A DNA stretch of 64,000 bases from Tubulanus polymorphus (GCF_964204645.1 NC_134034.1:1240001-1304000), one strand, 5' to 3'. Counted from the first letter of the stretch, positions 1 through 64,000 are shown. Notes: generated from the sequence alone by a model not told the origin. Numbers and translations: made by a program.

Positions 1-70
1 CACACTAGCGACACCTGGTAGATCCTCACTTGCCATAAGTAGAATCCTCTATTGAAGCAGTAGCATCATC
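1..70. repeat. End of a 77-bp satellite array (same family as 41690-42010 and 55985-56300)
   Basis: ctagcgacacctggtagatcctcacttgccataagtagaatcctctattg matches the unit at 41828 onward. Confidence 0.75.
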
Positions 71-136
71 CGAAACCCCATATCAAACCCTGGTTTTTAA
101 CTTTTAACTATTTCGTAATCATTTTATTTTCGATAG

Positions 137-3100
137 AATGCGTCAGTCTGGTAAATACAGCGGTAAAGGAAGTCCGTGGCCGCCGTTCCGTCTGCCGAGG
201 AAACCCCCAGCGGCTCTCGCCGGATTGAACAACATTCTCAACAGTAGAAACCTTCACAGCGTCTTATTCACAATTCTCTACAAGGTAAAACAGAGGAGGG
301 TGGCGCCGTCTACCTGGCGAAATCAGGGAAAATTCAGAGAATAGTCGCGGAAATTAGTTTAGATTGCTCGATTGAAAATAATCAAACAGTAAACGTCGAT
401 GTGTTACGTATTTGACTGTGTTAATTGATCGGATTCTTAGCGGATCAGGAAAAACTGACATGTCGGGGAATAATCAGGGGGAAATCAAAACGGCAAACGA
501 AAATGGCCACCCTGATTGTATCCTCGAAATTGAGATATCTTGATATCCTCAAAACATAGATACCGACGAAAATCAGATACCCTCGACAAAATTCTGATAA
601 CCTCAAAATATAGATCTCCTCGATGTTCATTGCTGTAAGTTTGTTGATGTTGTTTTTGTAGGCATTGACTCAATCGCATATACCAGAGGGTGTTCTGTAT
701 TTGGCGATTTATTTGCTGGAAATAGCGGTGAAGAACGCGCCCCCTACCGCGAATGACGGAACTACTACGCCGTCGTCGTTATCAACGGACGTAAAAGATA
801 GAGTTTTGAGCGATTGGTTCCCGAGCGATTCGATTATTCGTAATATCGGACACACGATCGAGAGCGTGTCGACGCTGGTGATGAAAACAGGGCTGACGGA
901 TTCACAACAGCAGACGGATTTACAGCAGGCGCCATCTACGCAGAATGAATTCACTCAAACAGGTTGGTTGAAATATTGATCATATAATATCTTTTGTGTA
1001 GGGGAGAGGAAGAGAGTGGGATTTGCAGGGACAGAGAGAGAGAGAGAGGGAGAGAGGGAGAGAGGGAGAGATGGAGATGGAGATGGAGAGAGAGAGACAG
1101 AGAGAGGGAGAGAGGGAAGAGAGAGGGAGAGGGAGAGGGAGAGAGAAGGTAGAGGGAGGGAGAGGGAGGGAGGGAGGGAGAGAGGGAGAGGGAGAGGGAG
1201 GGAAGGTAGAGAGAGAAGGTAGAGGGAGAGAGGGAAATGAAGAGGGAGAGAGGGAAGAGAGAGGGAGAGGGAGAGGGAGAGGGAGAGGGAGAGGGAGGGA
1301 GGGAGGGAGGGAGAGGGAGAGAGAGAAGGTAGAGGGAGAGAGGGAAACGAAGAGGGAGAGGGAGATAGGGAGGGATGGACTTCGGTTTTAAAACTACACG
1401 TAGTAGTTCGACATTTCTAATGTTTTTACCCAAATATTTACCAACAACTTTAGGAACTTGGTCGTAATGCTTCTTGAGGAATTTAGATTCATTCGAAATG
1501 TAGAAAATTTTGCTTGATCGTTGTTCTAATTCACGTTAATAATAAAATTTCAGATTCGGCGTCTGCCTCGACTTCGACAGCGGTCACCGCCGCGATGGGA
1601 GCAACGGGCGCGATAGTTCTTCCGACTCTTCCTCAAGACGGGCCTCACTCGACCGCGTTATTCGTTGGAATACCGACTCCCCTTTCCGATTACAACGCCC
1701 TATCAATCATACAACAAGTCATCGACAACGCCGACGATGAGCAGACGGATTTCGAACCGTCGCGCGCGGCGATGCGTCGTCTGCTCGCGCGTAGTTTCAA
1801 CAATCGTCAAGTTCGAATCGACGAGAGTATTCTATCGCTGCTCGTGAAGCTGCACGCGAAACTTTCGGACCGTGGCAGCGCGTACGCGGTCGACCGCGGC
1901 CGTCTGCCGTCGTCGTCTCGCGTCGGTGACGGTGAATTCTTCATCGGGAATCTGTTGGATTCGATCGTGCAGACGGACAACCGGTTGGCTGAACAGGTCG
2001 ACGCGATTTGTAAGAGTTTGATGCCGACCGGCGGTGAGTCCCCGAAGATGGAGGATCAAGAGGAAAGGTAAAGCGGGTTTCATGGTTCTTTGAAGTTTTT
2101 GCCAGATATAAAACCTTGAAAAATGAAACCGCGCCGGTGAAAAATCTCCCTTAAGCCTGAAAGCGATTCATTTTTTCAGACGTCGTAAAGCGCGGGAAAG
2201 ACAACGTAAATTAATGGCTGAAATGGCGTCGAAACAGAAAGCATTCTTGGCCGCTGCCATGGAAACAGAAGGACCAGGTAACAGACGTGACAGACGGGCG
2301 GTCAGCATCGTTCAATTCTTGAGTCGTTATTCGTTACACTTGTTATTTATAGATGGCGTCAGCGGTGACATGGATGCGATGGATGCGGACTCACAACTGG
2401 AACCGGACTCATCCCTGGCTCGTTTTGAGAATACGTACGATTGCGTCATCTGTAGCCAGACGACACCGAGTACGGAAGAGCGCCCTCTAGGACTTGTTAC
2501 TCTCGCGCAGTCAACTAGCGGTCAGTTATCTAATCATGGCTCCTCTCTTAAATCCCCCTATGACATCATAAAATTGTCTACTAGTGATTTGATCTATATA
2601 GACACTTATAGAAAAGATGCCTGCCTCCATAAATCACCCTATGACATCTTCAAATTGTCTACTAGTGATTTGATCTATATAGACACTTTTAGAAAAGATG
2701 TCTGCCTCCATAAATCCCCCTATGACATCACATTTTGTACTAGTGATTTAATCTATAGACAGTTCAAGAAAAAATGTCTGCTTCTGTGAATCACCCTATG
2801 ACATCATCAAATTGTCTAGTGGTGATTTGATCTTTCCAAAAAAGATGTCTACCTCCATAAATCTCCCTATGACATCATCAAATTACGTTTTTGTATATTT
2901 GAATAGTTTTGGGACACAGACGACAGACGCCCGACGCTCAAGTGCTTCCCGTCAACGACAAGATGACGACGTCGTTTTACAGCGCCACCTGTCGCGCGAT
3001 TAACGACAACTGGCGTAAGATGTTGAAGTCGTATTTCGAGGAGCGCTTCGCGTTGTTATCGGTGAATATGGGCTGGGAGGGCGGAGTGAGCGTTCAAACC

Positions 3101-6100
3101 TGCGGACATTATATACATTTAGACTGTTATCGCAGCTATATGCAATCGTTAGTGGTAAGTGTCTGATGCTGGTCGCTTCAGTTTAACCAATAGATAGTTG
3201 ACAAAGAGACAATTGAAAGTCCATTGTTACTATGGTATTTATCCGCCAGTTATCTTTAACAAACTTTTCAGAAACTGCAGCCCCTGTTGTGTGCGGCAAA
3301 TTGACCTATTTTGAATTTTCGCATAAATCTTAGCAAAATTAGCACCTAATTTGTATAATTTATTCAATATTGCATATATTATGCGAATCGGGTCCATTTT
3401 TAGCATACTCGAATTTCTTAATACTTTGCGTCTGCTTAAATTGACATGTACATGTAATATGTCTCTACATGCGCATGTAACTGTTCGACGATGTTGTTTT
3501 TTAGTCGGATGAACATTTGCTGCACATGAATCAAATGTTAGCCGTCGATAAAGGTGAATATCGCTGCCCGGTGTGCCGTAAACTAGCCAACACTATCATA
3601 CCGGTCGCCCCGGATACGAGACACTGCGCGATGTCGAAACAGATTCCAACCGACTCGACGGCTCTCGTCCGCGAACTAGCGCAATTATTGGATAAACGAC
3701 CTTTCACACCGGTAAATACAACATGTCTGCTTCCATAAATCCCCCTATGACATCATCAACTTGTCTACTATTGATTTTTCTACAGACACTTTTATAAGAA
3801 AAGATGTCTGCCTCCATAAATCCCCCTATGACATCATCAAATTGTCTACTATTGATTTGATTTGTAGATACTTCTAGAAAAGATGTCTGCCTCCATAAAT
3901 CCCCCTTTGATGTTGATTTGTTGAAATGCTGAATTTCAGGGTCACAACAGTTTAACGGCTGCGATGGGTAAAGCTATGGAAGACATAAACAACGCCACCT
4001 ATCAAAAGTATAAGAACTACAGCACGACGAATCTTCCGGAAGGCGTTCAGTTGTTCGTTCATTCGGTCGCTCGTAGTAACCTTGAGTTAGAACTGTTAAA
4101 CTGCGGAGGTCGACTCGGTTTACAACAAGAGCAGACGCATCGATCAGCTCTAGGTATGTATTACATCATGGCTGCCTCGAGCCTTAATCACCCTATGACA
4201 TCATCAACATTGTTCTTTAGACGCTTCCAGAAACATGTCTGTTTCCATAAATCCCCCTATGACATCATCAAATGTTACATCATCATTTCTAGTAATCATT
4301 ACTAGTAATTTGATCTAAAGACCCTATTAGACAAGATATCTAAGACCCTATTAGACAAGATATCTTCCTCCATAAATCCCCCTATGACATCACAATTCAT
4401 TGATTCATTTCAGTGCCGCTGATACAGGTTTTGAGTATGCACAGTAAAATACTGACCACTAAACCTCACAGCGATCTGTGGGCTCAAATCACTGGTGTTT
4501 GTTGTCACGTAGAGGAACAAACTTCAAGGTAAACCTCATCGAAAACTTTTAAACATCAGTGTCTTAAGCCGGGCGTAGGTCGACCTTGCGACGCGACGCG
4601 ATCGTCAAGTCGGGGCGTAAGTCGGTTGCGACGTGATTGTCAGCGACTGTGTGCGACTAGTTGCTGCCAGTTGCAAGAGCGCGTAGATCGGTTGCGATGG
4701 TCGCGTCGCGTCGCAGAAAGTAGAACATGTGCGACTCATTGCGACTGGCGTCGCTGGCAGTTGCAAGGTAGGTCGGTTGGTCGTTGCGACGCGATCGTCG
4801 CTGGCGGTCGCAGTGAATCGCGTCGCAGTGAGTCGCAAGCCGTCGCAAGGCCGACCTACGCCCGGCTTTAGTTTTATAAATATTCCATCAGACATAAGCA
4901 TGTTGAACGTTTCGTGGTATTTTTTTTCAGCGTACAAGTTTATCAAAAAGAGGTGCCGTTACTGTTGAAAGATGTGACGGCTTTACTGGTTCAATTACAC
5001 CTAGCCCTTCCACCACTTGTTGAAAAAGGTTTGTGTCTAATGTCTATTTCAACCTGACTTGAGAGCATTCCTGGTGGCCTAGCTCGCTCATTTTTGGTAG
5101 TACATACCTGATAAAGGTCTTAATAGGACCAGAAAGGACAGGCAGTCGAACTTAAACATCATTTTATAATCCATTTGAAACTGTATTGAAGGATATCCAA
5201 AAAGTCTTCACTGAAAGGGGTTAAATGAAGAGAAGTGACTCCATGATTTGAAAGTTTAACAATATGTTTCCATGCCTACGTATCAAACTTCAGTTGGTAG
5301 GCATGGAGACATATTGTTAAACTTTCAAATCATGGAGTCTCTTTTCTCTCATGAACCCTTCTCAATGAAGATGATTTGGATATCCTTCAATACAGTTTTA
5401 AATGGATTAAAAAATGATGATTTAGGTCGACTGCCAATGCATTCTGGTCCTAATACGACTTTCATCAGGTATGTACTATCAAAAACGAGCGAGCTAGGCC
5501 ACCAGGAATGCTCTCAAGTCAGGTTGAAATAGACATTAGGTTTTACTCGATTCCAGAATTATCTAGTGGCGCCATTGTTACGATCAGAATACGCCCGATC
5601 CCTTCCTGTAAAGCATAATTTGTAAACCTGAAGCGGCCAGTAGAGATTGGTCTCCACTGATTCCGGAATTCGGGAATTCTCTTCCGACGTGTTCGTTTCA
5701 ACCAGAATATTCTCTCTACCGGAATAGCATGATCAGTAAGCCTGATAGAAGCAGCTTGAAATCGAACGGTTTTATATTTTGTAGAATATTTCCAGTGTAT
5801 CGTGAAGGTTCTTTATAATGTGTTATACGTTAAAGCATTAGCTGTGATGAGTTGTAAATTCACCGAGGAAGAGCGCGACGCCTGGAGACGCAAAGTGCAA
5901 CAGGTCTGTCGTAAAACAATACATTTCACTTCCCCAGAACTCGTAAACATTCCACTTCCCCTGAGCTCGTAAACATTCCACTTCCCCAGAGCTTGTAAAC
6001 ATTCCGCTTTCCCCAGAACTCGTAAACATTCCACTTCCCCAGAGCTTGTAAACATTCCGCTTTCCCTAGAACTCGTAAACATTCCACTTCCCCAGAGCTT

Positions 6101-8890
6101 GTAAACATTCTGCCTTCCCCAGAGCTTGTAAACATTCCGCCTTCCCCAGAACTCGTAAACATTCCGCCTTCCCCAGAACTCGTAAACATTCCACTTCCCC
6201 AGAACTTGAAAACATTCCACTTCCCCAGAACTCGTAAACATTCCACTTCCCCAGAGCTTGAAAACATTCCACTTCCCCAGAACTCGTAAACATTCCACTA
6301 CCTTAAAACTCGTAAACATTCCGCCTTCCCCAGAACTCGTAAACATTCCACTTCCCCAGAGCTTGTAAACATTCCACTTCCCCAGAACTGCCCCATGTTT
6401 TATGAATGAAGAGCAGCGACATCTAGCGGATATCTGGCAAACTTATGAATATTGGAAGAACAGATTATTACACCCAAAATGCTTGGATGATTGGTTAAAT
6501 GACATGGATGTAAATATACGCTCCAAAAGGATTTCTTATTAAAAGACTTACTTTGTTTTGCGCAGGTGTCGACGCAGACTCTTGAGGGATTGTTGAATCT
6601 GGTTATCGGACAATTCGTTCTAAGTCAACTTTATTCCGATGTAGAAATGAATCAAGATACGCCAGCGGTAAGTGAATTTCACCGCTCGCCGAACGAATCG
6701 TCGAAATTAAGCGGCGGATTGTGCCGTACCTCAGATTTCTCGAACACGTACGTGAGATAATTTCTTATTTCAGATATGTCAGACAGTGTGGTCTCCTCAC
6801 AGCGTCGAGTCCTCGGTTCAGGATTATTGTTTGCCGTTCGTACGGATTGCTAGTTTATTGATGCACCACGTTTACGACGAGGCCCTTCCCGACATACAGG
6901 TTCGCTATTACAAACCTAGCTGCCTTGTGGCTATATTGGAAATTGTACAAATCTGTGAATTTTTATCGTTGCCGTGTGGATATATTTGAAATGATGAAAT
7001 TATTTCAATGATTATCGCACTTGTGGCTTTATTCGAAATCATAAAAAATATGTTATCGCTGCCTTGCGGCTATATTTAAAATCATACCTGTTATTGTTGC
7101 CTTGCTTCGAAATTACAATTATCGGCGTACATTTCAACGCATGAAGAATCATTTTGCAAAAACATTTTTTTGTTCAGAATTCGGATTGTGAATTTGCATT
7201 GTTGTGTAACTATCTGGGTTTGGGCACGACGACGCCTGGCAGCGATCCGCGCCAATTTCAGAGCGCCGCGGCCATCACGTGGTTTACCGATAAACCCCGC
7301 TCGCTGATTCGCACCTGGTGCATCGAATTTACAAACTTTGTCGCTAAGAATGAAATGGTGGCAAGGGTAAGTAGCAGTCCGATTCAGGTTGGCCTCTGAC
7401 CTGGAAAATCTGGCCGAAACGTCAACCCTCAAATACAATCTTTCTGAATTTTTCAATGTTGGCTTCGTAATTGTGGGATTTCTCTCGTCAACTACCGAGA
7501 TGATGTCATGTTCACGTGTTTTCGTCGTTTCTGTTTTCGGTAGAATTTGTTACTGGTGAATCCGGTGTTTTACCCGCCGAGGTTGTACGCGCTGCCGAAC
7601 GAGTACGACGCGATATTCCAGTACTACAGACGTAAAACGTGTTCGACCTGTCTCCAACAGCCGAAAGAACCGGCGCTGTGTCTCGTCTGCGGTCAGCTGC
7701 TGTGTTTCAAGGAGTCGTGCTGTAAATCGCAGGGAATGTACGAATGCGTTCAGGTGAGATTGAAATCGATACGACTCGCTCTAATGCCGGATCTTGGCAA
7801 CAAGAATTTCCTCATCCTCCCCCGGCAGGGATTCGAACCTGATGGCATCGAGATTGCCACGGCACGAAACCCTGCCATAATTGACCGTGCGCGCAGATAC
7901 ATGCGCAGTTCAGATGATGTGATTTTTAGCCAATCAGAAATCCCGTTTTATTTTAGCCCGGGTTTTCCCATTTATAGTTCTTCCTTGAAATTTGCCTCAA
8001 CGATTATACAGCGAGCAATCTGATTGGTGCCGCCAGTTTTCGTTTGGAAAGCTGCGCATGTACCTGCGCACCCGGTCTACTGATGCAGGGGTTCGTGCCG
8101 TGGCTGAGTGTAGCGATGCCATCAGGTTCGAGTCCCTGCAGAGGGAGGATGGAATTTCCGTAGCTATCAATGAATTTCAGAAATATCGAGTAAATAATTT
8201 ATCTTTTCGCGTCGTTTTAGCATTCGATAAATTGCGGAGCCGGAACGGGATTATATCTCGTCGTCAACTCGTCGGTGGTTGTTCTGATTCGCGGAGACCG
8301 CGCGACCTTGTGGGGATCGGTTTATCTCGATGAATACGGAGAAGAGGATAAAGATTTAAAGTGAGCTGATTTAATCGAAGGCCGTCCCTTTCTCTGAGAA
8401 TATCAAATTTTTGGTATTTTAAGATATCCCTAGCTCTAGTGGGTGGTTCAAATACTGTAAACATCGGTGGCATTCCGATTGGAGATATCTCTTTGTTTAG
8501 TGGGTGGCTCCAAGAATATCCATATCACAATATTAGGAGTCATCCCATTCTCTAGTGAGTGGCTCTTAGAATGTACAAATCATTACCTTCAAGACATATT
8601 TCCCAAGTGGGTGGCTCCAAGAATATCCAAATTATGGTATTTAGGAGTCATCTCGGCATCATGAAAACTCTGTTTAGCTGGTTACATTGCTACGTTACTT
8701 ATTGTCTAAAATTCATGATAATTTCGCTGTCAATTACTATCGCGATGATTTCTCTATTTTTTTGCGTTGTAGGCGCGGTAAGCCGCTGTATCTTAGCGAC
8801 GATCGGTACAAACTGTTACAGCAACAATGGATCAACCATTCGTTCGATCACACGTGCAAAAAGTGGATCTGGCATCAGGATCGATTGTAG
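137..8890 (+). CDS. UBR3: E3 ubiquitin-protein ligase UBR3, 3' part (5' end lies outside the window)
   Basis: Exons 137-284, 662-962, 1554-2067, 2180-2277, 2353-2520, 2907-3154, 3505-3711, 3940-4153, 4414-4528, 4931-5028, 5785-5903, 6566-6667, 6774-6899, 7178-7366, 7544-7753, 8221-8360, 8773-8890, all GT-AG. Motifs: RRKARERQRKLMAEMASKQKAF; split RING-H2 (YDCVIC...VQTCGHYIHLDC...GEYRCPVCRKLAN); ALCLVCG, WGSVYLDEYGEED; C-terminus RRGKPLYL...WINHSFDH, typical of UBR3. Confidence 0.93.
296..513. mobile_element. Degenerate MITE with (C)AGGGTGGC / GCCACCCTG termini; related internal sequence at ~40700-40965
   Basis: Short terminal inverted match and internal aaatcagggaa repeats; no clear TSD. Confidence 0.4.
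1000..1376. repeat. GA-rich (GAGAGG)n low-complexity tract in a UBR3 intron
   Basis: Almost pure purine tract; explains ORFs 951-1433, 1016-1222 and 1023-1391. Confidence 0.95.
2545..2885. repeat. ~79-bp intronic satellite array (unit aaatccccctatgacatcatcaaattgtctactagtgatttgatctatagacacttctagaaaagatgtctgcctccat)
   Basis: About 4 tandem units filling the intron between UBR3 exons. Confidence 0.9.
3720..4395. repeat. ~79-bp satellite arrays (3720-3912 and 4170-4395) flanking UBR3 exon 3940-4153
   Basis: Same ccataaatccccctatgacatcatca unit on both sides of the exon. Confidence 0.85.
4567..4867. mobile_element. PIF/Harbinger-type MITE, 301 bp
   Basis: TIR AGCCGGGCGTAGGTCG(A/G)CCTTGCGACG at both ends; TTA direct repeat at 4564-4566 and 4868-4870. 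Confidence 0.85.
5040..5536. mobile_element. Fold-back MITE (~500 bp, whole element palindromic), TA-flanked
   Basis: atgtctatttcaacctgacttgagagcattcctggtggc...gagctaggcccaccaggaatgctctcaagtcaggttgaaatagacat; arms pair over ~230 bp; a similar terminus occurs at ~10602. Confidence 0.85.
5918..6389. repeat. 26-bp minisatellite (acattccacttccccagaactcgtaa), ~18 copies
   Basis: Direct tandem units; produces the repeating ORFs 5813-6346 etc. Confidence 0.95.
7805..8158. mobile_element. Palindromic element with tRNA-like A/B-box motifs in both arms
   Basis: Left aatttcctcatcctcccccggcagggattcgaacctgatggcatcg pairs with right cgatgccatcaggttcgagtccctgcagagggaggatggaattt; inner arms tgcgcgcagatacatgcgcag / ctgcgcatgtacctgcgca. 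Confidence 0.75.
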
Positions 8891-9205
8891 CCACCAGATG
8901 GCGGTTCGAATTAAAGACACAAAGTCATGCTTAAGTCGTCCTAGTTGAGATGATGATTACTATGTTGACAATTGACCTGAATGCTCAGACTAACACTTGC
9001 GTAAATCGGATTGGAAATATGTAGGCTCATAAAATAGAGACGACTTCGGTAGATGTGACAGTTTATCGGAAGATGTTCGTTTGTAAAAGACACTCTTAAA
9101 AAAACACTAAAAAGAACAGAATTCTGCTCCGTTGTCGAGCTGTGTGTAATTTATAAATCATGTTTTGTTTATGAAAATTTGTGATACGCCTCCCAGATAT
9201 AAGTA

Positions 9206-9859
9206 GACCATTCATAAAATATTTACGAGTGACAGGTGATTGGGGAAGGGGGGTTAAAGTGTCTATTACTTGGATTGGCATTACGAGTGGGGGGGGGGGT
9301 AGGCTTGGGATAATGTTTATGACCATTAGGAATCATTTCGTCAAGTCAGGGAATGTGAAATCCGAGTGCTAGTGCATTCTAGTAAATCTCAAAGTTCTGG
9401 TTTTTCCACCATTGCTTTTGTGATATCTTGTCGTTCTGGATCCTCAAATGTTGCGTTAATGTTATCTCAATTGTTCTGGATCTGCAACCATTGATTTCGG
9501 ATCTGTCACCATTGAATCAATGAGATATCTTATAGAATCAATGTTGGCCGTACCGAAATCAATGGTTTTGCGATGTCTATTCTATTTTAAAGTACTGGTT
9601 CTGCAACGATTGCTTTCGAGATATCTTGCAATATAGGATACTCAACTGTTGCCTTTAGGAGATATTTCAATGTTCTGGATCTGTGACCATTGATTCTGGA
9701 TCTGTTAACATTGATTCAATGAGAAATCATATAGAATCAATGTTAACGAAACCCGAATCAATGGTAATTTTTTGTAAGGTCCACAAAAAATGCGTAAATA
9801 GAGGATGAGGGATTAAAGTTAGCAATTTCACGTCCCTAGTCAGTATTTTATGAATGGTC
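9206..9859. mobile_element. MITE with TIR GACCATTCATAAAATA, carrying an inserted two-unit ~200-bp repeat (9395-9765)
   Basis: gaccattcataaaata at 9206 and tattttatgaatggtc ending 9859; the internal repeat recurs at 28030-28405. Confidence 0.65.
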
Positions 9860-10886
9860 ATATAAGGCATGCGGGCTCAGGTATAGTCATTTAGAAGGCT
9901 GTTTATATTTGAAAAATATGAATTTATCATTTGTTGTTAATTAATTAAATTTGCGAGTTTTATTTAGTATCATGTTTAACGATATTAGTCGAAATCTGCA
10001 TGTTTTCGATTTTTTTAAAGTCGTCAATTGTTTCGCTTGTATGCGTACTGCAGGGGTCCGAGATGGCTCATCCTGTGTACGATTCATTCAAAATGAGCGT
10101 TAAGCCTGTGTCTTATAATCCATTGACTTCGTCGACTGCTGTAAATATTTCCACACGAGTTGAGAATCTGGGAACTTGAAGGTTTTTTTCTGAAAAATCT
10201 GTATGATTCACCTAAAAGCCAAAATGATAAGGACTGTATCTGCAAATAACTAGATTCCGTCTAATTTCAAATGTTTCGACCCCTTAAGTTCAATTGTAAC
10301 TACAATTTAAGGAACTGGGTCCTGGACGCTCACGATCGTCTCCAGATCTCTCCAAGTGTTTAGTTACTGGCTGTTAGTTTCCCTCTCACTAATTTCCCCG
10401 ATGTGGTTGTGTAACCTCCTTAACTAAATGATTTACGATTCTGTGATGAATGATTATTATCTGACTATAATTTATTGTGCAAAGAACGTGAGACAGATAT
10501 CTGCTATATAAAATATATGTGTTTAAAGCTGAAAATATATATGACTGAATTTATTTTGTTCTGTCGGTTTCGGTTTTGGAAGATCTGGATACAAATGGTT
10601 TAATGTCCATTTCATTTTGACTTGAGAGCACATCGGTTGACCTTGACCAGTCGTTCGTTCGTTCGTTCGCGCTTCTGTCAAATTTATCTTCAAATTGCAA
10701 CTAGTCCTGCAGTTTTAATCAGATCAATTCCAAATTTGGTATGAATATTCTATGGACCAATACCTACAAAGTTCAGAGCCCTTTTTGGATTTGGCCTCAA
10801 GGGAACACGACAACGAAATTTACTTAAAAAATCTAAACTTATAGATTAATTTAAAAAACAACAACTTATAAATAACTGAATATTCA

Positions 10887-10946
10887 CTTTATCGAAATGA
10901 TGGCTAGTTGTTTTAACGATCTGAGTTGTCATTGGCAGACGTGAAC
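10887..10946 (-). pseudogene. ADA2 exon-8 3' end relic
   Basis: ctttatcgaaatgatggctagttgttttaacgatctgagttgtcattggcagacgtgaa aligns with ADA2 coding sequence at 15256-15315. Confidence 0.8.
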
Positions 10947-11824
10947 TGTGATGAATCCGATACGATTATCATCATACTATAATTTCTTGTTCAAAGTTTC
11001 GAATCTATTTCATTTCCCTTGAAGCTGAGCCATGGACCGGACTGATGCGGTCTGTATTAGGAATCACTTCTCGTCGTGTATATTGACTTGTCTCGCCTAG
11101 GAAAAAACATACATTTATTCTAACCACTGTTTCATCATTAAATTCTCGTGTATAGAACTGAGTCCACCGAGCCGTCAACGCGTCTTAACGTGACCGTTTG
11201 TCGTACGCGCCATGAACTGTTTTGTACCAGAACAATCAAAAACTGACCTATCCGGTCAATCTATAGATTGCGCATGAGTGGTCCGCGAAAGGATTATGTT
11301 AGTTCGTCTCGAGCATGATCAACCAGAGGATAGGAGCTCATAAAATGATGATTACAATATAACAGATCTGCCACGACCACGATTTTGACCTTTAAATACT
11401 AAAAGGGAGCAGACGTGAAAGCTACGTGTGGATACGTATTTCGGAGGCATCGGATTTCCGCTCTCCCGCCCGCCATAAGTTCTCTGAGTTTGATGGTACA
11501 GTAGACTCCACTTAAGTCAGATCTAATCGACTTTAAGATAAGCGTCTTCAACATTTTGTGGTGACTTCAAGATACGAAAGCGTGGTTTTTTTCGTGCAGC
11601 CTTTTAAAAGTCCAGTCGAAAAAGCACATAACTGCAAGACCTCAGTAGCTATCCGCAACTGCCAGAAAATATTCAAATGCTTAAAAATCAAAATAGTTTC
11701 AATGATTTTGGTTCTACGATAACGTGTAACGTTTATTTATTCAATATGAATTCCAAAAATGTTATTAATTGTTGTTTATTTTATCGCGGTCGTTACCACC
11801 AACATCAACTACAATACAGGTTAA

Positions 11825-13034
11825 TTATTGCTTTCCTAAATCTGCTTCTTTCGTTAACATATCATCTTCCAACATCGAGTAGAAAATGTTACATTTTTCC
11901 GAAAGTTGCTTGCGAAGTTTCTCTTTGGCGTAATCTTCAAATTCTTTCATCGATAGACTGCCGTCATTGTCTTCATCTAACTTTTTTTTCATATCGCGCC
12001 CTCGCCTTCCGGTAAAACCCAAGGATGCTATAAAATTCTCTATTTCCTCCTCGCCGTCCAGCGTACCACTTTCGTCGTAATCATACTCAGCGAAGCACTG
12101 TTTCCAATATTCCACGACCCTCTTACTGAAATTGAAATTTATCATATGAAAACATCATCCCACATGCAAACAATTCAACACTCGCGCAAAAACTTTATTT
12201 ACGCAAGCTAGTTAGGCTTTGGGTCACGTCATCAAACGAAAGAATAGAACTTGCTCAATGTAGTTCTTGCAGGAAACCTTATAACGATGATAATGATTGT
12301 AGTTGTAATTAATGATATGTTTTTCTATATCGATTAACAGTTGTCAAAGCTAAACCACCACACTTCCTACCCCGGGACCTAAAACAGGTGACAATATGAA
12401 GTGAAATAAAGTTTTCTTGCATTTGCAATATTTTGTTTATATCGAGTAAGAAATTAAGCATGCTGCTTCATTAGATGTAATTGATTCATCAACAATTTAC
12501 TCATGGTAAAATCGTCATTTTTTATAAACAGTTTAACTTACGTGAACCAGTCTTCCATGTATTCCTCTAGTGACAAACCATCGCCATCGCGATCATACGT
12601 TTCAAATAAATCCTGCAAGTATAAAAGTAAAAACGTTGAAATGTAGCAGATATATTTCACTCAGCAACGTTACTAGCGAAAAATACTTTTATAAAGTGGA
12701 CAGTTTGATGAGCTTATATTGTTTTTTGTGTAATGTATAACTGATCATTTATCGTATTAAGTACAAATTCTTTTTAAATAAACTACTTGATATAGGTATT
12801 TAAAAAAAAAAACATTTCTAAAGTGCTATCACGATCAACTGGAGTAATAATTACCTCGAGATATTTCTTGTTTTCGATCACTTCTGACATTTCCTCTTTT
12901 GAAAGACGTGTATTTCTATCGGAATGTTTGCCGACGAATTTTTCCACGACCTGATTCAGTTGCTGTTTGTACTTTTCGTCGAGTCCATACTCATCGATAA
13001 GTGGCTCGAAAACGTCTCCGTAGTCCATATCCAT
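11825..13034 (-). CDS. EF-hand calcium-binding protein, 183 aa (calmodulin/SCP-like), 3 exons
   Basis: Exons 13034-12855, 12612-12542, 12125-11825 join in frame (552 nt). Loops: DRDGDGLSLEE (one residue short), DYDESGTLDGEE and DEDNDGSLSMKE (canonical), degenerate first hand HSDRNTRLSKEE. Confidence 0.85.
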
Positions 13035-13868
13035 CTTGCAGGGTATTTTGTGAATTCTCGCTTCGCTCCTGAAACTCGACCAGTTATTGAGCGCTATTGA
13101 CGCCTAATGTGACTGGTTTAGCGGTGGTGGCCGTTTTTATACTTTACTAGTAATTTATTTCGGGCAAGTTTAGGCCAGCCAAACTATTCCTGGTCGAACG
13201 CGTTCAATTCTAGGAATTCGTTGTTTTCGAAACAACAAATATAAGTCCCCGACGTATGGGTTAGTGAAATTGTTCTTAAGGGCATGACCGTGAAGTGATT
13301 TTGGATATTTTCTCATAACTTATAGATTCACGCAAACGTCTAGAATATGACACACTCGGGAATAGTAAAATCAATCACTAATATATTGTCAATGTTTTTC
13401 AAAGTCGATGACTAAACGAAACCCAAAGTTGATAATACATACGTTTATTCTAAAAGCAAACTTAAATTTATCATTGAACACAAATGAACCGACGAAATGA
13501 AATTATTCCTTTTTTGAAATTAGTTAAGACTAGTAGTGCGTGTAGTCGGACGTGTATTACTCGTAAACAAAGAACCCGCAATATTTTTGACTGAATCGTT
13601 ATGAAAATAAAGCCTATTTTCTGAAAAATGTTCCCCTTCGCATCGTCATAGATTGATTCCACATTTACAAAATTCCAATGGCAATACAAAATGATTAACA
13701 TTTTGAATAAACTCTGATGATGGAAAGACTAAGAGAACAACAATTTCTTCAACGACGAGAGGAGTAAGGTTAACTGTTTATTTGAGACGACGATCTGGGT
13801 TCTATCTCGTGCGTCAGATAGATTGTTAAAGCGTAAAGTACGTCAGGTCTCGCTGATACAGTGGAAGG

Positions 13869-13869
<1 letters not shown>

Positions 13870-13913
<44 letters not shown>

Positions 13914-13917
13914 TAAT
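13870..13917. repeat. (ATA)n microsatellite
   Basis: Direct reading. Confidence 0.95.
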
Positions 13918-14493
13918 ATTCATGATAGTAATTATCACATCCTTTCTCTGTATCTCTACGAATATTTCTTTTAACGTATTTATCGCTTTTTGTTTTGTTT
14001 ACGGAAAGACAATGTTTTATTTCGATATGAAAATCGTGATTGGTTGACGTTATTTGACTTTATGTTCTGTTTATAAGTGACACGCACAATATGTTCAATA
14101 TGATCAACGCTTATTACTTATCACGAAATCCATGGAATTCATGAAGTTCAAGGTGAACTTGGCTTGGATTTTTATGTTTCAATTTTGTTTTCTTTTACGA
14201 TTAACATAAGATATCATTTTCTTATGCATGAACGTACATGAAATAGCGCAGCTCCACAGCGCTGCAAAAGAATATAGCTTGTTTCTAGGTGGCATTATGT
14301 GTGAATCGGTCAGGCGATTCACAACAGTGTCTGATACAAGCATTGTATTGCTTCGTTAAACCGAGTCGAAAGTTCATGTAGATCGACAAGACCGGACGGG
14401 TCGTTGCCAATGTGAGCATTTACATGTACTTTGTAGGAAAACAGTTCAATAGACTTTCTATTCAATTCGGATCTCTTCGGACACGATTTGTCA

Positions 14494-14537
14494 CAATTAA
14501 TAATTCAAGATCGGACACGATCTTGAATTATTAATTG
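14494..14537. other. Perfect hairpin, 20-bp stem / 4-nt loop
   Basis: caattaataattcaagatcg-gaca-cgatcttgaattattaattg. Confidence 0.95.
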
Positions 14538-14987
14538 GATATAGGCTAGGGGCTCATAAAGCGATGATTACAATATGATAGGCTGCTACGGTAAAAAATT
14601 CCACCTCAAATACTTTTTGAAAGGAGACCCTCATTTCGTTCGAAGCTATCGGACGCATCGCTCTCCTAGAAAAATGGTTCCGCAAAACTCGTTCTAATTC
14701 CTAACCTATAACCAACGACGAAAAAACATTTATGAGATGCAAAATATATTTGAATATATTTCGAAACACAAATCTTATAGATCATCATGAATAAGGGGCG
14801 GGGTTTTATTCGAGACGTTATATGCTAATTATACAGAAAAATGATTGACACATGCACACTAGTTCAAAAATCTTTTTTTTCAACGGTCGAAGTTAAGTTA
14901 GATTTCTTTTATCGAATGACGATGTCGTTCTGATATTGCTAAGTCTCTGTGCTGGATGGTCGGTGTGTCGGCGGTGAGCTGCTCTTT

Positions 14988-17900
14988 CTAGTTGGAAACG
15001 ACATAGTTTTGTTGGTTGAAGCGACTTTCGGCTAAAACTTTGTCTATGAATTGCGACCATTTCGTCTGCCAAAGTCTAAACGCCTTGACCTTCTCTTCAT
15101 CGCTCATTGCGCTGTATCTGCGCACGTTTGAAAAAAAGAGAAATTTCAAATGATCTATATACCATTGGTACGTATATAAATGGTGGATGAATGATGATAA
15201 AATTTATCAAAAAATCGAGTAAATTAAATTTCATTTGATAATCTGGTAATATTTACTTTATCGAATTGATGGCTAGTTGTTTTAACAATCTGAGGTCGTC
15301 CTCGGCAGACGCGAAGCCCATGAACGCCATGTAGAAGTCGTGAGATAGCGGTAAAGCTCCCCAGATCGGTGGATCATCAGAAGACACGACCACCGGGTAA
15401 TCGGTGCTGAATAAAGCCGAGGCCGGATGATTCCTTAAATCATCTACCAGTTTTAACACCTACAATATATCAAAATTCAGACATTTACTGGACTCAGTGC
15501 GTCACAAATGCGTCCGGGGCTCTGATTCATTTACAGGTTCAAGTTTAAAACCAAAGTTTTGAAGAGGAACCGCTTTAACCAGATCTACGTAGATCAGCAA
15601 ACGGGAAAAAATTTGGGTACTTTGTAAGTTAACTAGATATCATTTGAAATACTCTCTCACACTCCATCTCTCTCTACCTCTCCAACTCTCCCCACCTCTC
15701 TCTCTACCTCTCCCCACCTCTCTCACCTGATTAGACACCGGATTTAACTCGACCGCGATCGGTTTTTCTCGAATCGATTTCGCGACGAACGGATGTTTAA
15801 GTATGGCGAACCCGTGACCAACACGTGACGTATTTAACAATACAGCGTCAACCATATTATCATCGACATCCTCCCCGTTCCAATCTGAAATAAAACAGTA
15901 TCATTGGTGATGTCATAGGGGGATTCATGGAGGCAGATATCTTTTCTAGAAGGATCTATAGATTAAATCAAATTTGATGTCATAAGGGGATTATGGAGAC
16001 GATCTGTTAAAGAAGGGTCTATTTGATGATGTCATAGGGAGAAGGTATCTAGATTACTGGTCTCGCCGGCGTGATAGAAGTACGGTAGATCGACTGGTGG
16101 GTTCATCTGCGACGGTAATAACAGATCATCGAGAAAATAGAGCAGCGAATGTCCGGGGTCCTCCTGACCGACCAAGTCAAATCCGGCGTAGAACGACGGG
16201 TATTTCTGACGGAATTGGATCGCCTCTTTCACCCGGTCACCGATCAGCGACGCGTTTTGAGCTCTGCAATTTCAAAAATAACGAGAAAAATAATTTATAT
16301 GCAAATCAATAATCTTTATCATTCGCGTGTCGGCACGTGACTGCTACGTACCGAATCGCCGAGCCGATGACCTTGAACCCGACGAAATCGTTCGGGTAAT
16401 TTTTTACGAACTCCTGAGTGGCTGATCGTAAAATGTCCAACGATTCCTCGCGACTGTTCAACGAACCGTCGATGTTATAAGTCTGGAAATTTAAAAGAAG
16501 TCATATTTCTAGAGTCCAGAGAACTAAGCGAACAATAGTGTCGTCGAGGAGCCGTGTTAATTTAGAAGCCTAGATTGCACGTTCGTGTCTTGATAAGTCA
16601 TCTTTAGATTGGTTTCAAAGCTGTTAGATTGTTAGCCATGGCTTTTGGGGTCAGTTGCACAGTCGTGACTTAAGTCCAATAGTGGTCTTTATCTTAAGAC
16701 TGGTCTTAAGTTGTTAGATTAGCTGTAGAACTAAGTTGGTCTTAGCCAGGTCTTAAGTCTAAGCCATGACTATGCAACCAGTCCCTGGGGTCAGTTGCAC
16801 AGTCGTGACTTAAGTCCAATAGTGGTCTTAAATATAAAGACAGGTCTTAAGTTGTTAGATTGGCTATAGAACTAAGTTGGTCTTAGCCAGGTCTTAAGTC
16901 TAAGCCATGACTATGCAACCAGTCCCTGGGGTCAGTTGCACAGTCGTCACTTAAGTCCAATAGTGGTCTTAAATATTAAGACTGGTCTTAAGTTGTTAGA
17001 TTAGCTGTAGAACTAAGTTGGTCTTAGCCAGGTCTTAAGTCTAAGCCATGACTATGCAACCAGTCCCTGGGGTCAGTTGCACAGTCGTGACTTAAGTCCA
17101 ATAGTGGTCTTAAATATTAAGACAGGTCTTAAGTTGTTAGATTGGCTATAGAACTAAGTTGGTCTTAGCCAGGTCTTAAGTCTAAGCCATGACTATGCAA
17201 CCAGTCCCTGGGGTCAGTTGCACAGTCGTGACTTAAGTCCAATAGTGGTCTTAAATCTTAAGACTGGTCTTAAGTTGTTAGATTGGCTATAGAACTAAGT
17301 TGGTCTTAAGTTGTTAGATCGGCTATAGAACTAAGATGGTCTTAGACTGGTCTTAAGTTGTTAGATTTGCTATAGAACTAAGTTGGTCTTAGCCAGGTCT
17401 TAAGTCTAAGCCATGACTATGCAACCAGTCCCTGGGGTCAGTTGCACAGTCGTGACTTAAGTCCAATAGTGGTCTTAAATCTTAAGACTGGTCTTAAGTT
17501 GTTAGATTGGCTATAGAACTAAGTTGGTCTTAGCCAGGTCTTAAGTCTAAGCCATGACTATGCAACCAGTCCCTGGTGTAAAGCGCCAGTATAACGTAAG
17601 GACATCAGGAGTGTAGGAGAACTGATTTTATTAGAAATTAGAAGCTTTATCTACTGAGCTATTTTAAAGTTTTAGACAAAAGTTTTATTTCTCCATCGGC
17701 TCATTTACCCGATGAAGCTACTAAATATCCATTTTAACTGCAAAACTCTTGATAATAATATAAAGAATAAGTTAACCTACACAACTAGCCTAACTGTTCA
17801 TCGAGTTTATCAAGAAAACTGAACAGTTTTTACGTGAAGATTTTACCGGGGTTAAAAGGCATCTCGCTTCGACGTACTGCACATTGTCCTCCACGGCTGA

Positions 17901-20900
17901 CTTGAAAGCCGCCTCCAGATATTTCGCCATCAACGGTTTGTAATGTACCAATCCACCAATCGATAGAAACACGTTTAAAAATCGCTTCCAGACGGCGTTT
18001 ATCGTCGGGTACAGTTTCTGCGGGTTGGGCGTCTCCATACTCATTTTCTTATACAACCTGACAGTTATTTAATTCAGAAGAAAAGAATAAATATAGCCGC
18101 AAAGCAGCGATAACGGGTTTTCTGTACAGCCACGTGATGTTAATGAAAAACAAGGAGAAAAGAATAAATATAGCTGTAAAGCAACGATAACGGGTTTTCT
18201 GTACAGCCGCGTGATGTTAATGAAAAACAAGGAGAAATGAATAAATATAGCCGCAAAGCAGCGATAACGGGTTTTCTGTACAGCCGCGTGATGCTAATGA
18301 AAAATAAGGGAATTATAGAAGTTTTCGGGATTCGAACTTGATGTGCCACCAAATTGTCTTATACTACCTATTACTTAATTAATTCATTGATTCAGAGAAA
18401 AGAAGTAAAGACCTATTTCGTGAAAAAGGAAAATTAAGTAATTAATTGATTGGATTATAAGTGATTTATTTCTAATCACAGAAAGTTAGCCTGTTGTGGC
18501 AGGTGCGCGATAACGTTGTATCTTCTTTATTGAAAAAATAAAGATATTTTTTACCTCAAAAAATTATCGCATCCTGTTTAAACTATGACTACAAAATTTA
18601 CAATAATTTTTAACAGATATCATTGATACGAAAGACAAATAACATTTCAGTTTAAAACAGATTAAAACGGTATTATTGTTTGCATTTCCTGTCACGTGAT
18701 GTCTCGACACCGTCGCGAAAATGATGAATCGCGCGAAATTTAGGATAGCGCGCTCAAAATCTTAACACCGGGTTTGACCCTAATCTCGCTCGTATGTAAC
18801 GCTAATCCGTGACCATCAGACGAACATTCTGACCAAGTGAATAAACAAGTTTGTTTGGTCAAGTCTAGTGACCTTTTAGCTGTGACGATCGGTCATACTC
18901 TGACTCTACAATGGTTTCTTATTATGCCTCATTTTGTTGTCAGAAATTTCCAAGGAGGACATTATTGTTCCCAGAAATTAAAATCACCTGCTTAAATCAT
19001 TCGTTACACCGAAATATCGTCGTATCTATAGGTCTATTGTTTAATACCTCACCACTAGCAGAATTCATTCAAAAACTGTGACGAGGATTTACAAAAAGAG
19101 CACATTTCCCCAATAGTTATCCTAAACCTAGCAGGACTCGAACCTGACACCATGAGCATGCCAGCCGACAACGCTAACCCCCAGACCATAGGCCAGTAGT
19201 GCTTGAAACAGTTTGTAAGTTAATCTGGACAGTGTGGTGACTGGTGACCAGTCGGGTGTTAGACCGTGTGGTAACTGGTGACCAATCAGGGTGCAGTAAA
19301 TAGTGACCAATCACCATTCCCCGAGTTTATTAGGCCCCACTTTGCCGGAAGTTTTCAAGAACATCTTTGTTCTCAAAATATTAGAATTACCTACGAGATT
19401 TAAAACCGTGTAGTTGTAACAACTATTTCTATGTATCGTAATAAAGCATAAGATTTCCCGTATGACTTCCCCGAAACATTGATAGCTAACTCCATAGCCT
19501 TAATTAGATAAATTCCAGCGGTTTTCAATTATTTTACTAATTAAATCTGTCACAAGTTGATGACTCACATATTGTCGAACGCCTCCGGAGAGGCGGCCTC
19601 GTCACGAGCTTTCATTACATTCCTCCAACTGCATTCTGTAAAATCATAAACACCATACTTAAAAAAATTCATCTGAATTAGAGCTATACATTTCATGATC
19701 GTGAACACTGCAGACTTGTTACTGTAATTCAATTTACGGATCCCGTTTCACGGAACATTTCACGATTTATTTCATGTATAATTAATTTCAATATCATATC
19801 GCGGAAAAAATTTTTTTTCATGGGGATCTCTGCATCAGACTGTAGGATAATTCTAATACCCGTCTATAAAACCAGGCCCAGTTTAAGGATTTATCCATAG
19901 GGATAACTTTGATACCCGGTCTATAAAACCAGGTCCAGGTTAAGGATTTATCCCTAGGGATAACTTTGATACCCAGTCTATAAAACCAGGCCCAGGTTAA
20001 GGATTTATCCCTAGGGATAACTTTGATACCCAGTCTATAAAACCAGGTTCAGGATAAGGATTTATCCATAGTGATAATTTTGATATCCAGTCTATAAAAC
20101 CAGGCCTAGGTAAAGGATTTATCCCCTAGGGATAACTTTGATACCCGGTCTATAAAATAATCATTCATTCTGTTTCTATAGCATTGACACAATTTGTCAA
20201 ATATCACGATATTTGTCCATTATGTCATGATCGTTATCGGAAAAAGCTCTCTGAAAAGTGGAGTCCATTTTATCAACTGATTTTCGCAGACGGCAGCGCA
20301 CGGTTCGTTTGTTGTTGGCGTCGAATGAAAGATACGTTATCTTTCATTCATTTTATTAAAACCTAATCTTTATGACCCGTTTTGATAAAGGCTTAGATCA
20401 TTTACATGTTGTTTCGGCGATAACGACAGAAGGTCACGTTTCGGACTCTCTCTTGTCAGGCGTGGTGTTGTTTTGAAATTTTTTGAAATTTTTCGATATT
20501 TTCTTTTCTTTAAATAAAACATTCGTTCTTACCAGGTTTAGCGGGCAGTTTATTCATGTATTTAAACTGTAAGGTGCCGTCATTAGTAAAACACATGTAA
20601 ACATCAGGTGAGTATGTGGCCAGCTTAATTAGCTCGTGGAAGTCTAGCATCGATGAATCGTGGGCGTGCAGAATGGCTCCTTAAAAAGAGAGATAAAGAG
20701 TGGAGAGAGCAGAGGGAGATGAGAGAGAGAGATGGGAAGAGAGATGGAGAGGGGAATGAAGAGAGGGGAAGAGAGAGGTGAAATCTGGGGGATTGCAGTG
20801 ATTCCTTAATTCAAAAAATTCAAAAAGTTAAAAATCAGTGAAATTTGAATGAATTGAAGCCAGATGAATAACGGCCGTGATTGTGATGGAATTTTGTGTA

Positions 20901-21399
20901 AAATATTTTGAAATGGAATGAAAAGTTTACTTTTATCAGATTGTATGAATATTTACAAATATCTTCCAAATGAATTTACCTTTTTATCAATCTTTCATTT
21001 GGAATTGTAATCAAGTCTCTTTTTATCATAAAACAAGACATAAATAAAAATGAGTCCCTTACCTTTCGGCATGATTTTGATGATTTTAAAAACGGCACTT
21101 TTTTCAATATCGTCTCGAGCCAAGAAAAAATGTCTGGACGGCGGGAATTTGCCGTCTGTCAGACCCTGCGCGATCTCGCTACGTTTGGCATCCATCAGTA
21201 TTTTATTCACGGACGCTTCGGCCGCGTTCAGTTTCAATTTAGCCCCGATCCTAGTCGAGAATTCCTCGTTGAAGACGGCCTTACGCCGGGCCAGGTAGTC
21301 GACTCGACTCAGGGATAGGCCCGGGTTCGGTAGGCTCAGTATTAGTAAGAGAAATACCCACGATGAAATCATTGTGGCTGTAGATCCTAGGTTGTTCAT
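14988..21399 (-). CDS. ADA2: Adenosine deaminase 2 (CECR1/ADGF family), copy 1, 529 aa, 9 exons
   Basis: Exons 21399-21063, 20679-20533, 19635-19569, 18057-17847, 16482-16352, 16263-16058, 15884-15727, 15459-15257, 15117-14988 (1590 nt). Signal peptide, [42 protein letters not shown]: all metal/catalytic motifs intact. Confidence 0.95.
15900..16050. repeat. ~79-bp satellite remnants in ADA2 copy-1 intron 6
   Basis: tgatgtcatagggggattcatggaggcagatatc units. Confidence 0.8.
16647..17575. mobile_element. Head-to-tail tandem array of six ~141-bp Harbinger-like MITE units
   Basis: Unit boundaries at 16785, 16926, 17067, 17208, 17432 read ...caaccagtcc-ctg-gggtcagttg...; a solo reverse copy with CTG TSD lies at 40568-40693. 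Confidence 0.85.
18085..18310. repeat. ~73-bp tandem repeat (3 units; 2 units at the paralogous site 51410-51560)
   Basis: ataaatatagccgcaaagcagcgataacgggttttctgtacagcc units. Confidence 0.85.
19125..19320 (-). mobile_element. tRNA-derived SINE-like repeat (other copies 50808-50980 and 58465-58615)
   Basis: A-box-like tggtctggggg/tggtctagtgg plus B-box ggttcgagtcctgctagg, and a shared upstream gtcaccacactgtcc...acaaacttac leader. Confidence 0.6.
19860..20155. repeat. 60-bp satellite (reverse complement of the 39830-40300 array), ~5 units; absent from ADA2 copy 2
   Basis: ctataaaaccaggcccaggttaaggatttatccctagggataactttgataccca units. Confidence 0.9.
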
Positions 21400-21846
21400 G
21401 ATGACGGAGCGACTCTCGTCGTATAGACTGCGTTAACTCACTCAGTGATCGAACTCTTACTGATAAGACCTCGCGCGCGCGATGCAGACAGGCAACAGTC
21501 AGTGAGATCGAGTGCGATTGATGTCGTGAACCCATTAACCCACGTGTGACCCGGCTGCAACAACCATAGGAAGGGCGAAGACACATAATATTAAAGAGTA
21601 TGTACAATCGAAGTCACGATTTCTACTTAAATATTTCAAGATGGTGAACATGAAGCGCAATGAATACTTACTGGAAATCGTGCGCTGCCAACGACATCGT
21701 CACGAGCAGGTTGGTCCAAATCAGGTGGGTGTTGTTCGGGGGGGGGGGGGAGGGGACGTTACCAAAGAGAACTCGAAATTCTCACAGGAGTTTTCACTCA
21801 TTGCCGCATCGGTGATGTGCCGGCCCATAAATTTCAGGACGTAAGT
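21400..21846. promoter_or_regulatory. Probable bidirectional promoter ADA2(copy 1)/SCAP; candidate SCAP non-coding exon ending at 21840
   Basis: ADA2 ATG at 21399 (-); strong donor GTAAGT at 21841; SCAP acceptor at 22730-22731 upstream of ATG 22804; CACGTG at 21541. Confidence 0.5.
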
Positions 21847-22349
21847 AAGTTTAAAGCCTACTCTATACGGAATTTAAAAGATTAGAAACCATTTAAAACA
21901 TTTAAAAGATAATTTTGAGTATGTGTTTTACTATAAGTTGGCGATAAGCGTTCACAGTTAATCTGTGCCGGTGCACCTTCCCCGGTCGGGCGACTAGGGG
22001 ACAATAAAACGATTCGAATTTGAATTTAACTTCAAATTTGAATTTGACTTTGCGGCCGTACTCTGGATTATTGCCAACAGTCGTAACCCCCCTAAAATAC
22101 TTCCGGGTTGAGAAATTAGAGCGAAAAACCGATTTTAAAGTTCACCGGAGGCTGATAGCGAACCCGGTAGACATTAAAAATGTTTTCCAGTGAATGGAAT
22201 TTGTGATAACGTTCGATAACTCGGGAATCGGGATTTAGAATCGCTGGAATATGAGTTAAAACAGTCCGGGGTAAGTGAAACATCCAGAACAATTACAAAC
22301 TGAAATTGTGCCGTGGCCTGTGGGATTGGTCTAGGTTTAAAAACTGGAG

Positions 22350-22672
22350 ATCTGGATCCAGAACTGTGGAACTGGATCATGAACTGTGAAACTGAATCCA
22401 GAATTGTGGAACTGAGCCCGCCCCGCAGAACTGGAATTTGGTCCTGACTTCAACTGGATCCAGAACTGTGGAACTGGGTTCAGAACTGTGGAACTGGGTT
22501 CAGAACTGTGGAACTGAATCCAGAACTGTGGAACTGGGTTCAGAACTGTGGAACTCGGTTCAGAACTGTGGAACTCGGTTCAGAACTGTGGAACTGAATC
22601 CAGAACTGTGGAACTCGGTTCAGAACTGTGGAACTGGGTTCACAACTGTGGAACTGGATCCAGAACTGTAGT
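22350..22672. repeat. 20-bp minisatellite (cagaactgtggaactgggtt)
   Basis: Tandem units; same family at 30460-30700, 31855-32150, 35030-35130 and 36010-37215. Confidence 0.92.
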
Positions 22673-22803
22673 ATTGGACCTGGGATGTGTTTATTCGATT
22701 CAATGATATAAATCTTTTCATTTTTTTGCAGGTAATAATGTTGCAGTGACTAGCAGCCCCTCTCACCCCCTCACCCCCTCAGCTTGGCGTTTGTTTCAGT
22801 GAA

Positions 22804-25800
22804 ATGAAGAAGTTTAGAGAAAAGATCGCTCAGTTATATTACACACACGGTTTAATCTGTGCCAGTCATCCTTATTCAATCATTACATGGGTTTTAGTTG
22901 TTGTATTCATTGCCTGGTGAGTATTCTAATAAAATCCTCCATAAATCCCCCTATGACATCACCAAATTACCTTCTAGCAGTTTGATGACGATGTCATAAG
23001 GGGATTTATGGAGGCAGATTTCACTTCTAGGAGTGTCTCAAAATCAAATTATCATTAGACAACTTGATGATGTCATAAGGGGATTTATGGAGGCAGACAT
23101 CTTTTCTAGAAGTGTCTATATATCAAATCACTAAACAATTTGATGATGTCATAGGGGGATTCATGGAGGCAGACATCTTTTCTAGAAGTGTCTGTAGATC
23201 AAATCACTAAACAATTTGATGATGTCATAGGGGGATTTATGGAGGCAGACATATTTTCTAGAAGTGTCTGTAGATCAAATCACTAAACAATTTGATGATG
23301 TCATAGTGGAATTTATGGAGGCAGACATCTTTTCTAGAAGTGTCTGTAAATCAAATCACTAAACAATTTGATGATGTCATAGGGGGATTTAAATCTGTTT
23401 TTTAGTTATCCGTTACGGTATTTGCCGTTGCCCGGCAATGCCCCGTTACAATATAAAACGCCGGTGACCGGGTATAAGATACCGCAGCCTCCGACGGTGC
23501 CGCCCCGGGTCGACGCGGATGTCTCCAACCTCGACGAGACCGGACAACCGTTATGGGTAAATATCGTTTTGCCTGGGCAGAATGTGTATTCTATGATAAA
23601 TTACACATCTGTAAATTCGTAATCATACGTAATTCATGATAAATTACGTGTAATTCATGATAAATTACATGTAATTTTTACATAGATTACTTCCATTGAT
23701 TCGTCTATTGGTAATTGAATGTAATTTATTTACTTAATCGCACGGTTTTCCCACCAGGAGGCGTTTTACAAAAAAATAACTTAAATTTTTGTTTCCTGCA
23801 GTATGTACACGCGCCGCTCAGCTACATCCAACAGATCGAATTCAAGATGGCCGTGTCGCCGTGGCACCCGTACGACCTGATACCGACAGACGCGTTTCGT
23901 GCTCCGCTGATGAAAGTGTTCGATATCGTCAACGCTGTCAACGAAGTCCAGTTTGTCGCTAACGGGTAACACTAAAAATAGGACGCACATTTTTCGAATT
24001 AATAAGTCAACTGAGTATTGAATTCAGAAAAATCGTTTTTATAGAAATATGGTGGTAAAATTTGAGAATTTTTGTTTAATTTCTAGAAGTGTCGATGGTA
24101 AAATGTTGGGTATTTCTGATTTGTGCTTCCGCGTTGAGGAGACTCTTCCCGAATCCGGAGTTAAAGATGTTTTACCGGAATACGACTGTTTGATCGTGTC
24201 ACCGGCCGGTCTGTGGCAGAGGAACCGACAGACGTACGTTAGGTTTAAATCTAGATCAACTTATCCTGGTCTTATCTTAAGATTAAACTCCCTCCCTCCC
24301 TACCACTAAAATGAACATATCCTGGTCTCACCTTAATTTTCAACTTTGGAATTGGACCAATATCAGCTTATCCTGATCTTATCTTCAGTTTCAACTCCCT
24401 CCCTACCACTAAAATGAACTTATCCTGGTCTTGTGGAGTTGAACTGAATTCATCTTAGCCCAGTCCTATCTTCATTGATCTCTTCAGAATTGGCCTGGTC
24501 TTACGTGTCTGAAGGGTTTACCGTGGGACTGAACTTTAAAAACAGCTGATTATAAGGCATATCTTAACCCTTTCAGTGCGTCTACAGTGATGGATTTTGC
24601 TAGTACATCGCACTGCGGTGTATTGATGTAATTAGTAATCATCTCTATTGAAAGATGGCAGCACCTGTCAAACATAGTGAAATACTAGCAACTAACGATA
24701 CACCGTGCAGCGGTGTAGACTCACTATAGTGGTATTCCCGTTATTCAACACACTAGGGTGGAATTTTTCAAAATTTTCAAATTATCTTCAGCCCTATAGG
24801 GTATTAATTAGTCAGCACTGAAAGGGTTAATCAGCTATTGAAGTTAACTCGGTCGCCGTCTGGTCTAATCGTTATATTTACGCTCTCAGTTTTCAGTTTG
24901 ACGGTGAGATTTTAAAGACGATCTCTCGCGCCGTTTGGACGTCGTTGAACAGTTGCCCGTTGTTGAAAGACGTCGTATTCGGTGTGCCGTGGAAGAACAC
25001 CGGTGTGCCGCGATATTTCCTACGCAATCGACAACGAATTATCAATTTCGCGGTGACCCTCGTTCTGAAAACGTACGACCCTCGGTGAGTAGCTCGACTC
25101 GGAATAAATTTTCCTCGCTTCTATCAATCTTAGGATAGCCATGATTACGATTACGATTTTATTTACACTCCAACCATTTCCATGGTATATGGAGGAAAAC
25201 TATTACACATGTATATACAAGTATTTACAAAACAACACTGAAGTGATTAAAATTTAGAGAATTAAAACGTAACAAAATATATATACATCAACTATTTACA
25301 ATACTATATATACTATTGGAGGGATCTATATACATCTAAGCTGGTCTTAATGAATGCGGTGACCAAGGCGCCATCTATCAATTGTGCGGTGAACTATGTC
25401 AAATATTGGTGTCTTCGACGGTGTAAGGGTTAAAAAGTGTATCACAGTAAATCTTGGCCTCGAAATTTTTGCCAATGGGACTCTTGATTCTGGACCTGAT
25501 CGAAAAATCGTGAATAGAATTATTGGTAATTTCGACGACGTTCTCGTTCGTTATTTCAGATTTCAAGAAGCGCTACGGGAGAAATTAACGGCAGATGGAG
25601 TTTACTCGTTGGAGTCGGTCGATAATAAAACGGCGGACGACGATATCGTTCACGTTTACTATAAAGATATCAACTATTTCGTCGAATATACTCTGTTACT
25701 AGTCACGTATCTCGTACTGTTCTTATACATCTATTTCTCAGTTCGTAAGTATTCGAAAAATGTTCTTTTGAGAATTTTTTCTCTCTTCGTTTTCTTAAAT

Positions 25801-28800
25801 TTTTGACAAATTCTTATATTTTTTAGCTATATTTTTGTTAAGAAAGTATATTTTTTTGGAAATTTTCAATTTTGTTTTCATAGTCTCTATTTTCATTTGA
25901 AAATATTTTTTTTGTCGAAGAAATTCTTTCTCGCCTCTTCTGAAAATCCTTTTCGTCGCACTCAAAGTAAACTATCTGAATCTGACAAATGACTAACCTC
26001 TAGGTTCGGGGGAGATTATTTTCTGTAAATATTTGTTTTTTAGGTAAAATCGAGATGGTTAAGTCTAAATGGGGGCTAGCGTTGAGTGCTGTAGCGACAG
26101 TCGTTGCTTCATTACTGATGTCAATCAGTGTTTGTACATTCTTCGGCCTTCAACCATCTCTACTTGGCAGGTAAGCCAATCTGATGATGTCATAGGGGAA
26201 CTTATAGAGGCAGACATATTTTCTAGAAGTGTCTATAGATCTAATCACTAGTAGACAATTTGATGATGTCATAGGGGGATTTATGGAGGCAGACATCTTT
26301 TCTAGAAGTGTCTATAGATCAAATCACTAGTAGGTATAATGATGATGTCATAGGGGATTTATGGAGGCAGACATCTTTTCTAGAGGTGTCTATAGATCAA
26401 ATCACTAGTAGGTATAATGATGATGTCATAGGGGGATTTATGGAGGCAGACATCTTTTCTAGAAGTGTCTATAGATCAAATCACTAGTAGGTATTATGAT
26501 GATGTCATAGAAGGATTTATGGAGGCAGACATCGTTTCTAGAAGTGTCTCTAGATCAAATCACTAGTAGGTATTTTGATGATGTCATAGGAGGATTTGTG
26601 GGGGCAGACATCTTTTCTGGAAGTGTCTATAGGCCTATAGATCAAACCACTAGGGGGCAATTTGATGATGTCATAGGGGGATTTATGCGGTTTTGGTTTC
26701 TGTTTCAGTGAGATATTTGAAATCTTCCCGTATCTAATTGTAATTATTGGTCTGGAGAATATTCTGGTGTTAACGAAATCCGTCGTTTCGACTCCTGTTC
26801 ATTTAGACGTCAAATATCGCATCGCTCAAGGTACAAAAAATAACAACCTCAACTTCCGATTCATCAGATCCCCGAAATCATCGAAGAAATTCTGATTGAT
26901 TATCGTAATATGATTATTTCGATGTTTCTAGGGTTAAGTCGAGAAGGCTGGTCGATAACGAAGAACATCCTCATTGAATTACTGATTTTGTTGTTCGGAT
27001 TCTTTACGTTCGTCCCGGCGATACAGGTACGCCCGTGTAATTTATCATAAATTACACATCCCTGAATTAATTGATTGTATGTAATTTGTGTCGAATTACA
27101 CATTAAAGTGTTTACAATTCTATGTAATTTATCATAAATTGCACATCAATGAATTAACTGTTGTATGTAATAAGCTGAAGTTACACTTTGAATCTAGATC
27201 TATTTTATCATTCTCTTCTGTTAGGAGTTTGTTCTATTCGCTTGCGTCGGACTTCTATCCGATTTTTTCCTACAAATGGTTTTCTTCGTGACCGTTTTGT
27301 CGATCGACATTCGTAGAATGGAGGTAAGCGAGCATTTATGATTTGCCATTTAAACTTTGAGTTAACTTTCCAGGGGCGGAACCATTGAAGGACTTGTCCC
27401 ATCCCAAATGGGAACTTTGATGTCACAAAAATCAATTTTAGGGGCACAACCGCACTGAAATGCGCCAATTATCTTTGTTGACAAAAGGAAGGGCAAATTT
27501 GATGAACATGTACAAGTCTCATTTAGTCCCCCTGGATCTGCCCCTGGAAATCCATGTTCAAGATTTTCTAATTTGTTGACCTAATCATATTCAATCATGT
27601 TAATTATATTCCAGTTGTCCGATTTGCATAAGAAGGGCGTTACGCTGCCAGAGGCGGATTCACCTCATCCTCAGCCGTTTATTCAACACTGTCCGGTAAT
27701 GAGTTGTCTCGAAGGTCACCAGCAGCAGCAGACGGGTGGCATGAAACGAGTCAAGTCGCACCCGAGTTTAACGGTAAAATTTCCTATAAAATAATCAGTT
27801 CTATCATCTATCACTAGAGGGTGCTGTTGTTGATGATATTTAGTTCCGCTTACAGACGTCGTCTGCTGCAGGGGGCGCCACATTGGTAGAAGAGAAAGAT
27901 CATCGATCTCGTCGCGTGTCGCAGACGGCGAATAACGTCCCGAAACGTTTGAGATTGATCTACTTCCTCGCGAGTACTCGCGTCGCTCAACGCATGCTCA
28001 TGGTACGTTATTCTCTAGAGGTATCTCGTAACTCTGGTTCCGCCAATGCTTGCTTTTGAGATATCTCGGAGTGTGGAGTCCTTAGATATTGCCTTTAACA
28101 GATATTTCACTGTTCTGGATCTGCTGCCATTGATTCTGGATCTGTTAACATTGATTCAATGGGATATCTTATAGAATCAATGTTGACCGAATCAGAATCA
28201 ATGGTATCGTAATGTCAACTGTATCTCTTATAGGTTCTGGTTCTGCCACCATTGCTTTTAAGATATCTCATAGTTCTGAAATCTTGAATGTTGCCTCGTA
28301 GATATCATATCACTGTTTTAGATCTGTTACCATTGATTGTGGATATCTCGCCATTGATTCAATGAGATATCTCATAGAAACAATGTTAACCGAACCGGAA
28401 TCAATTGTAGTCGAACTTATATTACCCGATATCTTAATCACGTCATTAAAGACAACATCCCATTGGTGCCATCTGGTGGAATAATCGATTCTGAGAATTA
28501 AGAAATTTTATTTCGCATAATTTGAAAAGAAAGGTGATATTTTTTTTTCCTAGATTTGCACTATAGTATGGATCGGTTTGATCTTGTATAACACCGGTCT
28601 TGTCGATCAGGTCATTCAAGTGACGTTCAATCGCTCGAGTTATCTCTACGACTACGCGCCCGACAACATCGACATTTACAACAATAAAGACTCGTCGTCG
28701 TCGTCGTCGGCAACCGCGTCGAAGGCTTCCGATTCGCACGTTTCGAAATCGTTTTTGGCGCCGGATAGTTTGCAGTCGTGGAAGAAATTGTCGTACGCTC

Positions 28801-31800
28801 ACTGGCCGACGCTGTTCTCATTTTATAACATATCATTGTTAAGCAGGTAGGAGTTTGTTTTCGATTATCTGGACCCAGATCCACAGATGTGAGTTAAGAT
28901 TTTATACAGTAAGACTTTATACAGATAAAACATTTGAAAATGAACTGATTCTTACTCACAACTGTGGAACTGGGTCCCGAGTTCGGGGTTTACTCTAACT
29001 CACAACCGCTGTCCAACTGGATCCCGAGTTCAGGGTTAACTCTAACTCACAACCGCTGTCCAACTGGATCCCGAGTTCAGGGTTAACTCTAACTCACAAC
29101 CGCTGTCCAACTGGATCCCGAGTTCAGGGTTAACTCTAACTCACAACCGCTGTCCAACTGGATCCCGAGTTCAGGGTTAACTCTAACTCACAACCGCTGT
29201 CCAACTGGATCCCGAGTTCAGGGTTAACTCTAACTCACAACCGCTGTCCAACTGGATCCCGAGTTCAGGGTTAACTCTAACTCACAACCGCTGTCCAACT
29301 GGATCCCGAGTTCAGGGTTAACTCTAACTCACAACCGCTGTCCAACTGGATCCCGAGTTCAGGGTTAACTCTAACTCACAACTGTAGAACTGGATCCTCA
29401 GTTCTGAGTTAACTCTAACTCACAACTGTAGAACTGGATCCTGAGTTCAGGGTTAACTCTAACTCACAACTGTAGAACTGGATCCTCAGTTCAGAGTTAA
29501 CTCTAACTCACAACTGTAAAACTAGATCCTCAGTTCAGGGTTAACTCTAACTCACAACTGTAGAACTGGATCCTCAGTTCTGAGTTAACTCTAACTCACA
29601 ACTGTAGAACTGGATCCTGAGTTCAGGATTAACTCTAACTCACAACTGTGGTCCTGGAATTAGCTTTTATTCAGGATGGTTAAGCCAGGGTGAGAGTTAG
29701 TGCAGGCAATGCGCTCGGGTTCGATAGTCTTATAGTTCATTCAACCGTGGAATTCGTGTTCTTGTGTTGTTCGCCGACGTAGATGACTTGCGCAACTTGC
29801 GTTTTCGGTCGACAACAGGTGGCGCCGCATCCGAACGCGGCCATGACGACACTAGCGACGAATAGGACGACGCCAAAGACCAAACGCGCGGCGGCGAGTG
29901 AAATCAATGGGTTGGCTTCATTTCGTCTCAGGTAACTTGTATCAGAAAGGTTCCAATACACGAACACCTCCACTATCGAAAAGACCAACAGGATGCCGGT
30001 GATGATCGCGGTGATGATCGCCATCACCAGACACGTGATCACGTAACATTTACGCGGGTTAATGGAGGCGGCGAGAGCGAATGCGGCGGTCAGAACGCCG
30101 ATCGGTATTTCCCAGAAACACATCGCTGTCGCCTCTGGAAGATAGTTATGCGAGCGGCGGGTGAGAATTTTGTACAGACGTATGATATCGACGATCAGAA
30201 TCAACGCGATTGCGACGAATAAAACGATTGAAATGATCTTCGCTCGTTTACGATATCGTGTTTCGGCCACGTTGTGTTTCGTCAAAGATTCCTCGATGAT
30301 TTCGCAGTTCGCCGGGACGCTCGCGGTTACCGGGGGCGATGAGGATTTCCGTCCATTGTCTTCATCTTCGATCAACTGCTCGAAATCCATCCCTGTTCAA
30401 CGATAAATTAATTAACTTTCATTGGATTGAAAATCAATATGATAACAGTTTTTGAACATGGATCCAGTTGCACAGTTGTGGATCCAGTTCTACAGTTCAA
30501 GATCCAGTTCTACAGTTGTGGAACCAGTTCTACAGTTCTGGATCCAGTTCCACAGTTGTGGAACCAGTTCTACAGTTGTGGATCCAGTTCTACAGTTGTG
30601 GATCCAGTTCCACAGTTGTGGAACCAGTTCTACAGTTGTGGAACCAGTTCCACAGTTGTGGATCCAGTTCTACAGTTGTGGATCCAGTTCTACAGTTGTT
30701 GTGTTCACGCCAGTAGTAATTGTATAAGAAGCTGTACTTTATTTGCGGTTTATATACAGTTACAAGTTACATAGGTCACATGACCGGATAATGCATGGCT
30801 ATTGGTTAATACAAGGAACGCCTCTAGACATTTACATGTAGATGATAAGAGTACACAGTCTCCGACAGCTGTCCGGAGTATCGATGTTATTAGTAATTAG
30901 TTCTTATCTCTATAGAAAGATGGCAACACCTGTCAAACATAGTGAAATATCAGTAATTGATGATACATCGCACCGTGGTGTAGACGCGCCATAGCGGTAC
31001 GTCTCTTATTCAATGCGCTGCGGTGGAATTTTTTGCACTTTCGGGTATTAATTAGTCAGCAGAGAAAGGGTTAAAGTCGGGGTGAGAGTTTAATCAGGAA
31101 ATTCCGCGGGTTTTTTCTGATATTTTGTCATTCACTCCGCTGCGGTGGAATTCCTGTTCGTGTGTTGTTCGCCGACGTAGATGACTTGCGTAACTTGCGT
31201 TTTCGGTCGACAACAGGTGGCGCCGCATCCGAACGCGGCCATGACGATGCTGGCGACGAATAAGGCGACGCTGAAGATGAAACGCACGATGCCCGTGGCT
31301 AATATCAGTCGACGGGTTCGATCACGACTCTCATTACCGGATAGAAATCTTACTAAATGTGAAAACAGTACAATCTCCGGTATCGACCGGACTAACAAGA
31401 TGCCGGTGATGATCGCGGTGATGATCGCCATCACCAGACACGTGATCACGTAACATTTACGCGGGTTAATGGAGGCGGCGAGAGCGAATGCGGCGGTCAG
31501 AACGCCGGTCGGTATTTCCCAGAAACACGTAAACGCCACCTGGTTGTAGAAATTCGTGATCGCTTCGTGAAGTCGTATGATATCGACGATCAGAATCAAC
31601 GCGATCGCGACGAATAAAACGATCGAAATGATCTTCGCTCGTTTGCGATATCGTGTTTCGGCCATGTTGTGTTTCGTCAAAGATTCCTCGATGATTTCGC
31701 AGTTCGCCGGGACGCTCGCGGTTACCGGGGGCGATGAGGATTTCTGTCCATTGTCTTCATCTTCGATCAACTGCTCGAAATCCATCCCTGTTCAACGATA

Positions 31801-34800
31801 AATTATTCAACTTTCATTGGATTGAAAATCAATATGATAACAGTTTTTGAACATGTACCCAGTTGCACAGTTGTGGATCCAGTTGCACAGTTGTGGATCC
31901 AGTTGCACAGTTGTGGATCCAGTTGCACAGTTGTGGATCCAGTTGCACAGTTGTGGATCCAGTTGCACAGTTGTGGATACAGTTGCACAGTTGTGTACCC
32001 AGTTGCACAGTTGTGGATACAGTTGCACAGTTGTTGATACAGTTGCACAGTTGTGGATACAGTTCCACAATCATGGATGCAGTTCCACATCTCTTGACCC
32101 AGTTCCACAGTTGTGGACACAGTTCCACATTTCCGGACCCAGTTCCCGAATTGTTGGTTGATAAGATTTGAGTCGAATTTGACTCAGGAATCGAAAACCG
32201 TTGAACTGGATTTATCTCTCACTTGGAGACTGAATTCTATTTTTTATTATATCTGATGTAATAATGAGGTTCAACTTAATTACAGTCAGCCCGCTTTATT
32301 CCGATCGGTTTTACTCGGATTTCGACGTATCTCGGATGATTTTTAAAAGTCCCTTCAGTTTCTTGTTATAATACCTTACAAAAATGTCACTTAATTCGGT
32401 TTGTATTATTCGGATTTTCGACTATTCCGAATTTGAATTTTCGAGACCCGTTTGTTCATATCCGTCGAAATCTTACCACTTTCATTCGGATGATAAATTT
32501 TGATATCGAATAGAGCACGGCGACAGTGCCGTGCGACGCGACGTGATGCAATCCACGCTCGATAGTCATAGCGATGTGCCGCGTTACGCGTCGCAATATA
32601 CAGTATATGATCAGGCAACGGTCTATTAAAATAGGCTAACGGTATTGATTGTTGCGATAGCAGGCCGTAAGCCCAACCCGACAGTCACCAACGTTCACGG
32701 GGCTTTGGATGTTCGAAACAGATTTGCACTGGCCAAGTCTACCGACGAGAAATTCGTCGATGGAGTATCGGTTTTCTCTCGGAAATGTGAGAACTTTCAT
32801 CAACGGGACGTCCCGAAACGCGCTAAGCAGACGTTGATTTCTGCCTTCTTTGTGAAAAAAGACCGAGACTGTTTATATTGCGATGGCGTATGGTTTATTC
32901 ATGATACAATGTAATAATACGTACAATAAAATTGATATTTTGTTTCGATCTGAAGTGCAACACTCATCGTCGTCATTTTCAATGGTAGAAGCATGGTAAA
33001 TTGCTATCTATTTAATTCGGATTTCACATAATTTTAGCGGTCCCGAGTGATCCGAATAAAGCGGGTTTGACTGTACCTTGATTCAGCATTGTAGAATCCT
33101 ACGTATTCTATATCTCGCAGGTACTGTGTAGCTGCTGCTGCTGCTGCTGCTGATGCCGATGCTGGTATAGTAGTAGTCAGTACTGTCGTTGTTGATTTCC
33201 GCTTGTGTTCTACTTTCTCTTCTGCCGTAGTTATTTGGGTCAGACGCGGACGAGACTGTGCGTAGGTTATTTTTTACCCTCATTAGACAAAGTACACAAA
33301 CGTACACGGTACCATTTGAATATGCTGCAGTTATACCGAGAGGCGATGAATTACACAACGCTATCGACAACATCCGTAAACGTTATCATCGGCTACAGAG
33401 AAAATTCTAACGGTTTCAGGAAATGTTTTCATTCGGAATAAAAGTTGACCTTGTTGACGCGATGGGAGTCGCGAGCGAGGACGGTTGCCGAATGGTTTTA
33501 CAATATGAATGAGGTTTTAAAACCGCCTGTTTACGATACAGTAGACTTCAGCCAGATTCGGACCGGTAGACCTCTTCCCCTTAACTCTTCTAGAACCAGT
33601 CCGACTGCTCCAAGTGGTCTAAAAGGGGCAGAAATGTTGGCGAAAAAAATCAGTCGATATTTTCTAGAAAAGGCTTATTCGAATCATTGCCCGAATAAAC
33701 TTTTTTTATTGATTTGTTTTTTCAGAAAATTTCCTAAGATCCTAAGCCGTGGATCTCGGCCTCTGTTCGGTTTACGAGGAATCCGAACTGAATAGTTAGT
33801 AATAAAACTGGTTTATTGTGGATCACTTCAGAGTTTTTAAAACAGCCCATAAAAACAACAATGTCGTAATTCAAGTTTGTTTATTTATGAAAATATTTGT
33901 CGATCATCTTTAGCTATAGATTTCATTTGTTAAAAAAAAAAGTGTTTATAACAATGATGAAGTTTAAAGGACAGAAAATATTTACAAAGTTTTCATTTTT
34001 AAGGAAACGGATTTTAACAGATTTTATAGTGTATCTACACCACGATGCGGTGTATAAATCAGTGATGGACTTAGCTAGTACATCGCGACATATTGTTGTA
34101 TTTATTAATTAGTTTTTACCTCTATTGAAAGATGGCAGCACCTGTTAAACATAGTCAAATATCTGTAACTAACGATACACCGCACCGCGGTGTAGACACA
34201 TTGAAGCAGTTTGCCCGTTATAGAATACACTGAGGTGAAATCTTTTTAAGTTATCCCCAGCACTGTCGGGTATTAATTAGTCGGCACTGAAACTGGTTAA
34301 TCCAGTTTTAGAGATAGACCAGGTGGGTCATTCACTCCGCTGCGGTGGAATTTGTGTTCGTGTGTTGTTCGCCGACGTAGATGACTTGCGTAACTTGCGT
34401 TTTCGGTCGACAACAGGTGGCGCCGCATCCGAACGCGGCCATGACGATGCTGGCGATGAGTAAGACAACGCTGAAGATAAAATGCACGATGCCGGTGGCT
34501 AATGATATCAGTTGACTGGTTCGATCACGACTCTCATAAGCGGATAGAAATATCACTAAATGTGAAAACAGTACAATCTGGATGCCGGTGATGATCGCGG
34601 TGATGATCGCCATCACCAGACACGTGATCACGTAACATCTACGCGGGTTAATGGAGGCGGCGAGAGCGAATGCGGCGGTCAGAACGCCGGTCGGTATTTC
34701 CCAGAAACACGTAAACGCCACCTGGTTGTAGAATTTGATCGCTTCGTGAAGTCGTATGATATCGACGATCAGAATCAACCCGATCACGACGAATAAAACG

Positions 34801-37800
34801 ATCGAAATGATCTTCGCTCGTTTACGATATCGTGTTTCGGCCATGTTGTGTTTCGTCAAAGATTCCTCGATGATTTCGCAGTTCGCCGGGATGCTCGCGG
34901 TTACCGGGGGCGATGAGGATTTCATGTCTTCATCTTCGATCAACTGCTCGAAATCCATCTCTGTTCAACGATAAATCATTTAAAAATAATCGGATTGAAA
35001 ATTGATTCAGTTGTACATTTGTGGATCGGATCCAGTTCCACTGTTGTGGATACAGTTCCACTGTTGTGGATACAGTTCCGCTGTTATGGATCCAGTTCCG
35101 CTGTTGTGGATCCAGGTCTACTGTTCCAGATCCAAGTGTACATTTGTGAATTTAGTTGTACGTTGTGGATCCAAGTTTATATTGATGGATCAAAAATCAA
35201 CAGTTCAAATATCATTATCTGTGCGTGTTGAGGAGGTAGGGGGTTAAATGTACTCTCTGGTCGTTTGTTTAGATAGTGCTACACTACCTTACGTGTAGAG
35301 ACTGTTGAGACTATTGAGGAATATTGACGAGTGTTTTTGTCGAGGCAGTTGTTAACCTAATTGTGAAAAACACCTTTAAACATCAATGATTTGAGATGAA
35401 ATACATTACGAAAAACAGTACCTTGATTCAGCATTGTAAAATCCTATGTCTCTCTCTCTCTCTTTCTCTTTGCTGGTTTTGTGTGCTGCTGCTGCTGCTG
35501 CTGCTATATTCACTTGTTATTGATCTCTACAGAGTTAGTTATTTGGGTCGAGACCCGACTGTATATGATGTGGTATATAAACCCTCATCAGACACCGCCA
35601 GTACTCGACTGCTGCTGTACTAAACTGCTGTGCATTTATTTCGGAGGTTTCTATAAGGAATTTCATTTGGGGAACTGATTTCGCATATGAAATTAGTCAT
35701 AGGCTGTCCATTTAAGACATCTGAGGTCGAGTGGGTAGGGTTAAGGGAGGTTTGTGGGGGTTTGTTTTGCCTTGGGGTATTTGGATGTGGACATTTTAAT
35801 TCCTGTAAGCCATCAGAACAAATCATGGACGATGATGATTTCAACTACGCATTAGAGGAGAAATAGTTCACATAAATGTATGGAACTACTAATTGTGGTT
35901 CGGGGAGTATTGAACAGTAAGGATATTTACGATTAACCGTAGACTTGAGCCACTAGACCTGATCATTATCAGTAGACCTCTCACCCTTAACTCTCTTGGA
36001 TCCAGTTCGACCTGAGTCCAGAATTGTGGATCTCAGTCCAGAACTGTGGAACTGTGTCCAGAACTGTGGAACTGAGTCCAGAACTGTTGATCTGAGTCCA
36101 GAATTGTGGATCTCAGTCCAGAACTGTGGTGCTGGGTCCAGAATTGTGGATCTCAGTCCAGAACTGTGGATCTGAGTCCAGAACTGTGGAACTGGGTCCA
36201 GAACTGTGGTGCTGGGTCCAGAACTGTGGATCTGAGTCCAGAACTGTGGATCTCAGTCCAGAACTGTGGATCTGAGTCCAGAACTGTGGAACTGAGTCCA
36301 GAACTGTGGAACTGAGTCCAGAACTGTTGATCTGAGTCCAGAATTGTGGATCTCAGTCCAGAACTGTGGAACTGTGTCCAGAACTGTGGAACTGAGTCCA
36401 GAACTGTTGATCTGAGTCCAGAATTGTGGATCTCAGTCCAGAACTGTGGTGCTGGGTCCAGAACTGTGGATCTGAGTCCAGAACTGTGGATCTCAGTCCA
36501 GAACTGTGGATCTGAGTCCAGAACTGTGGAACTGAGTCCAGAACTGTGGATCTGAGTCCAGAACTGTGGATCTGGGTCCAGAACTGTGGATCTGAGTCCA
36601 GAACTGTGGAACTGAGTCCAGAACTGTGGAACTGAGTCCAGAACTGTGGAACTGAGTCCAGAATTGTGGATCTCAGTCCAGAACTGTGGATCTGAGTCCA
36701 GAACTGTGGAACTGAGTCCAGAACTGTGGATCTGAGTCCAGAACTGTGGATCTGAGTCCAGAACTGTTGATCTGAGTCCAGAACTGTGGAACTGGAACCT
36801 GAACTGTGGAACTGAGTCCAGAACTGTGGATCTGAGTCCAGAACTGTTGATCTGAGTCCAGAACTGTGGAACTGAGTCCAGAACTGTGGAACTGAGTCCA
36901 GAACTGTGGAACTGAGTCCAGAACTGTTGATCTGAGTCCAGAACTGTGGATCTGAGTCCAGAACTGTGGAACTGAGTCCAGAACTGTGGATCTGGGTCCA
37001 GAACTGTGGATCTGAGTCCAGAACTGTGGAACTGAGTCCTGAACTGTGGATCTGAGTCCAGAACTGTGGATCTGGGTCCAGAACTGTGGATCTGAGTCCA
37101 GAACTGTGGAACTGAGTCCTGAACTGTGGAACTGAGTCCAGAACTGTGGATCTGAGTCCACAACTGTGGATCTGAGTCCAGAACTGTGGAACAGAGTCCG
37201 GAACTGTGGAACTCCCTCTCTTTCTTGAATTATGAATTTTTGAATTTTTCTCATTATTTCAGATATATCAGTATTTTACCCACGATGCACCTATCGGCCG
37301 TTATTGATCCGTCTGAAGCGATCTCACTGCGTCATCCGGCCGAACATGAAATAGCCGAACAAATCGCCGAGCAACGAAAACTCTACTCAAGGTCGGCGGA
37401 GCACGCCTCCGCGTATCAAATACCGTTCTCGAAACTGGATCCGTATTCGCAGAATTTGATGCTGCACGCAAAAAAACTGACGCAATATCCAAAATCGTCG
37501 AAAGAGTTTATCATCACGGTCGCCTTGGCGATCGCGAGCGCTTTATTCATCGTTTACATCGTCATGACGATGTACCGGTGTATGTGCTCTCGTAACTACG
37601 CCAAGTGGCGGTCGTCGTGGCGACGGCGTCCGAAACGTCGTCGATCGCTGTACTACGTGAAACAGATTCGCGAAACGGTTCCGCTGTTTCTGTGCGGACA
37701 CGAACAGGTAACACTAAATACAGGATGTGTTATAAACCTAGAATCAAATAGTTCACTGTTGGAAGAGGAAAAGTGTTTTTGTGAAAGTAGAAAAGATTTT

Positions 37801-40800
37801 CGACATCATTTCAAAGTGATTATTTTGATTCTGGGGCTGTGTTAGCTGAATTGTTGGTTATAGTTTAAACCAGTGGTTAGTTGACGCGGTGACAATTAAA
37901 GGTTTATTGTTACAGTGGTATTTATCCGCCGGTTATCTTCAAACCAACTTTTCAGCAACAGCAGTCCCTGATTTGTAGTGGTGAAATGGTATTTGTTTGT
38001 TTTGTCAGGAGGTTGAATGTCTGGCGAGTGACGGTCCGCTGGTTATTAGTTCATGTCTAGCTGGTCAGATACGTGTGTGGGACAATACATCAGGGGAATG
38101 CCTTACTGCTGTACATAGAAAAAGGTAGACCTAACCCCTCAACTGATTGGTTGATATTAACTGTATTCTGATTGGTTGATATTTACTATATTCTGATTGG
38201 TTGATATTTACTATATTCTGATTGGTTCATGTAAACTTTATTCTGATTGGTTCATGTAAACTATATTGTGATGGGTTGATATTTACTATATTCTGATTGG
38301 TTGATATTTACTATATTCTAATTGGTTGATGCAAACTTTATTCTGATTGGTTGATATTAACTATATTCTGATTGGTTGATATTTTTCCAGCGCGTCATTA
38401 GATTTGGCACGGTACCCGTGTTCGGGTCGCAATATGGACGACAGCGACGCCGACCTCTACGCCGAGTACCACGGCAACAATGACTACTACGCCGAGAAAA
38501 CAACGCCACCTAGTGATAACGATGATCAAACTAACAACAAAAACAAAATGGCCTCCGGGCGTAAAGGACATCGACGATTCGAATCGTGGCCGGATTTGAC
38601 GCCGATGATCGAAACAAACTTCACGGCATTGGCGCGTAATCGGCGCGACGTCTCGCCGCCATCGTCGCGGTGTAAATCAGTGCCACCAGGTGGCGACGAC
38701 AGAGACTCGACTGACTCATTCGATTTCGGAGCCGTTCGCGATTATTATCGCGAGCACCGGAATTCCGTCGAGGATCGGATGATTCGCCGGCAACATGAGG
38801 AGTTGCTACGGGAACGGTCAACAATGGAGACCGGTGTCGGCGGAGGCGGCGGAGGTCAAACAAATCAACCTCATTCACGCAGTCTCAGTTTCGGTAACAA
38901 ATAGAAAAAAAAAATGATTTCAATTTCGTAATTGAAGAAGAAAAAGATGAAGAAATGAATTTGAATTTTTTTTCTGATTTTTTAGGAGACCAGACGTCAA
39001 CGATTCACTACGATGCTACCGTTCATGAACAACACTTCCTCGGAGATCAAGCGCCACCTATCTGGTGTTTGACGTGTAAGGATAATCTGATTATAGCCGG
39101 CTGTAGCAACGGTCGCATCGAGGTGAGCAACATGTCTGCCTTCATTATTGCTCCTATGACATCATCAAATTGTTTACTAGTGATTTGATCTATAGCTAGA
39201 CACTTCTAGAAAAGATGTCTGCCTCCATAAATCACCCTATGACATCATCAAATTATCTACTAGTGATTTGGTCTATAGACACTTCTAGAAAAGATGTCTG
39301 CCTCCATAAATCAACCTATGACATCATCATATTGTCTACTAGTGATTTGATCTATAGAACCTTCTAGAAAAGATGTCTGCCCTGATGAATCCCCCTATGA
39401 CATCATCAAAATGTCTGTTAGCGATTTGATCTATAGGCATTTCTAGAAATCAACTACCAGTTATAGTCCGTCCAAAAAGAAAATATAGTTAAAAAACAAA
39501 TGTAGTAAATTATTTAATGATTGTTGTTATGTTGATAGTTCTGGGATGCGTTGACCGGAATGTTGAAGTGTATGTATAACAGTAACACGTCAGGAGCAGA
39601 CGGTGGAGTGAACGTCGCTGGAGTGAACGCTGGAGTCACCGGAATCTGTTTCATCTCCAATCGAGTAATCATCGCTCGTTTAAACGGAACAATCGATTTC
39701 CTCGAGTTAGAAACGTTCTGTACGACTCCGATTCCGGGAAATAATCCCACCGAAAAACCATCAAAATTACACAACCGCGGTATGTTCGATATCCTTCTTT
39801 TAGGGCTATCCCTGGTTTCAAATATCAGAGTTATCTATTGGGATAAATCCTTAACCTTGACCTGGTTTTATAGACTAGGTATCAAAGTGATCCCTAGGGA
39901 TAAATCCTTAACCTTGACCTGGTTTTATAGACTGGGTATCAAAGTTATCACTAGGGATAAATCCTTAACCTGGACCTGGTTTTATAGACTGGGTATCAAA
40001 GTTACCCCTAGGGATAAATCCTTAATGGGGACCTGGTTTTATAGACTGGGTATCAAAGTTTTCCCTAGGGATAAATCCTTAACCTGGACCTGGTTTTATA
40101 GTCTGGGTAGCAAAGTTATCCCTAGGGATAAATCCTTAGCCTGAGCCCGGTTTTATAGACTGGGTATCAAAGTTATCACTGGGGATTAATCCTTAACCTG
40201 GGCCTGGTTTTATAGACTCAGTATCAAAGTTATCCCTAGGGATAAATCCTTAACCTAGGCCTGGTTTTATAGACTGGGTACCAAAGTTACCCGTAGGGGT
40301 AAATCCTAAATCTACGGTTTAACTGGTTTACTCCCTCTCTCTAAATCCGATAAACCGTTTTAAATTGCAGGACATTTCCGAGCGGGCAGCGGTCACGTTC
40401 GTACCGGATCGGGCGTGTTCAACTGGAACGATATCATCCATTGTTCGTTAGTCGTATCAATCCGAGCTCATCAGCAGCCGATCAGTGTTATACTGAGCGA
40501 GGGAGGACGTGTTGTCTCAGCTAGTCACGATCATACTTTAAAGGTATAATTTCAACGTGCGGACCTGGGGCCGGTTGCATAGTCAAGGTCCAGTCTAAGA
40601 CCAACTTAATTCTATAGCCAATCTAACAACTTTAGACAAGTCTTAAAATTTAAGACCACTTTTGGACTTAAATCACGACTGTGCGACTGGTCCCTGGCTA
40701 CTATTTTAGAGTATTTTCTCGGGGAATCAGAAAAAAAACAAGAAAAAATCAGGGAATATGACAAATTTTACCACAAAACCTGGAAAGCTCGGGGAATTTG

Positions 40801-42906
40801 GATGTTGTTATTGACCACGCGTTTCTTGATCAGTAAGTGATTTACTGAAAAGTGAATGAATTGTAATTTCTCTGATTCACTCAAAGGGAATTTTGTGTAA
40901 TCACGCATGGGAAAATCAGGGAATACTCGGGGAATTTGTAAATGGGTGACAAGTGGCGAATCTGTTTTTTAGGACTCGACTTAGAAATCTTTCGTTGATC
41001 TTCAATTAAACCACAGTAATATTTATATCAAATTGTTGTCCTTTTTGATGCAAACTAAGACTGAGATATCGGGAAGTCTCTGGTGTGGTTAGTTTGGATT
41101 AGATGATATATATATATATATTTCAGGTGTATCGTTTTGAGGATATGTTGTGTTTGTTTACGTTACACGGACATGTCGGCAGCGTGACGGCCCTGTTCCT
41201 AGACAAGGCAAGTTTCAATGTATTTACACGTATCTTGTTGTAGACGTAAAGAGTGATGTCATAGGGGGAAATAAGGATTATCATAGCAACTGTGATATCA
41301 TAGAGGAAATCAATGATATCGTAGGGGGAATAACAAATATCAAATGGTTCAGCTACGGGTGATAAGTGATATAATAGGGGGAAATCAGTGATGTCATTGG
41401 GTGATACAAGTTACAATAAACATCTATTATTCTCCTGTAGGTGGCGCCGTTAGCTGCGGCGAGTGGCTGCGAGGATGGCTCCGTACGTCTGTGGGATCTA
41501 CTGACCGGAGCGTGTGTTCATAAACTCGACAGCCACCAGGGGGCGGTTACGGCAGTAACGTGTACTCCGATGTTCGTGATCAGCTCCGCGCAGGACGACC
41601 GTCTGTGTATCTGGGAGCGATGCCGCGGAACGCTGCTACATTCCATACGACTTGTAAGTTTAATACGACCCACTAGATGGCGCATTAATACACCTCACTT
41701 GCCACTAGTGGAATCCTCTATTGCTGCAGTAGTTGATGTCCTATTACACTCTAGCAACACCTGGTGGATCCTCACTGGCCACAAGTGGAATCCTCTATTG
41801 CTGCAGTAGTTGATGTCCTATTACACTCTAGCGACACCTGGTGGATCCTCACTGGCCACAAGTGGAATTCTCTATTGCTTCAGTAGTAGTTGATGTCCTA
41901 CTACACTCTAGCGACACCTGGTGGATCCTCACTTGCCACAAGTGGAATCATCTATTGCTGCAGTAGTTGATGTCCTACTGCACACTAGCGACACCTAGTG
42001 GAATCCTATATTGTTTTTCAATTGTGTATTTGTGTATATTTTCTAGGATCCTGGTTCGTGCAGTAGTTTAGCGATGCTCACTAGCAATCTGTTAGTCAGC
42101 TCAGGACAGGTAAGGCCGGGTTCTGAGAGTTTGTTAAGTGGACTCCTTCTCTAGACTTTGTGGAATATAGTAAACTCTTCGTTACAATGGGGTACCCGCA
42201 AAACCAGCTATCCTGCCAGATGGCGTGACGAGCAGTAGGTTGTTTGTTGTCAAAATTAGTTCATTTTCAATGAACTTTGAACTGAACTTTTAGACTTCCG
42301 AATCCATGTACTATCACAGGACCCACCAAATATGAAATACTTTGATTCTTCTACCCAGAAATCGGTTAAGTTTTCATAAATAATTGATTCATTTAAGAGA
42401 AAAGTTCATTCAGTTTGAATTGAAATGTAGAAGGCAATCGAATACGGACGACCAACGAACTACTAGCGACACCTGGTGGAATCCTCGATTGCCACAGTTG
42501 TAGCGGTGCCGGTACCCCATTGGCGCCGAATTGTTGAACTGTAAGATTATTAGGCTAAAAAAAATTGATGCCTTGCCGCTATAGAAATGAACTGTTTATA
42601 AATTTTATCATATTTTACAAAAATGACCTGGCCGCTGCGGAGAAACAAGGTATCATTTTTGTTTAGCCTTAGTTTCAGAGAAAGGACTGTTTTGGTGAAA
42701 TACGCGTTGTTTTGTTGTTTCAGGGTTGTATAATGTTATGGGATATAACGAAGGGCGAATTTCTACGCGTCGTTCCGCTCGGCAGCCACGACCAATCTAA
42801 TTTCGTTCGCCAATTAATAGTCGTCGATAATAGCACCGCCATCTGTGATTACGGCAATGAACTAAGAGTCGTACATTTTCCATCCGTGCTGGAGAAGGTG
42901 GACTAG
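22804..42906 (+). CDS. SCAP: SREBP cleavage-activating protein, 1383 aa, 23 coding exons
   Basis: Exons 22804-22916, 23406-23556, 23802-23965, 24087-24233, 24890-25084, 25560-25744, 26044-26170, 26709-26830, 26932-27026, 27225-27323, 27615-27773, 27856-28002, 28554-28846, 37263-37707, 38009-38124, 38391-38893, 38986-39122, 39539-39779, 40371-40543, 41127-41207, 41441-41653, 42047-42109, 42724-42906 (4152 nt). N-term [20 protein letters not shown]; sterol-sensing domain with YIYF and IDIRRMELSDL; WD40 repeats; C-term PSVLEKVD. Confidence 0.96.
22935..23392. repeat. ~74-79-bp satellite array filling a SCAP intron, with an inverted unit at the 5' end
   Basis: tgatgatgtcatagggggatttatggaggcagacatcttttctagaagtgtct units. 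Confidence 0.9.
24568..24826. mobile_element. piggyBac-type MITE, 259 bp
   Basis: TTAA-CCCTTTCAGTGC ... GCACTGAAAGGG-TTAA. Confidence 0.88.
26178..26686. repeat. ~79-bp satellite array filling a SCAP intron
   Basis: 6-7 tandem units. Confidence 0.92.
27371..27546. mobile_element. Small MITE, TIR CAGGGGCGGA / TCTGCCCCTG
   Basis: Terminal inverted match; no matching TSD seen. Confidence 0.5.
28030..28405. repeat. Two-unit ~200-bp repeat, same family as 9395-9765
   Basis: gttctggatctg...cattgattcaatgagatatcttatagaatcaatgttgaccgaa shared. Confidence 0.8.
28871..29650. repeat. ~107-bp MITE (28871-28977) followed by a 47/44-bp satellite built from its end
   Basis: ggacccagatccacag...ctgtggaactgggtcc TIR pair, then ctggatcccgagttcagggttaactctaactcacaaccgctgtccaa units; a solo MITE lies at 57722-57832. 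Confidence 0.8.
29737..30392 (-). CDS. Nested MS4A/CD20-like four-TM protein, exon A (terminal exon; no own start exon found)
   Basis: 217-aa ORF with 4 hydrophobic helices, CFWEIP before TM2, GCGATCC after TM4; acceptor ttgaacag directly upstream; AATAAA at 29666-29671. Confidence 0.8.
30855..31074. mobile_element. piggyBac-type MITE copy (left end truncated)
   Basis: Internal sequence matches 24568-24826; ends gcagagaaaggg-ttaa. Confidence 0.75.
31132..33089 (-). CDS. Nested MS4A/CD20-like four-TM protein, gene B (exons 33089-33077 and 31787-31132; [12 protein letters not shown]..., 222 aa)
   Basis: ATG CTG AAT CAA G|gtacag joins in frame to aacag|GG ATG GAT; AATAAA at 30738-30743. Confidence 0.82.
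32283..33073 (+). mobile_element. Internally deleted pogo/Tigger (Tc1/mariner) element, 791 bp
   Basis: TA-CAGTCAGCCCGCTTTATTCCGATC ... GATCCGAATAAAGCGGGTTTGACTG-TA; internal ORF 32645-32914 ends in KQTLISAFF, a PIP-box typical of pogo/Tigger transposase C-termini. Confidence 0.8.
34018..34300. mobile_element. piggyBac-type MITE copy (degenerate ends)
   Basis: Internal match to 24568-24826; ends gcactgaaactgg-ttaa. Confidence 0.75.
34332..35434 (-). CDS. Nested MS4A/CD20-like four-TM protein, gene C (exons 35434-35422 and 34960-34332; [12 protein letters not shown]..., 213 aa)
   Basis: ATG CTG AAT CAA G|gtactg joins to aacag|AG ATG; in-frame deletion at the end of TM3 relative to B; AATAAA at 33880-33885. 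Confidence 0.78.
36010..37215. repeat. 20-bp minisatellite, ~60 copies (gaactgtggatctgagtcca variants)
   Basis: Direct reading; source of the 336-aa pseudo-ORF. Confidence 0.97.
37831..37970. mobile_element. Small MITE (ctggggctg...cagtccctg); partial copy at 3170-3285
   Basis: Shared core ttgttac(a/t)(g/a)tggtatttatccgcc(g/a)gttatctt and terminal inverted match. Confidence 0.6.
38145..38385. repeat. 25-bp minisatellite (ttctgattggttgatatttactata) filling a SCAP intron
   Basis: ~9-10 tandem units. Confidence 0.9.
39130..39448. repeat. ~79-bp satellite array
   Basis: 4 units directly after the donor at 39123. Confidence 0.9.
39830..40300. repeat. 60-bp satellite, ~8 units
   Basis: gggataaatccttaacctggacctggttttatagactgggtatcaaagttatccctag units. 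Confidence 0.92.
40568..40693. mobile_element. Solo Harbinger-like MITE with CTG TSD
   Basis: ctg-GGGCCGGTTGCA...TGCGACTGGTCC-ctg; monomer of the 16647-17575 array. Confidence 0.8.
41208..41440 (+). other. Non-canonical GC-AG intron in SCAP
   Basis: AAG|GCAAGT donor; the frame closes ...TALFLDK|VAPLAAASG... in a WD40 repeat. Confidence 0.85.
41690..42010. repeat. 77-bp satellite, ~4 units, each containing a CTCF-like motif
   Basis: ctagcgacacctggtggatcctcacttgccacaagtggaatcctctattgctgcagtagttgatgtcctactacact. Confidence 0.9.
42185..42522. mobile_element. Putative MITE, TIR CAATGGGGTACC
   Basis: 12-bp perfect inverted termini; no TSD recognised. Confidence 0.5.
42552..42668. mobile_element. 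Harbinger-like MITE (AGGCTAAAAAAAATTGAT termini); longer copy 60826-61053, degenerate copy ~55430-55630
   Basis: Shared core gccgctatagaaatgaactgttta...gaaacaaggtatcatttttgtttagcctta. Confidence 0.7.
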
Positions 42907-43401
42907 CAGCCGATGGACTAGTGACAGACATTTGGCCTCCCGAACAAACTGAACAATGATTAGCTTTCTGCAATATGAGTCAGTTGTGCTAAAAATTTGA
43001 GAGTTAACCATTGGATAAAAACTACTCCTCCTTGGCCCCCTTCCTTAGCCTGGTGCCACCCCTCCTCTTCCCGGATCCACCCCTCCTCGCAGCCTGAAGC
43101 CACCCTCTCTTCAGCCCAGAACCACTCCCCTCGAGGCTGGAGCCACCCTCCTGCCTGGAGCCACCCCTCATCAGGTTGGTGCTACTCTCCCAGCCAGGAG
43201 CCACCTCTCCTCATTCTGGAATATCCCCTGGGATGTCAGTTTTCTGATGGTTAACGTATGAGCAACAGATTAACTTCAATACTGTTGATTTTCTAAAGAA
43301 ATGAATGACAAATTGTTTAAAAGTTTAATCACAGTCCATTCAAAATTCTGGTCAGTGATTTTGAAAAATTTCTTAAGCGAGCGAATTCAATGCTTTAATT
43401 A

Positions 43402-43660
43402 ATTACCGGTAGCCCGGTATATTATTACCGGTAGCCCGGTATATTATTACCGGTAGCCCGGTATATTATTACCGGTAGCCCGGTATATTATTACCGGTAG
43501 CCTGGTATATTATCACCGGTAGCCCGGTATATTATTACCGGTAGCCCGGTATATTATCACCGGTAGCCCGGTATATTATTACCGGTAGCCCGGTATATTA
43601 TTACCGGTAGCCCGGTATATTATTACCGGTAGCCCGGTATATTATCACCGGTAGCCCGGT
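43402..43660. repeat. 21-bp minisatellite (ttaccggtagcccggtatatt), ~12 copies, in the probable SCAP 3' UTR; (ATT)n follows at 43745-43813
   Basis: Direct reading; AATAAA at 43869. Confidence 0.95.
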
Positions 43661-43745
43661 GTTCAAAACCCTGAAATACTGTTTTACTTGTAATGTATAT
43701 TTATGTATTTTTGATGTACTATATTTTTCTATTAAAATGGCATTA

Positions 43746-43813
<68 letters not shown>

Positions 43814-44892
43814 CAATATTATGTGACCATTGTAAAAAAAAAACAAACTACCAGATATGTCTGTAAACAAATAAAATTTGATCTCAAAGATTTTGCTTAG
43901 AAAAGAACTGGTGTTAAATTTTTGTTCGTGATTTTGCAGTTAGCGCGTTTTGTGGGGTACAAGCAGCATGTATGGGTCGCTCGTGTGTCTTCTGTAACCC
44001 GTCATTATTTTGTAATGGCGGCAAAGCGCATCGAAGTGGATATAACTCAGTTTGGTGACAATTGTATCTATCATTTTCCTGGAGCCTTTGAAAAATTTAT
44101 AAATTCACTCTTTCTGGAAATGATTAGTGATTAATCGGATTACATCAGTTTCAGTAGTTTTACAAGAATTTAGCCTGACTCGATCCGCCGCGTGTTTCAA
44201 ATCTTTACCGTCAGGTGCTGCCGCTATATACATAACTAGCGGCAAAACTGTAAACTAACTAGGCATGCACGGTATGCTTACTGTGGTAAGCGAGTAACAG
44301 GTTAGTTCACATATTCACCGTTAACGATATGTATAGGGGCAGCAGTTGACGGTTAAAATTTCGCACGGACGATTCCCACTGTGGCATGCGAATAATGCAG
44401 ACGAATTCAAAACTGATCCAAATGTCATTCATCAAACTGCGCCAATTGTATGATCTACATCGAGGCTCAAACTTTATATTGAAAATAGATTTATTCTTTT
44501 GCGTGATTTTTAGTAAATTTTTCAAGGAAATTCTTTGTGCCGCGCAGCAGGGGTGGCAACGAATTTTCTGCGGGCCCTTTTAGTGAAATTAATACGAAAG
44601 CAAATTTTTTTTCAGGGCACTTTTCCCCACCCACTAGTTGAGAAGCTGTCCGCAATACAAGATTCAGTTTGCTGTACTTTGCGTCAGGCAACTACCAAAT
44701 ACTTTCTATATATGAGTGCCGAACGCGATACGAAGACATTAGATCCATCCCGCCTCCCTTTTCAAATTCACAGGTTCATTGAGCGCTATCTATAACAATC
44801 TATAACATTAGCAACCAGGAAGCTTTGCTTTCATATTCGTATTTCATCAAGCATCCTTTCACACATGTGAGATCAGTGAGCGACTGAAGAAA

Positions 44893-47757
44893 ATGTCCGC
44901 GTCTAAACTTCTAATTCTCGTGGTTGCGATACTGCTTTGCCGCTATGGTGCCATATCGGAAATTATTGATGAAATCGACAGAACGCCGTGGAGTTCAGAA
45001 AGTAACTTACTAGATTATGAGAAATACCGGTCACTCGGCGGTAGTATGATGCTGTATTCTGGAATAGTCGACGATAAGCGGCGTCCAAACCGACGCGACG
45101 ATATCCTCAGCAGACGCTCTTACTACGGTTGCCCGTCGGTGTGTCGCTGTTATTATCAACGGGGGTAAGTTTGATATCTACTGCTGGGGCGGATTCATAT
45201 CTAAAATTGGAGGCTGGGGTCAAATTGAAAAGCTAAGACAAAGCGGTGTCAAGTGCGGGAGATATCACCCACGACTACACGCGATTAGAAGCGTTTTCAG
45301 AGAGAATGAGCGATCACTGTCTGGACAACCGGCAAATTCAATTAGAGAGAAACGGGCCCGAAACCCCGAACTCGCCCCATCCCTTGTACGTATATTAATG
45401 CTATGACATTTTATTTGATTTTAAAGAAACTTTCTTTTCGCAACATTTGCACCTGAACATATATTTTCAGACATGGTATCGCTAACTGCAGGAATAAAGG
45501 ACTCACGAAGTTCCCCAGAATAAAGAATTACATAAACATTCTTGACTTGTCGCAGAATAGGATAAAGAGTATAAAACCGTTCCGTCGATTGCCGAGATTG
45601 GAACGACTAGGATTCCGGGAAAACGCACTGAGTTCACTGGTGGGACACAAATCACTTCATTATCTACCGAATCTGACACATCTCGATGTTTCATGTAATC
45701 CAGTACAGTCTATTGACAAACAAGCTTTCATGAAGAATGAGTATCTGAAAAGGTTCGCTTACAATTTTATTCTGCTCAACAAGCCTCCAGCATTATCGAT
45801 AAGAAAAGTGTGTAATTCAAAGCACACTGTCGAAGATATTCACAATTTATTTCATTCTTTGCAAAATTGTGCTTTCTTAGAACTTTTATATTTACGAGGT
45901 GCGTGGCTGCTTGAAGCAATTTCGTTGACTACATCAATATTGAAATATTTACCTGTACAGAATTTGAAGTTTTTAAGCCTAATGTGTAATCGAATACCCG
46001 AAATAGATATAGGATTTTTCCATGGGTTTAAAAGTTTGGACATCCTGGAAATGTCATTTTGCAAAACGAATTTTCGAAAGCAACAATTCAAAGGACTCGT
46101 TAAACTTCAGACAATATTCTTGCCACTGAACAACATCCATAATTTGAATCTCACGGAATTCCTTATTTCCAGCCCAAAACTAAACATATTTAACGCATTA
46201 AATTCACCAGGTTTAACTTGCTTCGATAGTCGCACATCATTTCCCAAAAATAACAGACTAACAAAATTACTAATCTCATGTATCATTGGACTGGTTCCCG
46301 GTGAATCACCGTGTGGGGACCATGGTGTTCCCCTCGAGAAAAATTTCTATTTGAGGGAGGACATAAAAAACCTGCGGAATTTGCAAACCTTAGTGATTAA
46401 ATTAAATAGTCCTTTCGTATTCCTATGCCTGAAGTCGTTCGATCTGTTACCCGAATCTATGCATTATATCGGAATAGACAATCTTGCAGGACCGTTTAAT
46501 TATTATCTAAACAAACGATTGCTTCATAACGCGTGCGAAAGCCTTATGTGGAATAAGACGTTTTATAGACTAACTTGGTTAGTCCTTACTGGGACGATTA
46601 TTGGCAGCTGTCCTAGTCATGTACTCCGTCATATCCTGACTAGAGTTCCTTCACTAGAAACACTCGATCTCTCCAGTAATGGAATTAGACATTTGGATAG
46701 AAACACGTTTGAAGCAACACCTAGATTAAAGAACTTGAGGTTGAAGTATAACAGACTGTCCACGATTCAACCAGGTCTGTTAAAACCATTAACGAACCTA
46801 CGCGTTTTGAATTTAGCATCGAATCAACTGAAAACGTTCGATCCTGATGAAATCATGAATTTAAAACATTTTAGATCCATTTTTCTTCTCGATAATACAT
46901 TTGAATGCGATTGTCAACTGAGAAAATTGCGCAATCGGCTAAAAGAGTTAAGTAGTCATAGAACTAGGAAGCATTACTTATACGACTTTAGGGCAGAAGC
47001 CGAACACAATGTAACCACGCTCAAACTCCTTTGTACTTCACCAAGAAAACTATCCGGAGTTCCTATCGCAAACTTTCATTTACATTGGATAGAATGTGAC
47101 AACCACAAAGATATAATCATTTCTCTTTCGACTATTTGCGTCACTGCTATTATTATGGCTATTGGGAGAATTGTTGCCAAAAAGAAATGGCAAATTTACT
47201 ATTGGTGGATGGTAAAAATCAATCGATTTCTACCGAAACTATTACGTATAGCGACGGTAAGCCGTTCTGATGGTATGAAATTTGACGGATTTCTGAGTCA
47301 TAGCATGGAAGACCTTCAATTTGTCTATTTGGATTTCATACCCGAAATAGAAAAATCCAAAGATTTCGCTTCGAAGTTTTGCATCGAGTTTCGAGACTTT
47401 ACAATCGGTGCCTACATACAACAGAACAATATCGACGCTATTTACGGGTCTCGGTGGGTCGTGTTTTTGATGACCGAATCATTCATCGAGGAAAGATGGA
47501 CGGAATTTGTAATAAGCATGGCGGCAAACCGGTGCGTCGAGGAGGGCAATAACATCATACTCGTGCTCGATATCGATCATATACCCGAATCGCGCATGCC
47601 CGAATCCTTGCGGACGATCATTTCAAATGTTGTTTACATGAAATACCCGCGAGACGATAAAGCCCGTTCTACGTTTTGGAAAAAGGTTCGCCTTACCCTG
47701 ATCGGTAAACAGAAAAAATTCATACAGCCAGCTAATATGTATCGATCTAACCGCTAA
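44893..47757 (+). CDS. Toll-like receptor (single cysteine cluster type), 852 aa, 2 exons
   Basis: Exons 44893-45164 and 45471-47757 (2559 nt). Signal peptide, LRRNT CPSVCRC...C, LRRs (LETLDLSSNGI, LKNLRLKYNRL, LRVLNLASNQL), LRRCT NTFECDC...CTSP...C, TM, TIR (FDGFLSHS, CIEFRDF, FW). Confidence 0.93.
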
Positions 47758-49607
47758 TCTATTAACATCCAGTACAGCCCCTAATCTTAACATTTGTACA
47801 TAGCGGTGAATTTGGTAACAACTGTAAGCCACCTCATCTCCTCGGCCCCCCTCGTCAACACTTCACCAGGTGACCTGTCTACAGCACCCAGGGCCTGACC
47901 CCAAACCACCTTGCATCGAAAATCAGATCGTCCCAAATTTCCATTGGCAATGATGTAACTTTAACTCCGAGTCGTATCACATTGATATTCATATTTTGCG
48001 AAAAAAATATAATCAAGGAAGTTGAAATTCATAATTCAAAATCAGGAATGTAGATAATTCTATAATATCCCTGTATATTGTGTTTGTTTATTGGTGATCA
48101 TGTGGTATATTGATTGAACTAATGTATAATTGACAAATTACTTTATAAAGCGGAAAGATGAAGTTTATCTACAATGAATTGGTATTGAATTTCGCTCCGA
48201 TAATGGCGCGTGTCATTTGTATATATTGTATTTGCACTTCAAAAGAAATTGAAATATCCACTGAAAAGCATGAATTCAATCGCGTATTGACGCAATTCTA
48301 AACATACAGAGTTCATGCCATTATGATTGGAGTTGGAAGAGTATAATGCGATATTTATTTTCACGTATGACCGTAAGATGAAAATATATAATCGGCTATA
48401 ATCTTTGTATGTACCCCTTGAAGTGCGTTGGATAAAAGATTAAGTTATAAGTAAGCAAAGGAATATTTGATTTGACATTTAGTCTTCGCGCTCAATCAAG
48501 AATCTGATTCCTCCAGTTATCTGCTAGTATGGTCGGCTCTTGGGGTTACGCTGTATCTGGATAAAGGATTATAGTATGTAATCCAAGGAATATTTGATTT
48601 GTCATTTTGTCCAGATTCATAGCTTCATTAGAAGGATTCATGCTCTATTCAAAATTTTTTACTGTTACACATTAATTTTGTGTGTTAGATATATATATTC
48701 AAGCTACGAGCAATTATCTAAATTGCTCGTAGATTCAAGTTTATTCAGAGTGGTATTGATTTGTATTTAAAAATCCTTCTAGATAAACTATTAGTATAGC
48801 CCCGCCCTCTGCTTTGTATATAGATAATAGGTTAATAAGTTACGAAATTGTCATTTTGTACACGAGGAAAAATAAATCAAGAAATTTAACTGTAGTTGAA
48901 ATGAGTGTTTGAACATTGATTCTGCGTGTTGTATATATTCAAGTTCTATAATTGAAAATGATTATTTTTAAGTGTGACATAAAGGTGAATTATGAGTTAG
49001 ATATGTTAAAGTTTATTGAAAGTGATATCATCTTGTATATAATAATTATCCGGGTATAAACTAGTAGGTCCGCTCTTGGAGTGGTTTGTGTAAGGGATCA
49101 AGGCATGTAAACCAAGTGATATTTGATTTGCCATTTTGTTCACGTTTATTCTAGTAAAAATAAATCTTACCGTTGAAATTAGTGTTTGTGCAATTTGCTT
49201 TTGGTGTAAACTTTATGTCAAATGCCAAGTATAAGTCTATAAGGGAGGGAGGGGAGGGGGAGGAGGAGGGGGGGATTACACTTTTCCCGTGGAATTTGCG
49301 ATCGTTCTGGATTCCTGTTTTACTCATATTATTTTTCATCACAGTTTTCGGCGTACTTTGTTTTAATTCCATTACTTTTTTCCATTACTCCGAACCGCAC
49401 ACAAAGATCGAAGATGATTTCGGCATTGTTCTATGGCGCCGAGCTTCAGCCGAGTCTAACCACGTGGGTTAAAATGGGCTCGCGACATCAATGCTGGCAC
49501 TCAATCTCACCATGTTGACATCGCACGCGCGCGCGAGGTCTTATCAGTAAGAGTTCGAAGACTGAGTGAGTTAACGCAGTCTATACTGCGAGAGTCGCTC
49601 CGTCATC

Positions 49608-52600
49608 ATGAACAACCTAGGATCTACAGCCACAATGATTTCATCGTGGGTATTTCTCTTACTAATACTGAGCCTACCGAACCCGGGCCTATCCCTGAGT
49701 CGAGTCGACTACCTGGCCCGGCGTAAGGCCGTCTTCGACGAGGAATTCTCGACTAGGATCGGGGCTAAATTGAAACTGAACGCGGCCGAAGCGTCCGTGA
49801 ATAAAATACTGATGGATGCCAAACGTAGCGAGATCGCGCAGGGTCTGGCAGACGGCAAATTCCCGCCGTCCAGACATTTTTTCTTGGCTCGAGACGATAT
49901 TGAAAAAAGTGCCGTTTTTAAAATCATCAAAATCATGCCGAAAGGTAAGGGTCACATTCTTATCTTTAAACCTTTTTTATACCTTTTTCAAAGAGCTTCT
50001 AGATTGTAGTGTTCTAGAAATCATTGATTAGAAAATGTCATTAAGAAATTTTTTTTCACTCAAAAATGCAATGAAATCTATTAAAATCATAGCGTTGTCA
50101 ATAAGTTTGTTCGGATTCAAATTTCACTGGTTTCGAACTTTCTAACTTGATCCAAATTGTACCTCTCTCCTCTCCTATCTCTCTCCCTCCCCTCGCTCTC
50201 TCTCGACTTTTTATTTCTCCATCTCTCTTTTAAGGAGCCATTCTGCACGCCCACGATTTGTCGATGCTAGACTTCCACGAGCTGATTAAGCTGGCCACAT
50301 ACTCACCTGATGTTTACATGTGTTTTACTAATGACGGCACATTACAGTTTAAATACATGAATAAACTGCCCGCTAAACCTGGTAAGAACGAATGTTTTAT
50401 TAGAAAAAAGAATATATCGAAAACTTTCAAAAGAACACCACGCCTCGTGAGAGAGAGTCCGAAAGATGACCTTCTTTCAAAACAACAGACCCCGATTTCA
50501 TAGAACAGGTATCAAAATGATCCTATAGTTGGATGCAGAAGCACCCAATGAAAACTTTGAGCTTTTCATGACCCCCCGTAAAAAGTATTGTGGGATGCGT
50601 AAATTGAATTACAGCAACAAGTCTGCAGTGTTCACGATCCTGAAATGTATAGCTCTAATTTAGATGAATTTTTTTAAGTATGGTGTTTATGATTTTACAG
50701 AATGCAGTTGGAGGAATGTAATGAAAGCTCGTGACGAGGCCGCCTCTCCGGAGGCGTTCGACAATATGTGAGTCATCTATTTGTGACAGGTTTAATTAGT
50801 AAAACTAGTCACCACACCTGACCGGCCACCAGTCACAGCACTGTCCAACACGTGACTGGTCACCTGCTACCACACTGTCCAGACAAACTTACAAGCTAAC
50901 TGTATCAAGCATGTATGGTCTGGTGGTTAGCATAGTTGGTTGGCATGCTTGTGGTCGCAGGTTCGAGTCCCGCTTTGGGTTGCCGACGACCTATGGTTTA
51001 TGGCTATTGGGTCGCAGATTCGGTTACGGTGAACCCAAAATCTAATCATCATTTTATCATTATCCCGTGACAGGAAATTTGAACGTATGAAGTAAATACT
51101 TTTTAATCAGTTAGAATCTGAAATATCGGCGATTCATTTTTATCGTTATTTGTTCGACATTTTGTTGATATTTTGATATTTTTATGAAAAATGATTCAAC
51201 GTTATCGCGCACCTGTTACAACAGGCCCGTTTCCTGTGATTAGAATAGATTATTCATAATCAGATCAATTAGTTGCTAAATTTTCCTTTTCACGTTATAA
51301 GTTTTTTACTCCTTTTTTTCTGAATTTATCAACCAACAGGTTGTATAAGAAAATTGGTGCCACATCAAGTTCGAATCCCGAGAATGCAATATAAATTTCA
51401 TTTCTATAATTTTCATAAGCATCACGCAGCTGTACAGAAAACCCGTTATCGTTGCTTTGCGGCTATATTTATTCTTTTCTCCTCGTTTTTCATAAGCATC
51501 ACGCTGCAATGCAGAAAACCCGTTATAGCTGCTTCGCGGCTATATTCATTCTTTTTTTCTTAATCAAATAACTGTCAGGTTGTATAAGAAAATGAGTTTG
51601 GAGACGCCCAACCCGCAGAAACTGTACCCGACGATAAACGCCGTCTGGAAGCGGTTTTTTAACGTGTTTCTATCGATTGGTGGATTGGTACATTACAAAC
51701 CGTTGACGGCTAAATTTCTGGAGGCCGCTTTCAAGTCAGCCGTGGAGGACAATGTGCAATACATGGAAGCGAGATCCCTTTTGACCAAGGTGAAAAATAT
51801 GAAAATACTTATAGAACTTTGGGTTTTCTTAACTTCTTGACTTTTACTTGTACTTACTGATAAGATACCGAAAACTGACCAGCTGCACAGTCATGTCTAA
51901 GTTCATTTTCGTTTTATAGTCAATACCAGTCTGAACTAACCTTGTTTCTAAAGCAAATCTAAAAATGTAAGATTTTTTGATTTAAGACACGAATGTGCAA
52001 CTTGGCCTACTCGGCTTCACGGCAATTATTCCTCACTTACTCGGTAGAATATTGGACCCAGTCCGACGGTTAAGAAAAATTACTATAATTCTAAATTTCC
52101 AGACTTATAACATCGACGGTTCGTTGAACAGTCGCGAGGAATCGTTGGACATTTTACGTTTAGCCACTCAGGAGTTTGTAAAAGATTACCCGAACGATTT
52201 CGCCGGGTTCAAGGTCATTGGCTCGGCGATTCGGTACGTAGCAGTCACGTGACCGACACGCGAATGATAAAGATTATTGATTTGCATATGAATTATTTTT
52301 CTCGTTATTTTTGAAATTGCAGAGCTCAAAACGCGTCGCTGATCGGTGACCGGGTGAAAGAGGCGATCCAATTCCGTCAGAAATACCCGTCGTTCTACGC
52401 CGGATTTGACTTGGTCGGTCAGGAGGACCCCGGACATTCGCTGCTCTATTTTCTCGATGATCTGTTATTACCGTCGCAGATGAACCCACCAGTCGATCTA
52501 CCGTACTTCTATCACGCCGGCGAGACCAGTAATCTAGTTACCTTCTCCCTATGACATCATCAAATAGACCCTTCTTTAACAGATCGTCTCCATAATCTTC

Positions 52601-53500
52601 TTATGACATCAAATTGTCTACTAGTGATTTAATCTATGGACACTTCTAGAACAGATATCTGCCACCATAAATCCCCCTATGACGTTATCAATGATACTGT
52701 TTTGTTTCAGATTGGACCGGGTAGGATGTCCGCCTCCATGAATCCCCTTATGACATCACCAATGATACTGTTTTATTTCAGATTGGAACGGGGAGGATGT
52801 CGATGATAATATGGTTGACGCTGTATTGTTGAATACGTCACGTGTTGGTCACGGGTTCGCCATACTTAAACATCCGTTCGTCGAGAAATCTATTCGAGAA
52901 AAACCGATCGCGGTCGAGTTAAATCCCGTGTCTAATCAGGTGAGAGAGGTAGAGAGAGGTAGAGAGAGATGGAGAGAGGGGGAGAGAGGGGGGAAGGTCG
53001 GAGACAGGTGAAGAGAGTTGCTGAGAGGTCGGCTCAATAAGTGTCTGAATTAAGGTGTATAAATATTTTGTAGGTGTTAAAACTGGTGGATGATTTAAGG
53101 AATCATCCGGCCTCGGCTTTATTCAGCACCGATTACCCGGTGGTCGTGTCTTCTGATGATCCAGCGATCTGGGGAGCTTTACCGCTATCTCACGACTTCT
53201 ACATGGCGTTCATGGGCTTCGCGTCTGCCGAGGACGACCTCAGATTGTTAAAACAACTAGCCATCAATTCGATAAAGTAAATAATATCCAAATATTAGAT
53301 TTAATATGAAATTAAATAGGCTAGATTTTTAACTAAATTTTGTCATCACTCTTGAAATTTCTCTTTTTCTAAACGTGCGCAGATACAGCGCAATGAGCGA
53401 TGAAGAGAAGGTCAACGCGTTTAGACTTTGGCAGACGAAATGGTCGCAATTCATAGACAAAGTTTTAGCTGAAAATCGCTTCAACCAACAAATTAACTGA
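49608..53500 (+). CDS. ADA2: Adenosine deaminase 2 (CECR1/ADGF family), copy 2, 525 aa, 9 exons
   Basis: Exons 49608-49944, 50235-50381, 50701-50767, 51579-51789, 52103-52233, 52323-52528, 52782-52939, 53074-53276, 53383-53500 (1578 nt); exons 1-8 have the same lengths as in copy 1; catalytic motifs intact. Confidence 0.95.
52530..52781. repeat. ~79-bp satellite in ADA2 copy-2 intron 6, including a 71-bp duplication of the splice acceptor
   Basis: aatgatactgttttgtttcag-attggaccgggtaggatgtc vs aatgatactgttttatttcag-attggaacggggaggatgtc. Confidence 0.85.
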
Positions 53501-54507
53501 AACAGATCACCACCGACACACCGACCCTCCATATAGCACAGAGATTCAGCAATATCAGAACGACATCGTCATTCGATGTACAAAAAAGTCTTATTTATTT
53601 TTCGACCGTTGAAAAAACAATTTATCTCCTTTTTGTGCAAGTGTCAATCATTTTTTTGTGTAATTAGCATATCGCATTTCGAATAAACCCCGCCCCGTAT
53701 TCATGACTAACTAGAAGATTTGTGCTTTGAAATGTATTCAAATATATATCATTTGCATCTCATTAATTTTTCTTCGCGTTTTTATTGTTGTTTTAAGGCT
53801 CGGAATTAGAAAGAGGTTTGCTGAACCAATTTCTAGTGGAGCAATTCATCCGATATCACCGTGCAGCTTAAAACTAAATTTATCTCTGCTTTCACAAAGT
53901 TGTAGTCAAAATTGTGGTCGTGGCAGATCTATCATATTGTAATCATCATTTTATGTGCTCCTATCCTCTGGTTGATCGTGCTCAAGACGAACTAACATAA
54001 TCCTTTCACGGACCACTCATGCGCAATCTATAGATTGACCGGAAAGGTCAGTTTTTGATTGTTCTGGTACAAAACAGTTTATGGCGCGTACGACAAAAGG
54101 TCACGTTATGACGTGTTGACGGTTCGGTGGACTCAGTTCTATACACGAGAATTTTACAATGAAACAACGGCAAGAATGAATGTTTTTCCTAGGAGAGACG
54201 CGTCGATACGCTCCATAGCCCGATTCCGGGCATACTCACTCATATATATTTCAGCCTGTTGCACATATTGATATTCATTTTATGTTCTGTGTACAAGAAA
54301 TTGATTAATTAATGACTCATTCACCTGATGAAGCTTCTAAACATTAGAAGCGAACGCTCGTGCGTCAAATAAATAGTTAACCCATACTAACCTAGTACTT
54401 CTCATCCCCTTGCTCATTTTAAACCAGGTTAACACGGCTACTCTACGAATATTCTCAAGAAATTCATTATATATAGTAAGATAATAATCATATCGAAATC
54501 GTCACAG

Positions 54508-54574
54508 TTCGTGGGCTTCGTGTCTGCTGAGGATGCAACTGAGGATTGTTAAAACAGCCATCAATTCGATAAAG
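54508..54574 (+). pseudogene. ADA2 exon-8 3' end relic
   Basis: gtgggcttcgtgtctgctgaggatgc...gattgttaaaacagccatcaattcgataaag aligns with 53209-53277. Confidence 0.8.
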
Positions 54575-55133
54575 CTCATTAGGTTTTAATTTTCTAAAGG
54601 GCGCTGTAGCAATGTAACCACATTCCGTTTGTCGGCTTCGAACGAAATTTACATTAAAAAAAAACATTTCATTATTTTTTCATCTAAAAGAAAATAATCA
54701 TTCGCTGAAAGCGGCTATCGACAAGGCTTTTGTGTCAAATACATTTATCAGCTTTATTTGATCGTTAGAAAAAATATCAAACGTTTAAAACTAACATCTT
54801 CAAAAATCTACGACACAACATTTTTTCGCTCAATATTCATAACATCGCGAAATCGAGGTCGACCTCCAATTTGTCGATGTCATCTTCTAACGCCTGCATC
54901 ACGTGATAGAAATTTGAATTCGAATCTTGTGACGTCGTAGTATGGCAGTTAGTGTGCGCTGAAGGAAAAGATAACAACAACAACAATGAATCAGATACTT
55001 TTGTATATGTGAATATATAACTGCCAAATTTGGAATTTTACTGGACCATGGGTTTAGATCCAGATCCCAGCACAAAGAGCACGTGATTCCGCCGAGATTT
55101 TCCAGCGGCTTCCCCCCTATTACCCCCCCCCCA

Positions 55134-58100
55134 CTATTGCGAATATTTACGCTGATGTAGCAGACGACTGAATTCCAGAGTTGTATCGGTTTCAATCGCC
55201 GATTGTTGGGACGATGGCACCGGACTGTCGTCGTGGTAACAGATTTTCACGTGTTGATTCCGTTCAGCGCCGGTGGTGGCGCACCTAGCCGCGTTACGGC
55301 AATCGGTTTCCATCGTTTCCAGCTCGACCAACATTTCATCAAGGTCGACATCGCTAAGGTCAAGGGCGTTGGCCTTATCTGATAAATAAACAAGTTTGAT
55401 ACAAAAATCAGGTTCAACTTGTTTTAGACTCAAAGATTGATATCTTGTTTCTCTCGTTTCAGCTGAGCTTAAGACTGACCCAGCCGGTAACCTATTTATA
55501 TACCCATACTACCAAACTTACAATAACAGACCAGGCAGTTATAGAAATGAACTGATTACAAATTTCATTGCAGTTTACAAAATTACGCGGCCGATTAGGA
55601 GGAACGTGGAATTATTTCATTTCAACCGTAAAATCATAAAGTTTTTTCTTTTTTAAACTAAGATTTCGAAACTAGTATCACTAGGAGAACTACCCACCGA
55701 AGTTCTCTTCCTGTTCCGCTTCACCCGCCGCCTGCCTGCTTCCCAATCTGCTGCTGACGTCATCATCTACGTCACTAGTCTCGGTCAACGTGTATCGACG
55801 TTCAGTCAGGTATCGTTCGTACGCCAATAGGTGGCGTGTGTAGCATACTTTGACCGCGTGACCGCGACCCGGTTGAGTAGATCCGGTCAGTAGGTTGAAT
55901 ATCTTACTCCAGCCTCTGTTCTCAGTGACCTAGATTTACAAATTCGAAATGAAATATCGGAGTCAGGTACCGGTAAATGCTACTATGGCAAGTGAGGATC
56001 TACCAGGTGTCGCTAGTTCGCAGTAGGACATCAACTACTGCGGGAATTGAGGATTCGACTCGTGGCAAGTGAGGATTCACCAGGTGTCGCTAGTGTGTAG
56101 TAGGACATCAACTACTGCGACAATAGAGGATTCGACTCGTGGCAAGTGAGGATTCACCAGGTGTCGCTAGTGTGCAGTAGGACATCAACTACTGCGACAA
56201 TAGAGGATTCCACTCATGGCAAGTGAGGATTCACCAGGTGTCGTTAGTGTGCAGTAGGACATCAACTACTGCGACTATTGAGGATTCAACTTGTGCAAGT
56301 GGGGACAAGCTAGTAGTTGGTCAGCTATCCGAACTTAGTCGATAGGTACCCTGAAGGGTGATGGAAGATGCCCTTACCTTACTGTAACCCCCTCTATCAA
56401 CGACCAGTAAAAACAGTTGACACAAACTGATATCTCGATTCTGCCATTTCGGCGGCGTGTGGTTCGTTCTGAAACCGCGTCTAGTGCTGAATCTCTGTAG
56501 ATCATGTTTGAACGCTTGTTCGTTGTTGCGGTAACTCTGCAGCGGCGGTGGAAATATTGAAAATGATTATTTACTAAGTGTAACGTTTCGTATGAAATAC
56601 GTCGAGCAATTATTTCACCTGAATGTTGATGGTTGAAATTTGAGTTGAGTTTTCCTCTCCGTCTTTCGTCTGCCCAAGAGGGGACCAGTCTGTCGTCTTC
56701 TCGCTTGGAAGCCCGTCTCTGGTTTGCCCACTCGGGAACCAGTCTCTCGTCTGCTCACTTGGGAACCCGTCTTTCGTCTGCCCACTCGGGAACCCGTTTC
56801 TCATCTGCCCACTCGGAAACCCGTCTCTCATCTGCCCACTCAGGTCCAGCCCTTCAGTTCTCTGCCCGTTCAGCTCGACTGCCAGCGCCTGTTCCGATGA
56901 TGATCTTGCCGCTTCAGATTCATCTTCATACGGATTTTCTGGAAAAAAAAACGATATGCTTTGACCAAAAGGGCTTTAGCTCCCACTAATACAAATCAAT
57001 TTCTGGATACCTTTGAAGATGGTTTTGTCTAATCGTTCTTCCGTTGACAAATCGATCCACGATTCTGCCTCTTTCATTGCGCTGTCAACTTTCTGTTTTT
57101 TATAGGTCTGTTTGCTTCTTAATTTACGTCTGCCCTAAATAAATAAATGCGAAAGAACCGAACCGAACTCATCATCACAAATCAAAAGAACACAACATTG
57201 AACTTTCTCCTTAATGCGGTTCCTGGGCTTTTTACTACCACAAACAACCGCTGATAGTTCAAGACTTACCGCTAATGATTTCTCAGAAATCGGCGCTATT
57301 TTTCCGTAGGGTTCCACGTTTTTCGCAGTAACCCAACCATGAGTGTGCGGCTCGCCGAAATATTCCACGTGATACCAACGAGGAGTCCCGCCCACCAGAG
57401 TGACTGACAGGTCACAGGCCGGGTCCGGGCTGATTATTGCTGGCCATCTGAAAAAAAATATAGAGCCGATGAAAAAGTTTCAAGTTATGAGAGGGAGCGA
57501 GTGGAGGGCTCAGAGATTCACGATAGTTCCCCGATTTCTTTATCTTAAAATAAGGGATTGACCCTGTTAATTATTTGATTGGTAGATTGTTAGGTTGTTA
57601 TGATTTGGTGTCCCTTACAGGCCCACCATTCTTGCCGGGAACGAAACATGGGGTTTGATCATTTGAAATCGGAAATCGTAGTACAGATGAAACAGTTTTG
57701 TGATCGGCGGTCGATTTTACAGGGATTCAGTTCCACAGTTGTGAGTCAGAGTTAACTCTGAGTTAAAGTATGTTCATTTTCAATGAGTTAACCCAGAGAC
57801 AAATCTTAACTCAGAACTGTGGAACTGGACCCTGAAGTTCACCCATTACTTACTTGCAGTAACCGGTCATTTTAGCCCAGACGATCGTCCCTGCCGCTAG
57901 AACCGACTCGACGTATCTCAATCCACATCGTTTCATCAGTTTCTCGTAGACAGAGAAATCATCCTCCGCGCAGTCGCACGAGTTACGTGTCGAGTCTGGA
58001 TTCATCCGACAGAACCAGCGGTCATCGTCTGCCAATCCGGCCGCCGTCGAGCTGCATATACGCCGCCATTTGTGACAGTTCGTATCGTCGCATTGGATCC

Positions 58101-59130
58101 AAGTTTCATCGGCTAACTGAAATATTAAGTACGCAGGAGATACTATCAATCGCTAAGTCCCGACCATCGTGACTAGACTTCCTACGAAGGAGTGGTAAAT
58201 TCTATTGGCTCGTGAAACTAAGGTGTGAGACCCAGGACCCACTTCCACGAGATCGAGCACAAGACTTCGTCTCAAGATTAATAGTTTACCGTTAACTTAT
58301 AGAAAATGCAATTTCGAATCAAACCGACAAACGAAACTAATATTAGTCGTACTCGGTTTCAGTTCAACAGCTCGGAGTTCTAAGTCCTGTTTAAAAGACC
58401 TGTTTTAACTTTGGAACCCACGAAAAACACACGGGTATTCATTGTGACCTACGTACCACACATGACCGGTCACCGAAGTCACCACACTGTCACTGACCAG
58501 ACAAACTTACTAACTGAGAGTGAGGCAGACACAGTCTGGTCTATGGTCTAGTGGTTAGCATGCTCGGCTGTCGTGCTGGATGTCGCAGGTTCAAGTCCTG
58601 CTAGGGTTAGGGTTGTGAGCGAGCTAGGGTATAGGATTGTATAGCATTTGGCAAACTCAAATGGCTGAATGCTGGGCACTGGGGCCCAGATTTTTTCTTT
58701 TATTCTCATTTGCAGCTTAATTGTTCAATTCAACTAATTAGCCCACTGGTTACGTGGGTTTGGGCTACTGTGAGCCTCCAACCGTGTTTCAGAGACTAAA
58801 ACCTACCCTTTTAATCAGTTCATCGCGATTAGTTTTTGACATTCCTAAAAGAGGTTCGGTTTTTCGTCCATTCTTTTTGCGTGAATCAGTTACAAAACCG
58901 CTTAAAGGTATTGGCGACTGTCTCTTTCTTCGATTCGGGAGTGATTTCAGGGGCATTTTTGGGCCTTTAGCTTCATCGTCGGTGATCTGAGACGTGGGAC
59001 CTGGGCCGGGCCCTGCTGCTGGGCAGGTAGTAAGGCGTTGAGATAAAACATTAGCGATAAGCTCAATTTTAGAGCCGCCTCCGTGTTGTTGTTGCGCAAC
59101 CTTCGGAATCGATGGCGATTCGTCCGACAT
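55134..59130 (-). CDS. ZCWPW-like protein: zf-CW + PWWP + 9-aa repeats + ARID, 614 aa, 8 exons
   Basis: Exons 59130-58807, 58116-57854, 57447-57270, 57134-57011, 56938-56619, 56536-56378, 55929-55698, 55378-55134 (1845 nt). CW: WIQCDDTNCHKWR...WFCRMNPD...SC; PWWP: IVWAKMTGYCKWPAII...YHVEYFG...HGWV; ARID: FKHDLQRF...RG...P...LCQLFLLVVDRGGYSKV...W..I...YTRHLLAYE. Confidence 0.85.
55985..56300. repeat. 77-bp satellite (reverse orientation), 4 units, between the two ARID exons
   Basis: ggcaagtgaggattcaccaggtgtcgctagtgtgcagtaggacatcaactactgc units. Confidence 0.9.
57722..57832. mobile_element. Solo ~110-bp MITE, TIR GGG.TTCAGTTCCACAGTT / AACTGTGGAACTGGACCC
   Basis: Terminal inverted repeats; same family as 28871-28977. 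Confidence 0.7.
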
Positions 59131-60475
59131 CTTAATTGTGCAAAACCTATGCAGATTTATGGAATTATCCGGATTAAGACGGATTAAAGAATTGATTAGG
59201 GTTCTTCACACATGGCTGACTTCTACCTATAGCCACGTGGTGAACTACGATACGCCAGATCGCGGGTTCGAATCCTGAATTACCGTCGGAAATACGGAAG
59301 CTCTGAAGGACAAACTACTTCAAGCGCAATGCTTATCGATGCTTATCGTATAATCTTGCTTGATCGTTATTTGAGAAATAAGGGTCCTAGAAATAATGAA
59401 TGTTTAGCGGTTATTAGTAGTGGGATTCGGCCCTACATTCAAAATTGCATAAATTGAACGTAGCGCATAGTGTCTCAATGTTCTGAATTAAATAATTATA
59501 CGAATGCAATGCTTTTAGTTTTATTATATAAAAGAGTGTACAAAAAAATCATAAAATCTACAAAATATTTTTCATGCGCGGTTTAACTAAACGAATATTA
59601 CGGGATTCGAGCCCACAAATGCGGAAGCAAATCTCTCAATGCGGAAGTAAAAAAAAAAACAACAAAATTTGCAATTTTGTTCATGTCTTGTAAGTCTTAT
59701 TTTTTCGACCCTGCTGATTCATTCATCGTTCGCTTGAAAGGTTCCAAATAGCTGGGGAGGTTCAAGCAGTAAAGCCTCACAAAATATCGGCTCACTGCCT
59801 TATGGCCTAACCTAAAGCAACAAAACTGGGAAAACGTTTGCCCTACTCATCTCATTCTCAAGAAGGCTCAAGGTTCATTTGTTTTACTATGAATGACTGC
59901 AGTTTAGGTCGGAGTTTTATGTACTTACCATGAACGATCTTAGTGAAGTTTTTGGGTGAATGAATAGTAGCTTAGAATCTAGGAATTTTACAATCCAAAT
60001 TCGCCTACAAACCCGCACCATAGTCACCACACCTGCCGGGAATGGAATGGTTGGTTTGATCTTTCGAAATCGGAAATCGAAGTACAGATATAGTTGTGTC
60101 ATCAGCGGCTGAATTAACGGAATTTGTCGCAACCAGTACCTAACCTAACCCTAAATCCTTCACTATTGCAACACGACCTAAAACATGACCCTCATCCTTC
60201 ATTATTCACTAGTGCCACAATTTTCGAAGGCGACCTTCAAGTTAAACTGCAATTAGTCATAATTGTCAGTACAATTTCAGGCAAAATGCTCTATCTATGT
60301 TTCAGGGATAGACAGGGAAGTTAAAGATCATGATGAAAATCTACTAAAAGCCGAATTTGTATAAATTGCGAAGACCGTCTCGGGCGGAGTTAGTCTAGTA
60401 TCTAGCCGTTGTTCCCAAATAAGTTGCAGTAGGGGAACCGTCTGATATTCAGCGGACTGTGCCGAGTATTACAAG

Positions 60476-63400
60476 ATGAATTACGTCGCCTTTCTGCTAG
60501 TGATACTACTAACGTGTCCTCTTTATACGGAATCAGCTTTGAAATTAGTCCATGTCGTAAGTTGAAAAATCGCGTCGCTTTTTAGATTTTGGAGAATTTT
60601 TTTCGCAAAATTTGAAATCTGAATTCGCGTTTTATCGCAGGTATGGCGCCATGGCGACCGCGCCCCGATGGAAGCTTACCCTAACGACCCGAACCCATCG
60701 GTGGATATTTGGCCAAAAGGCTGGCAACAATTAACGAAGGTAGGAATTCATTTTAACTGGACCAAAATGAGCTTAGCCCGGTCTTATCTGTGGAACTGAA
60801 CTAAAGATCAGCAAAGCCGGGTCTCAGGCTAAAAAAAATTGATACCTTCTTTCTCCGCTCTGCTGAGCTTAAATTTTGACCCGGCTGGCCGCCTATCTAC
60901 CCTATAGGCCTACATTACTTTTTATAAAATCGTGATCAATTTTACCATAACGGACCCGGCCGCTATAGAAATGAACTGTTTACAAATTTTATCATATTTT
61001 TCAAAAATGACCCGGCCGCTGCAGAGAAACAAGGTATCATTTTTGTTTAGCCTTATTTTAAGTTTTAACTGGAAATGGACTGAAATAAGCTAAGCCTGGT
61101 CTTATTTTAAGTCACAACTGTAGAACAGCACCAAAATGAGCTTAGCCTGGTCTTATCTTTAGTCTCAACTATGGAACTGCGCCAATAAGTAGTGTTGTTT
61201 ATATTTTCTAGGTCGGGATGAATCAGATGTATGATGTTGGAGCTTTTCTTCGAACGCGGTTCAACAAAAACCAGTTCCTACCTCAGAGATATAGTAACAC
61301 GGATGTACGTTGAGTTCGGTTTAAACCTGGACTCGGTTTAACAGCGCTGAGTTAAAACTACTGTCCTACTCTCCTAAACATTTGGAGCGCGTCGCTTCCA
61401 AACTATAGCCTCCTCATCTTCGTGGAACTTTTTGGGTTCAGAGATTTGGAAAATTGATGATCTGAACTCTTACAGTCCAAAGCATGTGCTTTTCTGTAAA
61501 GCAGATGAAAATGCAGTTTCACTAACCTCAAAACGCTGGTGAACATTTTTCAAATGAATCAGGCGCTATACAAATATTCAGATTATTATTATCATTAATA
61601 TCATTATTATCAAATAAGCTCATTTTTTTTTTACCGATCTATCTTTGATATTACAGATGAGATTAACGAGCTCGGAATCGGAGCGTGCGTTTCAGAGCGC
61701 TCTAGCCGTACTCGCCGGTTTATATCCTCCCACGCCGCCGGAAATCTGGAAACCCGATCTGCCATGGCAACCGATTCCGATGCGAACAAACAGAAAGGTG
61801 AGCTAATAAGTTTTTCATTCGGATATCCTTAGAATAACGAAGATGCGCTTTCAAATTCCGGAATAATGTGCCAAATCAAATTTCAACTCCCAATTGCGAG
61901 GTTGACAAGTATATCTGCAAAAAATCATTCCTGAAAATTGCTTAGCCGTTTCAGTGCATCTACACTGCAGTGCGGTGTATAAATCGGTTATAGCTTTACT
62001 AGTACATCGCATTATGGTGTATTGATATAATTAGGGAGTCATTCATTTATTAGGTACCCATTAGAGGGGAGGGGAAAGTGGAATTGTGTACTGTAATGCA
62101 TTAATATGAAAAATTCAATGGCAACACACCTGCCAAATACAGTTAGATATTAGTAACTAACAATACACCGCACCGCGGTGTAGATGTACTATAGTCGTAT
62201 ACCAATTCAGCACGCTTGGATGGGATTTTCAAATTATCTCCGCAATTTCGAGTGTGAATTACTCAGCACTAAAAGGGTTAAGAAAAATGTATTTTATTTG
62301 TGTAGAATTTAATGTTACAAATGAACTTTTCGAATTTCTCAGATGCTTCAATGGAGAAGTTGTCCTAAAGTTGACGATCAGGAACGAGAGAAATTCAACG
62401 ATTTACAAGAGAAATTATTCGCCGACAACGAAGACCTGTATCGAATGATGATCGATAATGCTGGCTACAAGGGTAACTGGAAAACAGGGTCGTATCTGTG
62501 GAGGGTGTTTGAAAATACGGTCATCGCGGTGAGTAGTATTCTTTCAGAAGGCACAAATTTTTGGGAGTCGGAATATTTCGGGAGTCGGAATATTTTGAGA
62601 AACGTTTCCAAACTTCGATTTTTAGAAACTGCACGGATTAAAAGTGCCGAGTTGGATCACTGACGACGTGTTCAACCGAATGGAACGAGTCATGGTTCAA
62701 CAATCGATCGCTAAGCTCCACGACGACAACCTCGTTAAAGCACGAACCGGTAATGAGCAGACTACGCGATACGAGCAGACTAGGCGATACGAGCAGACGG
62801 ATCCGCCGCGTTGACCTTGACATTGCAATTTATGAAATTAATGCAAAACTATGAATGAATTTTGTTCTGTTTGTTTTTGTAGGTGATTTACTGAAGGATA
62901 TTGTGAGTCATATCAACACAATGAAACAGAACAAAACACAACCAAAAGCCTACCTTTATTCATCGGTAAGAGATACAACTTTTACTTCTCCATAAATCAT
63001 CCTATGACATCATCTAATTGTCTACTAGTGATTTGATCTATAGAAACTACCACATAAGATGTCTGCCTCCATATATCCCCCTATGACATCATCAAATTGT
63101 CTATTAGTGATTTGATCTATAGAAACTACCACATAAGATGTCTGCCTCCATAAATCCCCCTATGACATCATCAAATTGTCTACTAGTAATTTGATCTATA
63201 GACACTTCTAGAAAAGATGTCTGCCTCCATAAATCCCCCTATGACATCATCAAATTACCTACTAGTGATTTGATCTATAAACCCTTCTAGAAAATATGTC
63301 TGCTTCCAGAAATCCCTTTATGACATCATCAAATTATCTACAAGCGATTTAGTGTATAAACCATTCCTGAAAGTCAAAATCAAAAGTTCTATTTCCGGAT

Positions 63401-63669
63401 AGGACCGCGGAACCGGACTCGCTGATTATATTTGCTGTATCTCTCTATTTTGCAGCATGATTATTTGATAATCGCGTTCATGTACGCGTTGGGTGTTTAC
63501 AACGAGAAACCGATTCCGTACGCGGCGACCGTTATATTAGAAATACATTCAAACACGACGACCTCGACTAATCCGTCTGCTGCTGCTGCTAATAGCAACA
63601 ACGATTATATAGAGATTTACTATCGTAATCAAACGGATCAATCAAAACCGATACATCTACCCATCAAAG
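60476..63669 (+). CDS. Histidine acid phosphatase (lysosomal/prostatic ACP2/ACP3-like), 3' end outside the window
   Basis: Exons 60476-60556, 60641-60739, 61212-61304, 61657-61797, 62343-62528, 62626-62749, 62883-62965, 63456-63669. Signal peptide, RHGDRAP nucleophile motif, LAGLYPP, WQPIP, YSS|HD proton donor, PYAATVILE. Confidence 0.92.
61946..62277. mobile_element. piggyBac-type MITE copy with an internal insertion
   Basis: ttag-ccgtttcagtgc ... gcactaaaaggg-ttaa; internal match to 24568-24826. Confidence 0.75.
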
Positions 63670-64000
63670 GTACGCGATACTATACATGTCTGCCTACATG
63701 AATCACCCTATGACATCATTAAATTGTCTGTTACTGATTTGGTCGATAGACATTTCTAGAAAAGATGTCTGCCTCTATGAATCCCCCTATGACATCATCA
63801 CATTATTCTGGTTTGTTCTACATACCTTTCTAGAAAAGATGTCCGCCTCTATAAATCCTCCTATGACATAATTAAATTGTCTACTAGTAATTTGATCTAT
63901 AGACACATTTATAAAAGATGTTTGCCTTTATAAATCACCCTATGACATCATAGAATTGTCTATTAGTGTTTTCTTGAAAACATGTCTGTTTCTATGGATC
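62985..64000. repeat. ~79-bp satellite arrays (62985-63350 and 63685-64000) flanking the phosphatase HD exon
   Basis: Tandem units with an exact 79-bp period at 63152/63231. Confidence 0.92.

Follow-up and report, generated by a model that had tools for sequence, protein, structure and literature searches.

The SCAP intron that spans positions 28847-37262 of the window (the whole stretch of 64,000 nucleotides that was analysed) in the ribbon worm, or nemertean, Tubulanus polymorphus contains three paralogous open reading frames on its minus strand, and our favoured reading is that a small gene for a CD20/MS4A-like membrane protein was multiplied here by ordinary tandem duplication, giving two complete copies and a partial one that lacks a promoter. 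We lean, by a modest degree, towards the joint reading in which the copies designated B and C are two autonomous tandem genes and the third, A, is a partial duplicate relying on an upstream promoter. Among the papers listed by a literature search, none dealt with this T. polymorphus locus and none with MS4A genes in nemerteans.

Organization of the Locus

The host gene is identified by Pfam matches to SCAP_N, the sterol-sensing domain and the SCAP beta-propeller, all on the plus strand and flanking the array on both sides, and the intron itself runs from a GT (28847-28848) to an AG (37261-37262), in agreement with the first-pass annotation, which had named this intron as the host. That annotation had also placed three paralogous minus-strand ORFs here, each starting 2 nt past an acceptor and each with a downstream AATAAA (29666, 30738 and 33880), and all of these elements are present where it had put them: the acceptor AGs lie at 30394-30393 (A), 31789-31788 (B) and 34962-34961 (C), and the hexamers at 29671-29666, 30743-30738 and 33885-33880, respectively. 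Exon C has an additional, earlier AATAAA at 34106-34101. The coordinates of the individual features are collected in Table 1.

Table 1. Features of the three-copy array, listed from 5′ to 3′ along the minus strand (window coordinates).
Feature	Position	Strand	Details
Promoter-proximal module, unit C	35536..35594	-	14-nt motif 35594-35581, then TATA-like TTATATA, then GACCCAAATAACTA 35549-35536
Start exon 1	35422..35535	-	5′ UTR with (CAG)n; ATG 35434-35432, CTG AAT CAA G; GT donor 35421-35420; unmapped 5′ end
Intron of unit C	34961..35421	-	20-nt minisatellite 35028-35125; splice inferred from RefSeq protein
Terminal exon C	33860..34960	-	CDS 34958-34332, 208 aa; 3′ end approximate
Promoter-proximal module, unit B	33228..33289	-	14-nt motif 33289-33276, A-rich TATA-like stretch, GACCCAAATAACTA 33241-33228
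Start exon 2	33077..33227	-	5′ UTR with (CAG)n; ATG 33089-33087; GT donor 33076-33075; unmapped 5′ end
Intron of unit B	31788..33076	-	1289 nt, removed in RNA; 20-nt minisatellite 31859-32144
Terminal exon B	30720..31787	-	CDS 31785-31132, 217 aa (222 aa with start exon); 3′ end approximate
5′ edge of partial duplicate A	30393..30701	-	20-nt minisatellite 30459-30699; intron tail of ~65 nt, almost the same as in B; acceptor
Exon A	29650..30392	-	CDS 30390-29737, 217 aa from own ATG; 3′ end approximate

A and B are 78% identical, and B and C about 92%. A 28-nt context that ends in the acceptor AG and leads into the ATG is the same ahead of A, B and C except for one G/A difference in C, and exon bases 1-42 are identical in A and B; the two first differ at base 43, where the minus strand has G in A (30350) and A in B (31745). 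A high-copy repeat occurs in the 3′ UTRs of C (about 34102-34197) and B (about 30890-30985), and exon A has an unrelated 3′ UTR of its own. Mosaicism resembling that left by gene conversion is visible among the copies.

The coding part of each start exon amounts to 13 nt. A 19-mer across the ATG and the donor has exactly two copies in the window, at 35437 and 33092, and no third start exon was detected there when up to 4 mismatches were allowed; in a whole-genome BLAST, the region of start exon 2 matched only the region of start exon 1 and (CAG)n microsatellites. These searches bear out the earlier claim that there are only two start exons and none between A and B. About 190 nt upstream of both start-exon ATGs align with each other; the promoter-proximal modules are homologous, and within the window the two module motifs (the 14-nt motif and GACCCAAATAACTA) have exact copies ahead of the two start exons and nowhere else. 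Motif searches within the window found neither of these motifs, and no start exon, upstream of A.

Minisatellites of the same family, in direct orientation, precede every coding exon, and the homology between A and B begins within such a minisatellite, at about 30694-30701. The intron of unit B also contains a MITE-like insertion (about 32283-33073) with an inverted repeat and a TA target duplication. A repeat similar to the minisatellite lies in another SCAP intron (22396-22703).

Protein Family and Predicted Fold

The first-pass annotation had guessed at an MS4A/CD20-like family, a guess that passes homology tests by relatives, profile search and fold search. Its suggestion of a search with the CD20 profile PF04103 fared unevenly, as the direct scan was negative and the scan of relatives positive: hmmscan of A, B and C against Pfam at E values up to 10 gave no CD20 match, a result bounded by the sensitivity of a single profile, whereas phmmer against 1.84 billion representatives returned 25 non-self matches (E 1e-8 to 8e-4), the named ones among them including an 'MS4A4A-like' protein of a fish and one from Owenia, and in an alignment of these 25 relatives with five T. 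polymorphus paralogs PF04103 was matched by 26 of the 30 sequences (best E 5e-34). The nearest relatives share only about 25-31% identity. A word-indexed protein collection contained no T. polymorphus fragments of at least 119 aa. When a profile built from the five T. polymorphus paralogs only was compared with the PDB, the top six matches were all of the MS4A family, led by Fc-epsilon-RI beta (E 5.7e-4) and then CD20 (E 3.8e-3).

An AlphaFold2 model (pLDDT 77), folded from an alignment that included CD20 members, has four long helices at residues 35-83, 86-111, 115-152 and 160-196. The top three Foldseek matches to it are Fc-epsilon-RI beta chains, with a probability of 1.0 and a target TM score of 0.67-0.80, at E values of only about 0.01-0.04. 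In the ESM Atlas, CD20 clusters account for 28 of 30 feature matches, and the structural TM score to an MS4A3 cluster is 0.71. The proteins are therefore predicted to form a four-helix transmembrane bundle of the MS4A fold. Their N- and C-termini would be cytoplasmic and the TM1-2 and TM3-4 loops would face outward, to judge from the basic cluster RYRKRAK that precedes TM1 (positive-inside rule) and from the analogy with CD20. No ITAM-like motif is visible in the protein tails.

In A, B and C the cytoplasmic and transmembrane scaffold is nearly identical, and the differences fall in the two predicted extracellular faces. This pattern is as expected of variants in ligand or partner recognition, although the word 'receptor' is a guess. 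An acceptor immediately precedes the ATG in two more distant paralogs (L004 and L005) as well, and their N-termini align with the MDFEQ ATG, which by this comparison is the ancestral start codon of the family.

Transcripts and Database Records

Splicing of start exon 2 to B, a junction that the first-pass annotation had predicted, is seen in one RNA contig of run X3 (33077>31787, depth 127.5). The joint (31786/33076) skips 1289 nt with CT..AC on the plus strand, which is GT..AG on the minus strand, and the contig carries 86 nt upstream of the junction, 47 nt of it aligned, and is of the B type at the discriminating base. Both X2 and X3 are labelled '?', and X3 was counted as RNA on the strength of this one spliced contig; run X5, the one whose record pointed to RNA, gave no aligned contig. 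The start exon 2 to B junction is the only one read, and contigs collapse the first 42 exon bases that A and B have in common, so that junctions into A and C are unreadable in them. The interior of C is uncovered in X2 and X3, and the junction from start exon 1 to C comes from RefSeq alone. An A-specific contig (29820-30021) has a depth of 56.9 in X3, about half that of B, whose specific pieces lie at 109-127; such depths are a poor guide to expression. Elsewhere in the SCAP intron the X3 background is 0-18. At the level of contig presence only, A is transcribed.

Several other joints were considered and set aside. An X3 record that links 33075 to 30497 and contains 21 additional letters looks like a further genomic copy of the MITE beside a satellite rather than a splice, and most of the remaining contig joints are repeat artefacts that link minisatellites or the high-copy 3′ UTR repeat with a short side of 18-32 nt. 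One joint outside these groups, 34067>34121, skips 53 nt and sits inside the 3′ UTR of C.

RefSeq groups isoforms B (222 aa) and C (213 aa) under one uncharacterized locus, LOC141911664, each with the MLNQ start exon. The B protein begins MLNQG-MDFEQ and has two accessions, and RefSeq gives two transcripts for it; C, RefSeq isoform X3, begins MLNQE-MDFEQ. Exon A is represented at NCBI and UniRef as a protein of 217 aa from the internal ATG, in a single-member cluster, which means that the annotation pipeline, using RNA data, made no model that joins a start exon to A.

Probable Origin and Expression of the Partial Copy

On the favoured reading, a CD20/MS4A-like gene of two exons has formed a lineage-specific tandem array, antisense within the SCAP intron. 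The ancestral plan of the gene would have joined a short 5′ exon to one large exon with a poly(A) signal of its own, which encodes the entire four-helix membrane protein; the 5′ exon in this cluster contributes a 5′ UTR and four codons together with an in-frame ATG. Both C and B appear to be complete units, each with a promoter-proximal module, start exon, minisatellite-bearing intron, coding exon and poly(A) signal. A would be a partial duplicate whose 5′ breakpoint fell in the intronic minisatellite, probably through unequal crossing-over, and which would have retained the acceptor, an intact ORF with its own ATG in a strong context, and a poly(A) signal, and come without a promoter module or 5′ exon; the module is missing because the copy begins inside that minisatellite. 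Since A is nevertheless transcribed, it most likely depends on the promoter of B or C. Its transcripts could arise by splicing from donor 33077 or 35422 to acceptor 30392, or by read-through past the poly(A) site of B, and it is plausible that A serves as an alternative last exon.

The first-pass annotation had proposed one or two transcription units that choose among last exons. The promoter-proximal module is duplicated, so that B has one and C another, and the two therefore look like autonomous genes and not like one choosing unit. A regulated form of it, in which either start exon, in one or two units, would pick one of the terminal exons C, B and A to the exclusion of the others such that one variant is made per cell, we regard as possible but unlikely. 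The two start exons have the same donor and the three terminal exons the same acceptor, which leaves every pairing in frame (the earlier claim to this effect holds for B and C by their RefSeq proteins, and for A only by way of the identity of its acceptor with that of B); B and C are isoforms of a single RefSeq locus, the pair of transcripts that RefSeq gives for the one B protein would agree with splicing to B from start exon 1 as well as from start exon 2, and A is found in RNA contigs without a start exon of its own. However, the only junction in the contigs is the nearest-neighbour one, B and C keep separate promoter modules as independent genes do, the NCBI records include A only as 217 aa and contain no 222-aa MLNQG-A protein, and the proximal acceptor of B should normally outcompete an identical but more distal acceptor at A.

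Another reading, that A is an independent gene of 217 aa with its own, non-homologous promoter in the 3′ flank of B or in the minisatellite, and that its acceptor is a relic of recent duplication or gene conversion, we likewise regard as possible but unlikely. The protein on record is exactly the 217-aa form, and its ATG has a strong context (GGGATGG) and is the same as the ancestral start codon of the family. The TATA-like TATATAAA at 30756-30749, about 360 nt upstream of this ATG, means that an independent start for A may exist, although it overlaps the region of the B poly(A) signal and may be there by chance. The intron tail shared by A and B is as near-identical as are the constant coding blocks, so that conservation of the acceptor is uninformative about selection. 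On the other hand, the promoter motifs common to B and C are missing upstream, and an unspliced leader would have to run through two short upstream ORFs and a minisatellite of 240 nt.

We think it rather improbable that A is a non-functional orphan duplicate whose RNA is read-through from B or noise and whose ORF is intact by virtue of recent gene conversion. The lack of a promoter and 5′ exon would suit such a duplicate, as would the constant blocks, which hardly differ from those of B even at synonymous positions, consistent with recent conversion, and the AATAAA of B, which has no obvious GU-rich downstream element where those of A and C do. Yet the ORF of A is open across 217 codons despite two heavily diverged variable blocks, which conversion from B or C cannot explain, the A-specific depth is well over the X3 intron background, and A has a poly(A) signal of its own with that GU-rich element.

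Switching at the DNA level, in which recombination between the direct 20-nt minisatellites ahead of the coding exons would delete B, or C plus B, in the germline (as copy-number variation) or somatically and so place A behind a start exon, is scarcely credible: the breakpoint of A does lie within a minisatellite, and a joint in a DNA-like run (30560>32090) would remove B, but its short side is 21 nt, it falls in a satellite with depths in the thousands, the repeat at 22396-22703 is alike, and no long piece supports it, so that its most likely source is a wrongly placed contig of the satellite.

Significance and Comparison with Known Systems

If the favoured reading of two autonomous genes and a dependent partial copy is true, the locus is a tidy but ordinary example of tandem duplication in which a repeat gave rise to a partial copy, and the cluster would belong to an invertebrate branch of the CD20/MS4A family that has diverged. 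The main use is in annotation, where RefSeq proteins now listed as 'uncharacterized' can be named CD20-like. The locus would also offer a small natural test of whether a promoter-less duplicate can survive by borrowing its neighbour's 5′ exon, and a constant scaffold with variable outer faces would make these proteins candidate recognition molecules. Were exclusive choice true instead, this would be a one-variant-per-cell, non-GPCR chemosensor family in a spiralian. In the mouse, the necklace olfactory neurons are reported (Greer and colleagues, 2016) to have MS4A proteins as chemosensors.

In vertebrates, the coding sequence of an MS4A gene is divided among several exons. The resemblance of the worm proteins to members such as MS4A1/CD20 and MS4A2/Fc-epsilon-RI beta extends to the four transmembrane segments, the short cytoplasmic TM2-TM3 turn, the Cys after TM4, the tandem arrays and the concentration of paralog differences on two extracellular faces. 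In the worm, by contrast, the protein lies wholly in one exon, the array is antisense in a SCAP intron and one copy is promoter-less.

The clustered protocadherins and UGT1A have in common with this locus an array of large paralogous exons that encode the recognition part of a membrane protein and a possible choice of one per transcript. Their variable exons are first exons with their own promoters, joined to common 3′ constant exons, whereas those of the worm are terminal and encode the entire protein, and the constant part is a 5′ UTR plus four codons and is itself duplicated. A mirror image of the protocadherin/UGT1A logic, in which either 5′ exon would pick one of three putative receptor exons, stochastically or by cell type, and A would be reached only by skipping B, strikes us as distinctly improbable.

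Drosophila lola and mod(mdg4) are alternative-last-exon genes with a large common N-terminal coding region and many proven junctions. As there, the isoform would be defined by which terminal exon is used, every one of them ending at a separate poly(A) site, and an acceptor and a poly(A) signal are present for each of A, B and C; the worm locus, in contrast, shares nothing functional and has one proven junction. From ordinary tandem duplicates with a promoter-less partial copy, which automatic annotation often merges into a single locus, the array does not differ in any essential respect, and it shares with them the duplication boundaries, the duplicated promoter modules, the breakpoint in a repeat and the gene-conversion-like mosaicism.

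Anatomy of the Cluster and Its Host Gene

The SCAP host gene lies on the plus strand, with SCAP_N, sterol-sensing and SCAP beta-propeller matches on both sides of the cluster, and the intron that carries the cluster (28847-37262) ends in GT and AG. On the opposite strand lie three paralogous frames, A, B and C, with identities of 78% for A/B and about 92% for B/C. All three share a 28-nt context running from the acceptor AG into the ATG, with a single G/A difference in C, so the exon starts 2 nt ahead of the ATG. There are exactly two copies of a 19-mer spanning the short start exon with its donor, with the ATG at 35434 (start exon 1, upstream of C) and at 33089 (start exon 2, upstream of B); a third copy was not found with up to four mismatches allowed, and a BLAST of the start exon 2 region against the whole genome matched only the start exon 1 region and CAG microsatellites. 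The first-pass annotation had described this layout of three frames with their acceptors and AATAAA signals, two start exons and an enclosing SCAP intron, and it was borne out in every detail.

Coding exons and poly(A) signals of the cluster, distant paralogs elsewhere in the genome, and database proteins
Feature	Position	Strand	Length	Remarks
ORF A	29737-30390	minus	217 aa	
ORF B	31132-31785	minus	217 aa	
ORF C	34332-34958	minus	208 aa	
AATAAA of A	29671-29666	minus		3′ of ORF A
AATAAA of B	30743-30738	minus		3′ of ORF B
AATAAA of C	33885-33880	minus		3′ of ORF C
Additional, earlier AATAAA of C	34106-34101	minus		
L004 paralog	1444-2121 (G000 C1)		225 aa	single coding exon
L005 paralog	1495-2157 (G000 C2)		220 aa	single coding exon
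MLNQG + B			222 aa	XP_074658757.1 and XP_074658758.1; LOC141911664 isoform X2 (NCBI), isoform X1 (UniRef)
MLNQE + C			213 aa	XP_074658759.1; isoform X3
Bare A protein			217 aa	NCBI and UniRef; one-member cluster

Both ends of the SCAP intron (36012-37210 and 28968-29646) are occupied by large satellite arrays akin to the 20-nt intronic minisatellite. One array has 60 copies and stops some 50 nt short of the SCAP acceptor. This repeat family has a high copy number in the runs, and inspection of frame translations by eye showed a similar repeat in another SCAP intron (22396-22703). A 47-nt-period array lies just past the poly(A) signal of A. Downstream of SCAP are a leucine-rich-repeat-like open frame of 766 uninterrupted codons (45457-47754, plus strand) and, further on, exon-like frames (52315-53277, plus strand).

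Duplication and Promoters

In self-comparison, C matches B in the start-exon region, and the match resumes from the minisatellite into the ORF and over parts of the 3′ UTR, while the A/B match is limited to the stretch from about 30700, inside the minisatellite, to 29747, just before the stop codon. A 20-nt minisatellite precedes every coding exon, and because the A/B match begins inside it, A is a partial copy with its 5′ breakpoint in that array. About 190 nt upstream of both start-exon ATGs can be aligned, comprising two conserved blocks that flank a TATA-like element, along with a CAG repeat. An exact search of the window found both blocks upstream of each start exon and nowhere else; neither was found upstream of A. 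B and C are thus complete genes, each with a promoter-proximal module, which A lacks. The cluster consists of two two-exon genes that look autonomous and one copy devoid of a promoter module.

The copies are also mosaic (minus-strand segments 29737-30471, 31132-31866 and 34332-35040 were compared). A and B hardly differ in the intron tail and in three coding blocks (0-3 differences per 30 nt, with even synonymous changes scarce). In two blocks, the TM1-TM2 loop and the outer TM3-loop-TM4 region, they have diverged heavily, mostly through non-synonymous changes; between B and C the pattern is reversed, the loops being similar and the intron tail diverged. The segments thus differ in history, a sign of gene conversion or unequal exchange.

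The intron that follows start exon 2 is interrupted, two bases in, by a MITE-like element about 790 nt long (32283-33075; terminal inverted-repeat arms at about 32283-32306 and 33049-33073; TA target duplication); the donor of that exon is still functional. The 3′ UTRs of B (30890-30985) and C (34102-34197) have in common a segment of a very high-copy repeat, whose contig depth ranges from the thousands into the tens of thousands in each of the three runs with aligned contigs.

Transcripts and Existing Annotation

Read evidence came from Logan contigs of four runs. Run X1, flat at about 26x over unique pieces, looks like DNA. In run X3, one 474-nt contig (depth 127.5) covers 31399-31786 without mismatch and continues at 33077 and upstream, skipping 1289 nt with GT..AG ends on the minus strand; it contains the predicted splice from start exon 2 to B (33077>31787). 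The genome holds three close copies only, all at this locus, and no retrocopy, so the contig represents RNA. Most other contig joints were discarded, since they connect minisatellites or the high-copy 3′ UTR repeat with short sides.

Depth in X3 is 109-127 over B-specific pieces, 66 over a C-specific 3′ piece (34170-34384) and 56.9, with zero mismatches, over an A-specific piece (29820-30021), against 0-18 in the remainder of the intron; A is thus very probably transcribed. Its 5′ end is unreadable in contigs, because the first 42 exon bases are identical in A and B and contig building merges near-identical paths; the DNA run itself has almost no depth over the 5′ part of A.

A collection of 5.8 billion proteins returned only three, all from the nemertean Tubulanus polymorphus. 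Automatic annotation already groups B and C as isoforms under a single uncharacterized locus, and their MLNQG and MLNQE N-termini match exactly the start-exon use first proposed from sequence. For A, the only annotated start is the internal ATG, and the proteins returned include no MLNQG-A product.

How Copy A May Be Expressed

The point of interest at this locus is how a promoter-less copy gets expressed. A probably arose through unequal exchange in the minisatellite. Its transcription would most likely start at the B or C promoter, with A used as an alternative last exon (donor 33077 or 35422 to acceptor 30392) or reached by read-through. Donor-to-A splicing is our tentative reading, put forward as a possibility short of an even chance. 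That A has its own start site in the 3′ flank of B is rather unlikely, albeit consistent with the presence of TATATAAA at 30756-30749 and with the 217-aa NCBI form. It is improbable that A is an untranslated read-through or dead copy. The wider model first proposed, one unit choosing among mutually exclusive terminal exons, stays a minor possibility, weakened because B and C have duplicated promoters and no long-range junction turned up in the collapsed contig data. Expression of A via DNA rearrangement is very improbable indeed.

The distant paralogs L004 and L005 (20-22% identity to B in the alignment containing them, A3) bear on what A encodes. In both, a splice acceptor lies a short way ahead of the ATG, and their N-termini align with MDFEQ; the ancestral plan is therefore one coding exon preceded by a 5′ UTR exon, with the second-exon ATG as the ancestral start codon. 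The five additional start-exon residues are a cluster-specific add-on, and A encodes a full protein without need of them.

Family Assignment

The likeness to CD20/MS4A proteins noted in the first-pass annotation drew nothing from a direct Pfam search of A, B and C alone, but was upheld by relatives, profile and predicted fold. Exhaustive phmmer found 25 non-self relatives, among them an MS4A4A-like protein from a fish and a protein from Owenia, and PF04103 (CD20) was matched by 26 of the 30 sequences in the alignment of these relatives with the five T. polymorphus paralogs. A profile of the five paralogs alone matched Fc-epsilon-RI beta (MS4A2, E 5.7e-4), then CD20 (E 3.8e-3), and its top six PDB matches were all of the MS4A family. 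The AlphaFold2 model (pLDDT 77) has four long helices, its best three Foldseek matches were Fc-epsilon-RI beta chains, and ESM Atlas agrees with an MS4A-like assignment. By homology and predicted fold, the three proteins are thus filed as divergent members of the CD20-like/MS4A family. Overall, this is ordinary tandem duplication within a known family, to which the cluster adds a new and divergent member, already machine-annotated as isoforms.
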